Shown: one piece after another, positions 1 to 64,000 of the stretch
How positions within the stretch are numbered: position 1 is the stretch's first letter
How the letters are laid out: the number at the start of each line of letters is the position of its first letter
Source of the DNA: an uncultured delta proteobacterium
GTDB taxonomy: Bacteria > Myxococcota_A > Polyangia > Polyangiales > Polyangiaceae
Direction: 5' to 3'
Assembly: GCA_963716725.1 (NCBI GenBank)
Contig: CAVQUB010000006.1
Location: forward strand, 160,001-224,000
DNA length: 64,000 bases
Notes under the pieces: model-generated
The model's input: the letters and a program-made list of their open reading frames with translations, nothing else
Databases searched by the model: none
What the model was told of the DNA's origin: nothing
Program-made: the position numbers and the translations under genes

Positions 1-565
1 TGCACGACAACCCGTCCGTGAAGGTCACGTCCGCTTGGCAGCTCACGCCCGAGGGCGCGCCGCACTGACAGGTCGGACACGTGACCGTGCCGGCTTCGAC
101 CGTTGAACTCGCGGTCTGCTTGATCGTGGGATAGGTGGCCGGACACGACGGCGCCGCTGCCGCGCCCTCGTAGTAAATCGCCGGCCCCTGCCAGCCTACG
201 GGTGGGTCGGGCACGCAAGTGCCGTTGGTGCAGGCTGCGCCACCGGTGCCGCCCGTGCCGCCGCCGCCCGTGCCGCCGCCGCCCGTGCCGCCACCGCCCG
301 TGCCGCCGCCGCCCGTGCCGCCGCCGCCGGTACCACCGCCGCCGCCGGCACCACCGACTCCACCGACTCCACCGACTCCACCGACTCCACCGACGCCGCC
401 GGTAGCCCCGACGCCACCGACGCCGCCGGTAGCTCCGACGCCACCGCCCGTCCCGTAGAACTGATCGTCTTCGATGAAGGTGAAGTCAGGAAAGCCGCAG
501 CTGGTCAGCGCGAGCAGCGCGCCGAGTGTCGAGAGTCGCCTCGAGAGATCAGAACGCGCCGACAA
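1..565 (-). CDS. Gly/Thr-rich, Cys-rich lipoprotein (runs off the window edge)
   Basis: Hand translation from TTG at 565 after AAGGAG: LSARSDLSRRLSTLGALLALTSCGFPDF, then (GGVGG/GGTGG)n, then ACTNGTCVPDPPVGWQGP; lipobox-like LTSC; not in the ORF track. Confidence 0.7.
   Translation of the reverse strand, partial: MSARSDLSRRLSTLGALLALTSCGFPDFTFIEDDQFYGTGGGVGATGGVGGVGATGGVGGVGGVGGVGGVGGAGGGGGTGGGGTGGGGTGGGGTGGGGTGGGGTGGTGGAACTNGTCVPDPPVGWQGPAIYYEGAAAAPSCPATYPTIKQTASSTVEAGTVTCPTCQCGAPSGVSCQADVTFTDGLSC
240..455. repeat. Low-complexity coding repeats (GGGGT and GGV units)
   Basis: Tandem gccgccgccgcccgt and ccaccgact units. Confidence 0.9.
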
Positions 566-1589
566 GGTTCACTCCTTTGAGCTCAGGGCCCGGAAGCACG
601 TTCAAGCGAACGCGGGCAGCCTTGGGTTTCTCTCCGCCGCCGCCCCCGCTCATCAGCATGACAGCGGCAACCCCGATGCCGACCACGCCGACACCCAACC
701 CCACGTTGGCCATGAGCGCGTAGCTCTTGCCGTCGTCCGCAAGAGTCTGCTTCGACTTCGGGCAGGTGCCGTCGCCCCGACAGACGTCCTCGAGCTGGGA
801 CTTTGCGTCGTTCATCTGGAGATAGAAGTAGCCGCCCGCAGCCAGCCCCAGCACGCCCACCCCACCGATGATCCACGGCAGCGCCCCGGGGCCCGTCTTC
901 TTGATTTCGATCGGGGGTTTTTCGTCGGGCGGGTCGTCGGGTTTCGGCCCACCGACGACGGGCGCCTTGGTCGCCCAGTCTTCTGGCGGCACGAGCTCCA
1001 GGCTCTTGGTCTCGCCTTCGGCGAGCGTGACCGTCTCTTCGAATTCGCGCCCCTTGCTCTTGGCAACGACCCGGTGTGGGCCGGGATCGACCGACACTTC
1101 CTTGCCGATCTGGGCCTCCCCGATCACCACGCCGTCGAGCTCGACTTTGACCGACTCGGCGCCCTTGCCCCGGCTGATCACCAGCTTTGGAACTCGCGCC
1201 TCGAGCTCGGTGCGGGCCTTGACGATCTCGTCCAGCTCTTTCGCGCTCTGCTGTTGGGCCTCGTACTCAGCGATGCGGTACTCGCCGAGCGCCTCGTTCA
1301 ATCGGCCAAGGTGCTCTTTGCAGCGACCGACGTGGTAGCGCACCGCAGGCGTGGTCTTGACCCTGCCGACTTCGTTGAACTTGGCGAGCGCGCCCGCCCA
1401 GTCGCCGGCGGCCTCGAGACTGAGGCCCTCCTTGAACAGGGCGCGAGCCTTGGCCAGCTCGACGGCGGTCTGGGCCTCGGCGAGCGCCGGCGTGAGCATC
1501 ACGCCGAAAAAGCCCGAGGTGGCCGAGAACGATGCCAGCGTGAGCGCAGCTGCCAAGCGTCTAAGTCGCATTCCCCGCGAGTCTAGCAC
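549..1589 (-). CDS. TPR + PEGA-like domain protein with C-terminal hydrophobic segments
   Basis: Signal peptide, helical TPR-like N-terminus (ARALFKEG..AGDWAGALAKF), PEGA-like VDPGPHRVVA, C-terminal hydrophobic helices. Confidence 0.75.
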   Translation of the reverse strand: MLDSRGMRLRRLAAALTLASFSATSGFFGVMLTPALAEAQTAVELAKARALFKEGLSLEAAGDWAGALAKFNEVGRVKTTPAVRYHVGRCKEHLGRLNEALGEYRIAEYEAQQQSAKELDEIVKARTELEARVPKLVISRGKGAESVKVELDGVVIGEAQIGKEVSVDPGPHRVVAKSKGREFEETVTLAEGETKSLELVPPEDWATKAPVVGGPKPDDPPDEKPPIEIKKTGPGALPWIIGGVGVLGLAAGGYFYLQMNDAKSQLEDVCRGDGTCPKSKQTLADDGKSYALMANVGLGVGVVGIGVAAVMLMSGGGGGEKPKAARVRLNVLPGPELKGVNLVGAF

Positions 1590-1628
1590 CGGATTGTCCC
1601 TCGCCGCGAATCCAGGTGGGGGCGCCCC

Positions 1629-2441
1629 CTAGCCCGGGAGCGGAGGTCTCGCGGAGGCTCGATCGTGCCGGAGCGCTTGCCGCTCGGCCTCCGCCACCAG
1701 CCGGGAGTACGCATCGAAACGCTCCGGAACCTCTCTCCGCGCCGGCAGGGACGCTCCCGGCATCGGCGTCGCAGAGCGAGTCGAGCCGGACCCGCCCGTG
1801 AACGACGCGACGCTCGAGACCTTGCTCGCTCGATCCACCCGCACTCCGATCCGCTCCCCGAGGGCGTCCACCAGACGGTCCAGATCCTGGGCCCCGCCGC
1901 TTTGCTCCCCGAGGATCGAGAAATCGAAGCTCCGCGCGTCGATGCGCGCGGACCAGAGCACGGTCGCGAAGTGGAAGTCGGCTGCCGCGAAGCCGTCGAT
2001 GGGCGGCGTGCTGACGACCTCGAGGCTCGCCTCCGGTGCGATCGCCCGGAAGGTCGCGCTGGAGCTGAATCGACGCCGGGAGCCGACCTGGACCTCTCCC
2101 CGCACCACCGCCAGCACCGCCCGAAAGGGAATGGGCATCTCCCGCTCCGTCAGGTGCAGCACGAGGCTGCTGTCGGTGACCTCCACCGCGCGCAGGGGCA
2201 CGAAGAGGCGGGCCGGGTCGGACGCGACCGCCGAATCCACCACGGCCACCCGAAAGCCCTGCGAACGGAGCCGATGCGCGAGCTCTTCGGCCCGATCCAC
2301 GTCCCCCAGGGCCCGGACCACGCCCCAAGCCGATGGTCGCAGCTTGGTCTTGAGCTCGTAGGGCAAGAGCCCGGTCAGCTCGGCGAGCCGTCCGTACTCG
2401 TCGTCGCTACCCGAAAAAGGAGGCCCGATCAGCACCAACAT
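1629..2441 (-). CDS. Hypothetical protein
   Basis: 270 aa ORF with normal globular composition; co-oriented with the downstream gene. Confidence 0.65.
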   Translation of the reverse strand: MLVLIGPPFSGSDDEYGRLAELTGLLPYELKTKLRPSAWGVVRALGDVDRAEELAHRLRSQGFRVAVVDSAVASDPARLFVPLRAVEVTDSSLVLHLTEREMPIPFRAVLAVVRGEVQVGSRRRFSSSATFRAIAPEASLEVVSTPPIDGFAAADFHFATVLWSARIDARSFDFSILGEQSGGAQDLDRLVDALGERIGVRVDRASKVSSVASFTGGSGSTRSATPMPGASLPARREVPERFDAYSRLVAEAERQALRHDRASARPPLPG

Positions 2442-2581
2442 GGCGTTCTTGGAGGCCGAATCTTACGCGACCCGAGTCACCCGGCCGAAAAACCGGCAAG
2501 CCCCCCATCGCCTTGGTCGCAAAAACCCCTAGCTTCGTGATAAACGACCCGTGATAGGAACGAGGGAGAGGTTAGCGCGAC

Positions 2582-2806
2582 ATGGACATCAACTGGGCCC
2601 CATTCGTCAAAGCAATCGTCGCGTCGATCGTCTACTCGCTGATCGGCATCGTCATGTTTGCCATCAGCTTCTTGGTCATCAAGCTGGTGACGCCGTTCTC
2701 GCTTCGCAAAGAGATCGAAGAAGACCAGAACACCGCGCTGGCCATCATGATCGGCTCGGTGATCCTCGGTCTGAGCATCATCATCGCATCAGCCATCGGC
2801 GGCTGA
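2582..2806 (+). CDS. DUF350 family small membrane protein
   Basis: Two TM helices with TPFSLRKEIEEDQNTALAI; directly upstream of a spermidine synthase-like gene. Confidence 0.85.
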   Translation: MDINWAPFVKAIVASIVYSLIGIVMFAISFLVIKLVTPFSLRKEIEEDQNTALAIMIGSVILGLSIIIASAIGG

Positions 2807-2834
2807 GCGCGACCCGAACGCGAGCGTCGTCCCG

Positions 2835-4421
2835 ATGACGGACGAGGGCGACTCCGCCGAATCGAATCCAACCGGTTGGCCTGATCCGACGCGCCCGGTC
2901 GCGCGCCGGCAGCAGGCCAGCGTGCTGCTCGGCATGGTGCTGGTCATCGCCACCGCCGGGCTCGTCTACGAGCTGGCGATGGCGGCCGTCGCGAGCTACG
3001 TGCTCGGCGACTCGGTCACGCAGTTCTCGACCATCATCGGTGTGTACCTGTCCGCGATGGGGCTCGGGGCGTGGCTCTCGCGTTTCGCCGAGCGCCGCCT
3101 CGCGCTCCTGTTCGTCGACATCGAGCTGGCGACGGCGCTGATCGGTGGCCTGTGCGCGCCGGGGTTGTTCCTGGCGTTTTCCTACACCAACGCCTTCCGC
3201 CTGATCCTGTACGCCACCGTCGTTGCCGTCGGCGTCTTGGTCGGCCTCGAGCTACCGCTCTTGATGCGCATCTTGCGCCGCGAGCTCGAGTTCAAGGAGC
3301 TGGTCGCACGGGCCCTCACCTTCGACTACGCGGGCGCATTGGTCGGCTCCCTGGCCTTCTCGCTGTTCTTGGTGCCCCGGCTCGGGCTCGTGCACACCTC
3401 CCTGGTTTCTGGCCTGCTCAACGCAGCCGTCGGCCTGCTCTCCACCTACGTGCTCGTGCCCGAGAGCGAGGACGAACGCCGCGGCATGGGCAGGGCGCGC
3501 CTGCGTGCGGTGTTCGTGGTCGTCGTGCTGGGGCTCGCGCTCTTCGAAGGGCGCCGCCTGACGTCAATGGCCGAAGCCCAGAGCTTCGGCGGTCCGGTGA
3601 TCCATTCGACCACGTCGCCGTATCAACGCATCGTGCTCTCGGAGCGCGGCGCCGGCTTCGCGCTCCACCTCAACGGGAACCTCCAGTTCTCGAGCCTCGA
3701 CGAGCACCGCTATCACGAGGCGCTGGTCCATCCCGCGATGGCCGCCGTGGCATCGCCCCGGCGGGTGCTGGTGGGCGGAGGCGGGGACGGCCTGGCGGTA
3801 CGCGAAATCTTGCGCTGGCCCGAGGTCGAGCGGGTCGTGCTGGTGGATCTCGACCCGGCGGTGACCGACCTCGCTCGCACCAACGACCGGCTGGTGGCGC
3901 AGAACCGGGCGGCGCTCGCGGATCCGAAGGTCTCGGTGGTCAACGCCGACGCCATGAGCTTCATCGCCGACAGCAGCGAGCGCTTCGACGTCGTGGTGCT
4001 GGATTTCCCCGATCCGAGCAACTACTCGGTCGGCAAGCTGTACAGCACCACGCTCTACACGAAAGTGCGCCGGCTCCTGGCCCCTGGCGGCAAGCTCGTG
4101 GTGCAGTCCACGTCGCCGCTCTTGGCGCGGCGTTCGTTCTGGTGCGTGGTGAGCACGCTCCGGACCTCCGGTTTCACGGTCATGCCCTACCGCGTCTTCG
4201 TTCCCAGCTTCGCGGACTGGGGCTTCGTGCTGGCGGGTCTCGAGAGCTTCGACCGCCCGACCCGCCTGCCGCCAGCGGCTCTGGCCTACCTCGACCCGCG
4301 GACTCTGGAGCACCTGTTCGACCTGCCCGCTGACGTGAGCGAGGTGCCGGTCGACGCGAACCGGCTGAACAACCAGGCCCTGGTCTCGTACTATCTGCGC
4401 GAGTGGAGCCGATGGGAGTGA
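2835..4421 (+). CDS. speE: Polyamine aminopropyltransferase with N-terminal membrane domain
   Basis: GLVYEL...LGDSVTQFS membrane domain; LNGNLQFSSLDEHRYHEALVH, VLVGGGGDG, LDFPDP motifs. Confidence 0.9.
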   Translation: MTDEGDSAESNPTGWPDPTRPVARRQQASVLLGMVLVIATAGLVYELAMAAVASYVLGDSVTQFSTIIGVYLSAMGLGAWLSRFAERRLALLFVDIELATALIGGLCAPGLFLAFSYTNAFRLILYATVVAVGVLVGLELPLLMRILRRELEFKELVARALTFDYAGALVGSLAFSLFLVPRLGLVHTSLVSGLLNAAVGLLSTYVLVPESEDERRGMGRARLRAVFVVVVLGLALFEGRRLTSMAEAQSFGGPVIHSTTSPYQRIVLSERGAGFALHLNGNLQFSSLDEHRYHEALVHPAMAAVASPRRVLVGGGGDGLAVREILRWPEVERVVLVDLDPAVTDLARTNDRLVAQNRAALADPKVSVVNADAMSFIADSSERFDVVVLDFPDPSNYSVGKLYSTTLYTKVRRLLAPGGKLVVQSTSPLLARRSFWCVVSTLRTSGFTVMPYRVFVPSFADWGFVLAGLESFDRPTRLPPAALAYLDPRTLEHLFDLPADVSEVPVDANRLNNQALVSYYLREWSRWE

Positions 4422-4465
4422 GACGCGAGGCGTGTTAGATGGTCGTCGCCGCGGAGGGAACCACC

Positions 4466-6127
4466 ATGACGCTGAAGACGCAGCTGGACTACGTGCAGAA
4501 GTGGGAGCGCGAGCGCCCGAACGACATCTGGTTCACCCAACCGCTGGGCAAGGGTGAGATCCGGGACCTCAGCTTCAAAGAGGCCCTCGACGAGGCTCGG
4601 CGGATGGCGGCCCACCTCCGCTCCCTCGATTTCCCCGCGCAGTCGAAGATCGCACTGTTCTCCAAGAATACCGCCTGGTGGATCCTCGCCGACATCGCGA
4701 TTTGGATGGCGGGCCACGTTTCGGTGCCGCTCTATCCCACGCTGACGGCGGAGACGATCCGTCAGATCCTCGAGCACAGCGAGGCAAAGCTGATCTTCAT
4801 CGGCAAGCTCGATGGCTTCACGGCCATGGAGCCGGGCATCCCCGACGGCATGCCGCGCATCACCCTGCCCCTCAGCCCCAAGCTCGAGGCACCGGCCTGG
4901 GCCAGCATCGTCGAGAAGACCGAGCCCCTCGCCGGCGAGATCCGCCGCGCCGAGACCGATCTGGCCACCATCGTCTACACCTCCGGCAGCACCGGCGTGC
5001 CCAAGGGCGTGATGCACAGCTTCCAGACCATGATCGCGCCGGGGGAGCGCTTCACGGAGTTCTTCGAGGTGCGAGCCGACGACCGCATGCTCTCCTACCT
5101 GCCCCTCGCCCACGCCTTCGAGCGCTACGTCGTCGAGACCGGCACCATCGGCCGCGGCTTCCACGTGTTCTTCGCCGAGAGCCTCGACACCTTCGTCGAC
5201 GACCTCAAGCGCGCGCGCCCCACGCTCTTCGTCAGCGTCCCGCGGCTGTGGCAGAAGTTCCAGCTCGGTGTCTTCTCGAAGATGCCGGAGCCCAAGCTGT
5301 CGTTCATGCTGAAGGTGCCGATTTTGAGCGGCATCATCAAGAAGAAGGTGCTCGGCGGCCTGGGCTTCGATCAGGTCCGCATCGCGGGCAGCGGCTCTGC
5401 GCCGATCCCGGCCGAACTCATCTCTTGGTACCGCTCGCTCGGGCTCGATTTGCTCGAAGGCTACGGCATGAGCGAGAACTTCAGCTACTCGCACATGACG
5501 CTTCCAGGCGACGTGCGCGTCGGCTACGTCGGCAAGGCCTGCGCCGGCGTCGAATGCAAGCTGAGCCCCGAGGGCGAGGTCTTGGTCAAGAGCCCGGGCA
5601 CCATGCTCGGCTACTTCAAGGCGCCCGATCTGACCGCCGAGATGTTCACCGAAGACGGCTTCCTCAAGACCGGTGACCGCGGAGAGCTCGACGCCGACGG
5701 TCGCCTCAAGATCACCGGTCGCGTGAAGGAGCTGTTCAAGACCAGCAAGGGCAAGTACGTCGCGCCGTCCCCCATCGAGAACAAGCTCCTGCTGCACTCC
5801 GACGTCGAGCAGGCGCTGGTGACGGGCAATGGCTTTCCGCAGCCCTACGGCCTGGTCGTCCTGAGCGAGCAGGCTCGGAAGCGGGTCCAAGACGACGCCG
5901 CGAAGGAGCAGCTCTCGGTCACGCTGAAGGGCCATCTCGACGAGGTCAACGCGAGCCTGGACCAACACGAGCAGCTCGATCTGCTCGTCGTGGTGAGTGA
6001 CGAGTGGACCATCGAGAATGGGCTGCTCACGCCGACCATGAAGCTCAAGCGCAGCGCCATCGAAACCAAGTACGGCGATCTCGCCCCGACCTGGTACGAC
6101 CAGAAGCAGCCCGTGGTCTGGGCCTGA
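4466..6127 (+). CDS. Long-chain fatty acid-CoA ligase (AMP-binding)
   Basis: YTSGSTGVPKG, EGYGMSE, KTGDRG, TPTMKLKR motifs. Confidence 0.92.
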   Translation: MTLKTQLDYVQKWERERPNDIWFTQPLGKGEIRDLSFKEALDEARRMAAHLRSLDFPAQSKIALFSKNTAWWILADIAIWMAGHVSVPLYPTLTAETIRQILEHSEAKLIFIGKLDGFTAMEPGIPDGMPRITLPLSPKLEAPAWASIVEKTEPLAGEIRRAETDLATIVYTSGSTGVPKGVMHSFQTMIAPGERFTEFFEVRADDRMLSYLPLAHAFERYVVETGTIGRGFHVFFAESLDTFVDDLKRARPTLFVSVPRLWQKFQLGVFSKMPEPKLSFMLKVPILSGIIKKKVLGGLGFDQVRIAGSGSAPIPAELISWYRSLGLDLLEGYGMSENFSYSHMTLPGDVRVGYVGKACAGVECKLSPEGEVLVKSPGTMLGYFKAPDLTAEMFTEDGFLKTGDRGELDADGRLKITGRVKELFKTSKGKYVAPSPIENKLLLHSDVEQALVTGNGFPQPYGLVVLSEQARKRVQDDAAKEQLSVTLKGHLDEVNASLDQHEQLDLLVVVSDEWTIENGLLTPTMKLKRSAIETKYGDLAPTWYDQKQPVVWA

Positions 6128-7793
6128 TCAGAAGCCCGGATCGGTCACCGGAGGCGGAACGAAGCCGGTTCCCTTCTTGGGATCGGGCTTCTTCGGATCC
6201 TTTTCTTTCGGATCCTTGGCATCCTTCTCCTTCGGATCGGCGCCTTGGCATCCTTCTCCGGCGGCTTCGCCGGGCCCTGAGGGGCGACCCCTGGGTTCGC
6301 AGCGGCGCCCTTCTCCACGGCGAGCTGGTTCAGGTCGATGGCGCCGGACTCGTCGAGCTTCTCGCCCGAGCCCACGGGCGCCGGCACCTCGGCAATGGCC
6401 GATGCCGTGGGCGCAGGGACGGGTGGCGTCGCCGCGGCGCTATCGCCGGACCCCCGGCCCCGAGGAACTTCGTGGCGACGAGAGCGCCACCGACCAGCAC
6501 CGCGGCGACCAGCAAGCCGCCAATCACCCACAGCGCACCACTGCTCTTCTTCTTCGCAGGAGGCTCCGACGGCAGCTGTGTACCAAAGGGAGTCTCGGGG
6601 GCGCTCATCGCGCTGCTGGTAAACTCGGGCGTCGACGGGCGAGAGAACGAGCCGCTGGGCGTGGGAGCGGTGAGGCCCGTCACCGAGACGCGCGCGTGCT
6701 CGGGGCTCGACGGCGCGCCGAAGGGAGCCGGCGCGACGCGAGTGCCGAGCTCCGGTACGCGGCCCAGGGAAGCACTGACCTCGAAGGCCGCCGAACGTTC
6801 GTCCGCCAAGCGGACCGCTTCTTTCAGGGCGGCGCGGCGTTCGTTGCCGCGGTCTCCGAGCATGGCCGACACGAACTTGCCGACGTCGTCTTGACGGATG
6901 CGAGGGACCGTTGGCGGAAACACTCGGTCGAGGGCGGCCTCGAGCTCGGCGGCGGTCTGATGGCGCTTGTCCGGGTCGCGATCGAGCGCCTTCAACACCA
7001 CGGCCTCGAGCGGCTTCGGGTACTCCTTGTCGTACGCCCGCGGGGGAATGATCGGTCGATCCGACACGATGTTCTGCAGCGTGATCATGTCGTTCTCGCC
7101 GCGGAACGGATGTTTGCCGGTGGTGAGCTGGTAGAGGATGATGCCCAGCGCGAAGATGTCCGTGCGCCGATCGATCTCCTTGCCGAGCGCCTGCTCGGGC
7201 GACATGTACGGCGGCTTGCCTTTGATCTGACCCGAGTTGGTATGCTCCACCGTGCGACCGGCGGCCTTGGCGACGCCGAAGTCGACGATCTTCACCACCC
7301 CGTCGAAGGTGAGCAGCACGTTCTGCGGTGAGATGTCTCGGTGCACCAATCCCACGGACTCACCGTGCTCGTCCTTGAGCTCGTGCGCCGCGTGCAGACC
7401 GGCAGCGGCGTCTTGAACGATCTTGACCGCGATGGGACGCGGGACTCCGTCGCGCTTGGCCGCGACGCGCCGGATCGACGACAGGGGCTCGCCGTCGACG
7501 AACTCCATCACCAGGTAGAGCAAGTCGTCTTGTTCGCCGAGATCGAGGATCTCGACCACGTTGGGATGCCGGATGCGCGACGCGAGCTGAGCCTCGTCGA
7601 GGAACATCTGCTCGAAGTGCGGGTTGTCGCTGATGGTCGGCAGCATCGTCTTGACGGCGACCGTCTTGGTGAAGCCGCGCGTGCCCTTCAGGCGCGCAGC
7701 CCACACCGCTGCCATGCCCCCCTGTGCGATCGGCACCAGGAACTCGTACCGGCCCACCGTCTGACCGGGCTGGATTTCCCCGAGAGTCCTCAT
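6128..7793 (-). CDS. Hanks-type membrane Ser/Thr protein kinase; two apparent frameshifts in the C-terminal tail
   Basis: AQGGMAAV, VAVK, HRDISPQN, DFG, YMSPEQ, TM helix; tail continues in other frames to KPDPKKGTGFVPPPVTDPGF-stop at 6128. Confidence 0.88.
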
Positions 7794-7965
7794 TGGTGCG
7801 GCTTAATCGACAAGAGCGTGGCAGACAGCAGGGCATCGCACAAGCCTCCAGACGCTGCCGAGCGCCCCGCGGTCCCAGACCGCCCCGCGGGGCCGGCGGA
7901 GGGGTCCCGAAGGCCGGAGCGTGGGGGCTAGTTGGGGAGCCCCTGTGAGGGACTCCTGTACAACC

Positions 7966-8073
7966 CGGTAGTATCTTGTGTTCAGGCTTCCGAAAGTTCA
8001 GTGCCTTCGACCGCTTAGGTAATCTCGCCCAATCTGTCGTGGTTTTTTCTTGCCCCACCACAAGTGATTGGGG
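7966..8073. promoter_or_regulatory. Putative tandem NrdR boxes
   Basis: 16-mers at 7966, 8027 and 8058 partly match acaCwAtATaTwGtgt; spacings 61 and 31 bp; upstream of an RNR gene. Confidence 0.6.
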
Positions 8074-8279
8074 TAACAAGACCCTCCACCTACCGCGAGA
8101 GCTGTTCGTCGGTGCAGTCGGTCGGACCTACTATCCCCGGCGCATCCCCGAACGCACGTTCAGCTGAACCAGTCCGAGCGCAGTGGGGTTCCTTTTTTCT
8201 TGGCTTGATTGGGTGACGGGGCGGACGCCCAGTTAGCAGCGGACGAACGACGAGGTTGGACAACAGGGGGTCCTAGCGT

Positions 8280-8320
8280 CCTCGCTTCCCAGAGAGGCGG
8301 ACGGCGCGAGGCTTTTTTTT
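8280..8320 (+). terminator. Terminator-like hairpin in the nrdJ leader
   Basis: cctcgc...gcgagg followed by c and T8. Confidence 0.4.
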
Positions 8321-8388
8321 GCCCTGCGGGCGGACGGGTGCCGCGCGCGGGTCGAAGGCAATACATGCCGCAGATGAAGGAGCGAGGG

Positions 8389-11658
<3,270 letters not shown>

Positions 11659-11773
11659 CAGGAGCCCGGCCGAGGGGCCAAAACACCAGGCGGCCCTGAA
11701 AGCTCGGGGTCGCCTGATGCGTTTGCCCCAGAACAATCGTCCACCCGGTGGAATCCTGGTAGAAGTGAGCCCG

Positions 11774-12298
11774 ATGCTGAAGCAAGGCAAGCCCACCGCG
11801 CGAACGGCCGTGGTCGCAGGAGCAGCAATCGTGCTTGCGCTCCTGGCGTGCAAAAAGGAAAACAGCGACACGACCGCTGCAACCGCGACTGCGCTTCCGG
11901 CAGTGTCGGCCCCAACACCCGACCCGCCCAAAGATCCGGAGCCCACCGCCAGCGCCGAGCCCGAGAAGAAGGACGAACCCGCCGCCAAGGCGCCGGTGGT
12001 GAACGTGGTCAAGACCACGACCGACGCAGGTGCGACGGCGAAAGTCGACGCCTCCGTGCCCGACGCCGCCGCACCCGCGGCGAACACCGCGGCCGACGCC
12101 AAGGCCATCGAGGCCTGTTGCGCCAGCCTCGCTGCCGAGTCCAAGAAGCCGACTCCCCACAGCAACAAGTACAAGAGCGCGTCCGCCGTCTGCGGCGGCA
12201 TCGCCGCGCAGGTCAAGAAGGGAAACGCGAACGCGGCCTCGGCTCGGACCACGATCCGCGCGCAGCTGCAAGGCGTTCCCGTCCCCAGCGGTTGCTGA
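11774..12298 (+). CDS. Lipoprotein with Pro/Ala linker and Cys-containing C-terminal domain
   Basis: Lipobox LLAC; C-terminal ACC...C...PSGC. Confidence 0.8.
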   Translation: MLKQGKPTARTAVVAGAAIVLALLACKKENSDTTAATATALPAVSAPTPDPPKDPEPTASAEPEKKDEPAAKAPVVNVVKTTTDAGATAKVDASVPDAAAPAANTAADAKAIEACCASLAAESKKPTPHSNKYKSASAVCGGIAAQVKKGNANAASARTTIRAQLQGVPVPSGC

Positions 12299-12368
12299 CC
12301 CCGCCCCAGATCCAATAGTTTGCCCCTGACCCACGTCTGACTCGAATGCACCGTCTCTGGAGGACCCG

Positions 12369-12806
12369 ATGAAGAAGGCTTCGCAATCTGCAGCGCAAGC
12401 GTTGCTCACCCCCATCATGCTCGGCCTGATGGTGCCGGCGGCCTTGGCTCTCTACGCTGGGTGCAAGAAGGACGAGCCACCACCGCCCCTGCCCGTAGCG
12501 GCGCCCGAGGCGACGGCGAGCGCGCCCTTGGTGATCGAGGTCGAAGACGCTGGCGACGACGGCGACGCGGGCGACGCCGACGCGGACGCGAAGGTCGGCA
12601 AGTACGTGCCGGCGGCCAGCCTCAAGGCTTGTTGCGCTGCGCTCGCGCAGAACGCCGCCAGCGCGCCCCCGCCCACCAGCATCTACATGCTGCAAGCCGC
12701 CGCTGCCTGCAACGCCGCCGTTGCGCAGGGCAAAGACAAGGCGAGCGTCACGGGCATCGTGTCCGGTGCGCTCAAGGGCGCCGGCATGCCGGCCGCCTGC
12801 CGCTGA
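12369..12806 (+). CDS. Lipoprotein, apparent paralog of the upstream gene
   Basis: SD GGAGG; YAGC lipobox-like; ACC...C...PAAC. Confidence 0.8.
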   Translation: MKKASQSAAQALLTPIMLGLMVPAALALYAGCKKDEPPPPLPVAAPEATASAPLVIEVEDAGDDGDAGDADADAKVGKYVPAASLKACCAALAQNAASAPPPTSIYMLQAAAACNAAVAQGKDKASVTGIVSGALKGAGMPAACR

Positions 12807-12863
12807 TCCGGCTTCCCCATCCCCTGCTCCCTCCTCCGCTCCGCCACCGCCTCGCCACGACAA

Positions 12864-13108
12864 AGGCGCAGCGAACGCAGCGAACGCAGGGCACGCGGCC
12901 AAGAGTCTCTTCTGCTCTGAGCCAGAAATTCTCTGCGAACTCCGCGTTCCCCGCGCACTCCGCGCCTCTCGCCCCGCTGCCTCCCAGAAGAGGCGCAGCG
13001 AACGCAGCGAACGCAGGGCACGCGGCCAAGAGTCTCTTCTGCTCTGAGCCAGAAATTCTCTGCGAACTCCGCGTTCCCCGCGCACTCCGCGCCTCTCGCC
13101 CCGCTGCC
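12864..13108. repeat. Two identical 118-bp REP/MITE-like units in tandem
   Basis: 12864-12981 matches 12991-13108; each unit has imperfect inverted ends; intergenic between convergent genes. Confidence 0.9.
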
Positions 13109-13113
13109 AGCGC

Positions 13114-14082
13114 TCAGCGAGCCAGGTGGTCGAAGCCGCCGCGCGTGATGCGCCGACGCGAACCGTCGGCGCGCTCGAGCCACACGCTACGTCCCGCCTC
13201 GATGCGTCCGATGCGATCGAGGTCGGGGTGCGGACGCGCGCTCGTGGCGAGCAGCGCGTAGTCTTCTCCTCCGAACAGCATCAGCTCGAGCGGGCTCGTG
13301 CCCAGGCGCTCCGCAGCGAGGCCAAAGCCCTTGGGCTCTCGGGCGAGCAGCGGTGTGGCTTCGATCACGACTCGAACGCCGCTCGCCCGGGCGAGATGCG
13401 CCGCATCGCCGGCGAGGCCATCCGAGACATCCACGGCGGAGTGAGCCCGGCGGACGAGCGCTTTCCCTTGGTCGATCAAGGCGCGCGGTCGTCGCCACGC
13501 GCTGATCGCCGATCGCTCGGCTGCCGTGCGCGGCGCTTGGCCCCGCTGCAGGAGCCGCAGGCCGAGCGCGGCCCGACCGAGGGCGCCTACGACGAAGAGC
13601 CCGTCTCCTGCGCGGGCGGCGCTCCGCAGCAGCGGTCGGCCCACCTGCCCGAGCACGGTGGTCACAACGCCAAGCTCCGAGGCCCGCGACAGGTTGCCGC
13701 CAACGACCGGGCAAGAGATGGCGCGCGCAGCCGCCGCCTGTCCGCGCGCCAGCAGCGCGAGCTCGGAACGCTTGACCGACGCAGGCAACCCGAGCTGCGA
13801 CAGCGCGGCCACGGGCGTTGCTCCCATGGCCGCGAGATCGCTCGCGGCCGCCATCAGCGATTTCCAACCCAGATCCGCCAGCGAGAGCCAGCGCCGGTCG
13901 AAGTGCACGCCCTCCGTGCAAGCGTCCACGGTCCAGACCAGGCGCTCACGGCCCAGGCGGAGCACCGCGGCGTCGTCGCCAATCCCGATCTCGACCTGGG
14001 GCAGGCGCTGACCCGAAGACAGCGTGCGCTCGAGCAGCGCGATCGCGGCCTGCTCCGACAGCGGGCGCCGATCTCGCGTCAC
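13114..14082 (-). CDS. thiL: Thiamine-phosphate kinase
   Basis: GIGDDAAV, EGVHF, SDLAAMGATP, DVSDGL, GGEDYALL; GTG start overlaps upstream TGA. Confidence 0.92.
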   Translation of the reverse strand: MTRDRRPLSEQAAIALLERTLSSGQRLPQVEIGIGDDAAVLRLGRERLVWTVDACTEGVHFDRRWLSLADLGWKSLMAAASDLAAMGATPVAALSQLGLPASVKRSELALLARGQAAAARAISCPVVGGNLSRASELGVVTTVLGQVGRPLLRSAARAGDGLFVVGALGRAALGLRLLQRGQAPRTAAERSAISAWRRPRALIDQGKALVRRAHSAVDVSDGLAGDAAHLARASGVRVVIEATPLLAREPKGFGLAAERLGTSPLELMLFGGEDYALLATSARPHPDLDRIGRIEAGRSVWLERADGSRRRITRGGFDHLAR

Positions 14083-15500
14083 GCGATGGTGGTTCGACGA
14101 CACGGAAGAGTCACCACGAACACTGCGCCCTTCGGCTCGTTGTCCTCCACCCGCACCGTACCGTCGTGCGCGTCGACCAGGCGCCGTACGATCGACAGGC
14201 CCAGACCCGTGCCTTCGTGCTCGCGAGTGGCGCTGCCGTCGACCTGATAAAAAGCGTCGAAGACCCGCTCTTTCTCGGCGTCGGGCACCCCGATGCCGGT
14301 GTCGACGACGCAGATCTCGACGGCCGGCCGCTTGGCGCTGAACAAGACCAGCCCGCGCCCATCCTCGTCGGCGCGCCGCTCGATGGTCGAGGCTCGCACC
14401 ACGAGCTTCACGTGGCCCCGCTCGGGCGTGAACTTGAGGGCGTTCTCGGTGAGGTTGAGCACGACCTGGCGGAGGCGCTCGGCGTCCGCCCACACGGTCG
14501 GCAACCCCGGCTCGGACTCCACCTTGATCTCCACGGCCTTCTTCCGCGCCGCCGGCGCCAGAGTCTGCGCTGCGTCCAGCACCACCGGAACCACGTCGAT
14601 CTCGGCCTTCTTCAGGCTCATGGTCCCGCTCTCGAGCTTCGAAAGATCGAGCAGGCCCTTGATCAGGTCGAGCAGCTGCTCGCCCTTTTCGTGGATGGTG
14701 TGCACGAAGTCGCGCTGCTCCTCGGTCAGCTCTCCGGCGATGCCCTCGCGCAACATCTCGCTGTAGCCAATGATGCTGGTCAGCGGAGTCCTGAGCTCGT
14801 GGGACACCGTCCCGAGGAAGTTGCTCTTCAGCCGGTCGAGTTCCTTGAGCCGATCGAAGGCGTGTTGCAGCTTGGCGTTCTTCTCCGAGAGCTCACGGTA
14901 GCTCTCTTGCACGCTCGCCAAGTGCATGTTGCTGGTGAGCAGCGCCTTGTGACCCGAAAATAGGATCAGATCCAGAGTGCGACACAAGTGTCGAACGACG
15001 CTTCGCGCGTGCTCTTCCGACAGTGAGGGCAGCTCGGCATAGGCGCTGCGCACGCGCTCCATGTCGATGCCCGGATCGAGCGCTTCGATGTCGCTCCCGG
15101 GGCTCGCCGCCGCGGGATCGCGGTAGGGGCCCAGGATCAGGCGGCCGAGTGAGCGCCCGTCGTAGCTGACGGGAGCAACGAGGTAGCGCGCGCCCGTGAC
15201 ACAGGTGAATTTGAGCTCCTGGTCCTCCTCGGGGACGAGGGATTTGACCGAGGCGACCACCGCGGAGAGCGCGGCCTGTCCGCCCTTGAACCCGTCGAGG
15301 TAGGCGTAGAGCGCCGGCTGCTCGCTCGCGTCCGCGAGCAGCTTGCCAGCCTCGCTGAAGATGCGCAGGGAGGCGCCGAAGAGCTCGCGGGCGCTCTCCG
15401 CCGTCTCACGCAGCGCAGCGCGGTCGACCAAGCTCTCGAGCTCGACCGCTCGCCCCATGGTGAGTTCTTCCAAGAGTTGAGTCGGACTCTCGCCCATCAC
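14079..15500 (-). CDS. Cytoplasmic sensor histidine kinase with PocR-like N-terminal domain
   Basis: SHELRTPL H-box, NLTENALKF, DTGIG, GTGLGLSI; N-terminal CVTGARYLVAPV..LGRLILGPY. Confidence 0.9.
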   Translation of the reverse strand: MMGESPTQLLEELTMGRAVELESLVDRAALRETAESARELFGASLRIFSEAGKLLADASEQPALYAYLDGFKGGQAALSAVVASVKSLVPEEDQELKFTCVTGARYLVAPVSYDGRSLGRLILGPYRDPAAASPGSDIEALDPGIDMERVRSAYAELPSLSEEHARSVVRHLCRTLDLILFSGHKALLTSNMHLASVQESYRELSEKNAKLQHAFDRLKELDRLKSNFLGTVSHELRTPLTSIIGYSEMLREGIAGELTEEQRDFVHTIHEKGEQLLDLIKGLLDLSKLESGTMSLKKAEIDVVPVVLDAAQTLAPAARKKAVEIKVESEPGLPTVWADAERLRQVVLNLTENALKFTPERGHVKLVVRASTIERRADEDGRGLVLFSAKRPAVEICVVDTGIGVPDAEKERVFDAFYQVDGSATREHEGTGLGLSIVRRLVDAHDGTVRVEDNEPKGAVFVVTLPCRRTTIA

Positions 15501-16222
15501 TCCACCTCCGGGCGCAGCACTTCCAGGGCGCCACCGACGCAGGCCCCCAGCAGATCCGCGAGCGGTCGCCGGTGACCCAGCTTGGCAGCGACGCTCTCCA
15601 AGAACGCGCTCGAGTCGAAGCCGAACTTACGGTTCAGGTCGTGCTCCGCGTCGAGCGCGCCCCAGGTCAGGTACAAGAGACCGATGAAGCTCTCGACCAC
15701 GCCGTCGCCCCGAGTCGCAACGGCCAGGTAGACCGGCTCCCGGCCTTGGGCGCCCAGCGATGCGATCTCTTCATCGCTGCGCACGGCGGGCAGGTCACGC
15801 TTGTTGAACTGGATGATGAGCGGGATCTGCTTGAGCGTGAGGCCGTAGGTCTTCAGGTTCTCCTTCAGATCCACGAACGCCGTCGCGTTGTTCTCGGTCT
15901 CCGCGACCTGCGAGTCCGCGATGAAGGCGATTCCATCGGCGCCCTGAAGTACGAGGCGCCGGGTCGAGGCGTGGATGACCTGTCCGGGAACGGTGAAGAC
16001 CTTCAGGCGGACCGACAGCCCGCCCTTGTCCCGGAAGGTGAAGGGCAGCAGATCGAAGAAGAGCGTGCGATCGTCCCGCGTCTCCAGGGTCATGAGCCGG
16101 CCGGTAATTCCCGGATCCGCAGCCTCGTGCAGCGCGTGCAGGTTGGTTGTCTTCCCGCTCAGGGCCGGGCCGTAGTAGACGAGCTTGATCGTGAGCTCCC
16201 GAGCGGCGAAATCAAGCTGCAT
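15497..16222 (-). CDS. MglA-like small GTPase
   Basis: KLVYYGPALSGKTTNL, DRTLFFDLLP, TVPGQV, NKRD. Confidence 0.88.
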   Translation of the reverse strand: MQLDFAARELTIKLVYYGPALSGKTTNLHALHEAADPGITGRLMTLETRDDRTLFFDLLPFTFRDKGGLSVRLKVFTVPGQVIHASTRRLVLQGADGIAFIADSQVAETENNATAFVDLKENLKTYGLTLKQIPLIIQFNKRDLPAVRSDEEIASLGAQGREPVYLAVATRGDGVVESFIGLLYLTWGALDAEHDLNRKFGFDSSAFLESVAAKLGHRRPLADLLGACVGGALEVLRPEVE

Positions 16223-16324
16223 GGTGCGGAGGAAGAACTCTACATCAGCCTTCCGCCAACGGCGACAGCCAGTCGTCGGCCCGACGCGCTCGCCCGGAAA
16301 TCACCCAAAAGTCTGGAGTCCCGC

Positions 16325-17362
16325 GTGAGCAAGACCCTGGTGCTGCTCTGGCTCGGTACGTCCGCTCCGCAGGCGACCCACGAGACTGCCCTCGACTCCT
16401 GGTCTCGGGCGCGCTGGGTCCAGCTGGCCCCTCCGGCGGAAGCCTCCCCCGAAGGCCTCATCTACGACGACGCCTTGGTGTCCAAGATCGATGAGTGGCT
16501 CGAGCAAGCCCGACTCGCCGCAAGCTCGCTCGACGACGCCGCGGCACGCGAGCGCCTCGCCGAGGTCGAAGGTGCTTTGCGTCAGCACCCGGCTCTGCCT
16601 CAGGCCGCCTGGCTCATGGCCGAGTCGCTTCATGTCGAGGCCACGATCGCCGCCCGCGCCGCTCCCGCTGACCGCCCGAAGCTGCTCGCTCGCGCCGCGG
16701 CCCTCGAAGGAAGACGCGCGCCGGCCTTTGGCGAACCCGGTGACCCAACGGCTGCAACCTCGACCCAGTCGAAGATCGCGGTGCGCGGGATGCGCAGCGC
16801 CGACCAGCTCTACTTCGACGGCGTGCCCGTGGCGCGCCGCCTCGAAGTAGCAACCGGCGAGCACCACGTGCGCGTGCTGCGTCGGCAGCGCGTGGTGTGG
16901 GCCGGCTGGGTGTCCGTGGCAGGCTCGGGGGACGTCACGCTGCCCGTGGGCAGCCCCGTCGCGTGCAGCCTCGACGACCTCGAAGGCGTGAGCCTGCGCA
17001 TGCGCAAGGTCGTCGTGCCCACGGGCGTGGGCTGCGAGCGCTGGGCCGTGGCGCGACCGGCGGCGCGCGGCGGAATCGAAATCGCGTCCTGTCGCGGCTC
17101 CGAGTGCGGTCCGCTGATGGTGTGGAAGGCGCACTACGGCGCCATCTACCAGGGCCCGCCCCAACCCCCACCGGAGCCGGGCTTCCCGGCCTGGGCGACC
17201 TGGGCGCTGGCGGGCGCCGGCGCCGCGGTGCTCACCACGGGCGTGCTCTGGCAGGCCGGCGCCTTCGACGAGCCCGAACCCGGCGCGACGCGCTTCGTGT
17301 TCAACGGACCCGGGCAGCAGCAGAAGCTCGGAGCTAGCCCCAGCGCCTTCGGGCGTCGCTGA
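16325..17362 (+). CDS. Hypothetical protein with PEGA-like segment and C-terminal hydrophobic helix
   Basis: Coding-like 3' part of the 596 aa ORF; LYFDGVPV..GEHHVRV; start uncertain. Confidence 0.6.
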   Translation: MSKTLVLLWLGTSAPQATHETALDSWSRARWVQLAPPAEASPEGLIYDDALVSKIDEWLEQARLAASSLDDAAARERLAEVEGALRQHPALPQAAWLMAESLHVEATIAARAAPADRPKLLARAAALEGRRAPAFGEPGDPTAATSTQSKIAVRGMRSADQLYFDGVPVARRLEVATGEHHVRVLRRQRVVWAGWVSVAGSGDVTLPVGSPVACSLDDLEGVSLRMRKVVVPTGVGCERWAVARPAARGGIEIASCRGSECGPLMVWKAHYGAIYQGPPQPPPEPGFPAWATWALAGAGAAVLTTGVLWQAGAFDEPEPGATRFVFNGPGQQQKLGASPSAFGRR

Positions 17363-18710
17363 TCGCCTCCAGCACCCGGGATTTCGCCGGACCGCCGACG
17401 ACGCCGCGCCGCTCGACGGCCTGCGCGGGATCCAGGGCCAGCGTCACGCCCTGCCCCGTCAGCGCCGGATGCGCCTTCACGAGCTCCTCCGCCGACAGCT
17501 CGCCGATCTGGACGCCGCGCTCCTCTGCCGCGCGCACCACGGCGCCGACCACGTGATGGGCCTCGCGGAACGGCACGCCCTGGTCCACGAGATAGTCGGC
17601 GAGGTCCGTCGCGCAGACGTGCCCGCCGTCGAGGGCCGCACGCAGGCGCTCCCGGCGGAAGGTCGCGGTAGCAATCGCGCCGGTCAGCGCTCGAACACCG
17701 ACAATGGCATTGTCGAAGGCATCGAAGATGGGTCGCTTGTCCTCTTGCAGATCGCGCCCGTAGCCGAAGCACAGGCTCTTCTCGAGTATCAGCAAGGAGG
17801 TGGCGCTGCCGATCAAGAGCGCCGCCTTGCCGCGCACCAGCTCCGCGACGTCGGGGTTCTTCTTCTGCGGCATCATGCTCGAGCTGGTCGAGAACTGATC
17901 GCTGAGGCTCAAGAACCCGAACTCCTGGCTCGACCAGAGCACCATCTCTTCGCCAATGCGCGAGAGATGCACGCCGAGGATAGCCAGGGCACCGCTGAGC
18001 TCCATGGCAAAATCGCGGCTGCTCGTGGCGTCGATGCTGTTGCGGGTCGCGCGGGAGAACCCCAGATCCTTCGCCGTGGCCTCGCGATCGAGGGCGAAGC
18101 CAGTGCCGGCCACGGCCCCGGCGCCGAGCGGGCACTCGTCGAGACGCGCCAATGCGTCGGCGATGCGCCCGCGATCACGCCAGAGCAGCTCTTGCCACGC
18201 CATCAGATGATGCGAGAGCCGGCTGGGCTGTGCGCGCTGCAGGTGCGTATAAGACGGCATCAGCGTGTCGATCTCGCGCTCGGCCTGCGCCACGACGGCC
18301 CGGCCGAGGTCGTCCAGGGCCGCGAGAGTCTCTTGGGCGCGGCGTCGGCAGTAGAGCCGGAGATCCGTCGCGACCTGATCGTTGCGCGAGCGCGCAGTGT
18401 GCAGCTTGCCGCCCACCGCACCGACGATGGCGGTCAGGCGCGCCTCGATGTTCATGTGCACGTCTTCTTTGGCGCGATCCCAGACCATCTCACCGCGCTC
18501 GATCTCGGCGGCGACTTGCCCGAGTCCCGCCACCAGAGCCTCGGCCTCATCGGCGCTGATCACGCCGGCGCGGGCCAGACCGCGGGCATGAGCCACGGAT
18601 CCCGCGATGTCCTCACGCCACAGCGCCGAGTCCACGTCGACGCTGGTGTTGAGTGCCTCCATCGCACGATCGATGGCGGCGTCGAGCCTGCCGCCGCGAG
18701 CGACGCTCAC
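17334..18710 (-). CDS. argH: Argininosuccinate lyase
   Basis: EDVHMNIE, RSRNDQVATD, THLQRAQP, SSMMPQKKNPD. Confidence 0.96.
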   Translation of the reverse strand: MSVARGGRLDAAIDRAMEALNTSVDVDSALWREDIAGSVAHARGLARAGVISADEAEALVAGLGQVAAEIERGEMVWDRAKEDVHMNIEARLTAIVGAVGGKLHTARSRNDQVATDLRLYCRRRAQETLAALDDLGRAVVAQAEREIDTLMPSYTHLQRAQPSRLSHHLMAWQELLWRDRGRIADALARLDECPLGAGAVAGTGFALDREATAKDLGFSRATRNSIDATSSRDFAMELSGALAILGVHLSRIGEEMVLWSSQEFGFLSLSDQFSTSSSMMPQKKNPDVAELVRGKAALLIGSATSLLILEKSLCFGYGRDLQEDKRPIFDAFDNAIVGVRALTGAIATATFRRERLRAALDGGHVCATDLADYLVDQGVPFREAHHVVGAVVRAAEERGVQIGELSAEELVKAHPALTGQGVTLALDPAQAVERRGVVGGPAKSRVLEAISDARRRWG

Positions 18711-20464
18711 GCGGGCGCTCCAGCGATTGTGCTCTTCAGCGCCTCGAGCCGCGCGCTCAGCTGCGCCAACCGCTCGCCATCGTGCTGCACGCGCGCGAGC
18801 TCCGCGTCTCGATCCGCGGCGCCACTTTCACGCTCGTCACGAACCGACGCCAAGACTTCGATCACCTCGCGGTGCAGCTCTTGGCCCGCGGTGACCACCC
18901 ACTCGTCGAGCCGGCTCGCGAACTCGTCCACCATCTCGTCGATCTTTGGACCGACCTTGGCGGCCGCGTCCCGCAAGACCACTGGCCCCAGCTCGAGCGC
19001 GCGCTTCTTGATCTCGGCCTCGGTGCGCCCGCGGTTCCAGAGCGCCAGCGCCGGCGCGGCTGCCATCAGCAGGCCGCCAAGCAGCACGTTGGCAAAGAGC
19101 ACGCCCATGCCGATGCTCAAGACCGCGAAGATGCCCACGTCGTAGGCAAAGCGGTCGACCTCGATGGGCGGCGCCTTCAGATCTGCTCCCATGGCCCCGC
19201 TCACGCGCTTGCCGACGTCGTGCGCGTCGTCTTTGACCAGCGCGACCATGCGCTCGCCGAGGGCCTCGAGGGCCGCGGCGATCTCTCGGGTCTCGAGCTC
19301 CGCCCACTGCCGGAAGGAGTGTTCGAAGAAGGGGCCCAGGTGCTGCTTCAGATCGTCTCCACTCGCTTGCTCGAGGATCGCCGGCAGCTGCCGCACCACG
19401 TCGTCGCAGAAGCGATCCAGGTCGCGCCGCGCCCAGGCCTTGATCGCCCCGGCCTCCTCGCGGATGGCCAGGCGCCGCTTCTCGACGGTGTCGGCTTGGC
19501 CTGCCAGATCGGCCTCGAGCATTTCGATGCGGCGAGCGATTTGCTCCGAGCTCATGGCGACCGCGCGCCGACGCGCGTCCACGCCGCGGCTCAGCACGGC
19601 GGCCGCAGAGACGCCTTCGCCCAGCGCGTTGGAGAGCAGGACGCGCCCGCGCTCCTCGGCCAGAAATCGCGTCAGGTGCTGCACCAGCTCCGGCAGACCG
19701 CTCTGCTCTGGGCGTTCGGCCAGCGCGGTCTGGGCACTGACGGCGAAGACCTGCGGCTCCTTCACCAGGGCCGCCAGCCGGTTGCGCACGTAGGCCAGCG
19801 CCTCGGTCCGCTCGGCGTCGCTCCAGATGTCGCTCTTGGCCACCACGAAGAAGATCTTGTCGCGGCTCTTTCCGATCAGCTGGTGCTCCAAGAACTGTCG
19901 TTCGCTCTCTTTCACCGGCTGCCCCGCGTCGAGCACGAAGAGCACCGCGTCCGACCGTGGGATGTAGCCGTAGGTGATCTCGGCGCGCGTCAGTGACAGA
20001 TCGTTCACTCCGGGAGTGTCGACCAGCACGATGCGCTCGCGCAGGAGCTCGGCCGGGAACCCCACCTCGACGTAGCTGACGGGCTCCTCGGAGCGGGCGC
20101 CGCCCGTGGCGAAGCTCTTCACGTCCTCGAAGGGCAGCGGCTGCTCTTGCCCCGAGGCGAGCACCACCTTCGCGCAGGGCTCGTCACTCCAGACGATGTG
20201 GTGGATGACGGCCGTGGTCGGGGTGACGCCAATGGGCAGCGCCGCGTTGCCCAAGAGCGCGTTCACGAAGGTGCTCTTGCCGTGGTTGAACTCCCCAACG
20301 ACGACCAGGTGGAAGCGATCGCTCTCGAGCTTCTTCACCAGATCGAGGTCGACACGTGCGGCGAGCGACGCGGCGCCGATGCTCCGGGCGACCTCGCCGA
20401 GATTGCCCAGGGCTTCGATGACTTCGAGCTTTCGCTCGCGGAAAGCGTCCAACATTTCGGGCAT
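18707..20464 (-). CDS. Bacterial dynamin-like GTPase
   Basis: GEFNHGKST, GVTPTT, LVDTPG, helical stalk and hydrophobic paddle-like segment. Confidence 0.88.
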   Translation of the reverse strand: MPEMLDAFRERKLEVIEALGNLGEVARSIGAASLAARVDLDLVKKLESDRFHLVVVGEFNHGKSTFVNALLGNAALPIGVTPTTAVIHHIVWSDEPCAKVVLASGQEQPLPFEDVKSFATGGARSEEPVSYVEVGFPAELLRERIVLVDTPGVNDLSLTRAEITYGYIPRSDAVLFVLDAGQPVKESERQFLEHQLIGKSRDKIFFVVAKSDIWSDAERTEALAYVRNRLAALVKEPQVFAVSAQTALAERPEQSGLPELVQHLTRFLAEERGRVLLSNALGEGVSAAAVLSRGVDARRRAVAMSSEQIARRIEMLEADLAGQADTVEKRRLAIREEAGAIKAWARRDLDRFCDDVVRQLPAILEQASGDDLKQHLGPFFEHSFRQWAELETREIAAALEALGERMVALVKDDAHDVGKRVSGAMGADLKAPPIEVDRFAYDVGIFAVLSIGMGVLFANVLLGGLLMAAAPALALWNRGRTEAEIKKRALELGPVVLRDAAAKVGPKIDEMVDEFASRLDEWVVTAGQELHREVIEVLASVRDERESGAADRDAELARVQHDGERLAQLSARLEALKSTIAGAPA

Positions 20465-20490
20465 CCTAGGCTATTTCCGGGTCCGCCGCC

Positions 20491-21387
20491 CTACCCCACG
20501 ACCTTGACGATCTCGTGAACACGCTCGTCCACTTGGTCCATGCTCAGGCCGTCGCTGCCGGCCCCGACGTGCTGGCGGAACAGCGCGCTTTCAGCGAAGA
20601 GGCGCAGCGCCAGCACACGCTTGGGCAGCCAGGGGTGAGTGGCAAAGACCTCGCCAAAACGTCCGATGTTGCCCTGGGCTTCCTCGTGCTGCTCGAGAAA
20701 GGCCTCGATGTTCAGATCTTCGTAGAGCTTCTGCGACCCCAGGGCGAGCTTGGTCAGCGCCTTCGATGCGACCTCGAGATCGCGCGCGCAGAGCGCCCCG
20801 GCTCGGTCGCAGGTGATCTCGGCTCGCCGCGACCAGGCTCGCAGGGCGAGCACCGCGGGCAGGCTGGCATAGCGCAGGAACAAGCCCGCCATCCGCGTCA
20901 GCATGTAGAGCGCGGTCAGGTAGACCACGTGGTTATTGTGAATGTGCCCACACTCGTGGCCGATCACGCTCATCAGCTCGTCGTCCGAGAGGTGATCGAC
21001 GAGGCCCGAGTGGATCATGATGAAAGAGTCGTCGTTGGTGCCATAGGTCGCCGCGTTGAGGTGCGGGTTGTTGACGACGTACAGCGTCGGGGTGGCGATG
21101 CCGAGGGTCTCGCCGCAGCGCTCGGCCAGGGACTGCACCCGCGGGAACTGGCGCGGACCGATCTTCACGGCGTGACCCAAGAGCTCGGCCTTGCCGATGT
21201 GCTTGAACATGCGGACGCCGGCCGCCACCGCCAGCTCCACCGGCTTCATGGTCTCGAAGGCGGAGCGGGTCTTGCGATCCCAGGCGTAGGCGTAGGCGTG
21301 GGAACTCTCGCCGGAGCTCGCCCCCGGTTGGCCTTGCCTTCTGTGTTCGACGAACTTCTGAAAATCGAGGGCTTCGACGCGGGCCAT
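20491..21387 (-). CDS. M48 family Zn metallopeptidase
   Basis: ELMSVIGHECGH, WSRRAEITCDRAG, THP. Confidence 0.88.
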   Translation of the reverse strand: MARVEALDFQKFVEHRRQGQPGASSGESSHAYAYAWDRKTRSAFETMKPVELAVAAGVRMFKHIGKAELLGHAVKIGPRQFPRVQSLAERCGETLGIATPTLYVVNNPHLNAATYGTNDDSFIMIHSGLVDHLSDDELMSVIGHECGHIHNNHVVYLTALYMLTRMAGLFLRYASLPAVLALRAWSRRAEITCDRAGALCARDLEVASKALTKLALGSQKLYEDLNIEAFLEQHEEAQGNIGRFGEVFATHPWLPKRVLALRLFAESALFRQHVGAGSDGLSMDQVDERVHEIVKVVG

Positions 21388-21439
21388 TTTCCCCGCAACG
21401 TAACGTCGGCTCCGGGTCGCCGCAATCGCGGCCGCAAAT

Positions 21440-22393
21440 TCAGTCGAGCCCGCGGCAGGCCGAGTCGAGGGCTCCGGCCTCGATCTCGGCGAGGCGCGCC
21501 AAAAATCGCCGGTAGTCCCGCAGCGGGGGCGCACCGGCGGCCGCTCGCAGGGAGTAGTCGGTGATGCGTGTGGTCGCGAAGCGCAGCGCCCCCAAGGCGC
21601 CTTCGAGCGGAAGCGCAGCGACCTCCCTCGGACCCAAACGACGCACCGCGTGATAGCCGGCCAGCAGGGCCCGCACCAGCTCGGGGTCGAAGCGATCTCC
21701 AAAGCACCAGGCGTGCACGCAGACCATCAAGTCGTAGACGTACACGCCGTGGCAGGCGCTCTCGAAATCGATGAGCGCGGCGACGCGCCCGTCGTGCCAA
21801 AGCACGTTGTCCCGAAACAGATCTCCGTGAACCAATCCGGCGGGCAGACTCGCATCGCGACGCGCGATGACCGCTGCGAGCCGCTCGGAGATCTCGCGAG
21901 TGACCGGCTCGAACGCGGGCGCTTCCTTCGCGGCTCGACTGAGCCGGGCTTCCAGATCGGCGCGCTCGAACCGCCCCTTCGGCGCGTTGTCGATCCGTGC
22001 GAGGTGAACGCGCGCGAGGGCCTCCCCCACGGCCCGAGTGTGTTCGACCCGCACCCGCGCCTGGCACAGGATCTCCCCGTCGATCCAGGGGAACAGCGCG
22101 ACGGGTTTGCCTCGGTGTTCGTCCAAGACAGACCCGTCCCCGCGCGCCAACGGCATCGGAGTCGGCACGCCGGCCCGCGCGAGCGCCCCGAGCACTGCAA
22201 GCTCCTGAGTCGCCCCCTCCGTCGCTTGCTCTTCGTACACCCGCGCGAAGACCGAGCGCCCCGCTTGGGTCTCGAAGCGAAAGTTCGAGTTCACACTCCC
22301 TCCCTGCACGGGCACCACGCAGACGATGTCCAGCCCGAAGGCGCGCCCGATGCGGCGGGCGTCTTCGAGGGCGAGGGGGGTGATGAGTGCCAT
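21440..22393 (-). CDS. thrB: Homoserine kinase type II (APH-like)
   Basis: GSVNSNF, GLVHGDLFRDNVLW, IDF, ALRFATTRITD. Confidence 0.82.
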   Translation of the reverse strand: MALITPLALEDARRIGRAFGLDIVCVVPVQGGSVNSNFRFETQAGRSVFARVYEEQATEGATQELAVLGALARAGVPTPMPLARGDGSVLDEHRGKPVALFPWIDGEILCQARVRVEHTRAVGEALARVHLARIDNAPKGRFERADLEARLSRAAKEAPAFEPVTREISERLAAVIARRDASLPAGLVHGDLFRDNVLWHDGRVAALIDFESACHGVYVYDLMVCVHAWCFGDRFDPELVRALLAGYHAVRRLGPREVAALPLEGALGALRFATTRITDYSLRAAAGAPPLRDYRRFLARLAEIEAGALDSACRGLD

Positions 22394-22434
22394 CTCGGCG
22401 GACATGCTAGCCTGGGAAGCGTCATGCGAGGCGG

Positions 22435-24135
22435 ATGACGGAAGTCTACGGAAACACCAAGGGGCTGCCCCCGAGCGCGATCCGAGCGCTCGAGCGCATC
22501 TACCGCCGCCGCGTCCCGCTCGACTGCATCGCAACCCCCGAGCTGGTTCGGTCGCTGGCCGAAGCGTCGCGCGAGAGCCAAAGGCAGGTCGGCGCCCTCG
22601 TGCATCGCTCGGGACAGGTGGACACGGTCATCGTCGGCAGCCCCAGCGGTCTGATGTTGCCGGACATCGGGCGCCTGCGGGCGGCGCAGGGTCGGTTTCG
22701 CGCGCTGCGCTTGGTGCACACCCATCTCTTCAACGAAGCGCTGACCCGCGACGACTTGGTCGATCTCACGCGCCTTCGCCTCGATTTGATCGCCGCGGTC
22801 TTGCTCAGTCGCGAGGGCGAGCCGCGCACGCATGACCTGGGCGTACAACGTGCCAACACGCGGGGACGGCGTGCCCTACCAGATCGTGCCGCCCACGCCC
22901 TGGGGCACGCCCAACCCGACTTCGGCCGAGCTGATCTCGGCCCTCGAGAGCGAGTTCGCGCAGTCCGCGCGGCTGCGTGAGGTGCGCGCCAAAGACGGGC
23001 GCGCGATCCTGGTCCACGTCGGCGAAAAGAAGATCGCCGGCGCCGGGCATCGCGCCAACGCCCGCCTCGCGGAGCTCGAGAGCCTGGCCCGCACCGCCGG
23101 GGTCGAGGTGGTCGATCGCGTCGTGCAGCTGCGCGATCGCATCGATCCCAAGCTGGTGCTCGGCAAGGGCAAGCTCGAAGAGGTGGTGATGCGCGCCATT
23201 GAGCTCGACGTCGAGACCCTGATCTTCGACCTGAATCTCAGCCCTGCCCAGGTCCACGGCATCAGTCGAGGAGACCGACCTCAAGGTCATCGACCGGACG
23301 CCAGCTGATCCTCGACATCTTCGCCCAGCGCGCCGAGACCCGCGACGGCAAGCTCCAGGTCGAGCTCGCCCAGCTCAAGTACGCGCTGCCGCGACTGGGT
23401 CTGAAGGACGACGCTCTCAGCCGGCTCACCGGCGGCATCGGCGGCCGAGGCCCCGGCGAGACCAAGCTCGAGATCGGCCGGCGCCGCGCCCGGGATCGCG
23501 TGCACCATCTCGAGCGCTCCCTGGCAGAGCTGGCGAAGAAACGCGCCGAGCGCCGCCGGCGTCGCGATCAGAGCGGCGTGCCGGTGGTCGCCATCGTCGG
23601 CTACACCAACGCCGGCAAGAGCACGCTGCTCAACACGCTGACCGACGCGGGCGTGCTCGCCGAAGACAAGCTCTTTGCCACCCTCGACACGCGGGCGCGT
23701 CGGCTCCACCTGCCCGATGGCCGCGAGGTCGTGCTCATCGACACGGTGGGCTTCATCCGCGACATGCCCGAGGGCCTGTTCGCGGCCTTCCGCGCCACCT
23801 TCGAAGAGGCAGCCGAGGCCGATCTGGTCTTGCAGGTGGTGGACGCCTCCGATCCCGAGCACGCGGAGCACGAGCGCACCACCGCCGCCCTCCTCGAAGA
23901 GCTCGATCTGTCGGGCCTGCCCCGGCTCACGGTCTACAACAAGCTCGATCGCCTCGAGCCGCCCGAACGCAACGCGCTCGAGCGGCTGCCCGACTCGGCG
24001 ACGATCTCGGCGCTCCGCAAGGACACGACGCTGAGTCTGCTCCGGCGCGTCGCGGTGTTGCTCGGGTCCCGGGACGCCGAACCCCTGGGCACAGAGCCAG
24101 CCGAGCCTCTGCCACAGGAGCTGGCCGAGGCCTAG
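22435..24135 (+). CDS. hflX: GTPase HflX with N-terminal extension; frameshifts near 22830 and 23270-23300
   Basis: [62 protein letters not shown] across three frames. Confidence 0.92.
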
Positions 24136-24148
24136 GGCCGCGACCTGC

Positions 24149-24925
24149 TCAGATCTTCCCGACCGACGTCACACTGAGCTTGTTGCCGTCGAACTTGAAC
24201 ACGACCGTGTAGTCAGTGGGCGATGCGGTGCTCCCGTTGTTGATGACCACCGTGGTCTCGACTGCGTCGGGAAGACCGGTGACCACGTAATCTTTCGTCG
24301 GGTGGATGGTCCCCTGAGTCGTGCTCTTGAAATAGTGGTTCGGGGCTGCCTCGATCTGGCGGTTGACTTTCACGGTGTCAAAGGACCACCGAAGCCGGCG
24401 CTCAGATCCGATGCAGGAGTCGGGTCCTTCCACCGAGGCGTTGGTCGTCACGTGACAGACCGCTGTCGAGTAGCAGAGCACCGCGCCGATGGTGTTCTCC
24501 GCAATCGTATTCATCGTCAGGTATTGGGGAAGCGCGCTGCACTGCGCAGTGCAGATGTTGGCACCCATGTACGTCTTGCAGGTGACGCCGCTCGAGCCGC
24601 CGCTGCCGCCGGTCGCGCTGCCGCCGCTGCCGCCCGTCGCGGTGCCGCCGCTGCCGCCCGTCGCGGTGCCGCCGCTGCCGCCCGTCGCGCCTCCGCTGCC
24701 GCCCGTCGCGCCGCCGCTGCCGCCCGTCGCGGTGCCGCCGCTGCCGCCCGTCGCGCCGCCGCTGCCGCCCGTCGCGCTGCCGCCGCTGCCGCCCGTCGCG
24801 CTGCCGCCGCTGCCGCCCGTCGCGCCTCCGCTGCCGCCCCCGGATTTGTCGTCTTCCGCGCCGCAACCGGACGCCAGAGCGGTGCAACAGAGCATGGAAA
24901 CCAAGGCGGCTGTCTTGAAGGTCAT
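24149..24925 (-). CDS. Lipoprotein with Gly/Ser/Thr repeat linker and Cys-containing C-terminal domain
   Basis: MTFKTAALVSMLCCTALASGC, (GGSGGATGG)n, beta-rich C-terminus; SD GAGGAG. Confidence 0.8.
   Translation of the reverse strand: MTFKTAALVSMLCCTALASGCGAEDDKSGGGSGGATGGSGGSATGGSGGSATGGSGGATGGSGGTATGGSGGATGGSGGATGGSGGTATGGSGGTATGGSGGSATGGSGGSSGVTCKTYMGANICTAQCSALPQYLTMNTIAENTIGAVLCYSTAVCHVTTNASVEGPDSCIGSERRLRWSFDTVKVNRQIEAAPNHYFKSTTQGTIHPTKDYVVTGLPDAVETTVVINNGSTASPTDYTVVFKFDGNKLSVTSVGKI
24595..24840. repeat. Coding tandem repeats (GGSGG[S/T]AT units)
   Basis: About ten 21-24 bp units such as ccgctgccgcccgtcgcg. Confidence 0.9.
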
Positions 24926-25044
24926 CGTTTTCTCCTCAACCTGCAGCGTGCACGAACCCTCCACCGGCCGCGCTCTCGGCGATGGGGGACTTTTGGGGGA
25001 TGCCCGCTTGAGCTGCGCCCCAACCCGCAGCATTCTTCTCACCG

Positions 25045-26925
25045 ATGGGCTCCCGAGAGCGGCTCGCATGGGTTCGCCACGCGGCGCCGATCGTGGTCTT
25101 GGTGCTCGCGGTCGTCGCGCTCGGGTTCGTGCCCCCGCGGCCGCACGGGACCATCACGCCGCTCGCGGATTGGCAATATCGACTCTCGGAGCCGGGCTCG
25201 CAGCTCGAACTCTCGGAGCCCTGGGCCAGCCCGCGCTTCGCGCCGCTGAAGCTGCCCGCGCATCCGGCTGGCTCCGGTGAAGTCCTGTGGCTGAGGACCC
25301 GCATCCCCCGGGAGCTGCCGCCGGACGCGGTCCTCGCCATCGACGCGGTGCTCGGCGCCTTCACCGCCTACGTCGGAAGCGATCGCGTGTTCGCGTTTCC
25401 GGAACCCGACGGCGTCGCGGCACGTGGATCGGTCGGACTGCCCTGGCAGCTCATTCCCCTCCCGGCGGGCTCCGAGGGCAAGACCCTGTCGCTCTGCATC
25501 TCCGCCCACTACCGCCCCCTGGGAGTGAAGGGCACGCCGCTGTTCGGCTCCCGCGCGGATCTCATGGCGTGGACCCTCGAGCGCGACCTGCCGCGGTTGG
25601 TGGTGGGGTTCGTGGCAATCTTGCTGGGCCTGCTCGGATTCGTGTCGTTCTCGACGCGCCAGGCGTGGCGTTTGCCGTTCAGCTTCGCGGTCTGGGCGGC
25701 GGCCCTCGGCGTCTACGTGATCCACTACACGCACTTGAAGGACTTGATCGCCGACGTGAGCGTCGTCTCGTTCTTCGCCTGGCTGCTCGCCTTGCCGGCC
25801 ATGGTCGTCGGATCGCTGCTCTTTCTCGACGAGCTCTTCGTGGCCCGTTCGAGCAAAGTGTTGCGTTGGCTCCTGCGCGCGAGCCTGCTGTTCACGCCCC
25901 TCTATCTGCTCGCGCTGACGCTCGCCTGGGTCCTCACGCAATCCACGGAGCACGCGGCGCTCGGGGTCAGCGTATTTGCCCTGGCCACGAATGCCGTTCG
26001 AATCGTGATTCTGGTCTCGTCGCTCCTGGTGCTGGTCGAGGCCTCGCGTTTCGCGAGCGCTGGGGATTTGGACGCGCGGATCTTCTTGGTGGGATTCGGG
26101 TTCTTGCTCGCGTTCGCCGTCCGCGACGTGATGGCAGCCTTCGGCACGGCCATGTTTTCGTGGCGCTCCCAGGTGCACGTCGGCGCGCTCGCTTGCGTGG
26201 TGGCCATGGCCATCTCGGTTCAGCGGCGATACGTCGCACTTCACGAGCGCGCCCGGCTTTTGGCTGAAGAAGCCGTCGCTCGCGGCAGAGAGCGAGATGC
26301 GCTGGTCCGCGACCTCCACGACGGAGTCGGCGCCATGACCAGCAACATCCGCATGCTCGCGGAGCTCGGGCAACGGAAGGCCGAACGCGCGCAGCCGGCG
26401 CTGGAGACCATCGCAGAGCTCTCCGAGAAGAGCCTCGCGGAGCTCCGAGCCTACGTGCACACGCTCGACGACGCCGAGGCGACCTGGGAGCGCCACGTCG
26501 CCGAGCTCCGGCGCTTCGGGGCGAGCTTGGTGGAAGCGCACGGTCGCGCCTTCGAGATGCAGGTCGACGTGGGCACGCAGGAGGCCCCGCCCATGCTGCT
26601 GGGCCTGCATTTGTTGCGAACCTTCAGCGAAGGCCTGACCAACGCGCTGAAGCGTTCAAACGGAAGCTACGTGAAGGTCGAGCTGAGCGTGCATCCCGAC
26701 GCGCTGTCGCTGTCGATGGAGAACGATGGGGACGGCGTCGCGGACGCGAGCCGCAGCATCGGGGGAGGTCGCGGCCTCGAGAACCTGCGCTCGCGCGCGG
26801 CGGAGCTCGGCGGTGAGTTCCGCATCGAGATCGGGAAGACCAATCGGCTGCTGCTCCGTGTGCCGTTGCCGCTCTCCAATCTTCCCGCGCTTGGCCGCGG
26901 GGCCGCGCTCAAGGGGACGGCGTGA
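25045..26925 (+). CDS. Multi-TM sensor histidine kinase (NarX/UhpB-type)
   Basis: Extracellular domain, about 7 TM helices, RDLHDGVG, EGLTNALK, NDGDG, GRGLENLRSRA. Confidence 0.88.
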   Translation: MGSRERLAWVRHAAPIVVLVLAVVALGFVPPRPHGTITPLADWQYRLSEPGSQLELSEPWASPRFAPLKLPAHPAGSGEVLWLRTRIPRELPPDAVLAIDAVLGAFTAYVGSDRVFAFPEPDGVAARGSVGLPWQLIPLPAGSEGKTLSLCISAHYRPLGVKGTPLFGSRADLMAWTLERDLPRLVVGFVAILLGLLGFVSFSTRQAWRLPFSFAVWAAALGVYVIHYTHLKDLIADVSVVSFFAWLLALPAMVVGSLLFLDELFVARSSKVLRWLLRASLLFTPLYLLALTLAWVLTQSTEHAALGVSVFALATNAVRIVILVSSLLVLVEASRFASAGDLDARIFLVGFGFLLAFAVRDVMAAFGTAMFSWRSQVHVGALACVVAMAISVQRRYVALHERARLLAEEAVARGRERDALVRDLHDGVGAMTSNIRMLAELGQRKAERAQPALETIAELSEKSLAELRAYVHTLDDAEATWERHVAELRRFGASLVEAHGRAFEMQVDVGTQEAPPMLLGLHLLRTFSEGLTNALKRSNGSYVKVELSVHPDALSLSMENDGDGVADASRSIGGGRGLENLRSRAAELGGEFRIEIGKTNRLLLRVPLPLSNLPALGRGAALKGTA

Positions 26926-29590
26926 GGGGCTGCCCCACCGCCGGCCACACGGAGCCATCGTAGTTGTAGGGGGGGTTGATCCCGTAGTCTCCAGTGTGCC
27001 GAAACGCCGTCAGTCGGTAGGGCGCCTTGGAGGCAACCTCGCTGGCCGGAAGCACCAGGGTGATGGAGTTGCCTGCAATGATGACGCGGGCAGCGCTGGT
27101 CGCAGGCTGGATGTTCCCGTTCAGGGCCGTCGACGTCTTCAGAGCCCACCCCGATGACGGGGCGTAGTTGGCCTCGTACCAGCGGTCCGTGTTCTTGAAC
27201 AGGTCGTCGGCGTATTGCGCGTTCGCCTGGTAGTTGTTGCCGGGGGTGTTGTCCGCGTCGAACACGAAGCCGTACTGGTAGCGGTTCAGGGCGTCCGCGA
27301 TGGGGATGGTCGCGTCGAGAGCCTTGCTGATCACGAGGATGTCGCCAGCCGGGACCGGCGGAGCGCCCGGTGCGCAGAGCGTTGTGCCGTTCGGACCGGC
27401 GCCGCAGGGGAACGCTCCCCCGCTACCGAATACGACGTCGAGCTGGGTGGCGGTGAACGTTTGGCGCAGGGAAGTCCGGCCGTAGAGCGTCGTGTGGTCG
27501 TGGGCGACGGGCTTCGCGGCAATGGTGGCCTTCGAATGTTTGAACAGCTTCTCCTGGAACAGGAACCACGCCGCACACTGGGTGGCCTTCGACCAGCCAC
27601 CCAGCATGCTGCCAATCAGCAGCACCGCCGCGGTCTTCGGGTCGGATTCGCAGGCGACGCCTCCATCGGGGCCGCCCTCGCTCCCGGCGTCGAGGCCGCC
27701 GTCGCCGCAGTCGCCGACAGTGACTTGAGCCGTGCCGCCGTAGGCGAAGGGATGTGCAAAGACGCGGAACGAGTAGGTCGTCGTGCCGGGGCTGGCCCCG
27801 CGAAGTCGGAGGTTCGCCTTCTGATTGGCGTTGTCGAAGATGAGCGTGTTCCACCCGTCGGCATCCTCGGAGCCCGACGCGACGACGGCGATGGCCTTGT
27901 CGAGAGTGTTCGCCTTGCCGGTCATCAGCTTGGTGATCGGCGTCGCCCCCGGCCAACTGACCGGCACGACCACCTCGTCGCCGGGACAAGGGATGCTCAC
28001 GGCATCCAGTGGGACCTGCTTTGGAACCGGGTCGAGACAGACGATTTGGGGCTTCGGATCGACCACGTCGCTGTCGTCTTGCACGATGGTCCACTCCCCG
28101 GCCTCTTTGAGGCTGACCGCTCCGCTCTTGTCGGTGTCCGCCGTCGTGTCGCGCCAACACTCACGCAGCGCTGCGCTGAAGTACGAGCTCATGTTGACCT
28201 CGCCCTCGTAGTTCAGGCCTGCGCCGGACTCGCTGGCGTCGTCGGCGGCCGTGATGGCAGTTCCCGTGAGTCCTTCACCTTGGAAAGCGGAAATCAGTGC
28301 GCCCGAGTAGCAGGCGTCGATGATGGGGTTGACCTCGATGTCGGTGCCCGCGAAGCGACTCGTGACCATCTCTCCAAGCGTCTCCAGGAGCAGCGTGGTC
28401 TTGCCGCCCGTGCCGTCAGAGATCTTGTCGAGACCGCTGATTCCACCGTGGGAGGTCAGGTAGAAATAGATGGTCTGACAGCCGTCGGCCTTCGCCGCGT
28501 CGAGCAGCGCGGCGATTTGGCTCGGCGTCGGTGGCGTCAGGAGACCCTGCGCCGTGCGCTGGGCGAAGACCTTGATGCTGCGCTGCTTGAAGAAGGCCTC
28601 CATCAGCTCGGCGTCCCGGCGCAAGAATCTGTCGGGCAGCCCGTAGACGATCACGGCGCAGGCCTTGCCGCCCGGGCTCGGCTTGGTGTTCTGCGCGTGA
28701 GAACCCGGGCTCAGGCTCTGGGAGGAGGCCGTGCTCGATGCGGCCTCGGCGCTCGCGCCGAAGTCGTGGGTGCGCCAGGCGGAGATGAGGGCGGTGGTGG
28801 GCGCACCAGCGGACAGAGCGAGCTCGGGCCAGTAGCGCGCGCTGACTTCCTCCGGGAGCGCGCCGGCTTGGGTGGCGTCCACCAAGATCATGCGCGTGGC
28901 ATGCTCGTACTTGCTCTGCGGTGCTTCGTCGACCCAGGCGAACCAAGAGTCCTTCTGGACCGAGAGCGTCGAGGTCGGAGTGCCCGCAGAGTTGTCGGCC
29001 GTGACGCTGGCACCTGCCGGCAAGAGCACCGGCCCGTGCAAGAGCTTCCCGCTGCCGGAGGGCGCGTGCTTGGCCTCGAGCTGGCAACGAAGCGATTCGC
29101 CGCTCACCATCGGCTTCGTCGTCGTCAAGCTGATACCGAAGCTCGCCGCGGCGGCAGACTGCTCGAGCAGGGCATCTACCAGGAATACGCCCGCGCTTCC
29201 GGTCACGCCCAAGCGCGCGGTCGCGACGCCCTGCGCGTTGGTGCTCACCCGAGCCGTCGCCGCGCCGTACTTCGAGGGCACCTCGAAGCTGCCTCCCGGC
29301 GAGCTCTCCGGGGCGACGAACAACACCACCGCTCCCACGAGCGGCGCCCCGGCGGCGTCCCGGGCGGTCACCGTGAGCTCGGTGATCTCGCCGTCACCGA
29401 GCAGCCGCGTCGCCGCACACTCGGGGATCTCGAGGGTCGCGCCGGCGGGGGGCTTCGGAGCGGACTTCTTGGCCGTGCCCGAGTCGCCGGAGCAGGCCAC
29501 GAGGATCGCGCCAGCAGCGGCCAGGCACAGCAGGCATACGAACAGCAAGTCGACCCGACGACGCCGAAGGAGGGCGGCCAATTGCTTCAT
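26909..29590 (-). CDS. Large lipoprotein with Ig-like and caspase/legumain-fold (clan CD) peptidase domains
   Basis: Lipobox LVAC; TNAQGVA Ig-like motif; FYLTSHGG and IIDACYSG catalytic-dyad motifs. Confidence 0.75.
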   Translation of the reverse strand: MKQLAALLRRRRVDLLFVCLLCLAAAGAILVACSGDSGTAKKSAPKPPAGATLEIPECAATRLLGDGEITELTVTARDAAGAPLVGAVVLFVAPESSPGGSFEVPSKYGAATARVSTNAQGVATARLGVTGSAGVFLVDALLEQSAAAASFGISLTTTKPMVSGESLRCQLEAKHAPSGSGKLLHGPVLLPAGASVTADNSAGTPTSTLSVQKDSWFAWVDEAPQSKYEHATRMILVDATQAGALPEEVSARYWPELALSAGAPTTALISAWRTHDFGASAEAASSTASSQSLSPGSHAQNTKPSPGGKACAVIVYGLPDRFLRRDAELMEAFFKQRSIKVFAQRTAQGLLTPPTPSQIAALLDAAKADGCQTIYFYLTSHGGISGLDKISDGTGGKTTLLLETLGEMVTSRFAGTDIEVNPIIDACYSGALISAFQGEGLTGTAITAADDASESGAGLNYEGEVNMSSYFSAALRECWRDTTADTDKSGAVSLKEAGEWTIVQDDSDVVDPKPQIVCLDPVPKQVPLDAVSIPCPGDEVVVPVSWPGATPITKLMTGKANTLDKAIAVVASGSEDADGWNTLIFDNANQKANLRLRGASPGTTTYSFRVFAHPFAYGGTAQVTVGDCGDGGLDAGSEGGPDGGVACESDPKTAAVLLIGSMLGGWSKATQCAAWFLFQEKLFKHSKATIAAKPVAHDHTTLYGRTSLRQTFTATQLDVVFGSGGAFPCGAGPNGTTLCAPGAPPVPAGDILVISKALDATIPIADALNRYQYGFVFDADNTPGNNYQANAQYADDLFKNTDRWYEANYAPSSGWALKTSTALNGNIQPATSAARVIIAGNSITLVLPASEVASKAPYRLTAFRHTGDYGINPPYNYDGSVWPAVGQPLTPSP

Positions 29591-29703
29591 GCCACGATTG
29601 TCGGCGAACGCCGCCAGCCTCGCCAGGGAGCTGGTTGGGGGTTTTTGGGGGAGGTTGCCCAGGGCCGTGGTGTCCGCCGCGAGCGACGGCTAGATTACTC
29701 GTC

Positions 29704-30351
29704 GTGCCCCTTGCCTCAGCCCACCGCGAGCGCGCGCTCCGCGTCTTCGTCGTCGACGACGACGATCTGACGCGGGAGTTCCTCGCGGAAGTGCTGGCGC
29801 AGGAGCCGGGTTTCGAGCTGGCGGGATCCGCAGCCAGCCTGGCAGAAGCGTTGTCCGCCATCGACGCGACGGTCGACGTGGCCATCGTGGACCTCGGCCT
29901 CGGCGCTGATTCCGGCGTCGACCTGATCGCCGCGCTCAAGCACCACTTCCCCGCCATGAACGTGATGGCTCACACGGTGTTCGACGACCGCGACAACGTA
30001 TTTCAGGCCCTGAAGGCCGGTGCTTCGAGCTACGTGCTCAAAGGGGCCCGAGCGAGCGAGCTCGTCCGCGCGGTCAGCGAGCTGAGCCACGGAGGCTCAC
30101 CGATGAGCCCAAAGATCGCGCGCCTGGTGATCCAGCACCTGCAGAGCGTCGCGGACCCGGATCCAGCGACACCACGAGAGCGGCAGATCCTGAGGCTCAT
30201 CGATCGTGGCCTCACCTACAAGGAAATCGCCGCTGAGTTCAACATCAGCGCCCACACGGTGCACAGCCACATCAAGAACGTGTACGAGCGCCTGCAGGCC
30301 ACCAGCAGGCGCGACGCCCTGGCGCGGGCCCGGGTGCGTGGGCTGCTCTGA
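29704..30351 (+). CDS. NarL/LuxR family response regulator
   Basis: VFVVDDD, AIVDLGL, ALKAGASSYVLK, TPRERQIL..GLTYKEIA..TVHSHIKNVY; start approximate. Confidence 0.92.
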   Translation: MPLASAHRERALRVFVVDDDDLTREFLAEVLAQEPGFELAGSAASLAEALSAIDATVDVAIVDLGLGADSGVDLIAALKHHFPAMNVMAHTVFDDRDNVFQALKAGASSYVLKGARASELVRAVSELSHGGSPMSPKIARLVIQHLQSVADPDPATPRERQILRLIDRGLTYKEIAAEFNISAHTVHSHIKNVYERLQATSRRDALARARVRGLL

Positions 30352-30413
30352 GCCGAACGAGCCCACCCAAAAAAAGCCGCAACCAGACCCGGGCCGCGCC
30401 CGAATGGGGCCTC

Positions 30414-30890
30414 ATGCGCACGCCGGCTTGGGTCTATTTCGCCCTCTGCCTGTCGCCGATCGCCTGCGGGGGCGGCGGCATGTCCCGGGCTCGACACGCC
30501 GCCGACGAGGGCCGGCACCCCGACGCGGTCTACGAGCTTCGAGGCATGGAAGCCGAGGTGACGGACCTGTCGACCGCCGAGCACGCGCGCTACTCGCTCC
30601 TGCGCGGGCTGTCGCATCTCGCCTGCGGCGATCTGATTTCAGCGGCGACCTGGCTGGCTCGGGCGCGTTCCGCCGTCGCTCACGAGCCCGAGCTGCTCAG
30701 CGTCACCGATCGCGGACGCCTCGACGCCGCCTGGCGCAGCATGGGGCTCATGCCCGGGGAGTCGGCGCGAATCACTTCAGGGCTTCCGGCAGCCGTGCCA
30801 GAGCACTCCGAACCGCCGCACGCATCGCGCTCCGCTCGACCGACTTCACCTGACTCGGACGATCCGTCGCCTGGGCCCGACCCTGAATGA
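30414..30890 (+). CDS. Hypothetical lipoprotein
   Basis: LSPIAC lipobox-like; helical body. Confidence 0.6.
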   Translation: MRTPAWVYFALCLSPIACGGGGMSRARHAADEGRHPDAVYELRGMEAEVTDLSTAEHARYSLLRGLSHLACGDLISAATWLARARSAVAHEPELLSVTDRGRLDAAWRSMGLMPGESARITSGLPAAVPEHSEPPHASRSARPTSPDSDDPSPGPDPE

Positions 30891-31230
30891 TTGCGTGAAT
30901 GCTCCCGCCGCGAGCGCGGCGCAGGGTCGCGCTGACCACCGCGACGGTCTCGGCCTGACCCGAGCTCTCGCGGGTTGCCATCTGCACCAGGGCCGCCGAG
31001 AGCACGAAACGATCCTGGGCCTTCACTTTTGACAGGTCGACCTCGCCAAGCTCGTGCTCGACGAGCCCGCGGAACGCTCGCTCGAGGGTCGGATCGCTCC
31101 GCGCGACCTTCACCTCGCCCAGGGCGACGGGCGAAGATCCCGCGTCGGCCTGAGCGGCGAAGCCCGCAACCGCCGCCACCCCGACCAGTAGGGCAAAGAG
31201 TCGCCTCCTGCTTTCTAGAAGCACGCGCAT
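30772..31230 (-). CDS. Hypothetical exported protein
   Basis: Signal peptide ending AQA; SD GGAGA; 3' overlap with the convergent ORF. Confidence 0.6.
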   Translation of the reverse strand: MRVLLESRRRLFALLVGVAAVAGFAAQADAGSSPVALGEVKVARSDPTLERAFRGLVEHELGEVDLSKVKAQDRFVLSAALVQMATRESSGQAETVAVVSATLRRARGGSIHAIIQGRAQATDRPSQVKSVERSAMRAAVRSALARLPEALK

Positions 31231-31375
31231 GATCGTCTCCTCGGAGCCCGCAACGGGCGGCTCCCAGTGGAATTGGCTGCGAGCCTCGGAGGAAGTGACA
31301 CCACGAGACGCCGCAGCTTGTACGATCGCTCTACCAGGGGCCGCGGCAACCGGCCAAATTCGAGGTCAGCCCAAA

Positions 31376-31840
31376 CTAGCGCGCCGGCTCGATCCGATCC
31401 GCGTTGACCGTCTCGTCCCAGGCGGTCTCGTAACCCTCGTAGTGCACCAGGTAACGATCGGGTCCGGCGACGGCCACGATGGTCGCGATGTACTTCGACT
31501 CGCGCCACTTCACGCGCACGCGATCACCCGGCTTGTAGGGGGACGCGCCGGACGCAGGACCCGAGCCTTTGGGCGCGACCCCGCTGGCGCGCGCGACCTT
31601 CTCGGGCGGCGGCGGCGGGGCGACCGGACTGCTGATCCGCCCCTTGATGCGATCGAGGATCACGTCCTCGTCCCAGCGCGCGTCGAAGCCGTCGAAGTGA
31701 ACACGAAACCGCGCCGCGCCCTTCTTCTCGACGATGTACGCGGGGTAGTCCCGGCCCTCCCACTCGACCCACACGTACTCCCCGACTCGGTAAGGCTCCG
31801 TGCAGGCAGTGAGCAGGAGCGCGAGTACGAGCCAACGCAT
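31376..31840 (-). CDS. Lipoprotein with two Tudor-knot/chromo-barrel-like domains
   Basis: LTAC lipobox; two repeats containing VHFDGFDARWDE and VHYEGYETAWDE. Confidence 0.8.
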   Translation of the reverse strand: MRWLVLALLLTACTEPYRVGEYVWVEWEGRDYPAYIVEKKGAARFRVHFDGFDARWDEDVILDRIKGRISSPVAPPPPPEKVARASGVAPKGSGPASGASPYKPGDRVRVKWRESKYIATIVAVAGPDRYLVHYEGYETAWDETVNADRIEPAR

Positions 31841-31849
31841 TTCGAAGCT

Positions 31850-32857
31850 TCAGTATGAAGTGCTGGTCGAGAACGCCTTGGCGTGCGGCGCAGGGCCGTC
31901 GACGATCACGACCAGCTTGCGATTGTTCCAGTAGAACGACTCCGGATCGCTCCCGGTCACGCTGACGATGGTACCAATGACCCTGTTTTCGTTGTTGGTC
32001 AGATCGCCACTCGACACCTTCTGTCCGGGCTTCAGGCCAGAAACGGCGGCCCCCATCACGTTCCGAATACGCTCCGCGGCGACGACCTCACTCGGGTACA
32101 CCAGGAGCACGTGCCGGATTTGGGTGCCGCCCGGCGACACGTAGATCGCGCCGATGCTGTCGACCACGCCCGGAGGCACCTTTTCGAGGGGCGTGGTACC
32201 GACCAACCGATACTGGCCGACGTTCGGTCGAACGATGGAACGTATCGACCCGCTGCTGGGCACACCGCTGCTGGGCCCGGACGAGCTGCCACCGCTCGAC
32301 GAGCCTCCCATCACGACGAGCACGATGATGAGCCCGATGCCCATCAGCACCGCGAAGCCCGCACCCAGGCAGCCCGCGACTCCACATCCACCCAGGACCT
32401 TGAGACCACCGCCTTCGTCCGCGGCAGCCGCGGCCGGCAACGCACCGGGATCGGGCGACGCGCCGTAGGGCGGAGCACCTGGAGGCGGCCCGTATGCGGG
32501 CGCACCCGGAGGCGCGTAACCCTGAGGCGCACCTGGAGGCGCACCCGGTGGCGCGTAGCCCTGAGGCGCACCCGGTGGCGCGTAGCCCTGAGGCGCACCC
32601 GGTGGCGCGTAGCCCTGAGGCGCACCCGGTGGCGCGTAGCCCTGAGGCGCACCCGGTGGCGCGTAGCCCTGAGGCGCACCCGGTGGCGCGTAGCCCTGAG
32701 GCGCACCCGGTGGCGCGTAGCCCTGAGGCGCACCCGCGAAGGGGCGCGGCCCCTGCGCTCCGCCGGGCGGTGCCGGCGCGGCCACCGTGTGCCCACAGTT
32801 GGCGCAGAAGCGTGCCCCCGCGTCGAGCGGCGTCCGGCATTGCGGGCAGAAGTTCAC
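31850..32857 (-). CDS. Zinc-ribbon membrane protein with Pro-rich repeats
   Basis: FCPQC...ARFCANCG, (PGAPQGYAP)n, TM helix, C-terminal domain. Confidence 0.85.
   Translation of the reverse strand: MNFCPQCRTPLDAGARFCANCGHTVAAPAPPGGAQGPRPFAGAPQGYAPPGAPQGYAPPGAPQGYAPPGAPQGYAPPGAPQGYAPPGAPQGYAPPGAPQGYAPPGAPPGAPQGYAPPGAPAYGPPPGAPPYGASPDPGALPAAAAADEGGGLKVLGGCGVAGCLGAGFAVLMGIGLIIVLVVMGGSSSGGSSSGPSSGVPSSGSIRSIVRPNVGQYRLVGTTPLEKVPPGVVDSIGAIYVSPGGTQIRHVLLVYPSEVVAAERIRNVMGAAVSGLKPGQKVSSGDLTNNENRVIGTIVSVTGSDPESFYWNNRKLVVIVDGPAPHAKAFSTSTSY
32512..32736. repeat. 27-bp coding tandem repeat (PGAPQGYAP)
   Basis: Seven near-identical consecutive gaggcgcacccggtggcgcgtagccct units plus a variant copy. Confidence 0.92.
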
Positions 32858-33849
32858 GACGCGCTCCCCTCGAGGGCGCGGCGGCGCTCGACGAGCGCAG
32901 CGCGGATCTTGGCGACCTCGCCGTCGACGCGGACGCGGCGCTCCGGATCCGACTCTTTGGCGAGCCTCGCCTTCGCAAACGCGAGCTGCACCTGGAGGTT
33001 GTGCACGCTCCGGATCCCGAAGAAGTAGCCGAGCTTGAAGCTCGCAAACGCCTTGGCGTAGGCAACCTGCCGCGCCACGACGCTCTTCAAAAGCGGGAGA
33101 TCCGCCGCGCCCACCGCACCGGTCTGCACTTCGTCATCGAGATGACCGTGGATGGCATGACGCTCCGCCGTGAGCGCGTAGACGGCGACCGCTCCGATCA
33201 ACAAGCCCGGCGCACCGAGGGCCAGGTTGGAGCGCAGCGCGCCGCTGTCGCCGAGGGCATTTCCGTGCTTCAGGAGCTGGTGCGCCGCGTCCGCGAGCAC
33301 GGCGCCCACGAGCGCCGCTACGGGCAAGAGCGCCCGCGCCACCGGCGCTTTAGCCTCCGATGCGAGGCCGAAGCCCGCACCAATGATCGCGCCCACGACA
33401 CCGTCCGACAAACCCGAGAGCGCGAGCTTGCCAAAGCTGGCCACCTCGGACACCGCGAGGCCGGGGATGCTGATGGCCGAAAATGTGAGCTGGTTGATCA
33501 GTTGCTCGCCGACGCCGAAGCCGAGACCGCCGCAGGTCCCGTAGACGATGCCATCCATCGTGCCGTTGAACTCCTCCCAGCCGCGCCGCTGCCCGTACGC
33601 AACCAGGACCCCGACGCCGGCGCCGATGGCTAGAAACTTCACCAGCTCTCTGACCGAGGCGCTCGCCCACAGGTTCAGGCCCAGCGTGCTCTGGTTGATG
33701 CCCACCGAAGTCGCTGCGGCGCCAAGGGCGCCGAAGGCGAACACCATGAGCATGGCCCACAGCGGCTCCTTCTCGTTCATGTCGACGAAGCGCACGACGG
33801 CCAGGTAGAGCAACGCGAGCAGCAGCGTGGAGATCAGTGTCGAGGTCAT
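32854..33849 (-). CDS. PrsW family intramembrane protease-like protein
   Basis: DMNEKEPLW, ELVKF, EFNGTMDGIVYG..GLGF; some catalytic motifs look degenerate. Confidence 0.8.
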   Translation of the reverse strand: MTSTLISTLLLALLYLAVVRFVDMNEKEPLWAMLMVFAFGALGAAATSVGINQSTLGLNLWASASVRELVKFLAIGAGVGVLVAYGQRRGWEEFNGTMDGIVYGTCGGLGFGVGEQLINQLTFSAISIPGLAVSEVASFGKLALSGLSDGVVGAIIGAGFGLASEAKAPVARALLPVAALVGAVLADAAHQLLKHGNALGDSGALRSNLALGAPGLLIGAVAVYALTAERHAIHGHLDDEVQTGAVGAADLPLLKSVVARQVAYAKAFASFKLGYFFGIRSVHNLQVQLAFAKARLAKESDPERRVRVDGEVAKIRAALVERRRALEGSAS

Positions 33850-33873
33850 TGAAAGCCCCCTCCGGAGCCGACC

Positions 33874-34956
33874 CTAGTCGATTTCCTTCTTCCGCGTGAA
33901 GCCCGCGCGCTCCAGCGCAGGGTGGCCCGCCGCGAGCCACTCGGCCACCTTCGCCCGGGTGGTGCGGTAGGCGTGCTCGAGGATCTTGCGCCGTGCGGCG
34001 AAGCTCGCCGGGTTGTGCATGAAGAGCAGCGCGTCGGTCGGATCAGGCTCGATCAGCAGGATCTTGGTGGCGCCGCCGCCCGCGATGCGCAGCAGCGACT
34101 CCTGCAACTGCCGGTGCATGCCGATGCGGATCGATTGATTCATGACCCACATCAACCCCTTGTCCCTGACGCTACCCTTCAGCCCGTGCCCGGTCGGAAC
34201 GGTCTCCGCACGCACCGGCACCATGGGGTTCACGACCACGATGACGTCGGCGCCCTCGGATGCCGCAACGTCGAGATGAGAAACCTGAGCCGAGCCCGCG
34301 TCGATGTACCAGCGGTCGGCGATGCGCACCGGCGAGAAGAACGGCGCGACGGCCATGCTGGCGATGCACGCTCGGGTCACGGAGACGTGATCGAATCCTT
34401 CGCCACCGAAGGCGATCTGCTCCGCCGAGTCGAGGTCGTGCGCCATGACCCGGAGCGGCTTGGGCATGCCGTGAAAGGTGTTGGGGATCCCGCGACGCAC
34501 GAAGAAGTCTTCGAGGAAGCGCTCGTAGGCGTCGAGGGAGAAGAGGCCCGACGGCAAGGTGTCGTAGAAACGATCGAGCTCTTCCCAGAGCACGGCGGGC
34601 GAGGGCGCCGGCGCCCTCGAGAGGAGGCTGCTGGTTCCATGACGCAGCGCCTGCCAGGCGCTGACCAGCGTTCGCCTCCAGGCGTCCAGATCCATCTTCA
34701 GGATGTGCTTGCGCTCGAGCGGAAAGTACTGGTCCGCGGGATCGAGGAACGCTCGATACATGCGGGCGGGCGGCTGCCCCGCCGCCAAGACCGCGGCCAC
34801 GCTCGCGCCGCTGTTGGTGCCGACGTAGAGATCGAAGCCCCGCTCCGCGAGCCCGCTCAGGGCGTCTTCGAGGGCGGCGAGGGCACCGATCTGGAACATG
34901 GCGCCGGTCGCGCCTCCGCCCGGGAGACACAGCGCGATTCGGGCCGCAGCGCTCAC
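33874..34956 (-). CDS. Patatin-like phospholipase family protein
   Basis: ALCLPGGGATG, FDLYVGTNSG, ASMAVAPFFSPV, YIDAG. Confidence 0.85.
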   Translation of the reverse strand: MSAAARIALCLPGGGATGAMFQIGALAALEDALSGLAERGFDLYVGTNSGASVAAVLAAGQPPARMYRAFLDPADQYFPLERKHILKMDLDAWRRTLVSAWQALRHGTSSLLSRAPAPSPAVLWEELDRFYDTLPSGLFSLDAYERFLEDFFVRRGIPNTFHGMPKPLRVMAHDLDSAEQIAFGGEGFDHVSVTRACIASMAVAPFFSPVRIADRWYIDAGSAQVSHLDVAASEGADVIVVVNPMVPVRAETVPTGHGLKGSVRDKGLMWVMNQSIRIGMHRQLQESLLRIAGGGATKILLIEPDPTDALLFMHNPASFAARRKILEHAYRTTRAKVAEWLAAGHPALERAGFTRKKEID

Positions 34957-34957
34957 T

Positions 34958-36568
34958 CTAGCGCCCTCGCAGGTGCGGCACGACTCCGCGCTTGCAGACC
35001 GTGTCTTCGGCGAACTCGCTCCGCGTCTCGGCGTAGTCGAGGGTCGAGTGCAGCCCCCGGCTCTCTCTGCGACTGGCAGCGCTCGAAATGATCAACTCGG
35101 CGACGGTGGCGATGTTGCGGAGCTCGAGCAGGTCGCGAGTGACCAAGTGCTTCCAGTAATACTCGCGGATTTCTTCTTCGAGCAGCGCCACGCGCCGAGC
35201 CGCACGGCGCAGGCGTCCGTCACTGCGCACGATGCCGACGTAGTTCCACATCAAGCGCCGGAGCTCGTCCCAGTTCTGGGTGACGACGACGGCTTCGTCG
35301 CTGGGCACGGCGCTACCGATCTCCCACTCCGGCACCTCGGGCAGCGGGCTGTGCCTGAGCTCGGGAAGCAGCGCGCCGGCCTTGTCCGCCGCGCGTCGGC
35401 CCAGGACCAGGCCCTCGAGCAGCGAGTTCGACGCGAGCCGATTTGCTCCGTGCAGGCCCGTGCACGCGCTCTCGCCGATGGCCATCAGGCCGGGCAGGCT
35501 CGTGCGTCCGTGCAGATCGCTGGTGATGCCGCCGCACATGTAGTGAGCCGCGGGCACCACCGGCAGCGGGCGCTCGGTCATGTCCATGCCGTAGCGCAGG
35601 CACTGGGCGTGGATGTTGGGGAAGCGCTCCTTGACGAAGCTCGCCGGCTTGTGCGTGATGTCGAGCAGCACGTAGTCGCTTCCGCTCTTCTTCATCTCGA
35701 AGTCGATGGCCCGCGCCACCACGTCGCGCGGCGCCAAGTCGGCCATTTCGTGGTGCCGCTGCATGAACGCCTCGCGCGTCTCGGGGTGGCGCAAGATGGC
35801 CCCTTCCCCCCGCAGCGCTTCGCTGATCAAGAAGGTCCGAGCCTGGGGATGGTGCAGGCAGGTCGGATGGAACTGGTAGAACTCCATGTTCGCGATTTCG
35901 GCGCCCGCGCGGTAGGCCATGGCCACGCCGTCGCCCGTCGCGACGTCGGGGTTGGAGGTGTAGAGGTAGACCTTGCCCGCGCCCCCGGTGGCGATCACGG
36001 TCTGGCGCGCGAGCACGCGCCGCACGGCCCCCGATTTCTCGTCGAGCACGTACGCACCAGCGCAGGTGTCCGGTCCTCCGAACCTGCTGAGCACGATCAG
36101 ATCGACACCCATGTGCCACTCGAGCAGCTGGATGTTCGGGTTCTCGGCGGCGCGCTCGAGCAAGGTGCGCTCGATCTCGCGACCGGTGATGTCGCCGGCG
36201 TGCGCGACGCGTCGCGCGGTGTGCCCGCCTTCCCTCCCCAAGTCGAGTTCACCGCTGCCGTTCCGAGAGAGCGGCACGCCGTAGTCGAGCAGTTGCCGGA
36301 TCGCCGCCGGCCCTTCCTTCACGCACAGCTCCACTGCGACGTCGTGACAGAGCCCGGCCCCCGCCGACAGCGTGTCCGCGATGTGGCGTTCGAAGCTGTC
36401 GTCCGCCGCGAGCACGGCCGCGACGCCACCCTGGGCCCACGCGGTCGACCCCTCTTCGAGCGTGCGCTTGGTGACGACGACGACGTTGCCGTGGCGCGCG
36501 GCGGAGAGCGCGAAGGTCAGCCCCGCGATGCCGCTGCCGAGGACCAGGCAGTCCGTGGTGATGGCCAT
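34958..36568 (-). CDS. nadB: L-aspartate oxidase
   Basis: GSGIAG, STAWAQGG, REGGH, QFHPT, LISEALRGEG, AHYMCGG, HGANRLASNSLLE, ESRGLH. Confidence 0.96.
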   Translation of the reverse strand: MAITTDCLVLGSGIAGLTFALSAARHGNVVVVTKRTLEEGSTAWAQGGVAAVLAADDSFERHIADTLSAGAGLCHDVAVELCVKEGPAAIRQLLDYGVPLSRNGSGELDLGREGGHTARRVAHAGDITGREIERTLLERAAENPNIQLLEWHMGVDLIVLSRFGGPDTCAGAYVLDEKSGAVRRVLARQTVIATGGAGKVYLYTSNPDVATGDGVAMAYRAGAEIANMEFYQFHPTCLHHPQARTFLISEALRGEGAILRHPETREAFMQRHHEMADLAPRDVVARAIDFEMKKSGSDYVLLDITHKPASFVKERFPNIHAQCLRYGMDMTERPLPVVPAAHYMCGGITSDLHGRTSLPGLMAIGESACTGLHGANRLASNSLLEGLVLGRRAADKAGALLPELRHSPLPEVPEWEIGSAVPSDEAVVVTQNWDELRRLMWNYVGIVRSDGRLRRAARRVALLEEEIREYYWKHLVTRDLLELRNIATVAELIISSAASRRESRGLHSTLDYAETRSEFAEDTVCKRGVVPHLRGR

Positions 36569-36827
36569 GGGAGCGGCAGTATTCCACCCGCTCGCGCCGC
36601 AGGGACCGACAATCCGGCTACCCGCGCCAAACGGCCCCGGCCGCCTGCGGCAAACGCTGCGCGCCCAAGCTGATTGACGCGACGCCCCAAAGGATCTAAC
36701 TCGCTCGGGCCCAGCGGGCCGTTTGCCGGGAAATCCGGCCGGACCGCGCGGCCGCCCCAGACCCACCGGCTCGATACACGGCCACCCCTCGCGGGTCCGT
36801 GGGCGGGCCACACCAAAGGAGCTCGTC

Positions 36828-37658
36828 GTGAAGATCCTGGTCCCGCTCAAGCGCGTCGCGGACCCCGCGAACCACAACAAGGTGAAGATCCCCGCCGCCG
36901 CCGACAAGATCGATACGGCGGGCCTCGAGTGGCAGATCAATCCCTTCGACCTGTACGCCCTCGAGACCGCGCTGCGGTTGACCGAGGACGGCAAGGCGCC
37001 GAAGACCCGCCTGGGAGAGGTCGTCGCCATCACGCTGGGCCCAGTCGAGACGGAGACCAACCTTCGCTCCGCCTTGGCGACGGGCGCCGATCGCGCGATT
37101 CGCGTCGACACCACCGACGACGCCCTGGACGGCCGCTTGGTCGCGGCTGCCCTGAAGGCCATCGTCGAAGAAGAGAAGCCCGACCTCGTGCTGATGGGCA
37201 AGCAGGTCGTGGATGGTGAGAACAACTACGTCGGCCAAGCCCTCGCCGAGCTGCTCGACTGGCCCATGGCGACCTTCGCCGCGACCCTCGAGGAAGAGGC
37301 CGAAGGACTGCTGGTCGGCCGCGAAGTCGACGGCGGAGTGTCGACCCTGCGCGTGAAGTTCCCCGCGGTCGTCACCGTCGATCTGCGCATCGTGGCACCG
37401 GACAGCGTCCGCTCGACGAAGACGGCCGAGGGCTTCAAGTACCCCTACGACGAGGTGCGCTTTGCGCCGCTGCCCGCGATCATGCAGGCCAAGAAGAAGC
37501 CGCTGGCGGTCAAGCAGCTCGCTGACCTCGTCGGCGGCACTACCCTCAGCAGCAAGTACGTGAAGTTCGAGGCGCCGCCGGCGCGCAAGGCCGGCGTGAA
37601 GGTCAAAGACGTGCAGGAGCTCGTCGCGAAGCTCGCCACCGAGGCGAAGGCCATCTGA
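36828..37658 (+). CDS. etfB: Electron transfer flavoprotein beta subunit
   Basis: KILVPLKRVAD, INPFDLYALE, GADRAI, GKQVVDGE, IMQAKKKP. Confidence 0.95.
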   Translation: MKILVPLKRVADPANHNKVKIPAAADKIDTAGLEWQINPFDLYALETALRLTEDGKAPKTRLGEVVAITLGPVETETNLRSALATGADRAIRVDTTDDALDGRLVAAALKAIVEEEKPDLVLMGKQVVDGENNYVGQALAELLDWPMATFAATLEEEAEGLLVGREVDGGVSTLRVKFPAVVTVDLRIVAPDSVRSTKTAEGFKYPYDEVRFAPLPAIMQAKKKPLAVKQLADLVGGTTLSSKYVKFEAPPARKAGVKVKDVQELVAKLATEAKAI

Positions 37659-37689
37659 GGCTCAGGCCACCTGAAGAAGGAAAAGAACC

Positions 37690-38673
<984 letters not shown>

Positions 38674-38689
38674 CGACACCAAGCATCAC

Positions 38690-38720
38690 GCCCGCCGCGG
38701 ATCACCGGATCCGCGCGGGC
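38690..38720 (+). other. GC-rich hairpin between etfA and the tRNA
   Basis: gcccgccgcggatc-accg-gatccgcgcgggc; no U-tract. Confidence 0.55.
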
Positions 38721-38722
38721 AT

Positions 38723-38796
38723 CGGGGCGTAGCGCAGTTTGGTAGCGCGCACGGTTCGGGTCCGTGAGGTCGGCAGTTCGAATCTGCCCGCCCCGA
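38723..38796 (+). tRNA. tRNA-Pro(CGG), copy 1
   Basis: Acceptor stem cggggcg/cgccccg, anticodon arm cacgg-TTCGGGT-ccgtg, T-loop gttcgaatc; CCA not encoded. Confidence 0.95.
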
Positions 38797-38831
38797 CAAA
38801 ACCTGGGTTAAACGTCGAAGGGGAGGGAACC

Positions 38832-39014
38832 ATGGCGGAGCTGAAGAGCACCGAGCGCGGTCTCCTCATCGACATCAAGGAACTGGATCAGTTGCCTAGT
38901 TTGCGCAGCTCTCTGAGCGTCCCGCCGGCGAACATTCAGGCAGTGACGCATCCTCCCTCCGACGCGAAAGGCGGAGGCAACGTCAAGCGGCTCCTCGCCG
39001 CCATCCGGCGCTGA
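38832..39014 (+). CDS. Small hypothetical protein or gene remnant (60 aa)
   Basis: Strong SD GGGAGG before ATG GCG GAG. Confidence 0.45.
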   Translation: MAELKSTERGLLIDIKELDQLPSLRSSLSVPPANIQAVTHPPSDAKGGGNVKRLLAAIRR

Positions 39015-39019
39015 GTGCG

Positions 39020-40270
39020 TCAGCGCCGAGTCAACCCCGGACGGAACGAACGCTTGGAGCTGCGACGACGATATCGTCGCCACGCGAGCCACGCGCCGAC
39101 TGCGGGTAGCAGCGCCGCGGCGAGGATCACGACCCGCGCGAGAGGCAGGCGCGCCTGAGGGAGCGAGGCGCACGCCAGCTCGAAGCTCAGAAACCAGACC
39201 AAGCCGGCGATGAGCGCAGGCGCGAGGAGGAGCAAGGCCAGCTGTATCACGGTCCCTGGAACCCTCAGGAAGGTCTCGATTCCGAAGCGAAGCAGCCCTT
39301 CCCTCGAGAACGCCGTGAGCACGTCCACCACGGCCCTCGGTCCCGATTGCCCGCGCGGAAATGCGAGATGAACTTCATCCCAGCGGTCCGGTGAGAGCTT
39401 CGCCTTGAAGGCCCTGAGCCCGTGAAAATCGTAGAGTTCACTCGATGCGTCCCGGATGGCTCGGAGCCACCCGCTCACGTCGCCCGACAGCGGCGCGAGA
39501 CCGAGCGTGGCATAGGCAGCGTTCTCCTCGGCGACTGCCCGGAGCGCATGGTCGATGACCAACTCGACCGTTCCGTTGGGTGCGGTCGGATCCCGCAAGA
39601 AATCCTCCAAGAGCCAGCCGTTGCGCGCGTACACCGGGACCATGCCGAGAAACGCGACGATGCGCCCGTCTTGCTCGGCGACGAAGTAGCGGTGCTCCGC
39701 CACGAAGTGAAACGGGTGCACAGCCACGAGGAAGCCCATCGGCGCGAGAGTGAGCCTACTGCTCCAACGCTCGATGAGTCTCTCGATGTCACGCCGTCGA
39801 CTCCCGGGCGCGTCGCTGGTCTCGATGGCGTCCAGCCGTCGGACTTCTACTCCCTTGGCCCGGGCTCTCCTCAGCTGTTCGCGCAGACTCTTGGAGACAG
39901 GCCGCGAATCGGCCACTCGCCGCGGGTCCCAGACCGGCTGCTCCCCGATCAGCATCGACGCGAAGTCCACGCTTCGTAGAAAGCGGGGCTCGACGCCGAA
40001 GAAACACGCGCGTCGCCCGGCGTCGCGTGCCGCGCGTACGAATCGGCTCGCGCACATGGCCAAGCACTCCTCGGCGGCGATGGGCGCGCCGGCTGCGACC
40101 CAGGCCCCACCCGTGTCCACGTAGGCCACCGCGCCGCTCTGGTCGAACCAGTAGCAAAACCCTGGCTCTAGCACCTGAAACGAGGTCGCGTTCCAGCCGT
40201 GCGCGCGCAGCCGGTCGAGCACCTTGGCACGCTCTGGCTCGCGTTCCAGCGCAATCTCGGACTGGACCAC
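39020..40270 (-). CDS. DUF2156 / MprF-type aminoacyl-phosphatidylglycerol synthase domain protein
   Basis: WVAAGAP, LREQLRRARAKGV, GWLLEDFLRDPTAPNGTVE, LGLAPL, LYDFHGLRAFKAK; short C-terminal TM region. Confidence 0.85.
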   Translation of the reverse strand: MVQSEIALEREPERAKVLDRLRAHGWNATSFQVLEPGFCYWFDQSGAVAYVDTGGAWVAAGAPIAAEECLAMCASRFVRAARDAGRRACFFGVEPRFLRSVDFASMLIGEQPVWDPRRVADSRPVSKSLREQLRRARAKGVEVRRLDAIETSDAPGSRRRDIERLIERWSSRLTLAPMGFLVAVHPFHFVAEHRYFVAEQDGRIVAFLGMVPVYARNGWLLEDFLRDPTAPNGTVELVIDHALRAVAEENAAYATLGLAPLSGDVSGWLRAIRDASSELYDFHGLRAFKAKLSPDRWDEVHLAFPRGQSGPRAVVDVLTAFSREGLLRFGIETFLRVPGTVIQLALLLLAPALIAGLVWFLSFELACASLPQARLPLARVVILAAALLPAVGAWLAWRRYRRRSSKRSFRPGLTRR

Positions 40271-40485
40271 TGGGCAGAGCTATACCGCAAGCGGAGAGCT
40301 GTCCACCCCCCGCTCAGCGCCCGGGAATATCGCTGAACTCGAAGGTCACCCGAACCTCCCGCCCGCCCGCGGTGCGCGTCTTCTCCGCTGTCGAGCGCGG
40401 AGTGCGAGTCTCGGGCACCCGCTCGGACGTTCAACGTCATGCCTGCTTGACGCGCTCGCGCGCGCGAAGTTCGCTTCGCTCGCCC

Positions 40486-41325
40486 ATGGCCAGCAGGAAG
40501 AAGGAGGAGCCGATCCCGCTCACCGAAGCCTTGGTGTCCGAGGTCGAAGCTCGGGTTCGCGCGGCGCGCTTCGTTGCGAACAGGCAACTCGTGGGCCGCA
40601 TGCTGTCGCGGCACGACGAGCTGCTGCTGATCGAAAAGCTCGTGACGCGCGGGCTCGAGCGGACGCCGAAGGGTCTGCGCGCGCCCCTCGCGGACCAAGT
40701 CGCAGCCGCGGTCGCGGGCACGAGCCCCATCCCGCTCTCCGCCCTCCCGAAGTGCGTGAGCGGCTCCACCGCAGCTGAGGTCAAACGCACGGCGCTTCAG
40801 CTCGTCGATGCGGGCAGCCTCGCGTTGGTCGCGGGCTCGCGCGTGGACGCAATCACGGTGAAGGGAGCGCACCTGCTCGATCCCGACGAGGTGGCCGCGA
40901 TCCGGGATTTGAGCAAGCGCTTGACCAAACTCGTCGCGCGGCTGCGCTCGCGAAAGGGAACTCCATCGAAGACCCTGGCGCGATCCGAGGCGCAAACCCT
41001 GTTCGGGCCCGTGCTGGAGATGCTGGCCGCGCCCAACGCCGCCGCGGGGATTGCGACCGCGCGCGTCCTCGAAACCTTGGCCGAACTCGAACGGTCGCGC
41101 GGTCGCTCCGTGTTCGTCCCGGATCTGGTTCGTGCGCTGGGAACGACGCAGGCGCCTGCGCCCGCCCACCAGGCGCTGCTCGCGCTCGCCCGCGCGGGCC
41201 GGGTGGAGCTTCGCCCCGAGAGCGGCGTCGGAGCGCTGTCGCCGGCGGATCGCGCGCTGTGCCCGGCCGACGCCCAAGGCCTCGTGATTTCTTATGCCCG
41301 GGTGATTTCGGGAGAGACCGCATGA
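40486..41325 (+). CDS. Hypothetical protein with probable C-terminal winged-helix-like domain (operon gene 1)
   Basis: 279 aa; VFVPDLVRAL...HQALLALARAGRVELRP; stop overlaps next start (ATGA). Confidence 0.7.
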   Translation: MASRKKEEPIPLTEALVSEVEARVRAARFVANRQLVGRMLSRHDELLLIEKLVTRGLERTPKGLRAPLADQVAAAVAGTSPIPLSALPKCVSGSTAAEVKRTALQLVDAGSLALVAGSRVDAITVKGAHLLDPDEVAAIRDLSKRLTKLVARLRSRKGTPSKTLARSEAQTLFGPVLEMLAAPNAAAGIATARVLETLAELERSRGRSVFVPDLVRALGTTQAPAPAHQALLALARAGRVELRPESGVGALSPADRALCPADAQGLVISYARVISGETA

Positions 41326-43337
41326 GGGGCCCCTTCGACTTTGAACACGCCGATCCCTGGGGCAGCGACGTCGTCGATGTCGCGTCGCTCAACGCCCACG
41401 TGAGCGACGCTATCCTCTCACGGATCGAGGCCGTGCGCCGCGCAGCTCCGCTCGGTCCGGCGGAGCTGCGGTCGAGCACACTCTTGGCGTTGGGTCCGGC
41501 GGGGTCCGGCAAGACCCACCTCTTCGTGCGGGTGCGCCGCCGGTTGGGACCGCGTGCGGCCTTCGTGCTCGTTCGCCCCGAGATCGGCATCGAAGCGACG
41601 CCCCGGCACGTCCTCACCCAGATCGTCGACTCGCTGCAACACGCTGCCTCGGGCACCACGGACCGACAGTTGGATGTGATCGCAGCGTCCATGCTCGCGG
41701 CGGTGTCGGGAGAGCGGATCGGACCACACGTGTTGCTGGAGCAGCTCCGCCAACGGGACGAACGGCTGCGCGAAGATCTGATTGAGCGGGTCACCGCTCA
41801 CCTCGAGGGCTTGTACTCCGAGGTTTGGCCCGACTACCTGGAGCGCCTCCTCCGCGCACCGTTCTTGCCGGCACCCGACCGCAGGGCCGCCAACGCCTGG
41901 CTCGCCGGGCGCGAGTTGAACGACGTGCAGCTCAGCCGCCTCGGCGGTGGAGCGAGCCTCACCGACTCGGACGTCCTGCCGGCGCTACGAACACTGGCCA
42001 TCGTCGCCGCGCACGGCGCTCCCATCGTGCTCGTGTTCGACCAACTCGAGAACCTGGTCACCGCGGATCGGCAGTCTTCCCGGATCTCGGCGCATGGCAA
42101 CCTGGTGAGTGAGCTGCACGACACCGTCCGCGGCCTGGTCGTGGTCCAGCTCGCCCTCGACGCCGAGTGGGATCGCAACATCCGCCCAAAGCTGGCGGCT
42201 TCCCATCGCTCGCGCGTCGAAGCCAAGCTCCTCGAGCTCTCGCTCCCGACGCCGGATCAGCGCGAAGAGCTGGTGCGCGTGTGGCTCGCTCGCCTCCCGT
42301 CGGTGGATCCGCAAGAACCGTTCCCCTGGCCGTTCACCAGGGCGCAGCTCGAGGCCTGGCGCGCTGCCACCGTGATGACACCACGCATGCTGATGATCGC
42401 GTGCCGCGAGGGCTTCGAGCCGGCGCTTCGTCCGATCAACACGGCGATCTCGGCAGCAGCGGCCCCGGCCTCCGCCGGCGTCAATGTCGGTGATCGCCTG
42501 GCTGATCTCTGGGCGCTGCACCTCGAGCGCGCACGCAACGAGCTCCAGTCCGTCGCCGCCGAGGGCCGCGGCACCGATGCGGAGCGCCTGGCGAGCGCGC
42601 TGGTCGTCGCGGCGGATCTCGCCGAACTCGACCCGTCGACCACCACCGACCGGATCACGCGCACGGTCCGGCTGGGCAAGTCGGACCGCGAAATTCGCCT
42701 GGTACAGCACGCCCATCCTCGCTCTGTCGCCGCGGCGCTCCAGCACACTCTGGCGCTCCAGCACCCCACTCGCGCGGTCGTCCTTCGTGAACACGACCTG
42801 GCGTTCCCACCGACGTGGATCAAGGTCCTCGAGCATTCGCACGAGCTGACCACGCACGGTGTCCCGCTGATCTGGCTCGCCTTCGATGATGCGGCGCGAC
42901 TCGTCGCGCTCCACGACTTTCTCGCGGCGGGACGCTCCCAAGATCTCGCTGGTCCTGACGGGCGCCCGCTCGACTTCGCGACGGTAGAAGGTTGGGTGAA
43001 AGGCAGCGTCGATTGGCAGAGCTGGCCCGTGGTGCGATCGGTCGTGCTCGGGATTGCCGACGACGACGTGGATCTGGATCGCGCGCGTGCGCCCGAAGCT
43101 GCCGCAGCTCCGCTGCGGGTGCCGGACGCAGACTCCGGGTCCGGTGCGCGTCCGGGCCCCTCCCTGGCCGTGCTTCGTCGCCTGCGCGTCGCGAGTGTCG
43201 CGCGGATACTGCGCGAAGTGCGCCGCGTCGACGCGCGTGCCACCGCCACGAGCGTGGCCCATGAGCTGAGGCAGGCAGGTCCGGCAGTGCGCTGGTACGG
43301 TCGACGCTTGTGCGCCCTCACGGAGCGTGAGCCGTGA
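41322..43337 (+). CDS. AAA+-type P-loop ATPase with uncharacterised C-terminal half (operon gene 2)
   Basis: Walker A GPAGSGKT, Walker B IVLVFDQLE, sensor-II-like TPRML. Confidence 0.85.
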   Translation: MRGPFDFEHADPWGSDVVDVASLNAHVSDAILSRIEAVRRAAPLGPAELRSSTLLALGPAGSGKTHLFVRVRRRLGPRAAFVLVRPEIGIEATPRHVLTQIVDSLQHAASGTTDRQLDVIAASMLAAVSGERIGPHVLLEQLRQRDERLREDLIERVTAHLEGLYSEVWPDYLERLLRAPFLPAPDRRAANAWLAGRELNDVQLSRLGGGASLTDSDVLPALRTLAIVAAHGAPIVLVFDQLENLVTADRQSSRISAHGNLVSELHDTVRGLVVVQLALDAEWDRNIRPKLAASHRSRVEAKLLELSLPTPDQREELVRVWLARLPSVDPQEPFPWPFTRAQLEAWRAATVMTPRMLMIACREGFEPALRPINTAISAAAAPASAGVNVGDRLADLWALHLERARNELQSVAAEGRGTDAERLASALVVAADLAELDPSTTTDRITRTVRLGKSDREIRLVQHAHPRSVAAALQHTLALQHPTRAVVLREHDLAFPPTWIKVLEHSHELTTHGVPLIWLAFDDAARLVALHDFLAAGRSQDLAGPDGRPLDFATVEGWVKGSVDWQSWPVVRSVVLGIADDDVDLDRARAPEAAAAPLRVPDADSGSGARPGPSLAVLRRLRVASVARILREVRRVDARATATSVAHELRQAGPAVRWYGRRLCALTEREP

Positions 43338-45319
43338 CCGCGCTGACGGTCACCGAGGTCCGCAACGCGCTGCGGTGCCCGCGGGTCTTCGCCCTGGGGC
43401 GGCGCTTCTCGAAGCGGGTGGTCTTTCCGGTCGGCTCCTCCGCGCTCGGCTCGGCCTTCCACCGCATCGCCGATCGCTTCGCCACCAGCACGTCACACCT
43501 GCCGAAGCGCTTCGGAGCCCTGCTCACCTCCGCGCCGGTGGATGAGATCAGCGACGCGCTCTGCGGGGTGTTGCTCCGTCATCTCGTCGACGAGCTCGAC
43601 CGGACTCCCGCCTACGCGTCGATGCCCGCCGAGGTGGACGATCTCGCGGAGGCCCTTCGCTCGTACGCGGGCTACCTCGCGCAACGGATCGCGCGCCGGC
43701 CGGGCGACCTGGCCGAGGTGCTTCGGCGGTTCTTGCACGACGCGGAGGTCTCGGTGCGCTGCGAGCTGTCGACGTCGGCGGGGCCGGTGGAGCTCTCGGG
43801 TCGGATCGACGCGATCCATGCGCCCGACGAGCACTCGTACGAGGTCGTGGAATACAAGCTCACCGACGAGTCGACGGAGGAGCTCGACCGGGCTCAGGTC
43901 GCGCTCTACCGGCACATGCTCCAGCAGGACAAAGCGGCAGTGCCGATCATCCTGCGCTTCGGACCGGGGCTCGTGACCACGCGACTCGAGCCCCAGGCGG
44001 CGGACGCCTGGGTCGAACGCGAGCTACTGCCCCTGCTCGGAGCCATGGTGACCTGGGTGGCGAGCCCGGAGCGCGCGCCGGCGACGAAGCGCACCGACCT
44101 GTGTCCTGCCTGCCCGCTCCGCGCCGAGTGCGTCGCCCTCTATCGCGACGCCGTTCCACCTCGCGACGATCCGCCCGCGAACGCCTGTCGTCCCCGACCC
44201 AGCCCGCAAGGCGAGGTCGCGTTGCCGGATCGGGACCAGCGAGGCTCTCCACCCAGCAGGCGCCCGGCGGCAGATCCGTCAGCGCTCGCGGAGGCCACTC
44301 GCCTCGTCGATCTGGTCGTCCGCCTCTACGCTGATCAAGGTGTCGCGGCCGCCGTGCGCAAGACCCCGCGCGTGGGCTCGCGCCTCATCCGCATCGAGCT
44401 GACCGCTAGCCGCGGGAGCATCAGGGATCTCGACCGTGGAAGCGCCGACGTGCTCCACCATCTGGAAGCCGATCACGCCGTCCGGGCGAGCTACGGTCCC
44501 GAAGGAGCGCGACGGGTGATCGACGCGCAGCGCTCGGCGCCGAGCACGGTGCGCCTGGCGCCGCTACTCGAGCGGTGCCGGGAGTGGCTGCGGGCTCGTC
44601 CGGGCCGCTTCATTTTGGGTGAAGACGTCGATGGCGAGCCGCTGCGCGCCGATTTGGGCGAGCCCACCGCGTGTCACCTGCTGATCGGCGGCACGACGGG
44701 GAGCGGGAAGTCCGTCTTGCTCAAGTCGATAGCCGCTGGCCTCGCCGAATACCAACCCCCAGCGGCGATCCAACTCACCCTGATCGATCCGAAGCGCGTG
44801 ACGTTCACCGGCGTCGAGGCCGCGCTCGGCGGCCACCTGGCCCGTCCCGTGTGCTTCGACGCGAACGAGACGGTCGCGATACTCCACGACCTCGTCACCG
44901 AGATGGAGGACCGTTACGAACGCTTCGCTGCGCTGCGCGTCGAGACCATCGATGACCACAATGCGGCATCCGCCCCGTGCGACGTCCTTCCCCGACACGT
45001 GCTGATCATCGACGAGTTCCAGGATCTGCTCGCTACCAAGGAGACCAAGGAGGACTTCCTGGGCTCCGTGCAGCGTCTCGGCGCGAAGGCGCGCGCGGCC
45101 GGCATCCACCTAGTACTCGCGACCCAGCACCCCGATCGAAAGACCGTGCCCGCCGCCATCAAGGTCAACCTGACAGGCAAGGTCGCGCTCAAGGTGCACC
45201 AGGCCACGGATTCGCTCGTGGTGTTGGGCGCGCGCGGGGCAGAGACGCTGCTGGGCAACGGCGATCTGCTCGCGGATCTGGGCCGAGGGATCGTGCGTGC
45301 GCAGGGCCCACTGCCCTGA
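43334..45319 (+). CDS. PD-(D/E)XK (RecB/Cas4/AddB-like) nuclease fused to FtsK/SpoIIIE-type ATPase (operon gene 3)
   Basis: RCP, GSAFH, GRID, VVEYK, QVALY, CPACPLRAEC; then HLLIGGTTGSGKS, IDPK, IIDEFQDL, ARAAGIHLVLATQHP, GAETLLGNGD. Confidence 0.9.
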   Translation: MTALTVTEVRNALRCPRVFALGRRFSKRVVFPVGSSALGSAFHRIADRFATSTSHLPKRFGALLTSAPVDEISDALCGVLLRHLVDELDRTPAYASMPAEVDDLAEALRSYAGYLAQRIARRPGDLAEVLRRFLHDAEVSVRCELSTSAGPVELSGRIDAIHAPDEHSYEVVEYKLTDESTEELDRAQVALYRHMLQQDKAAVPIILRFGPGLVTTRLEPQAADAWVERELLPLLGAMVTWVASPERAPATKRTDLCPACPLRAECVALYRDAVPPRDDPPANACRPRPSPQGEVALPDRDQRGSPPSRRPAADPSALAEATRLVDLVVRLYADQGVAAAVRKTPRVGSRLIRIELTASRGSIRDLDRGSADVLHHLEADHAVRASYGPEGARRVIDAQRSAPSTVRLAPLLERCREWLRARPGRFILGEDVDGEPLRADLGEPTACHLLIGGTTGSGKSVLLKSIAAGLAEYQPPAAIQLTLIDPKRVTFTGVEAALGGHLARPVCFDANETVAILHDLVTEMEDRYERFAALRVETIDDHNAASAPCDVLPRHVLIIDEFQDLLATKETKEDFLGSVQRLGAKARAAGIHLVLATQHPDRKTVPAAIKVNLTGKVALKVHQATDSLVVLGARGAETLLGNGDLLADLGRGIVRAQGPLP

Positions 45320-45390
45320 GCAAGTCGCGCGGGGCTCGGAGGCGGCGTGCGTCGGGCACCGGACGCGGCGTGCTATCTTCTCCCGGAGCC

Positions 45391-45969
45391 ATGGTCCTCG
45401 GCGCGCCCCACCACCGGCACACGTTTCGCGACTACCTCCATGTCGAGGAGATGAGTGCGGTCAAGCACGAGTATTTGGCGGGAGAGATCTTCGCCATGGC
45501 CGGGGGCACACCGGAGCATGCCGCTCTCAGCGCCGCGTTCCTGACGCTCCTCGGTCCGCAACTGCTCGGCAGCAAGTGCCGTTCCTACTCGGCCGACCTT
45601 CGCCTCCGCGTTCCCGCCACCGGGCTCGCGACCTACCCCGATGCCGCCATCGTCTGCGGCGATCTCGAGCTCGATCCCGAATCTTCAACCCACGTCACCA
45701 ACCCCAAGGTTGTCGTCGAAGTGCTCAGCCCGAGCACGGAGGAGTACGACCGCGGCGAGAAGCGTGAGCACTACCAGCGCCTCGCTTCGCTCGCACAGTA
45801 CGTGCTGGTCGCACAAACGCGGGTGAGAGTCGAGGTTTTCTCCCTCGCCGACGACGGATCATGGACGCATACCGTCCATTTTGCGGGGGAGCTCGTGGAG
45901 CTTCGGTCAGTGGGGTGTCGCTTCGCTGTCGACGATCTCTACGCCGCTGCCGGTGTGCGCCTCGACTGA
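45391..45969 (+). CDS. Uma2 family (DUF820) endonuclease
   Basis: KHEYLAGEIFAMAGGTPEH, YPDAAIVC, VVEVLSPSTEEYDRGEK..Y. Confidence 0.92.
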   Translation: MVLGAPHHRHTFRDYLHVEEMSAVKHEYLAGEIFAMAGGTPEHAALSAAFLTLLGPQLLGSKCRSYSADLRLRVPATGLATYPDAAIVCGDLELDPESSTHVTNPKVVVEVLSPSTEEYDRGEKREHYQRLASLAQYVLVAQTRVRVEVFSLADDGSWTHTVHFAGELVELRSVGCRFAVDDLYAAAGVRLD

Positions 45970-45988
45970 ACTCCGGTCACGTGACGGG

Positions 45989-46023
45989 CTACGACCACTT
46001 TCGTCGCATCGCGCGGCTACGCT
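45989..46023 (+). promoter_or_regulatory. WYL-activator (DriD-like) operator followed by a -10-like element
   Basis: CTACGAC-N7-GTCGCAT at 45989-46009; TAcgcT at 46018-46023. Confidence 0.6.
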
Positions 46024-46039
46024 CGGCCTCGAGTCCCCC

Positions 46040-46357
46040 GTGCCCGACGCTTTCCTCCGACTGCTGCTGCTGCTCAGCGAAATACCGGTGGCACCCCAGC
46101 GCATCGATACCTGCACGCTCGCGCAGCGACTCGAAGCCCAGGGGGTCCGCGTGACGCGCCGCACCCTACAGCGCGATCTGGAGCGACTCTCGCGCCAGCT
46201 CCCGTTGACCCGCCACGACGACGCCAAGCCCTACGCTTGGGCCTGGCTCGAGTCCGACCTGCGGCCGGGCCGCGGCAAGCAGACGGAGACCCTGCGGGAG
46301 GTGGCGGCCCGCGCGGCCTCACACATCAGGCGGTCGAGCGGCTGTTCGCCCGACTGA
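46040..46357 (+). CDS. Stand-alone winged-HTH similar to the N-terminus of the adjacent WYL protein
   Basis: TLAQRLEAQGVRVTRRTLQRDLERLS...KPYAWAW versus TLQRRLEEEGITVTARSVQRDLERLS...KPYQWSW. Confidence 0.7.
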   Translation: MPDAFLRLLLLLSEIPVAPQRIDTCTLAQRLEAQGVRVTRRTLQRDLERLSRQLPLTRHDDAKPYAWAWLESDLRPGRGKQTETLREVAARAASHIRRSSGCSPD

Positions 46358-46403
46358 TGCCCGTCCTGTCCCAACCACGCGGACATCGCCTAAGGTCGGT
46401 GGC

Positions 46404-47462
46404 GTGCCTCGTTCCGGATCCGACGTCGAGACGCTCCACCGCCTCTGGTCGTTGCTCCGCCACGTGCCGCGGTCACCGCGGCGGGCCGACACGGTGACGC
46501 TGCAGCGCCGGCTCGAAGAAGAAGGCATCACCGTCACGGCGCGCAGTGTGCAGCGCGATCTCGAGCGGCTCTCGGCGCGATTCATCACCCTGCAGTGCGA
46601 TCGACGGTCGAAGCCCTACCAGTGGTCGTGGGACGGCGACGCGCCGCTGGTCGAGATCCCCGGCATGGGCGTGCCGGCGGCGGTGACCTTCGAGCTGGTG
46701 CGCGCCCACCTGCACGACGCCCTGCCCCGATCGACGCTGGCGAGCCTGGAGCCGCACTTCGCCCGTGCGCGAGAGGTGCTCGCTCGGCACACGAGCACGC
46801 CCCTTGCGCGTTGGCTCGCGAAGGTGCGAGTCGTCCCCCGCGGCTACCCGCTCGCCCCGCCCAACGTGCCGCCTCACGTGCTCGACGTGGTCTACGGCGC
46901 GTTGCTCGAAGAGCGCCGCTTCCGAGCCTTGTACAAGAAACACGGGGCGAAGGAGGAAAAGGAGTACGTCGTCAGCCCGCTGGGCCTGGCCGCCCGCAAC
47001 GGCATCCTGAGCCTGGTGTGCACGTTCTGGGACTACGACAACGTGAACCACATGCTGCTCCATCGCATGCAGCGGGCCGAGCTCCTCGACGAGCCGCTGC
47101 ACCGACCCCGCGGCTTCGATCTCGACGCGCACCTCGCGAAAGGCGGCGTCGGCTTCGCGCGCGGCGAGCCCATCCGCCTGCGCGCTCGCGCCCACTACGA
47201 CGTCGCCGTCGTGCTGCGCGAGACGCCCATGGGCAAGGACCAATCCCTGTCGCCCGACGACGAGCAGCACGAGCTGCTCGAAGTGACGGTGCCCGACACC
47301 ATGGAACTTCGCGGCTGGCTGCTCAGCTACGGCCCGATGATCGAGGTCCTCGAGCCTGCCGCGCTGCGCGAGGACTTGGTCCGGACCATCACGATGACGG
47401 CAGAGACCTATGCCAATCCCAGGGCCAAGCCGGCACGGACCGCCCGCAAGCCGCGCCCCTAG
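46404..47462 (+). CDS. wHTH-WYL-WCX transcriptional regulator
   Basis: N-terminal HTH (RSVQRDL), WYL-type VVSPLGL..LSLVC..LHRM, WCX-type GWLLSYGPMIEVLEPAALRE. Confidence 0.92.
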   Translation: MPRSGSDVETLHRLWSLLRHVPRSPRRADTVTLQRRLEEEGITVTARSVQRDLERLSARFITLQCDRRSKPYQWSWDGDAPLVEIPGMGVPAAVTFELVRAHLHDALPRSTLASLEPHFARAREVLARHTSTPLARWLAKVRVVPRGYPLAPPNVPPHVLDVVYGALLEERRFRALYKKHGAKEEKEYVVSPLGLAARNGILSLVCTFWDYDNVNHMLLHRMQRAELLDEPLHRPRGFDLDAHLAKGGVGFARGEPIRLRARAHYDVAVVLRETPMGKDQSLSPDDEQHELLEVTVPDTMELRGWLLSYGPMIEVLEPAALREDLVRTITMTAETYANPRAKPARTARKPRP

Positions 47463-47510
47463 CCGGAAGCCGTTTGTCCCCGGGATTTCGCGCAATTGTC
47501 ACCGCGCTGC

Positions 47511-47539
47511 TTGACATAGTGCTCGCCATTGTCCATGTT
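47511..47539 (+). promoter_or_regulatory. Sigma70-like promoter of tRNA copy 2
   Basis: TTGACA-17 bp-CATGTT. Confidence 0.55.
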
Positions 47540-47570
47540 CGCGCGCCCTTCCGGTTCTGGCCGGAGGTTT

Positions 47571-47644
47571 CGGGGCGTAGCGCAGTTTGGTAGCGCGCAC
47601 GGTTCGGGTCCGTGAGGTCGGCAGTTCGAATCTGCCCGCCCCGA
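47571..47644 (+). tRNA. tRNA-Pro(CGG), copy 2
   Basis: Identical to 38723-38796. Confidence 0.95.
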
Positions 47645-47866
47645 CAAAACCCCGAGTTGAGCGTCGCGGGACACGGCAGCGAGTTCCGACGACGGTTAGC
47701 TCGTTACCACTCTGTTGCCAGTTGCTGCGCCGAGCCTGCCGACGGCGTCGTGCCACAATATTGCCACCCACGCCGCCTCGGAACTCGGGAGCTGTTTCCC
47801 GCGGTTCCGGCCCCCCCGCCCGGGCCCGCTCATGCTACGCTTCCCGATCGGCCTCCGGAGCCCCAC

Positions 47867-48349
47867 ATGCAGAACTACTACGTCGTCCTCGGCGTGCCTC
47901 GCGACGCCTCCAAGCGCGAGCTCGCACGCGCCTACCGCCGTCGCGCCGTCGTCCACCACCGGACGAAGGTGATCCAACTCGAAGATCACCTGAACTACAT
48001 GGCCGAGGCCTACGCCACGCTCGCCGATCCCGAGAGGCGCGCCGCCTACGACGCCGAGCGCTGGGGCTACCCGGCCGAGCTCCAGGACCGCGACGCGCGC
48101 GACCGGCGTGAGGGGCGAGTGCGCGTGCAGATCGCGCGGGAAATGGCCGTCGTCTCCTCGCGCACCAGCGCGCTCGCCCTGGCCGCAAACGCCGAGCGTG
48201 TGCAGGCCCTCGCCACCGAGCACGACCTGCGCGAGGCCCGAGACCGACGCGCGCGACGACGCCGCGATCTGGCGGGTCGCGCCCCGGGTGTCCTCATTCT
48301 CCTGGGCCTGGCGCTGGCGGCCTGGCTGGCCCTCTCGCGCTTGCTGTAG
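47867..48349 (+). CDS. J-domain-like membrane-anchored protein lacking HPD
   Basis: NYYVVLGVPRDAS..AYRRRAVVHHR..EAYATLADPERRAAYD; C-terminal TM. Confidence 0.8.
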   Translation: MQNYYVVLGVPRDASKRELARAYRRRAVVHHRTKVIQLEDHLNYMAEAYATLADPERRAAYDAERWGYPAELQDRDARDRREGRVRVQIAREMAVVSSRTSALALAANAERVQALATEHDLREARDRRARRRRDLAGRAPGVLILLGLALAAWLALSRLL

Positions 48350-48433
48350 CCAGAGCCGAGCCACCGCCCTCGATCCCACTTCGCGGGTCGGGGCCGAGTC
48401 GGGGCCTCGGTCACACTGCCCGCGTCCGATCCG

Positions 48434-49294
48434 ATGCCCGACGTGCGCCGGATCTTCGCCCTCCTGTTCGTGCTCGCCCTCGCCCTGACCTGCAAGCCGG
48501 CGCGGGCCGCCGAGGAGACACCGGACTGGGACCGCGCCCGGGTGGCGGCCGACCTCCGGGCGGGCAAGCCCCTGGTCGTGCACGTGACGGTGGCGCTCTG
48601 CTCGAACCGCCAAATCGACTGCGGCAGCGGCATCGCCGGTCGCGCCGGGAACCTGAGCCACAACGTATACTGGGGCGCGATCTTCGGGGCACGACGCTTT
48701 CTCGAGATGAAGTCCAGCGGCTGGGAGCGCGTGAGTCTGGGTAAGATCGATGACACCGTGCTCGAGCGCGCCGTGTACCGGCGGCGAGTGCCTGCCAAGC
48801 GCTGGGACATCGATCGGAAGGACCCCATCGAGCAGCTGGTAGTGCTCGATGCCGTGCACGGCGATCGCATCGACCAGGCCGTCACCGGCTTCTGGAAAGG
48901 CGCGACCGGCGGCGAGAAGCTGACGATCCGAGATGGTGAACGCCAGCGCGACGTGCGCGTGCACGTCGCGGGATACGTCGGGCACAACCGGCTGATGGAC
49001 GGCGTCGATCTGCCCGAGCAAGGCGCGTCCAGCGGCGACGCCGCCATCCCCTCCTTCGTACTCGCGTGTTACTCGGAGCAGTACTTCGGCAAGAAGCTGC
49101 GCCGCGCGGGCTCACGACCCTTGGTCATGACCAAGCAGCTGATGGCGCCCGAGGGCTACTTGCTGCACGCCGTGCTCACTGGCATCGGGGACGGCAAGAG
49201 TTCGAAGCAGATCCGACTCGGCGCCGTGCAGTCCTACGCAAAGTGGCAGAAGCTGTCCCACGGCACTGCTTCGTGGATCTTTGCCGGCAAGTGA
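48434..49294 (+). CDS. Hypothetical exported protein
   Basis: Signal peptide; NVYWGA, GYVGHNRLMD, FVLACYS motifs. Confidence 0.75.
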   Translation: MPDVRRIFALLFVLALALTCKPARAAEETPDWDRARVAADLRAGKPLVVHVTVALCSNRQIDCGSGIAGRAGNLSHNVYWGAIFGARRFLEMKSSGWERVSLGKIDDTVLERAVYRRRVPAKRWDIDRKDPIEQLVVLDAVHGDRIDQAVTGFWKGATGGEKLTIRDGERQRDVRVHVAGYVGHNRLMDGVDLPEQGASSGDAAIPSFVLACYSEQYFGKKLRRAGSRPLVMTKQLMAPEGYLLHAVLTGIGDGKSSKQIRLGAVQSYAKWQKLSHGTASWIFAGK

Positions 49295-49327
49295 GCCCGC
49301 GCCCCCTCACGCTTCGAGCGCTGGCCC

Positions 49328-49855
49328 CTACCCGGCTGCGATCTCGGCGCGCAGGCGCTCGGCCAGCCGCTCGAGTTCGGCGTCGTCGCAGGGCAGCTCG
49401 ACGTAGTCGAGGGGATCCGGCAGCGCGAGGGCGATGGCCGACAGGCAGGTATCCCGGATGCACGCGACGACGTGCGGCGAGTCAGCGCGATCGATGAGGC
49501 CCCGCAAGAGCGGCCAGTGCCCCCGCTCGGCCGCTTCGAGCTTTCCGACACCGCCGATGACGACCACGTCGGCCGGCTGATCCGACAGCGCTCGCGCGAG
49601 TTCGAAGCCCGCCTGCTCGAATTTGTAGCCGCAGAGATCGGGGTCCTGAGAGATCCGAGCGAGCACCCCGACGCGCTCGGGATCGGTCACGCTCGCGATG
49701 TCCCAACCGAGAGTCTCGCCCGCGTCGTCCGAGACGTCGTTCTGAACGAAGCCCGCCACCCTGAGCCCGCGCGCCTCGAGCAAGGCCGCCAGCTTGCGCG
49801 CTGCGCGGCCCTTTTCGGTTCCCGCCCCGCCCACGATGGCAGACCACTGAGTCAT
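49328..49855 (-). CDS. DUF2478-like NTPase-fold protein
   Basis: GLRVAGFVQ, ADVVVIGGVGKLEAAERG. Confidence 0.7.
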   Translation of the reverse strand: MTQWSAIVGGAGTEKGRAARKLAALLEARGLRVAGFVQNDVSDDAGETLGWDIASVTDPERVGVLARISQDPDLCGYKFEQAGFELARALSDQPADVVVIGGVGKLEAAERGHWPLLRGLIDRADSPHVVACIRDTCLSAIALALPDPLDYVELPCDDAELERLAERLRAEIAAG

Positions 49856-50925
49856 CTCTGGTTTCGCACTTTCCGCGCGCGGATCACGGCGCTGGCATTG
49901 ACGCCGATGAATAGCACGATTGTCGCGGCGTTGCCGATGCCGCCCATGGTCCGCAACGGCGCGATGCCCCCGAAGTCACCGGCCCAGCGCAGGGCGAGCG
50001 AGAGCTGAAGCAGCGCGAGGTGCAGGTAGAAGATCGGGCTGTAGGCCAGCGACGTGCCGAGCACCGCGGGGAAAATCACCGGGGCGTGGGCGAAGACCAT
50101 CGAGAAGACGAAGCCGAGCATCAACGCATGCACGAAGGCGTCGTAGCGAGCTCCCGCCGGATCACCCTGGGCCAGGAGCATGGCGAGCGCGCCCGCCGCG
50201 AGCCAGAAGTAGCCCGCGATCAGGGCCACCGCCATGAAGCGAGTGAGCCCGCGCTTCTTCACCGTGTAGCGCGCCACGTCGAACACCGCGAGCCACGCCG
50301 ACATCGCCAGGAGTCCCGCGGCCAACACGCGCCGCGAGTCGTCGAGCCCAGCGCTGAGCAGCGCGGCGCCCCCGATCACCGCCGTCACCACGGCGACGAA
50401 CCCGCGCCCCGCATTCGGGCCGGGCACCATCACGCGACCGAGTTCGCGACGTTCGGCGAAGATCGTCAGCGTCAGAAACGCGATCAGCCAGGGCAAAACC
50501 TTCTGACTGGGTGCGCCCAGCGCCCAGCTCAGGTTCGCGACTGTCCACGCGACGCCGGCAGCAACCAGCGTCACCGTGAAGTCGGCGACGTGGCGCCGCG
50601 CTAGGGAGAGATTGACTGCCGAGAAGCACAGCGCGCTCGCGGTGGCCGTCCAGGCCGCGACGCCGCCCTGCCCCGCGAGGGCGATGACCCCGCCAGCGCC
50701 GGCGAAGAGCGGCGCGGCGTAAGACCATTTTGCTCCGTGCGCGACAGCGCGCTCGAGCCCTATCAGCGTCCCGAAGAAGCCCGACACCATCAACACGCCA
50801 TGCAGAGGCGCGGCAGCTGCCGCGGGCTCCGCAATGACCACGCCCATCCGTGCGAGACCGGCGGCGATCCCCGACAGCAGGCTAATCGCTGCAAGGAACA
50901 AGAAGGGCAGCCGAGCGAACTTCAT
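49852..50925 (-). CDS. NnrS-like polytopic membrane protein
   Basis: HGVLMVSGFFGTLIGLERAVA, HALMLGFVFSMVFAHAPVIFP; many TM helices. Confidence 0.65.
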   Translation of the reverse strand: MKFARLPFLFLAAISLLSGIAAGLARMGVVIAEPAAAAAPLHGVLMVSGFFGTLIGLERAVAHGAKWSYAAPLFAGAGGVIALAGQGGVAAWTATASALCFSAVNLSLARRHVADFTVTLVAAGVAWTVANLSWALGAPSQKVLPWLIAFLTLTIFAERRELGRVMVPGPNAGRGFVAVVTAVIGGAALLSAGLDDSRRVLAAGLLAMSAWLAVFDVARYTVKKRGLTRFMAVALIAGYFWLAAGALAMLLAQGDPAGARYDAFVHALMLGFVFSMVFAHAPVIFPAVLGTSLAYSPIFYLHLALLQLSLALRWAGDFGGIAPLRTMGGIGNAATIVLFIGVNASAVIRARKVRNQR

Positions 50926-51239
50926 CGACCAGCGCCGAAGGCACCCGCGACATGCTCCGCCATCAAGCCCGGGTGCCAGGGCGGTTCCCAAACCAGCTCG
51001 ATCTCGACCTCAGCGAGTTCCGGAACCTGTACTTCGATGGCGGAGCGAGCCTGGTCCATGATGAAAGGCCCGAGCGGACACGCGGGGCTCGTCATCGTCA
51101 TCTGGATCGAGGCGCGCGCGGCCTCGACGTCCACCGAATAGACCAAGCCAAGGTCGACGATGCTGATTCCGAGCTCCGGATCGTCCACGCCACGAAGCGC
51201 TCCCCAGATCCGCTCGGTGATTCCCGGCGCGACTGACAT
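50922..51239 (-). CDS. Metal-sulfur cluster assembly factor (DUF59/SufT-like)
   Basis: DPELGISIVDLGLVY, MTMTSPACP, LVWEPPW. Confidence 0.92.
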   Translation of the reverse strand: MSVAPGITERIWGALRGVDDPELGISIVDLGLVYSVDVEAARASIQMTMTSPACPLGPFIMDQARSAIEVQVPELAEVEIELVWEPPWHPGLMAEHVAGAFGAGR

Positions 51240-51355
51240 GGGCGAATCCTGCGAAACGAGCGGGCGAAAGGGAAGCCCCGGCCAGGACGATTTATCCGAA
51301 GGGGCGCATTAGGGCGGGTGCGTCCGCCCATTCGAGCGGGTAGACTCCACAGGTC

Positions 51356-52150
51356 ATGGGCGTCCGAGAGTTCATCGAGCGAGCGCAGGCCTTGTCCGGC
51401 GCCGATCCGCAGCTCTTGGATCGCATGTCCGCCGCGGCGAGCACGCGCAACCTGACGCGTGGGGAGATGCTCTGGCGCGCTGGGGATCAGGCCAAGTCCC
51501 TCAGCGTGATCAAGACCGGCCTGGTCAAGGTGGTGCGACCTGCCGCCCGCGGGCGCGCGTCGATCTGCGGCATCTTCGGCCCGCCGGACACGGTGGGGGA
51601 TCTGGCCGTGCTGCGCGGCATCGCCTACCCCGCGGACGCCATCGTCGCGACTGATTCCGCCACCGTCATTTGCATCCCGGGGATCCTGTTGACGGATCCC
51701 AGCACGCAGTCGACGCCCCTGGCCATGAGCATGGCTTGCGCGATGCACACCAAGCTCGCCGCGTTGCACGACAAGGTCGAAGTGTTGTCCGCGGGCTCGG
51801 TCGAGGCGCGGCTCGCCACCCTGCTGATCAAGCTCTACGACCGCTTCGGCGACGACTTCGACGACGGGTCGCATAGCATCCCCGTGGCGCTCTCGCGTCG
51901 CGAGCTGGCCGAGCTGGTCGCCACCTCCTTCGAGACCGCCATAAGGGTGATGACTCGCTGGGAGCGCGAGGGCGTACTCGTCACCACGGCCCACGGCTTC
52001 ACGGTCAACCGACTCGAGACCTTGAGGGCGGCCGCGGGTGGTGACGGGGCCGACGCGTTGATCTCCGCTCACCCGTTGACGACGGCGAGGGGGAGCCGAC
52101 CCATCCGAGCCTCGCGCTCGAGCCGGTCGCGCTCGAACTGCTGCTCGTAG
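51356..52150 (+). CDS. Crp/Fnr family regulator without the Fnr N-terminal Cys cluster
   Basis: cNMP-binding-like domain, VEARLA, LSRRELAELVATSFETAIRVM. Confidence 0.9.
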   Translation: MGVREFIERAQALSGADPQLLDRMSAAASTRNLTRGEMLWRAGDQAKSLSVIKTGLVKVVRPAARGRASICGIFGPPDTVGDLAVLRGIAYPADAIVATDSATVICIPGILLTDPSTQSTPLAMSMACAMHTKLAALHDKVEVLSAGSVEARLATLLIKLYDRFGDDFDDGSHSIPVALSRRELAELVATSFETAIRVMTRWEREGVLVTTAHGFTVNRLETLRAAAGGDGADALISAHPLTTARGSRPIRASRSSRSRSNCCS

Positions 52151-53190
52151 CCCCGCGGCACGTAGGCGCAGGTGCCATCCCAGTCGAGCATGTCACCGGT
52201 CATCGCGTAGGCGCGGGCGCGCGACCCCCCGCAGAGCTGCCTGTATTCGCAGGCGCCGCATTTACCCAGCAGCAGGTCCGGATCGCGCAGCTGGCGCAGG
52301 GTCGGACTGGTTTGGTAGATCTCGATCACGTCGCGGTCGCGCACATTGCCGCAGGGGATGGGCAAGAAGCCGCTCGGGAAGACCTCGCCGCGGTGGGATA
52401 CGAACAAGAAGCCGCGACCGTCGTTGACGCGCAGGCCCTGCTTGCCACGGGTGCCGTGCTCGGCGGCGACGCCGCTCGCGCGCTTGCGCTCGGCGAGGAC
52501 TCGCCGATAGTGCGGGGCCGCCGTGGTCTTGAGCGCGAAGGGCTCGCGTTCCGCGATGGCAGCGAGCTCCTCGAGCGCGCTCTCGACCTGAGCGTCGGTG
52601 GGCAGCATTGCGAGCTCCGCGCGCCCGGTGGGCACCACGAAGAACACGCTCCACAAGAGGCAACCCGCGTCGCGCACGACTTGGGCCATCTCGTTCAAGA
52701 TGTGGATGTTCTTCGCGTGGATGCTGGTGTTGATCTGCGTGCCGATCCCGGCAGCCTTCGCGTCGCGCAAGATGCGCAGGGACGTGTCGAAGCTCCCGGG
52801 GACGCCGCGGAAGGCGTCGTGGGCCGGCGCCCTCGGTGCGTCCACGCTGACCGCGAGCCGAGACAGCCCCGCCTCCGCCAGTTGTCGAATCAGCTCGGTC
52901 GTCACCAGCGGCGTCGCGCTGGGAGTGAGCCCCATGAGCAAGCCGCGGGAGCGCCCGTGGGCCACGAGTTCGAGCAGATCGGGGCGCTTTGCGGGATCGC
53001 CGCCGGTCAGGATCACGAGGGGGACTCGGGCGTCGGCGAAGCGATCCAGGAGGCGCTTGCCTTCTTCCGTGTCGAGCTCGCGCGGATCACGGGATGGCTT
53101 GGCGCAGGCGCGGCAGTGCTCGCACACCAGATCACAAGCCTGAGTGGTCTCCCAGATGGCGATGAAGGGGTGGTCGTCGAATTTGGCCAC
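52069..53190 (-). CDS. Radical SAM/SPASM protein, NirJ/Ahb heme-biosynthesis-like
   Basis: WETTQACDLVCEHCRA, LTGGDP, GKCGACEYRQLCGGSRARAYA. Confidence 0.88.
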   Translation of the reverse strand: MAKFDDHPFIAIWETTQACDLVCEHCRACAKPSRDPRELDTEEGKRLLDRFADARVPLVILTGGDPAKRPDLLELVAHGRSRGLLMGLTPSATPLVTTELIRQLAEAGLSRLAVSVDAPRAPAHDAFRGVPGSFDTSLRILRDAKAAGIGTQINTSIHAKNIHILNEMAQVVRDAGCLLWSVFFVVPTGRAELAMLPTDAQVESALEELAAIAEREPFALKTTAAPHYRRVLAERKRASGVAAEHGTRGKQGLRVNDGRGFLFVSHRGEVFPSGFLPIPCGNVRDRDVIEIYQTSPTLRQLRDPDLLLGKCGACEYRQLCGGSRARAYAMTGDMLDWDGTCAYVPRGYEQQFERDRLEREARMGRLPLAVVNG

Positions 53191-53472
53191 GGAGGTCTGC
53201 CTTCCGCGGAGCAAGGTACGTGCCCAACGCAAAAGACGCCAGCTGCTCGCGCCATCGTGACCTTGCCGCCGCGCCGGGCGCCAGGCTTGCGGAGACCCGA
53301 GCACCGAGCGCAGCCGATGCGCATCTCGGCGGGTTGGGCAGGGCTTTTCCTGGACAAGCGCGGACAACTCCGCGGACTCACAAAAATGCACTAGGGTGCG
53401 CCGCGCAGCCCGCGAGCTGCACCACCTGGAGTGGAACCCCGTCCCCACGGGGATACCTGGAGGACTAAGAAG

Positions 53473-53880
53473 ATGGATCTCAGAATTGTTCTGGTCGCGA
53501 GTGCCGCGCTGCTCCTGAGCGTCGGTTGCAACAAGGAGGAGAAGGCCTCGGGCGGCGCCGTCGGCGCGAGCACCGGGGCAGCCACCGCGGCTGCGGGCGG
53601 CGACGACCCCGCCGCCTACTACAAGATGAAGTGCGCCGTTTGCCACGGCGACACGGGTGGTGGCGACGGCCCCGGCGGAACGGCCCTCGATCCGAAGCCG
53701 CGCAACTTCACCGACGCGACCTGGCAGGGTGCGACCAAAGACGAGGACATCAAGAAGGCCATCGTCGAGGGCGGCGCCTCCATCGGAAAGAGCGCGACCA
53801 TGCCGGGAAATCCGGACCTCAGGAGCAAGCCGGCCCTCTCCGACGCCCTCGTGAAGTACGTCCGTGGCTTGAAGAAGTGA
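53473..53880 (+). CDS. Monoheme c-type cytochrome lipoprotein
   Basis: SVGC lipobox-like, CAVCH, PKPRNF, distal MP. Confidence 0.9.
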   Translation: MDLRIVLVASAALLLSVGCNKEEKASGGAVGASTGAATAAAGGDDPAAYYKMKCAVCHGDTGGGDGPGGTALDPKPRNFTDATWQGATKDEDIKKAIVEGGASIGKSATMPGNPDLRSKPALSDALVKYVRGLKK

Positions 53881-53913
53881 ACCTGTACCGGGGGGCGGCG
53901 AGCGCCGCGGCCA

Positions 53914-54414
53914 TCAGCCGCGGCGTTTTCGCTTTTTTGCGGCCGATGCGACCACATCAGCCAGTGTGCTCTCCCTCGCCCAGCTCTGGAGCGCCTCGCT
54001 GAGCACCGACCAGGCAGGGTGCAGGGGACAGGGTTTCTTCTCGTCGCACTTACCCCAACCAAAGACGCAGCGCCCACCGACCGGCGCTTCACCCATGGCA
54101 GCGAGCACGTCTGCGAAGCGGATCTCACTCGCCGGACGCGCCAGCACGAACCCGCCGCCGTGCCCCTTCTGGGAATCCAGAAGCCCCGCTGCCACGAGTC
54201 GCCGCAGCACCTTCGACAGATAGTGCGCCGGCACGCTGGCTTCGACGGCGAGGTCCGCGGCCTTTCGCGCAACCCGATCGCCCTGCGCCAGGCAGGTCAT
54301 GGCTCGGAGCGCATACTCTGCGCTCTGCGACACCGGCGAGATGCCATCGCGCAAGGCGACCGACAGGCTCCGCTTCTTCGACGGCGTTCTCTTGGTCGAC
54401 ATGATCGTTGTCAC
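53914..54414 (-). CDS. Rrf2 family Fe-S transcriptional regulator
   Basis: EYALRAM, YLSKVL, KGHGGGFVLAR, CVFGWGKC..KPCPLH; start uncertain. Confidence 0.92.
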   Translation of the reverse strand: MTTIMSTKRTPSKKRSLSVALRDGISPVSQSAEYALRAMTCLAQGDRVARKAADLAVEASVPAHYLSKVLRRLVAAGLLDSQKGHGGGFVLARPASEIRFADVLAAMGEAPVGGRCVFGWGKCDEKKPCPLHPAWSVLSEALQSWARESTLADVVASAAKKRKRRG

Positions 54415-54449
54415 TCCCGGCTTCGAGGCCGTTGAAACTTACCCCATCA

Positions 54450-54467
54450 ATGGACCACGATGTCCAT
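54450..54467. promoter_or_regulatory. Palindromic operator between rrf2 and the oxidase-like operon
   Basis: ATGGAC-N6-GTCCAT. Confidence 0.45.
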
Positions 54468-55962
54468 AAACGAGCTTCCCGTCCAGACACCCATGAGTTC
54501 CGCGCGCATTTCCGACCAATCTCCCGAAGCCACCAGCGCTCGGCGCTGGGTGCTGCTCGCGGTGGGTTCGCTGCTGATGTCCGGCGTTTTGGCGCTGCTC
54601 TTGGTCGTCGCTCGCGTCCCCATCTTCTCGAGTTGGGTCACCGACCCGGCGTTCTTCCGGCGCTGCTTGGTGGTGCACGTCGATCTCTCGCTCCTGGTCT
54701 GGGTCTACGCGTTTGCAGCGGCACTCTCGTTCTTGTTGCCCAAGTCCGGCGCGAGCTCGGCGCCGAGTCGCGCCGGGGTGTTCGTCGCCTCCGCCGGCGT
54801 CGCGCTGCTGCTGTTTGCAGCCGGAGCGCCGGGCGCGCAGCCGATCCTCGCCAACTACGTGCCGGTGATCGACCACTGGTCGTTCTCCGCCGGCCTGGTC
54901 GTGTTTGCGGCCGGCGTGCTGCTCAGCGTGCTCGATCGGCGCCTGCTGCCCAGCGAGCCGGCGCCCGGAAGCGTACTCCCGGTGCCGGCAGCCGCCGTGC
55001 CCGGGATTCGCACGACCTGCATCGCGCTCTGTATCGCGGCCCTCACTTTCGCCTCCACCTGGATCTCGCGACCAAGGGGGCTGGACCCGGCGACGCTCTA
55101 CGAGCTCGGCAACTGGGGCGGCGGGCACGTGCTCCAGCTCGCGAGCAGCGCCGCAATGCTGAGCGTCTGGTTGATCCTGCTGGCCGGCGTGCTCGGTCGC
55201 GCGCCACTGTCGCGTGGAGCGGCCGCCGCGCTCTTCGGCGTCCTGCTCTTGCCCTGGACCGCCGCACCGCTGCTCGCCGCCAGCGGCATGCAGAACGTCG
55301 TCGCGCGCGAGGGCTTCACGCTGCTCATGCGCTGGGGGATCTTCCCGGCCGCCGCCGTCGTGCTCATCGCGTGCCTGCGCGCGGTCGTCCAAGGCTTCCG
55401 CGACGGCGCGCTGACCCGGTCGGATCTGCGCGACCCGCGGCTCGTCGGCTTCTTTGCCAGCGCGGGTCTCACGCTGCTCGGTTGGATACTGGGCGCGCTG
55501 ATCGACGGATCGACGACGATGATTCCAGCGCACTATCACGCCTCCATCGGCGGCGTGACGGTGGCGTTCATGGCGCTCACCTACCCGCTGCTCGAGGCCG
55601 TGGGCGTGCCGGTGCGGGCGTCGCGCTTCGCTCGACGCACCACCCACTGGCAGCCGGCGCTCTTCGGTGTGGGTCAGGGCGTCTTCGCCATCGGATTCGC
55701 GCTGGCGGGTGCCCATGGCATGGGGCGAAAACTCTACGGCGCCGAGCAGAATGCCCGCAGCGTCTGGCAACAGCTGGGCCTGGCCGTCATGGGCTTCGGA
55801 GGTCTGGTAGCGATCATCGCGGGGCTGCTGTTCCTCGCCATCGTCGTCAGCGCCTGGCTCCGCCGCGAACGCGCCCGCGTCTCGGCCTGGGAAAGCACAA
55901 CCCGCATCCGCGGGGGAACACGCCTCGAATTGAAGGAAAGGACCGGAGGGTCACATGGCTGA
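54460..55962 (+). CDS. Divergent heme-copper oxidase subunit I-like membrane protein
   Basis: About 12 TM helices; VHVDL, GGGHVLQ, IPAHYH motifs; no HH pair. Confidence 0.7.
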   Translation: MSINELPVQTPMSSARISDQSPEATSARRWVLLAVGSLLMSGVLALLLVVARVPIFSSWVTDPAFFRRCLVVHVDLSLLVWVYAFAAALSFLLPKSGASSAPSRAGVFVASAGVALLLFAAGAPGAQPILANYVPVIDHWSFSAGLVVFAAGVLLSVLDRRLLPSEPAPGSVLPVPAAAVPGIRTTCIALCIAALTFASTWISRPRGLDPATLYELGNWGGGHVLQLASSAAMLSVWLILLAGVLGRAPLSRGAAAALFGVLLLPWTAAPLLAASGMQNVVAREGFTLLMRWGIFPAAAVVLIACLRAVVQGFRDGALTRSDLRDPRLVGFFASAGLTLLGWILGALIDGSTTMIPAHYHASIGGVTVAFMALTYPLLEAVGVPVRASRFARRTTHWQPALFGVGQGVFAIGFALAGAHGMGRKLYGAEQNARSVWQQLGLAVMGFGGLVAIIAGLLFLAIVVSAWLRRERARVSAWESTTRIRGGTRLELKERTGGSHG

Positions 55963-56105
55963 GACAAAGCCGATTCACCCCGTTCAGAAGCTGCTCGACA
56001 ACCCATGGCTCTTGCTCGCACTCGGAGTGCTGCTGCCGATCATCTCCTACACGGTTTGGGGATTGGTGGAGCTGCCAGAACCTGAAGCCAGCCCCGCTGC
56101 CCTGA
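55955..56105 (+). CDS. Small single-TM accessory subunit (probable single-base insertion near 56073)
   Basis: VQKLLDNPWLLLALGVLLPIISYTVWGLVEL then QNLKPAPLP-stop in the next frame. Confidence 0.6.
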
Positions 56106-56115
56106 GGAAACGAAG

Positions 56116-56643
56116 ATGGGAATCACAGCCCCGCCTGCAGACTGGTTCAAGGCGCCCTCGGGCACCGAACGCGCCTGGATCGGCCTCGCGCTGCTCTGGT
56201 GCATCGTGCTCACCCTGGCGATGCCGTACTGGCACTTCAAGGGCAAGCAAAACAGCACCGGCGAGGCGTACTCGGTGGAACCCGCCAAGTTCGCTGCGCG
56301 TGTGCAGAGCTTCGTCGCATCGAACAAGGTCGACGAGAAGAACGGCATCCCGGTGGTCGAAGCCGCCCCGGGCGGTGACGCCTATCTGCAAGCGCAGATG
56401 TGGACCTTCTATCCGATCCTCAAGTTCCGCAAAGGGCAGACCTACCGGCTGCACATGTCCTCGACGGACATCCAGCACGGTTTCTCGCTGCTCCCCATCA
56501 ACATGAACTTCCAAGTGCTGCCGGGCTACGACCACGTGCTCACCATCACCCCAACGATGACCGGCGAGTTCCCGATCATCTGCAACGAATTCTGCGGCAT
56601 CGGGCACCACCAGATGACCGGCAAGATCATCGTGACGGAGTAG
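56116..56643 (+). CDS. Heme-copper oxidase subunit II (CuA), B-family-like single TM
   Basis: DIQHGF...CNEFCGIGHHQM. Confidence 0.93.
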   Translation: MGITAPPADWFKAPSGTERAWIGLALLWCIVLTLAMPYWHFKGKQNSTGEAYSVEPAKFAARVQSFVASNKVDEKNGIPVVEAAPGGDAYLQAQMWTFYPILKFRKGQTYRLHMSSTDIQHGFSLLPINMNFQVLPGYDHVLTITPTMTGEFPIICNEFCGIGHHQMTGKIIVTE

Positions 56644-56647
56644 CCGA

Positions 56648-58252
56648 ATGACGACGATGGATCCCACTGTCGATGGCGGGCTGGTGGACGGCCCGGCCGA
56701 CGAGGCCGAACCCAAGGGCAATCACGCGCCCGGCATGTCGCGCATCTGCGGCACCACGGGCTTCACGGTCGACCTGACCGCCCAGAAGTTCATCCAACTC
56801 AACGCGGTGGCTGCCGTGGTTTGCCTGCTCTTGGGCGGCATCGCGGCGCTGCTCATCGCCCTCACCCGCTGGCCTGCGGTCCATCTGCTCAACGCAGAGT
56901 GGTACTACCGCATGGTCACCTTCCACGGTCTCGCGATGTTGATCTTGTGGATGATCTTCTTCGAGATGGCGGTGCTGTATTTCGCGGGCACCGTGCTGCT
57001 CAAGAGCAGGCTCGCGTCGTCGAGGGTCGCCTGGGTCAGCTTCATCATGATGGTGATCGGCGCCGGCATGGTCGCGACCATGGTGCTCACCGGCAAAGCA
57101 GACGTGATGTTCACGTCTTACGCGCCGCTGAAGGCCCACCATCTCTACTACCTGGGCATCATCCTGTTTGCGGTCGGCACGCTCATCGGCGTGATCAACT
57201 TCTTCGCGACCATCTACATCGCGAAGCGCGACAAGACCTACAAGGGCTCGGTGCCCCTGGTCGTATTCGGCGCCATCACCGCCGCCATCATCGCCGTCGG
57301 CACCTTGCTGCACGGCGCCGCCATCATGGTCCCGACTTGGCTCTGGGCCCTCGGCGTGATCCCCCACATGGACTCCGCCGCGTACCGGCTCGTCTTCTGG
57401 GGCCTCGGTCACCCGTCGCAGCAGATCAACGTCGCGGCGATGGTCAGCGTCTGGTACCTGCTGAGCGCCATCACGGTGGGCGGCAAGGTCCTGAACCAGG
57501 GCGTGTCGCGCGTTGCCTTCCTGTTCTACATCCTCTTCATCAACCTGGCCTCGGCCCACCACCTCTTGGTCGATCCCGGCCTCAGCGCCGGCTGGAAGAT
57601 CTGGAATACGTCCTACGCGATGTACCTGGCGGTGCTCGCGTCGATGATCCACGGCTACACCGTGCCGGCGTCGGTCGAGGTCGCCCTGCGCAAGCAAGGG
57701 CACGACAAGGGATTGTTCGGCTGGCTCGGGGCCGCGCCCTGGAGCAACCCCGGATTTTCGGGCTTCTTCCTGTCCTTGCTGATCTTCGGCTTCATCGGCG
57801 GCATCACCGGCGTGACGCTGGGGACCGAGCAGATCAACATCATCGCGCACAATACCCTGCGCATCCCCGGCCACTTCCACTCCACGGTCGTGGGCGGCAC
57901 GACGCTGGCCTTCATGGCGGTGACCTACTACGTGGTGCCGCTGATCTTCCGCCGCGAATACCCGATGCGCGCCATTTGCAAGCTGCAACCCTTCGTGTTC
58001 GCGCTGGGCATCGTCATGATCTCGTTCGGCATGTCCTTCGCGGGATCGTATGGCGTCTCGCGTCGGCACTGGGATATCGAGTTCACGGGCGCAACCCACG
58101 CCGCCGGCTACGATCCGAGCGTGCACGTGTGGCTGGCGCTGGTCGGCATCGGCGGCATCGTCGCCTTCACCGGCCTCTTGATGTACGTGCTGACGACGGT
58201 CGCCGCGGTCTTCTTCGGCAAGAAGATCGACGGCAAGATGACGGCTTGGTGA
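56648..58252 (+). CDS. Heme-copper superfamily subunit I, eNOR-like nitric oxide reductase
   Basis: TFHG, GHPSQQIN (Gln at the H+4 Tyr position), SAHH, GHFH. Confidence 0.8.
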   Translation: MTTMDPTVDGGLVDGPADEAEPKGNHAPGMSRICGTTGFTVDLTAQKFIQLNAVAAVVCLLLGGIAALLIALTRWPAVHLLNAEWYYRMVTFHGLAMLILWMIFFEMAVLYFAGTVLLKSRLASSRVAWVSFIMMVIGAGMVATMVLTGKADVMFTSYAPLKAHHLYYLGIILFAVGTLIGVINFFATIYIAKRDKTYKGSVPLVVFGAITAAIIAVGTLLHGAAIMVPTWLWALGVIPHMDSAAYRLVFWGLGHPSQQINVAAMVSVWYLLSAITVGGKVLNQGVSRVAFLFYILFINLASAHHLLVDPGLSAGWKIWNTSYAMYLAVLASMIHGYTVPASVEVALRKQGHDKGLFGWLGAAPWSNPGFSGFFLSLLIFGFIGGITGVTLGTEQINIIAHNTLRIPGHFHSTVVGGTTLAFMAVTYYVVPLIFRREYPMRAICKLQPFVFALGIVMISFGMSFAGSYGVSRRHWDIEFTGATHAAGYDPSVHVWLALVGIGGIVAFTGLLMYVLTTVAAVFFGKKIDGKMTAW

Positions 58253-58265
58253 CAAGGAGGATCCG

Positions 58266-58439
58266 ATGGCCAAACAAGACAAAGCCGCCGAGGTGATCGA
58301 GAAAGAGTCGGAGCACCACGGCGACGAGGCCCACAAGGCCCCGGGCACCTTCGTGCTCACCCTGATCCTGCTCGTTTCGTTCGCCGTCTACTACTTCGCC
58401 AACTGGAAAGCGCTGGCGGACGTCTGGCACGTCCGCTGA
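58266..58439 (+). CDS. Small single-TM subunit (IIa-like) or frameshifted tail of subunit I
   Basis: Hand translation, 57 aa: MAKQDK...APGTFVLTLILLVSFAVYYFANWKALADVWHVR; SD AAGGAGG. Confidence 0.7.
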   Translation: MAKQDKAAEVIEKESEHHGDEAHKAPGTFVLTLILLVSFAVYYFANWKALADVWHVR

Positions 58440-58453
58440 GCGCTCCCTATACA

Positions 58454-59512
58454 GTGACCGCCATGGCTGACTCCGCCGACAGCGCAGGCCCGGACTCGGG
58501 ACGCCCCGAAAGCCCGGACACCGGCGCTGCCGCGGAGCCGGCGGCCGGCGGGTCTGCCGGCCTGGCGCGCGACGACGCCTCCGGCCTGCCGCGTCCGCTG
58601 GCGTGGATGCACGTGTTTTTCTCGTCGTGGCGCTTCCCGGTGCTGATGTTGGCGGTGCTGCTCTCCTTCGACGTCTTCCAGCTCGCGATGCTGGTGATCC
58701 CCAAGAGCGACGTGGGCATCGGTGCCTTCGCCGAAGAGTTCAGGATCTGGTGTTACGGCCTCGACCAAGAGACCGGTGCCTACAAGATCAGCTACATCGC
58801 GATGTTCCTGGCGCAGCCCGCCGTCATGTGCGGTGTGCTGCTCGTCGTCTGGGGCAAGCAGGTTCGAGAGGCCCTGCGCAGCCGACCCCGCGCGTTGCTG
58901 CCTTACCTCGGGGTGGCGCTGCTCATGGTGAGCGCGGCGCTGGTGAGCTTGGTGGGCTTGGGCGGAGACGCCGCTGCCGCCCCGGTGCCCTTCCCGGCGG
59001 CGGCGCTCCGTACCGCGAAGCCCGCGCCGGCCGTGGCGCTGACCGACCAAGACGGCCAGAAGACCGAGCTCGCGGCGCTCCAGGGCAAGGTGGTGGTGGT
59101 CACGGGGATCTATGCCACGTGCTTTCACACCTGCCCCCTGATCATGGGTCAGCTTCGGCGCAGCCTGGATGCCCTCTCCAAAGCCGACCGCGAGCACGTC
59201 CGCGTGCTGGCGGTGACGCTCAACCCGGAGCACGACAAGCAGCCGGTGATGCTCAAGACCGCCGCTCGCTACCAGGTGAAGTCTCCCGAGTATCGACTGC
59301 TGTGGGGCGAACCCGAAGCAGTGAACGCGACGCTCGACCGACTCGAGATCGCGCGATCGAAGAACCCGATGAACGGGGAAATCGACCACGCCAACCTCTT
59401 CATCGTCGTCGACCGCAAAGGCCAAGTCGCGTACCGCCTCACGCTGGGCGACAACCAAGAACGCTGGCTCAGCGACGCCATCAAGCTGCTCGTCAAGGAG
59501 CCGGGCGCCTGA
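58454..59512 (+). CDS. SCO/SenC copper chaperone with extended N-terminal TM region
   Basis: LTDQDG, YATCFHTCP, TLNPEHD, IDHAN. Confidence 0.9.
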   Translation: MTAMADSADSAGPDSGRPESPDTGAAAEPAAGGSAGLARDDASGLPRPLAWMHVFFSSWRFPVLMLAVLLSFDVFQLAMLVIPKSDVGIGAFAEEFRIWCYGLDQETGAYKISYIAMFLAQPAVMCGVLLVVWGKQVREALRSRPRALLPYLGVALLMVSAALVSLVGLGGDAAAAPVPFPAAALRTAKPAPAVALTDQDGQKTELAALQGKVVVVTGIYATCFHTCPLIMGQLRRSLDALSKADREHVRVLAVTLNPEHDKQPVMLKTAARYQVKSPEYRLLWGEPEAVNATLDRLEIARSKNPMNGEIDHANLFIVVDRKGQVAYRLTLGDNQERWLSDAIKLLVKEPGA

Positions 59513-59513
59513 G

Positions 59514-61694
59514 ATGATCCCGTCCTCCCCGACCGAACCGGCGGGGGGTGCGACGAACGAAGCGTCGCCCCCGCTCGTCACCGAAGGTGACGTTACGTCA
59601 CGCCAGGCGGCCCCCAAGCGCGGGCTCACGGTGATCCGCGACGACGGCGAGCGGGTCGAGCCCGCCGTCCGCGGTGAACGATTGCTGCGCCTGGGCAACC
59701 GCGCGTTCCAAGGCGTCGACTCCCTGCTCCGGCGCGGCCTGCCCGTCGAGCTGAATCCGATGGCGCAGACCGGCGCCATCGCCAACACGGCGCTGATCAC
59801 CGCCATCGTCTCGGGCATCGTGCTGCTGCTCTGGTACTCGACCAGCGTGCACGACGCCTACGACTCCGTAGTCAGCATGGGACGCTCGCGCTTCGGCGCA
59901 GGCTTCGTGCGAAGCCTGCACCGATACAGCTCTGACGCGGCGCTCCTGTTCGTGCTCATGCACGCCGTGAAGCTGTTCTTCGAGCGCCGCTTCGGCGGTG
60001 CGCGCTGGCTGGCCTGGGTCACGGGACTGGCGCTGATCGGGCTCTTGTGGCTCGACGGCTGGCTCGGATACTGGCTGGTGTGGGACCAGCGGGGGCAGTT
60101 GGTCGCCCTCGGCTCAGGACGCTTGCTCGACGCGCTGCCGATCTTCGCCGACCCGCTGTCGCGCTCGTTCTTGGTCGACGACCGACTCAACTCGCTGCTG
60201 TTCTTCGTGGTCTTCTTCCTGCACATGCTCTTGCCGCTCGCGATGGGCGTCGCGCTGTGGCTCCACATCACGCGCCTGTCACGCCCATGGTTTTTGACCA
60301 AGCGCGTGATGACCGTTTGGGTCGTGGCGTCGCTCACGCTGGTGAGCCTCGCCTTGCCCGCCGACGTCGCGGCGCCGGCGAAGATGGCCGAGCACCCCGA
60401 GACCTTCAGCATCGACTGGTGGTATCTGGCGCCGATTTGGCTCACCGACCGCCTCGGTGGCGGTGCGCTCTGGGCCATCGTGCTGGGCTCCGGCGCCGTC
60501 TTGTTCTCGATCCCTTGGCTCTTGGCCCGGGGCCGAGCTCGAGTCGCGACGGTCATCGAGGCGCGCTGCAACGCGTGCGAGAAGTGCTACCAGGACTGCC
60601 CCTACGACGCGATCCAGATGGTGCCCCGCACGGACGACCAGCCGCATCGGGCCACGGCCAGCGTCGATCCGAGCAAATGCGTCGGCTGCGGCATCTGCGC
60701 GGGCTCCTGCGACTCCGCTGGGATCGGCCTCACCTGGTTCGACAGCATCCGACAACGTCACCGCATCGACGAGCTCGTGGATCAGACGCTCGGCGCCGAC
60801 CAAGGCCTGTGCCTGGCGTTGGTCTGCAACGAGTCGGCCGGCGGGCACCTGCATGTGGACGACGCGACGGCGCGGTCAGCCGAGCTCCCCGGCTACGCCG
60901 TCGTGCGCGTTCCCTGCGCGGGTTGGGTCCACCCGCTGACCGTCGAGCGGGCGCTCCGGCGCGGCGCGCGCGGCGTGCTCATCGTCGCCTCCGGCCCCGG
61001 AAGCTGCATGTACCGGGAGGGCAACCGCTGGACAGCCGAGCGCATGGCCGGCAAGCGCGAGCCAAGCTTCCGCGTCGACAAGGCCGATCGGAACCGGGTG
61101 CGCGTGCTCGAGCTGTACCGCAGCGAGGGCCAGCAGCTGATCGACGAGGCGCGGCGCTTTGCCCAGAGCGCCCCCACGAGCGACGTCGCAGCGCCGAGCT
61201 TTGGCCGTCGTCTGATCGTGGGTCTGGGCCTGGCGGCCCTCTTCGGCCTGGTCACCTACGCGGGCACCGCCGCGGCGTACCGGACTCCCGGCGATCCGTC
61301 GCCGACGCTCGTCGTCTCCTTCAAACATCCGGGCAAGGCCGGTGAGAACTGCCGCGAGGCCTCCAAGGAGGAGCTCGAGAAGCTGCCGCCGCACATGCGC
61401 CAAAAGCAGATCTGCGAGCGGCGCCGCGTCAGCGTGCGCTTGAGGGTCGAGGTCGACGGCAAGCAGCTCGTCCGGGGCGCCTACGAGCCGCGGGGGATTT
61501 GGGGCGATGGCAACAGCATCGCCATCGAGCGATTCTCGGTCCCGCCCGGCACCCACGACGTGACGATCGAGCTCGGCGACACCATGAACCCCAGCGAGTT
61601 CAACCACTCGACCACCCGCCGCATTGACTTGAAGGAAAGGCGTAACACCGTCGTTCTCTTCGACAAGATGGCGGGCTTCGCGTGGTACGAGTGA
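59514..61694 (+). CDS. Cytochrome b + 2x[4Fe-4S] ferredoxin + MvhD/FlpD-like fusion
   Basis: RSLHRYSSD..H, GYWLVWDQ, FFLH..WLH; CNACEKCYQDCP, CVGCGICAGSC; RVPCAG, CMYREGN. Confidence 0.85.
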   Translation: MIPSSPTEPAGGATNEASPPLVTEGDVTSRQAAPKRGLTVIRDDGERVEPAVRGERLLRLGNRAFQGVDSLLRRGLPVELNPMAQTGAIANTALITAIVSGIVLLLWYSTSVHDAYDSVVSMGRSRFGAGFVRSLHRYSSDAALLFVLMHAVKLFFERRFGGARWLAWVTGLALIGLLWLDGWLGYWLVWDQRGQLVALGSGRLLDALPIFADPLSRSFLVDDRLNSLLFFVVFFLHMLLPLAMGVALWLHITRLSRPWFLTKRVMTVWVVASLTLVSLALPADVAAPAKMAEHPETFSIDWWYLAPIWLTDRLGGGALWAIVLGSGAVLFSIPWLLARGRARVATVIEARCNACEKCYQDCPYDAIQMVPRTDDQPHRATASVDPSKCVGCGICAGSCDSAGIGLTWFDSIRQRHRIDELVDQTLGADQGLCLALVCNESAGGHLHVDDATARSAELPGYAVVRVPCAGWVHPLTVERALRRGARGVLIVASGPGSCMYREGNRWTAERMAGKREPSFRVDKADRNRVRVLELYRSEGQQLIDEARRFAQSAPTSDVAAPSFGRRLIVGLGLAALFGLVTYAGTAAAYRTPGDPSPTLVVSFKHPGKAGENCREASKEELEKLPPHMRQKQICERRRVSVRLRVEVDGKQLVRGAYEPRGIWGDGNSIAIERFSVPPGTHDVTIELGDTMNPSEFNHSTTRRIDLKERRNTVVLFDKMAGFAWYE

Positions 61695-61702
61695 CGGCCC
61701 CC

Positions 61703-63043
61703 ATGAGCGACGAGACGCCCTTTCGCACCATCATCGAGCCTTTTCGTATCAAGGCGGTGGAGCCCATCCCACACACGACGCGTTCCCAGCGGGACGCCTT
61801 GCTCGAGCGGGCCGGCTACAATCTGTTCAAGCTTCGCGCCGAGCACGTGACCATCGACCTGCTCACGGACTCTGGGACCGGCGCCATGAGCGATCGGCAA
61901 TGGGCGGCCCTGCTGGCCGGCGACGAGTCCTACGCGGGCAGCCGCAGCTACGATCGCTTCGAGACGACGGTGAAGCGGCTCACGGGATTCGAGCACGTCT
62001 TCCCCACGCACCAGGGGCGGGCCGCCGAACGCATCTTGTTCGAGGCCGTGGTGAAGCCCGGCGACGTGGTCCCGAACAACACCCACTTCGACACCACGCG
62101 CGCCAATCTCGAGCACGTCGGCGGCGTAGCGCTGGACATGCCCAAGAGCAGCGATGCCCGCTTCGGCGGCAACATCGATCTCGATCGCCTGGCGCAGGTG
62201 CTCGAAGGACCGGAGCACGTGCCGCTGGTGATGATGACGCTGACCAACAACGCCGTCGGCGGACAGCCCGTCTCACTCGAGAACATGCGCGCGGTCCGGG
62301 CGCTCTGCGATCGGCACCAGGTTCCGCTGATTGTCGACGCCGCCCGCTTCGCGGAGAACGCCTGGCTGATCAAGCGCCGCGAGCCGGGGTACCAAGACCA
62401 CACCCCGGAGCAGATCGCCCAAGAGCTCTTCGCGCTGGCTGACGGCTGCACGCTCAGCGCCAAGAAGGACGGCATCGTCAACATCGGCGGTGTGCTCGCC
62501 ACACGAAGCGCAGATTGGGCACGCAAGTTCGAGGTGCTCCTGATCCTGAGCGAAGGCTTCCCCACCTACGGCGGACTCGCGGGACGCGATCTGGAAGCGA
62601 TGGCCGTGGGCCTGATCGAGGCGCTCGATCCCGAGTACCTGCGCTACCGTGAGGCGACGGTGGCTTATCTGGCGCGCGGGCTCGAAAGAGCCGGGCTGCC
62701 CATCGTCGATCCTCCCGGCGGCCACGCGGTCTTCATCGACGCTGGCCGCGCGCTGCCGAATTTGGACCGCTCGGCGCTCCCCGCCCAAGCCATCGCCATC
62801 GAGCTCTATCGCGAGGGCGGCGTGCGTACGGTCGAGGTCGGCACCCTGATGTTCGGCGCCGCGGCCCAGCACGAGCTGGTGCGGGTCGCGCTTCCGCGAC
62901 GCGTGTACACCGCATCCCATGTGGACTGGGTGATCGAGACCGCCGAACGCGTCGCCGCACGCCTGGGCGAGCTCCGCGGCTATCGAATCGTCGAGGAGCC
63001 GCCGCTCCTCCGGCACTTCAGCGCGAAACTGCACCCGCTTTGA
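61703..63043 (+). CDS. tnaA: Tryptophanase / tyrosine phenol-lyase family PLP enzyme
   Basis: EPFRIKAVEP, IDLLTDSGT, THQGRAAE, SAKKDG, EGFPTYGG, PRRVYT; tnaA versus tpl not resolved. Confidence 0.82.
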   Translation: MSDETPFRTIIEPFRIKAVEPIPHTTRSQRDALLERAGYNLFKLRAEHVTIDLLTDSGTGAMSDRQWAALLAGDESYAGSRSYDRFETTVKRLTGFEHVFPTHQGRAAERILFEAVVKPGDVVPNNTHFDTTRANLEHVGGVALDMPKSSDARFGGNIDLDRLAQVLEGPEHVPLVMMTLTNNAVGGQPVSLENMRAVRALCDRHQVPLIVDAARFAENAWLIKRREPGYQDHTPEQIAQELFALADGCTLSAKKDGIVNIGGVLATRSADWARKFEVLLILSEGFPTYGGLAGRDLEAMAVGLIEALDPEYLRYREATVAYLARGLERAGLPIVDPPGGHAVFIDAGRALPNLDRSALPAQAIAIELYREGGVRTVEVGTLMFGAAAQHELVRVALPRRVYTASHVDWVIETAERVAARLGELRGYRIVEEPPLLRHFSAKLHPL

Positions 63044-63590
63044 GCGCCTCGCGGGGCCCCAGCAGATCTTCCAAGAAGTACGCCGACAGCCCGGCGCGGC
63101 CGGGCAGTCCGGCCTTCTTGTAGAGCGATTGCGCTTGCTGTCGCGCGGTGCGTTCGCTCACGCCTCGAAGATCGGCGATCTCGTGATGGCTCAGGCCCTT
63201 GAGCAACAAGAGGCCGATCTCGCGCTCCGCGGGCGACAGACCCCAGCGATCGAACTCACCGTCGATCGAGGCTGCGAGTCCGTCGAGCAAGTCCTTGGCC
63301 TCGGTTTTCCAGCGCTCCGCCTCGACGCGATGAGCCTCGGACTCGCCGCGCAGCGCCTTCGCCTCGGCCCGCGCCTCGTCGGCCTCGCTCCGAAGCGCCA
63401 ACCAGCGGCGTGCAAACAGCCCCCCCCCGGCGACGGCCATGCCCACGACCGCAACCTCGAGCACGAGGTGCGACAGGCTCGCACCATGCAGGTAATCCGC
63501 GAGCAGGTCCGAGCCGATGCTGATCCCGATCACTACGAACAAGACAGCACCCCAGAGCGTGCGGCGGGCTTCTCTTCGATCGTCGGCCAT
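63018..63590 (-). CDS. Membrane-anchored LuxR-HTH regulator
   Basis: Two TM helices, coiled coil, WGLSPAEREIGLLLLKGLS..ERTARQQ..YKKAG. Confidence 0.88.
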   Translation of the reverse strand: MADDRREARRTLWGAVLFVVIGISIGSDLLADYLHGASLSHLVLEVAVVGMAVAGGGLFARRWLALRSEADEARAEAKALRGESEAHRVEAERWKTEAKDLLDGLAASIDGEFDRWGLSPAEREIGLLLLKGLSHHEIADLRGVSERTARQQAQSLYKKAGLPGRAGLSAYFLEDLLGPREALKAGAVSR

Positions 63591-63686
63591 CGGTCCGTGC
63601 AGAGTAGTCGAGGCTTTTGCCGGGTGCTTCGAGCGAGATCGCCCGTTCCGAGGGTGCGAAGCAGACCTACATGCAGCATGCAGCAC

Positions 63687-63719
63687 CGCCTGACATCGCT
63701 CAAGTCGACATGTCAGGCG
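63687..63719. promoter_or_regulatory. Inverted repeat in a divergent promoter region
   Basis: cgcctgacat-N13-atgtcaggcg. Confidence 0.5.
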
Positions 63720-63757
63720 TCATGGCAAACAGCACCCGCGTCGCGGACAATCTCCCC

Positions 63758-64000
63758 ATGTCCGTAGTCCGACCGGTGTTCGTGGTTGGGGTCGTGGTGG
63801 CGAGCGTGCTGGCGGCGGCGGCGCCGGGCTGTTCGCAGCGCGACGTCGAGTCCGAGAGCACGTATTTCGACCGCAAGATCGCCCCGGTCTTGGCAGGGTC
63901 CTGCGCCCGGAGCCCGACGGGATCCCTGTGTCACGTCACCGCCGACGAGCGCGGCAACGCGCTGGGCAACCTGGACGTCACCAGCTACGACGTCCTGGCG
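63758..64000 (+). CDS. Lipoprotein, possibly a c-type cytochrome (partial)
   Basis: Hand translation: MSVVRPVFVVGVVVASVLAAAAPGCSQ...YFDRKIAPVLAGSCARSPTGSLCH. Confidence 0.6.
   Translation, partial: MSVVRPVFVVGVVVASVLAAAAPGCSQRDVESESTYFDRKIAPVLAGSCARSPTGSLCHVTADERGNALGNLDVTSYDVLA

Follow-up and report, generated by a model that had tools for sequence, protein, structure and literature searches.

What do the three tightly packed genes A, B and C encode, and to what end are they kept together, in the window analysed here, a 64,000-nt stretch of DNA from an uncultured delta proteobacterium? The features of the locus are listed in Table 1. Our analysis indicates that the three genes probably constitute a self-contained, site-changing cassette of the type termed an 'Orc/CDC6-coupled HerA/FtsK capture' system, most likely restricting invading DNA without a modification partner.

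Table 1. Features of the A-B-C locus and its surroundings, numbered from the first position of the window
Feature	Position	Strand	Description
tRNA-Pro(CGG) copy 1	38723-38797	+	in left repeat arm 38722..38803
Gene A	40486..41325	+	279 aa; three winged-helix domains with long helices between them; predicted DNA-recognition subunit
Gene B	41322..43337	+	ORC/Cdc6-like ATPase; predicted ATP-dependent switch or loader
Gene C	43334..45319	+	661 aa; N-terminal Cas4/RecB-family nuclease and FtsK motor; predicted translocating effector
Uma2-family PD-(D/E)xK protein	45391..45969	+	Pfam Uma2 4.9e-32; neighbour, outside cassette
Small stand-alone wHTH protein	46040..46357	+	paralog, in truncated form, of the WYL regulator's N-terminal HTH; a neighbour of the cassette
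WYL-WCX regulator	46404..47462	+	Pfam WYL 1.2e-10, WCX 7e-15; neighbour
tRNA-Pro(CGG) copy 2	47571-47645	+	in right repeat arm 47570..47651

Layout and conservation of the three-gene cassette

The coordinates of all six protein-coding genes in Table 1 were reproduced by an independent GC3-based gene call, which places them on the same strand. A and B share an ATGA overlap (41322-41325), B and C share a GTGA overlap (43334-43337), and a GGAG-type purine run precedes both. This coupling, on which the sequence-only reading had relied, is present in the sequence and recurs in homologous loci, where our in-house gene caller found a 4-nt overlap in 20 of 34 A-B gene pairs and in 22 of 34 B-C pairs. 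The same reading had proposed that the coupled genes form one unit composed of a DNA-binding protein, an ATPase acting as loader or sensor and a translocating nuclease, and had suggested neighbourhood conservation as a check. The proposal is supported: homologues of the three genes co-occur, and the order A-B-C is kept in 43 of 59 Myxococcota-type loci, with contig ends cutting most of the remainder. A is present in 55 of these loci, the four misses all being contig ends, and C is represented by both of its halves in 47. An identical three-gene layout is found in Planctomycetaceae and in one Holophagaceae MAG (locus L049).

Fused and reduced forms of the cassette also occur. A and B lie within one open frame in the congener G153, a draft genome in which an assembly error is possible, and natural fusions join B to an FtsK motor (P0152) or to a HerA/TrwB-type motor (P0255). 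In four loci (L024, L058, L064 and L066), A-B is present and C is missing even though the sequence continues for at least 1.4 kb downstream, suggesting that the A-B pair may have a nuclease-independent function.

Domain composition of A, B and C

Gene A encodes a triple winged-helix protein that matches no Pfam family and is the fastest-evolving subunit of the cassette. Its conserved C-terminal motif, ELRPESG...LCP...LS, is predicted to contact B. Complex modelling, which had been suggested as a check, gave the A-B pair scores of 0.74, 0.71 and 0.74 versus 0.00 for the best control. The mark used for such scores was reached by 58 of 80 solved complexes versus 2 of 110 mismatched pairs, a rough calibration that used our own alignments. 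The model runs have at least 97% of their contacts in common, with a partner pLDDT of at least 78, and place the most conserved motif of A against the P-loop region of B. A-B binding is thus supported by the complex model, that is, by the model's own confidence.

Gene B encodes an ORC/Cdc6-like ATPase, for which the only Pfam matches, AAA_22 and AAA_16, are both sub-threshold. The Walker A sequence, GPAGSGKTH (residues 58-66), is invariant across 30 sequences. The Walker B region reads FDQLEN (residues 239-244), with DQ in place of DE, suggesting that B may work as a slow switch and not as a motor.

The sequence of C identifies it as a Cas4/RecB-type PD-(D/E)xK nuclease with four conserved cysteines, followed first by a linker domain resembling FtsK-alpha and then by an FtsK beta motor. 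Pfam matches cover the nuclease (PDDEXK_1, 1.1e-18, residues 4-266) and the motor (FtsK_SpoIIIE, 8.6e-30, residues 412-600), and FtsK_alpha was detected in a planctomycete homologue. Across 35 sequences, the residues of the D/E-x-K and QxxxY motifs of the nuclease, of the Cys cluster and of the FtsK Walker A/B motifs show no variation (E173, K175, Q188, Y192, C257, C260, C266 and G453-S460) or almost none (D159, C15 and D560). C contains neither the FtsK membrane anchor nor the sequence-reading gamma domain, and its targeting would therefore have to come from A and B.

Genomic sites of the cassette

The A-B-C cassette changes its genomic site and has a patchy, accessory distribution. Searches detected B in 6 of 151 class genomes (only four matches are near full length), in none of 8 genomes representing other genera of the family, and in two of five congeners, each time at a different site; with the window, this makes three sites in three genomes of the genus. 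Nucleotide similarity among these copies is limited to approximately 40443-45307, which corresponds to A-B-C alone. No flank synteny is shared across 64 wider loci, and no tRNA lies near either congener copy. The flanks differ in nearly every locus, with no integrase, relaxase, replication origin protein or capsid gene conserved beside A-B-C. B matched none of 72,556 plasmid records or 50,697 phage records, which counts against a mobile defence cassette.

In the window, the cassette does lie inside a tRNA-bounded segment, as had been described, with identical tRNA-Pro(CGG) genes on either side. Each lies within one arm of an 82-nt perfect direct repeat, and the two arms delimit the variable segment. 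No integrase is present in this segment and no terminal repeats were found flanking A-B-C. Four of five congeners likewise have a pair of tRNA-Pro copies, and in these genomes other cargo lies between the copies or beyond them; the second copy is followed by a gene for a ThsA-like SIR2 protein in G154 and adjoined by an integrase fragment in G155. With no integrase in the segment and other cargo in the congeners, an intact integrative element was rejected.

Related systems and possible function

The combination of genes had been regarded as undescribed. This view does not stand, since the architecture matches a prediction in section 22 of PMC10853773 (NAR 2024), which describes operons predicted computationally as "Orc/CDC6-coupled HerA/FtsK capture systems". 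[quoted passage not shown] A-B-C has the same domain set: a predicted active PD-(D/E)xK nuclease, an FtsK motor preceded by an FtsK-alpha-like domain, a separate fast-evolving multi-wHTH protein, variable contexts and no modification enzyme; the inserted domain of B is a putative counterpart of the inactive REase. The paper names no system and reports no experiment, and our literature search found neither for this class. New relative to section 22 are the predicted A-B interface at the B ATP site, the single A-B frame in a congener, the three insertion sites within one genus and the genus-specific WYL neighbour.

A comparison with PADLOC, also suggested earlier, identified no catalogued system: A has no match, B has a weak P-loop match, and C matches only the C-terminal FtsK end of SspH (4.2e-58, profile positions 1477-1751 of 1766) and Cas4 nuclease models (1.5e-8). 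SspH belongs to SspFGH, a phosphorothioate-dependent restriction module that, according to PMC8092258, damages unmodified DNA and blocks phage replication. Like A-B-C, that module comprises three genes: one encodes an ATPase with a Walker A motif, one a protein whose family is unknown, and one a protein with an FtsK motor at its end. The motor of C is closest to this end of SspH, and SspH itself belongs to an anti-phage system that has been tested. However, the SspH models span ~1560-1770 positions and C matches only their end, A and B have no match to the SspF and SspG models at E 0.01, and no sspBCD genes lie near the cassette. DndC gave no match in the 84%-complete genome, and neither did DUF4007, although the DUF4007 search is uninformative because its control matched no genome. 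DndFGH (DptFGH) similarly acts as a stand-alone counter-invader system; DndF, however, is a P-loop kinase rather than an Orc/Cdc6 AAA+ protein, DndH has ~900 more residues of other domains, and A, B and C do not match the NCBIfam/PADLOC Dpt/Dnd models at E 0.01. C resembles Cas4/AddB-type Fe-S nucleases in its D...E-x-K and QxxxY motifs, in the placement of its cysteines (C15 N-terminal; C257, C260 and C266 C-terminal) and in matching Cas4 models at 1e-7 to 1e-8. It differs in its fusion to a ring translocase and in having no cas1, cas2 or CRISPR context, and its planctomycete relatives do not contain the Cys cluster.

A defence role, as had been proposed, is supported as the best reading by a distribution that is patchy rather than housekeeping-like and by the similarity of the motor to SspH. 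A specific defence or toxin-antitoxin neighbour lies within three genes in only 6 of 25 sampled loci, a raw count; such neighbours include a type IV restriction enzyme (6e-225), DarG (3e-134) and AbiEi. The ThsA-like SIR2 gene of the congener G154 adds to this defence context. Counting against defence, the flanking genes are mostly ordinary chromosomal ones (kinases, transporters and TonB receptors; 115 of 236 flank proteins scanned), and it is not evident how the system would distinguish self from foreign DNA. No modification gene belongs to the cassette, and one generic methyltransferase was seen among the 115 scanned proteins. The genes called at 31376-58000 contain no methyltransferase, cas1/cas2 or pglZ domains, in agreement with what had been noted earlier.

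In the mechanism that we propose, A, a rapidly diverging triple winged-helix protein, would recognise a DNA feature, and its conserved C-terminal winged helix is modelled as docking on the nucleotide-binding face of B. B, as an Orc/Cdc6-type ATP switch, would recruit or load C onto that DNA, a role that we infer from the natural B-FtsK/HerA fusions and from the roles of Orc/Cdc6-clade proteins elsewhere. C would form an FtsK-type ring that pumps double-stranded DNA and cuts it with the Cas4/RecB-type Fe-S nuclease, as the conserved catalytic residues suggest. Targeting of C would come from A and B, and the WYL protein may control expression of the cassette in this genus only.

The cassette might instead serve a mobile element, in replication, Streptomyces TraB-type transfer, partition or packaging, the window copy then being what is left of that element between the tRNA repeats. 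Conjugation uses FtsK-family pumps to move DNA, C matches a solved conjugative coupling protein (1.4e-32) and, weakly, plasmid TraB (8.2e-8, far below the model cut-off), and the phrase 'mobile gene neighborhoods' appears in PMC10853773; the identical tRNA-Pro copies and the G155 integrase fragment point the same way. We nevertheless consider this unlikely, given the variable flanks, the tRNA-free congener sites, the missing terminal repeats and the plasmid and phage searches, and a nuclease of the Cas4/RecB type whose active site is conserved fits degradation better than transfer. Little probability attaches to a regulatory role, in which A and B would control expression or chromatin as a DNA-binding regulator and helper ATPase, with C secondary. 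The model is cyanobacterial RcaD, which binds a promoter, possibly aided by the downstream ATPase RcaG (summary in PMC2799420). The A-B loci that lack C would fit such a role, as would a cyanobacterial B-like protein that is a remote homologue of B (hhalign probability 96.6%) and has non-C-like genes downstream. However, a profile search with A returned 35 relatives, none named, and gave no link to RcaD; conservation in this lineage is strong at both the nuclease and the motor sites of C, and a patchy cassette at different sites in related genomes is unlike a fixed regulator. Least probable of all is a housekeeping machine for DNA repair or segregation, either a fused analogue of HerA-NurA end resection, which also pairs a ring ATPase with a nuclease, or a second FtsK. 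The alpha-beta motor of C is indeed very close to that of cellular FtsK/SpoIIIE (E 8e-60 to solved FtsK motors), with intact Walker A/B motifs, but C has an N-terminal nuclease in place of the membrane domain and is without the long linker and the gamma (KOPS-reading) winged helix. Another contig of the source genome carries a separate FtsK-like open frame (872 aa), and the sporadic occurrence of B in the class and genus is not that of a housekeeping gene.

That A, B, C, Uma2, wHTH and WYL form one obligate six-gene system is also improbable, although all lie on one strand with short gaps and defence operons are known to be accompanied by WYL regulators. In tblastn searches of the 64 wider loci, Uma2 and WYL were each found in one and the small wHTH in none, the single WYL case falling among the 59 Myxococcota-type loci. 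Uma2 is absent from both congener A-B-C copies, none of the three genes accompanies the cassette in G153, and nucleotide similarity among the genus copies ends at the A-B-C boundaries. G153 retains a WYL gene (74% identity) and a wHTH gene at its tRNA-Pro locus, without A-B-C there. Uma2, counted earlier among the parts of the system, is thus a neighbour only. The WYL and wHTH genes do not accompany the cassette across the wider family; within the genus, a WYL gene adjoins C again in G152, on the same strand after an 85-nt gap, with 61% identity and at another genomic site, and is therefore found beside two of the three copies (the window and G152). The position of this gene suggests that the WYL protein may be a lineage-specific regulator of the cassette in this genus only. 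In G152, a gene similar to the small wHTH lies upstream of A; in the window, the wHTH and WYL proteins are 52% identical over 64 aa (E 2e-16, BLASTP).

Organization and recurrence of the cassette

Genes A, B and C lie in tandem and encode, respectively, a predicted triple winged-helix protein, an Orc/Cdc6-like ATPase and a nuclease-FtsK fusion. The source genome is of the Polyangia type and has a high GC content (~69%), and an independent GC3-based gene call places the genes at the same coordinates as the sequence-only reading. The start/stop overlaps and the tRNA bounds described there are likewise reproduced in the sequence. A and B overlap by ATGA (41322-41325) and B and C by GTGA (43334-43337), with a GGAG-type purine run ahead of both overlaps. 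A scan of 38600-47800 for promoters and terminators found no promoter-like sites and four terminator-like sites, compared with 3.4 expected.

Features of the tRNA-bounded segment (window positions)
Feature	Position	Strand	Remark
Gene A	40486-41325	+	GC3-based gene call
Gene B	41322-43337	+	GC3-based gene call
Gene C	43334-45319	+	GC3-based gene call
Uma2	45391-45969	+	GC3-based gene call
Small wHTH gene	46040-46357	+	GC3-based gene call
WYL-WCX regulator	46404-47462	+	GC3-based gene call
Stand-alone LPG_synthase_C gene (MprF/LysX C-terminal, DUF2156)	39020-40270	-	Upstream of A
tRNA-Pro(CGG) copies in perfect 82-nt direct repeat	38722-38803 and 47570-47651		Bound the segment

A B-profile search of reference genomes recovered 64 loci, 59 of which are of the Myxococcota type, including one from a Holophagaceae MAG. 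A is found in 55 of these 59, the four misses being contig ends, and 47 contain both halves of C. Three further loci contain the nuclease half of C alone, with 361 to 1217 nt of contig remaining after B, and L038 is missing the nuclease part. C is absent from eight loci, with contig ends accounting for four. Overlaps of 4 nt are recurrent in our own gene calls, at 20 of 34 A-B and 22 of 34 B-C gene pairs. With this order and these overlaps recurring, and all three genes present together in 43 of the 59 loci, the earlier proposal that the three coupled genes form a single unit is borne out.

Some loci depart from this organization. In four (L024, L058, L064 and L066), A and B are not followed by any C-like gene although the contig continues for 1.4 to 7.9 kb downstream, so that A-B looks like a pair lacking an effector; the gene called next after A-B is on the opposite strand in L058 and L066. 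The copies in L038 and L039 look decayed, with B matches that stop near residues 560 and 408, respectively, and the N-terminal part of the C nuclease missing. Four planctomycete loci contain a remote version of the cassette. One of these (L072 7886-12909, Planctomycetaceae) has the same three-gene layout and overlapping start, with a 372-aa upstream protein followed by homologs of B (27% identity) and C (28% identity); its nuclease retains the E-x-K and QxxxY motifs and is missing the four-Cys cluster. The cyanobacterial locus L073 contains a remote B-like gene (probability 96.6%) followed by genes that are not C-like.

Protein domains and the predicted A-B interface

Family scans of A against Pfam, PADLOC and NCBIfam gave no matches. 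The AF2 model (pLDDT 90.7) consists of three winged helices (residues ~14-65, 66-128 and 189-276) connected by long helices. A is the fastest-evolving of the three proteins, with a mean column identity of 37%, the corresponding values being 47% (B) and 60% (C). The best match to A among PDB sequences is a designed coiled coil (E 0.0013) that we judged spurious, and FokI, SspB and DndG are not among the top 50 matches listed in a structure search. A link of the cassette to RcaD/RcaG was not confirmed; the A profile gave 35 relatives, none of them named.

B gives only sub-threshold Pfam matches (AAA_16 and AAA_22) and no real relative among PDB sequences (best E 0.17). The Walker A motif is invariant across 30 sequences and the Walker B region reads FDQLEN. 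The ATPase is followed by an α/β domain (~390-575) and then by a small winged-helix-like end (612-668). The middle domain is modelled as helix, three strands, helix, strand, an order compatible with an REase core. A conserved acidic/Lys triad is not seen in the alignment of this domain, comparison with the C nuclease using hhalign gives a probability of 0.1%, and an Atlas search provided no lead, the best match (0.89) being a 'hypothetical protein' cluster lacking a common Pfam family. The C-terminal end is predicted with pLDDT of at least 90 as helix-strand-helix-helix-strand-strand and is barely covered in the structure searches. The B family is modest in size, with 1770 representatives out of 1.84 billion at E ≤0.001, 977 at 1e-10 and 251 at 1e-30. 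The strong matches (E 1e-30 or better) form ~250 clusters at 50% identity, and these stand to gain an annotation; B-family proteins with a source name are mostly labelled 'hypothetical protein', and the remainder merely as generic ATPases. Two B-family proteins are fused to motors: P0152 (951 aa) to an FtsK motor and P0255 (1436 aa) to a HerA/TrwB-type motor.

C is composed of a PD-(D/E)xK nuclease (PDDEXK_1, 1.1e-18) and an FtsK motor (FtsK_SpoIIIE, 8.6e-30) that matches solved FtsK structures at 8e-60. Across 35 homologs, E173, K175, Q188, Y192, C257, C260, C266 and the Walker A motif are invariant, and D159, C15 and D560 are nearly so. This arrangement of cysteine and catalytic residues is the Cas4/AddB pattern of Fe-S nucleases, and C would be expected to carry an Fe-S cluster. 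The linker that joins the nuclease to the motor is the counterpart of FtsK-alpha. The Pfam FtsK_alpha domain is detected at 1.1e-7 in a planctomycete homolog that can be aligned over its full length; none is reported at E 0.01 in the window protein itself. C terminates with the motor, and the membrane anchor and gamma domain are both absent.

Modelling supports binding of A to B. Three models of the A-B complex score 0.74, 0.71 and 0.74, compared with 0.00 for the best control. Of 80 solved complexes, 58 attained this mark, as did 2 of 110 mismatched pairs, counts that hold only roughly here because our own alignments were used. The model runs have at least 97% of contacts in common, with a partner pLDDT of 78 or more. 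On the A side, the predicted interface is formed by residues 206-272, the most conserved stretch of the protein (ELRPESG...LCP...LS motif); on the B side, it involves residues 57-60 (P-loop), 243-246, 279-286, 303-308, 348-353 and 538-553. In the congener G153, the homologs of A and B occupy a single open frame with no intervening stop (L093 8882-9061; ...ARVIPRGHMRGPFDFEH...), which is either a natural fusion or, because this is a draft genome, an assembly error.

Relationship to known systems and proposed mechanism

The trio matches no PADLOC system, the comparison that the sequence-only reading had called for. The combination is not undescribed, contrary to what that reading had suggested. 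Its architecture matches a class predicted in a 2024 NAR article (PMC10853773), which describes mobile neighbourhoods that encode an active REase, a HerA/FtsK motor and an ATPase of the Orc/CDC6 type whose C-terminal wHTH follows an inserted, inactive REase. One subset has acquired FtsK-alpha from cellular FtsK and carries it ahead of the motor, and some members add a protein that evolves rapidly and contains 2-4 wHTH domains. Such systems are proposed there to intercept invader DNA, a view repeated in PMC12839542. Compared with that description, B is an AAA+ ATPase of the Orc/CDC6 clade, C contains an REase-fold nuclease that is predicted from its residues to be active as well as a HerA/FtsK ATPase, A is, as modelled, a fast-evolving multi-wHTH protein, and the cassette has a mobile, variable neighbourhood. 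We are therefore confident, short of certainty, in placing A-B-C in this Orc/CDC6-coupled HerA/FtsK capture class. The observation is real and the core of the sequence-only reading sound, and the kind of system had already been predicted in print. We found no experimental test of this architecture in the literature; searches for one yielded just PMC10853773 and PMC12839542, both of them comparative-genomic. The cassette is carried by Polyangium and Sorangium isolates (L035, L036, L044 and L048), and culturable carriers of a class defined by comparative genomics would allow a first test of the 'capture' idea.

SspFGH is an experimentally tested three-gene restriction module (PMC8092258), and the C motor matches the SspH model at 4.2e-58. 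This match is confined to profile positions 1477-1751 of 1766 (the last 275), so that C, at 661 aa, covers only the end of the SspH profile. A has no PADLOC match and B matches only mad8 (9e-4); neither matches SspF or SspG. The phosphorothioate-writing genes sspBCD are found neither between the tRNAs nor among 115 flank proteins of 25 loci. DndC has no match in the source genome (84% complete), and neither has DUF4007, a search that is uninformative because the control matched in no genome. With SspF and SspG homologs, full-length SspH and linked sspBCD all missing from these searches, we rejected an identity with SspFGH. DndFGH/DptFGH was also rejected, with no DptF, DptG or DptH match for A, B or C (NCBIfam and PADLOC, E 0.01). 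The nuclease of C does match PADLOC Cas4 models, with the fold and the Cys pattern alone in common; gene calls spanning 31376-58000 revealed no cas domain, and a CRISPR-associated Cas4 was rejected with no cas1/cas2 or CRISPR context found at the locus.

Computationally, the capture-type cassette is one operon with intact catalytic motifs, a fast-evolving reader and variable genomic sites; the interface between A and B is supported by modelling, and fusions of B to motors occur in the family. In the mechanism we propose, A would recognise a DNA feature, and B, an initiator-type ATP switch, would link this reading to C being recruited or loaded. As a ring, C would then drive double-stranded DNA past its own Cas4/RecB-type nuclease. 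On balance we favour a role in defence along this path from A reader to B switch to C pump-nuclease. One possibility is that self DNA is spared through a dependence on free DNA ends, by analogy with RecB-family nucleases; alternatively, it may be spared through the specificity of A. The cassette could help to answer how a nuclease-translocase with no modification partner distinguishes foreign from own DNA and what an Orc/Cdc6-type ATPase contributes to immunity. Concrete mutants can be designed from the interface predicted for A and B, from the natural fusions (A-B and B-motor) and from those catalytic residues that are conserved.

A more specific version is modification-independent 'load-and-shred' immunity, in which the winged helix of A gates B, B loads the FtsK-Cas4 ring C and WYL control operates in the genus. 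Here, the conserved C-terminal winged helix of A would sit on the ATP-binding face of B (residues 57-60 and 279-286 in the model), binding of A to a foreign DNA feature would set the nucleotide state of B, and B would then load C, a control logic that would be new; the module would have been brought under a WYL regulator in this genus. We regard this full scheme as rather unlikely. If true, it would provide the first initiator-type AAA+ protein serving as a ring-nuclease loader in immunity.

Genomic sites and neighbouring genes

B was found in 6 of 151 sampled genomes of the class, near full length in only four, and eight genomes representing other genera in the family gave no match. Two of five congeners contain the cassette, with B identities of 76% and 73%, at differing sites that are not near a tRNA; across three genomes of the genus it occupies three different sites. 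Nucleotide similarity among these three copies is limited to ~40443-45307, corresponding to A-B-C alone, and flank synteny across the 64 loci does not extend beyond close relatives. Apart from the tRNA repeat, A-B-C is not flanked by terminal repeats, inverted or direct, in a repeat search, and tblastn found no match to B on plasmid or phage records.

The flanking tRNA-Pro copies raise the alternative of a tRNA-integrated island or integrative element. Domain annotation of the genes between the two repeats identified no integrase, the repeat covers a complete rather than a partial tRNA gene, and two tRNA-Pro copies are also present in four of five congeners, 328 to 6367 nt apart; we rejected an integrative element on these grounds. 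In this genus, the paired copies of tRNA-Pro(CGG) denote a hotspot of variable content (the window and loci L086-L090), with a spacing of 328 to 8848 nt and cargo between or after the copies that varies by genome (e.g. fasciclin/YkuD/PurT genes). An integrase fragment is found at this locus in G155 only (L087 11025-11480), and a ThsA-like SIR2 protein in G154 (L088 2278-3897; PADLOC ThsA 1.4e-28). In five congeners, the site corresponding to that of the window (from EtfA to the gene at 48434) contains none of A, B, C, Uma2 and the LPG gene. The LPG_synthase_C protein carries a hydrophobic tail, and the coding-bias score is low, like those of A and B. Its gene is probably separately acquired cargo, since it is missing from all 64 related loci (tblastn) and from the tRNA-Pro locus of the congeners.

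The sequence-only reading had grouped the Uma2 and WYL genes with the system, an assignment that, as stated, does not survive comparison with other loci. Uma2 was detected in one of 64 loci by tblastn, with two additional Uma2 neighbours revealed by Pfam, and is a bystander. Among the 64 wider loci, tblastn found WYL in one and the small wHTH in none. Within the genus, WYL adjoins A-B-C in two of three copies. In the congener G152, C is followed 85 nt later by a same-strand WYL-WCX gene (61% identical), and A is preceded by a small wHTH gene. The G153 cassette lacks both genes, and that genome has WYL (74% identical) and wHTH at its tRNA-Pro locus, which has no A-B-C. Given the G153 arrangement and the single wider locus, WYL is at most a genus-level add-on. 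A WYL-regulated defence operon of the BrxR/CapW type was likewise rejected, with WYL adjacency this inconsistent. With 52% identity over 64 aa, the small wHTH is a shortened paralog of the HTH found at the N-terminus of the WYL regulator, and similar small genes also accompany the WYL genes of G152 and G153.

We scanned 115 of 236 flank proteins, from 25 loci, and most are the products of ordinary genes. A specific defence or toxin-antitoxin neighbour lies at most three genes away in six of the 25 sampled loci, with PADLOC matches of kinases, ABC ATPases and sigma-54 activators set aside as generic. These neighbours are AbiEi with PDC-S70, a ZorD/DpdE-like SNF2 helicase, Uma2, a type IV restriction enzyme (6e-225), DarG (3e-134), and WYL with Uma2. 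In the syntenic loci L019 and L023, a Ro60/TROVE-vWA protein and an HNH endonuclease are encoded immediately upstream of A. Ahead of the G153 cassette lie genes for a DUF2779 protein and for a protein with an ARPP-1 domain (PF20208, 3e-69), at L093 6034-7670. Elsewhere in the window, a 154-aa protein (31376-31840, reverse strand) has a Tudor-knot/chromodomain-like match (PF11717, 5e-12), a domain known mainly from eukaryotic chromatin proteins, and a weaker MSL3 chromo-like match.

Follow-up and report, generated by a model that had tools for sequence, protein, structure and literature searches.

A nuclease–FtsK fusion protein encoded in a patchily distributed three-gene cassette of a Polyangiaceae bacterium and its predicted role against invading DNA

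In the analyzed window (64,000 bp of the contig CAVQUB010000006.1 from an uncultured member of Polyangiaceae), the open reading frame 43334–45319 of the forward strand, designated gene C (GTG start, 661 aa), encodes a single protein in which a DNA nuclease of the Fe-S type is joined to an FtsK DNA pump without membrane segments. Genes A, B and C are translationally coupled, gene C being the third, and we consider it rather probable that the gene C product is the effector of an accessory cassette belonging to the "Orc/Cdc6-coupled HerA/FtsK capture" type, predicted to restrict invading DNA. The cassette matches the "HerA/FtsK capture" anti-invader systems that were already predicted by comparative genomics, and its defence role is likewise a prediction. 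The features of the locus are listed in Table 1.

Table 1. Features of the gene cassette and its surroundings (positions in the window).
Feature	Position	Strand	Evidence or remarks
Left copy of a perfect 82-nt direct repeat with whole tRNA-Pro(CGG)	38722..38803	+	tRNA 38723-38797; ARAGORN, repeat search, alignment
LPG_synthase_C-like protein, divergent neighbour inside the inter-tRNA segment	39020..40279	-	Pfam PF09924, E 1.1e-29
Gene A, 279 aa, fast-evolving	40486..41325	+	Translation; without family match
Gene B, 671-aa AAA+ P-loop ATPase, AAA_16/AAA_22 (Orc1/Cdc6-like)	41322..43337	+	Pfam, motifs
Gene C, PD-(D/E)XK nuclease, AddB/AdnA/Dna2/Cas4 type	43334..44164	+	Residues 1-277
Gene C, Pro/Arg-rich linker, nuclease to motor	44165..44254	+	Residues 278-307
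Gene C, FtsK alpha (~308-400) and beta/RecA-like (~401-661) motor	44255..45319	+	Residues 308-661 and stop
Uma2-family putative endonuclease, directly downstream of gene C	45391..45969	+	Pfam PF05685, E 5.2e-32
WYL+WCX regulator, open frame	46209..47462	+	Pfam WYL E 1.6e-10, WCX E 1e-14; PADLOC WYL E 2.4e-26
Right copy of the 82-nt direct repeat with whole tRNA-Pro(CGG)	47570..47651	+	tRNA 47571-47645; ARAGORN, repeat search, alignment

Domain organization of the gene C product

The reading frame and all the motifs named in an earlier note on this DNA were found, namely the cysteine motifs RCP (residues 14–16, Cys15) and CPACPLRAEC (257–266), the nuclease motifs GRID (156–159), EYK (173–175) and QVALY (188–192), and the motor motifs Walker A GTTGSGKS (453–460), Walker B VLIIDE (556–561), ATQ (596–598) and GDLL (643–646), the stop being located 15 residues past GDLL. 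This set of motifs and domains is far beyond chance. The Pfam search revealed PDDEXK_1 in residues 4–266 (profile positions 2–246 of 247, E 1.1e-18; score 68.5 bits, cut-off 22) as well as FtsK_SpoIIIE in residues 412–600 (E 8.6e-30). Residues C15, C257, C260, C266, D159, E173, K175, Q188 and Y192 are invariant in 44 homologues with 46–81% identity, as are the motor residues, namely Walker A including K459, D560/E561, R587 (Arg-finger) and Q598 (sensor-Q). The four cysteines, K175, Q188 and Y192 were also invariant in 31 sequences including relatives at 16–28% identity. Modeling of the full-length protein gave a pLDDT of 86.5.

The assignment of the first ~277 residues to a nuclease was supported by the Pfam match, by a domain model with a pLDDT of 92.2, by the matches of this model to AdnA (Z 15.9), AddB (Z 15.0), Dna2 (Z 13.9) and Cas4 SSO0001 (Z 13.3), and by the 1+3 cysteine pattern (Cys15 and Cys257-x2-Cys260-x5-Cys266). 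The matches to RecB, which lacks the cluster (Z 9.3), and to lambda exonuclease (Z 8.0) were weaker. With AddB, AdnA, Dna2, Cas4 and Exo5, the gene C nuclease shares the fold (Z 12.8–15.9), the motifs D...ExK and QxxxY, and a cysteine pattern of one N-terminal Cys followed by C-x2-C-x5-C. The predicted catalytic residues are D159, E173 and K175 with Q188/Y192, and by its motifs the nuclease is catalytically intact. This spacing of cysteines binds a [4Fe-4S] cluster in AddB and Cas4. In the gene C product, the sequence pattern and the modeled fold point to a putative [4Fe-4S] site; the Cys triad is absent altogether in 33 of 66 related nuclease-FtsK chains. Note that the motor partner of this nuclease is an FtsK-type ring translocase and not an SF1 helicase, and that the score against the Cas4 equivalog was only 31.8 bits compared with a cut-off of 65.

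The linker of ~30 residues is predicted to be disordered (pLDDT <50 at residues 278–307 of the full-length model) and varies in length and sequence across the 44-homologue alignment. The remainder of the protein proved to be a complete FtsK ATPase core with alpha and beta motor domains, as proposed earlier. A Foldseek search matched FtsK chains 2ius_D (E 1.2e-28) and 6t8b_D (TMt 0.78), with TMt of 0.72–0.78 over the ten best FtsK chains, and the VIA comparison with Pseudomonas aeruginosa FtsK (2iut_A) gave Z 38.5 and rmsd 3.8 over 344 aligned residues. Residues 307–661 of the model were aligned to residues 322–696 of this P. aeruginosa chain, i.e., up to the last residue of the gene C product, which leaves no gamma domain; in contrast, an Oceanobacillus FtsK/SpoIIIE frame extends ~105 codons past the matched motor. 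No transmembrane segment was found either (the highest Kyte-Doolittle 19-residue mean was 1.22), so both absences reported in the earlier note were upheld. In PADLOC, the motor matched the SspH C-terminus (E 4.2e-58, profile positions 1477–1751 of 1766).

Genes A and B and the three-gene operon

The stop of gene A overlaps the start of gene B as ATGA (A ends at 41325 and B starts at 41322), and the stop of B and the start of C overlap too (43337 and 43334). Nine related loci were examined for gene order. The order A-B-C was found in all six Myxococcota loci and in the congener G275, while the distant loci L016 and L067 keep B-C (gene B matches with E 3.3e-12 and 2.2e-18, respectively) with an upstream ORF in the position of gene A. 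The gene A profile recognized this ORF in L067 only (E 1.6e-6) and not in L016.

Gene B contains Walker A GPAGSGKT (58–65) and Walker B VLVFDQ (236–241) motifs, its C-terminal half is conserved, and 185 homologues were found. It reaches only sub-threshold Pfam scores; at E ≤ 0.01, AAA_22 was matched in 32 of 32 family members, AAA_16 in 31 and BrxC_BrxD in four. Comparison of gene B with the gene C nuclease using hhalign gave no match. In 22 of the best 150 representatives, B is fused to an FtsK motor in one chain (five of the type B+nuclease+FtsK and 17 of the type B+FtsK). Gene A had no Pfam, PADLOC or PHROG match and only 22 homologues, at 26–64% identity, with a conserved C-terminal motif ...ELRPESG...LCP...SY.R. 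It is a candidate multi-wHTH DNA-binding or specificity subunit. PADLOC recognized no whole system, only the motor (SspH C-terminus, mad8) and, weakly, the nuclease (Cas4).

Genomic setting and neighbouring genes

Accessory and patchily distributed, the cassette occurs in 7 of the 301 phylum genomes, in 5 of 23 from the family and in one of the two other genomes of the genus. In the window, it is located between two identical tRNA-Pro copies (100% identity of the 82-nt repeats, spacing 8848), in a segment that differs among congeners: ~1.4 kb in G125, ~6.4 kb in G275 and, in the present contig, 8.8 kb, with different genes in each. The congener G275 carries the cassette and the WYL gene at a different genomic site. 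In L005 and L011, a tRNA-Phe lies no more than ~1.5 kb away from the cassette. The Pfam scan revealed no integrase in the inter-tRNA segment, and none of 25 candidate stretches on viral contigs matched the cassette. Several related loci are flanked by ordinary genes (asparaginase, deacetylase, Usp, GGDEF, peptidase M16, AcrB), and the inter-tRNA segments of G125 and G275 carry ordinary cargo too.

The LPG_synthase_C-like gene has no homologue in G125 or G275 (E ≤ 1e-20) and no PADLOC match, and it is probably cargo outside the system. The Uma2 gene corresponds to the PADLOC candidate PDC-S03 (E 1.1e-19), is missing between C and the WYL gene in G275, and gave no tblastn match within L001–L005 or L011 (E ≤ 1e-4); it is a neighbour and no conserved part of the cassette. 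A partial Uma2 ORF (Pfam E 7.1e-11) was seen in L004, ~6.5 kb downstream of C. The WYL gene, whose true start is probably later in the frame, e.g., GTG 46404, is again directly downstream of C in G275 despite the different genomic context. It was not found beside the cassette in L001–L005 or L011, and its product is a candidate for controlling transcription of the cassette within this genus. Among the genes seen next to the cassette here or in related loci, Uma2 (PDC-S03), the regulator of the WYL type and helicases of the SNF2 kind that resemble ZorD/DpdE have a defence flavour; no Cas protein family was found among the Pfam matches of 22 neighbouring frames (26.9–58.3 kb).

Relation to known systems and possible function

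A previous study (NAR 2024;52:1005; PMC10853773) described gene neighbourhoods that combine an Orc/CDC6 ATPase with an active REase, a HerA/FtsK domain and wHTH domains. One set has an FtsK-alpha domain captured from cellular FtsK, and these "mobile gene neighborhoods" include a fast-evolving protein that carries 2–4 wHTH. An anti-invader role was predicted there, with the Orc/Cdc6 ATPase and wHTH proteins acting together with the nuclease-FtsK component; a later paper (NAR 2026; PMC12839542) repeats the prediction. The cassette resembles this class in its Orc/Cdc6-kind AAA+ ATPase, predicted active REase-fold domain, FtsK-alpha with HerA/FtsK motor and rapidly evolving small protein, as well as in the variously split or fused domains and the mobile, patchy neighbourhoods. 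However, Cas4, RecB, Fe-S and Myxococc- each have 0 occurrences in the main text of PMC10853773, which speaks of "two REase families". As a member of this class, gene B would carry an inactive REase insert and a wHTH, and gene A would consist of wHTH domains.

The phosphorothioate-linked restriction systems DndFGH and SspFGH also have a C-terminal FtsK-type motor in DndH/SspH (DndH C-domain 7es4, Z 21.3), and according to PMC8092258 and PMC10853773 they follow a similar three-gene logic, in which an ATP-binding protein and a small protein accompany a large nuclease-translocase. In contrast to DndH/SspH (~1700 aa), the gene C product is 661 aa long, contains no SNF2-C, TRD or inactive methylase domains and has a nuclease of the Cas4/AddB type, and PADLOC matched neither gene A nor gene B to DndF/G or SspF/G. 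HerA-NurA and HerA-Sir2/HerA-DUF4297 likewise rely on a ring translocase of the HerA/FtsK superfamily that works with nucleases or other effectors (Z 16–21 for the structural matches), but in the present case each motor subunit carries its nuclease covalently, and the motor belongs to the FtsK clade with an alpha domain, unlike HerA with its HAS barrel.

If the cassette acts in defence, the motor would assemble as an FtsK-like ring pumping double-stranded DNA, and several tethered nucleases would cut the DNA fed past them. Gene B could be an ATP-dependent switch or loader that, together with A as a rapidly evolving DNA-recognition subunit, would select the DNA engaged. By analogy with AddB and Cas4, a [4Fe-4S] cluster may stabilize the DNA-binding wedge of the nuclease, and in this genus the adjacent WYL regulator may hold the operon in repression until DNA damage or infection is signalled. 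Against this explanation, we count that neither a modification nor any other self/non-self component was observed, that the flanking genes of several related loci and the cargo of the two congeners are ordinary, that no integrase was found in the segment, that gene B has only sub-threshold Pfam scores and that PADLOC recognized no whole system. No experimental work on the HerA/FtsK capture class was found in the literature searched.

The cassette might instead serve DNA repair or end resection, as a machine that treats double-strand breaks for the host in a single chain, analogous to HerA-NurA, AddAB or AdnAB, with B and A loading or regulating it. WYL regulators also govern DNA-damage responses, the closest nuclease folds are those of the end-resection enzymes AdnA, AddB and Dna2, and RecC_C- and RecB-like genes are located a few kb from the cassette in G275. 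HerA-NurA, described in PMC12977600, pairs a ring translocase with a nuclease, and the gene C motor matches HerA structures. Nevertheless, this seems unlikely given the patchy distribution even inside the genus and family, the differing genomic position between congeners and the fast evolution of gene A, which is commoner in conflict systems than in housekeeping repair. It is also unlikely that the cassette serves a mobile element and not the host, as a DNA-transfer, segregation or addiction module (cf. FtsK-like TraB, TcpA) on an island landing at tRNA genes. Such a role would agree with the match of the motor to the TcpA coupling protein (Z 29.6), the NCBIfam plasmid_TraB match (E 8.2e-8, far below its cut-off), the tRNA genes here and near two other loci, and the mobility ascribed to such neighbourhoods in PMC10853773. 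However, no integrase, relaxase, replication or transfer gene was found in the 8.8-kb segment or the scanned flanks, the viral contigs gave no match, the protein lacks a membrane anchor, and an intact nuclease on a pump suits DNA destruction more than delivery.

The earlier note had inferred a self-contained translocase-nuclease distinct from septal FtsK. One chain does hold all catalytic motifs for both activities, but it is improbable that gene C acts alone with A and B as unrelated neighbours, because it is the third gene of an overlapping operon kept in all nine loci examined, the upstream ATPase shares one chain with a motor of this kind in 22 of the best 150 representatives, and joint action was predicted in PMC10853773. 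The distinction from septal FtsK, by contrast, was borne out. Like cellular FtsK/SpoIIIE, the protein has alpha and beta motor domains (27–32% identity; 27–31% by Foldseek and 28–32% by VIA) and the ...KARAAGIH...ATQ.P motif, while it lacks the membrane anchor, the long linker and the gamma (KOPS-reading) domain and has an added N-terminal nuclease. Since a canonical FtsK copy is encoded elsewhere in the genome (an FtsK-like frame of 872 codons on another contig) and the NCBIfam FtsK equivalog, whose cut-off is 1566, was matched with 120 bits, it is highly improbable that the protein is a second FtsK for cell division or chromosome segregation. The same applies to an assembly artefact, because the nuclease-FtsK architecture is common to the 120 homologues listed (the best 120 of 495 matches) from many assemblies, and the linker was bridged with zero differences by contigs of runs X2 and X6 from two studies.

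Nuclease and motor domains of gene C

Gene C starts with GTG and is open throughout, and its third-position GC content of 0.85 is like that of the neighbouring real genes. The motifs named in the earlier note were all found where it had placed them (see the table of coordinates), and the stop codon lies 15 residues past GDLL. A Pfam search gave PDDEXK_1 in full length on residues 4–266 (E 1.1e-18) and FtsK_SpoIIIE on residues 412–600 (E 8.6e-30), both over the curated cut-offs. In PHROGs, gene C matched FtsK/SpoIIIE-like families only, and genes A and B had no match. Among viral contigs, 25 pattern matches were obtained, with 0 confirmed.

A PDB sequence profile search with the nuclease domain gave nothing significant (Cas4 4ic1 at E 0.22 only), so a fold search was needed. 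Residues 1–277 were modelled separately (pLDDT 92.2, pTM 0.89), and the best nuclease match was the nuclease domain of AdnA (Z 15.9, rmsd 3.6, 226 residues aligned), followed by AddB (Z 15.0), Dna2 (13.9), ACE1 (13.8), Cas4 SSO0001 (13.3) and Exo5 (12.8); RecB (Z 9.3) and lambda exonuclease (Z 8.0) ranked below these. A nuclease fold is thus predicted for the first 277 residues, and its absence, which would have spoken against the earlier proposal, was not found. Together with the PDDEXK_1 match and the conserved D159, E173 and K175, the confirmed fold identifies a PD-(D/E)XK domain predicted to be active. The arrangement of one plus three cysteines was confirmed as a pattern: C15, C257, C260 and C266 are invariant in alignments of 44 and of 31 sequences. 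In at least AdnA, AddB, Dna2, Cas4 and Exo5, one N-terminal cysteine and a C-x2-C-x5-C triad hold a [4Fe-4S] cluster, and this likeness in sequence suggests that gene C may bind such a cluster as well. Gene C differs from Cas4 proper, being under the cut-offs of TIGR00372 (31.8 vs 65 bits) and PF01930 (14.2 vs 22.7 bits). No Cas protein families were present in the Pfam matches of the scanned neighbouring frames.

A full-length AlphaFold2 model of gene C, built on 44 homologues, had a mean pLDDT of 86.5, and residues 278–307 were its only unstructured part. Residues 307–661 superposed on the alpha and beta motor domains of P. aeruginosa and E. coli FtsK (Z 38.5, rmsd 3.8, 344 residues aligned); the best FtsK chain found by Foldseek was 2ius_D (E 1.2e-28). 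Further motor matches were TcpA (Z 29.6), EccC (about 28), the DndH C-domain (21.3) and HerA (about 20). An FtsK-alpha domain precedes the motor, model residue 307 falling on FtsK chain residue 322 and the alpha and beta domains being covered from there onward. PF17854, which we take to be the FtsK alpha-domain model, was listed in two of the 120 listed homologues of gene C. The structural match to the FtsK motor, together with the sensor-1 residue Q598 and the upstream arginine finger R587, both invariant in 44 sequences, places the P-loop domain in the HerA/FtsK clade.

At least 495 proteins matched gene C at E ≤ 1e-3 in a word-based search with 8000 candidates scored. The 120 listed matches were all 625–723 aa long, all contained PF12705 and PF01580, and the named proteins among them came from Myxococcota assemblies. 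In 44 homologues (46–81% identity), Q188, Y192 and the Walker residues were invariant along with the cysteines, the three nuclease residues, R587 and Q598. An exhaustive search added full-length relatives with 29–36% overall identity, including those from a Bacillota MAG and Candidatus Magnetomorum; the nuclease regions of these relatives were 16–28% identical to that of the window. Nine of these were taken into the 31-sequence alignment, in which K175, Q188 and Y192 were also invariant and D159 and E173 were conserved in at least 90% of the sequences. A metagenome scan with distant relatives gave mostly generic FtsK motors, and the match was full-length in three loci only (L016, L019 and L067), L019 being too short for its neighbours to be read.

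The C-x2-C-x5-C element was found in 33 of 66 chains combining nuclease and FtsK domains, 30 of the 33 also having, within the positions inspected, the Cys-Pro at the domain start. Both cysteine elements are missing from the remaining 33, including all five chains fused to gene B, and these match the nuclease profile at positions about 36–243 only. A quick FastTree analysis of 139 motor domains put the window's motor in a well-supported clade of 19 (11 Fe-S-type chains, seven fragments and one B+FtsK fusion). The adjacent clade comprises 29 forms, cluster-less and B-fused. The split of these motors from cellular FtsK references was weakly supported (78), and therefore no origin is claimed for the motor.

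Operon structure, fusions and distribution of the cassette

Genes A and B lie directly upstream of gene C; the stop of A overlaps the start of B and the stop of B overlaps the start of C. According to tblastn, the order A, B, C is kept in all six Myxococcota loci (A is cut by the contig end in L001) and also in the congener G275, with 63%, 76% and 80% identity, respectively. Two distant metagenome loci, L016 and L067, retain B and C (E 3.3e-12 and 2.2e-18 for gene B), with an ORF of 254 or 303 aa at the position of A. The A profile picked up this ORF in L067 (E 1.6e-6) and not in L016. Upstream of gene A, no sigma-70-like promoter was found by a scan that is uninformative for an organism of this kind, and terminator-like sites there were not commoner than in shuffled sequences.

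Gene B encodes a P-loop ATPase with Walker A and Walker B motifs. At E ≤ 0.01, its family matched the Pfam models AAA_22 (32/32 members), AAA_16 (31/32) and BrxC_BrxD (4/32), the window's own gene B (P0283) remaining under the curated cut-offs. A PDB sequence profile search gave P-loop-level matches only (Cdc48 and ORC4, E 0.05–0.08); two homologues are named Cdc6-like or Orc1-like in their sources. Comparison of gene B with the nuclease profile of gene C using hhalign revealed no similarity (probability 0.2), a result still compatible with a divergent REase fold. Gene A is fast-evolving (22 homologues, 26–64% identity), has a conserved C-terminal motif, ELRPESG...LCP...SY, and occupies a position in the operon that would suit the rapidly evolving DndG-like protein of the predicted capture systems. 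It had no Pfam or PADLOC match and its PDB sequence profile gave chance matches only; an Atlas cluster annotated as "MarR family" (score 0.91) serves as a lead only.

The 150 best representatives from the exhaustive gene C search were screened with profiles of gene B and of the gene C nuclease. This gave 61 nuclease+FtsK chains of at least 550 aa, five single chains containing B, nuclease and FtsK (1190–1258 aa), 17 B+FtsK fusions without a Cas4-like match (951–1083 aa), nine nuclease-bearing fragments and 58 sequences with neither. The B–motor fusions are strong evidence that B and the FtsK motor would act as a single machine. Chains of about 1000 aa joining a B-like ATPase directly to the FtsK motor, with no detectable Cas4-like nuclease, are represented by P0137, P0211, P0232, P0181, P0272 and 12 others.

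With the nuclease domain as a query (E ≤ 1e-10), the cassette was found in 7 of 301 genomes of the phylum, the source genome counted, and in 5 of 23 genomes of the family; of the two further genomes in the genus, G275 gave a match and G125 (98% complete) did not. In the window, the cassette is held in an 8.8-kb segment bracketed by two perfect 82-nt repeats 8848 bp apart, each with a whole tRNA-Pro(CGG) gene. The segment contains an LPG_synthase_C-like gene, A, B, C, a Uma2 endonuclease and a WYL/WCX regulator. The tRNA-Pro pair after the ETF genes is also present in both congeners with different spacing and contents: about 1.4 kb with a fasciclin gene in G125, and about 6.4 kb with PurT, fasciclin, YkuD, AIG2-like and deacetylase-like genes in G275. 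The same tRNA pair enclosing differing genes indicates a variable cargo site in the genus. In G275, A-B-C and a WYL gene lie about 115 kb from the pair, among other genes. The neighbourhood of the cassette is thus mobile and patchy, as seen from its occurrence in 7/301 genomes, the other locus in the congener and the variable tRNA-flanked segment. L005 and L011 have a tRNA-Phe gene no more than about 1.5 kb from the cassette.

Relation to predicted capture systems and possible function

The closest prior work is a comparative genomics study (NAR 2024;52:1005, PMC10853773), the text of which describes "HerA/FtsK capture" systems in mobile neighbourhoods. Their components are an AAA+ ATPase of the Orc/CDC6 family that carries an inactive REase as an insert ahead of its terminal wHTH, an active REase of one of two families, a HerA/FtsK domain (in one set with an FtsK-alpha domain "captured" from cellular FtsK) and wHTH domains, with a rapidly evolving DndG-like protein of 2–4 wHTH domains in a subset (PMC10853773). 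They occur joined in one polypeptide or spread over several, and interception of invader DNA is their predicted role (PMC10853773); a 2026 paper in the same line of work restates this prediction (PMC12839542). The window's cassette agrees with this description for each component, the Orc/CDC6 clade of B, an inactive REase insert in B and the wHTH folds of A being candidate features. It is a clean, well-conserved member of the predicted class and is not categorically new. The main text of PMC10853773 contains no occurrences of Cas4, RecB, Fe-S or Myxococc-, and our literature searches turned up no experimental study of the class. SspFGH, for which defence was shown by experiment and in which SspH has an FtsK-like C-terminus (PMC8092258), shares the motor alone with gene C: the match to the SspH models is confined to their last ~275 positions, the full DndH/SspH architecture was not found, and neither gene A nor gene B matches a Dnd or Ssp component.

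It is probable, in our view, that C subunits form a ring pumping double-stranded DNA, which the tethered nucleases would cut. The target would be selected by B, acting as an ATP-driven switch or loader, and by A, acting as a variable reader of DNA, and the WYL protein would regulate expression of the cassette in this genus. A more novel and more tentative proposal is that the four-cysteine subfamily might be an uncharacterised, modification-independent DNA-destroying machine. In it, each subunit of an FtsK-type ring would bear one Fe-S Cas4/AddB-like nuclease on a flexible tether. An ORC-like AAA+ ATPase and a fast-evolving subunit for specificity would load the ring onto foreign DNA or license it there, and the pumped DNA would be shredded processively. 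The putative Fe-S cluster would be an add-on, since the cysteine pattern is present in 33 of the 66 nuclease–FtsK chains and absent from the others; it may alter substrate handling or regulation, e.g., by sensing DNA ends or redox state.

Several other explanations were considered. The earlier note had read gene C as a self-contained translocase-nuclease, and both activities are indeed predicted in one chain. This reading was not borne out, given the overlapping frames of A, B and C, the kept gene order and the B–motor fusions, and a truly stand-alone enzyme seems improbable. A division FtsK or an assembly artefact is very improbable. The motor does resemble that of FtsK, and the features that the earlier note had set against a division protein held: there is no TM anchor (maximum 19-residue hydropathy 1.22, the N-terminus being the nuclease), and gene C ends with the beta domain and has no gamma (winged-helix, KOPS/SRS-reading) domain. 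Another FtsK-like frame of 872 codons is found on contig 9 of the genome. The NCBIfam FtsK equivalog scored 120 bits vs a cut-off of 1566. As for an artefact, the linker is crossed with 0 differences by contigs from two studies (runs X2 and X6); in runs X1 and X5, contig coverage is interrupted here and there along the stretch.

A role in DNA repair or resection is unlikely. The nuclease resembles those of AdnA and AddB, and RecC_C and RecB-like neighbours of the cassette in G275 could be a coincidence or hint at a link to DNA-end processing; the cassette itself is patchily distributed. A mobile-element function is likewise unlikely: the cassette lies in a tRNA-flanked segment, and no integrase was seen in that segment. 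To our knowledge, FtsK-type pumps are known for DNA movement and not for its destruction. If the proposed machine is real, foreign DNA would be intercepted by a distinct mechanism, in which a soluble FtsK ring with a nuclease per subunit works with an ORC-like ATPase. The class was predicted from genomes alone, and the 661-aa version, being well conserved and confidently modelled with clear catalytic residues, offers a convenient starting point for first tests by biochemistry and phage challenge. Comparison with the cluster-less sister group could reveal the contribution of the Fe-S cluster in nucleases of this family.

Neighbouring genes

The Uma2 endonuclease directly 3' of gene C matches the PADLOC single-gene defence candidate PDC-S03 (E 1.1e-19), and a partial Uma2 ORF is present at the end of L004. 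The WYL/WCX regulator matches CRISPR-associated WYL models in PADLOC. It has three paralogues in G275 (56–59% identity), one of them again directly after gene C, and in the same genome a short WYL-like N-terminal fragment is located directly upstream of gene A.

An SNF2-family helicase adjoins A-B-C in three of the six Myxococcota loci. Its copies in L003 and L011 share 47% identity over 830 aa, compared with 30% for the copy in L004; in PADLOC, the L011 protein is similar to ZorD, DpdE and DrmD. The helicase was rejected as a core part, none being found in the 64-kb window, and it may be an optional fourth component.

Coordinates of the cassette, its motifs and neighbouring features
Feature	Sequence	Position	Strand	Remarks
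tRNA-Pro(CGG)	window	38722–38803
tRNA-Pro(CGG)	window	47570–47651
Gene A	window	40486–41325		279 aa
Gene B	window	41322–43337		671 aa
Gene C	window	43334–45319	+	661 aa
Cys15 in RCP	gene C protein	15
GRID	gene C protein	156–159
EYK	gene C protein	173–175
QVALY	gene C protein	188–192
CPACPLRAEC	gene C protein	257–266
Walker A	gene C protein	453–460
Walker B	gene C protein	556–561
Linker-crossing contig, X2 record 7		44005–44400		study of X2 may be the window's source
Linker-crossing contig, X6 record 21		43803–44380
Uma2 endonuclease	window	45391–45969
WYL/WCX regulator	window	46209–47462
Partial Uma2 ORF	L004	15486–15953
WYL paralogue	G275, C1	1440359–1441513
WYL paralogue	G275, C2	2447279–2448307
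WYL paralogue	G275, C2	121815–122930
SNF2 helicase	L003	1311–4784	-
SNF2 helicase	L011	1328–3943	+
SNF2 helicase	L004	3–4856	-
RecC_C-domain and RecB-like (UvrD + PDDEXK_1) genes	L096 (G275, C1 1432000–1451900)	1–4547		few kb past the cassette's WYL gene
R2K-clade ATP-grasp gene	L067	9758–10639
926-aa frame	window	26909–29689	-
157-aa ORF	window	31376–31849	-

In the distant locus L067, a gene for an R2K-clade ATP-grasp protein (Pfam R2K_3, E 1e-13) overlaps the end of the nuclease–FtsK gene. Elsewhere in the window, the 926-aa frame has a strong coding-type GC3 of 0.86 and no Pfam match at E ≤ 0.001. Eukaryotic chromatin proteins are the best-known carriers of Tudor-knot, chromodomain-like, MBT and Tudor_3 domains; the 157-aa ORF of the window matches Tudor-knot PF11717 (E 5.4e-12) and, over the cut-off, chromodomain-like PF22732 (E 6.3e-8), with weak matches to MBT and Tudor_3.
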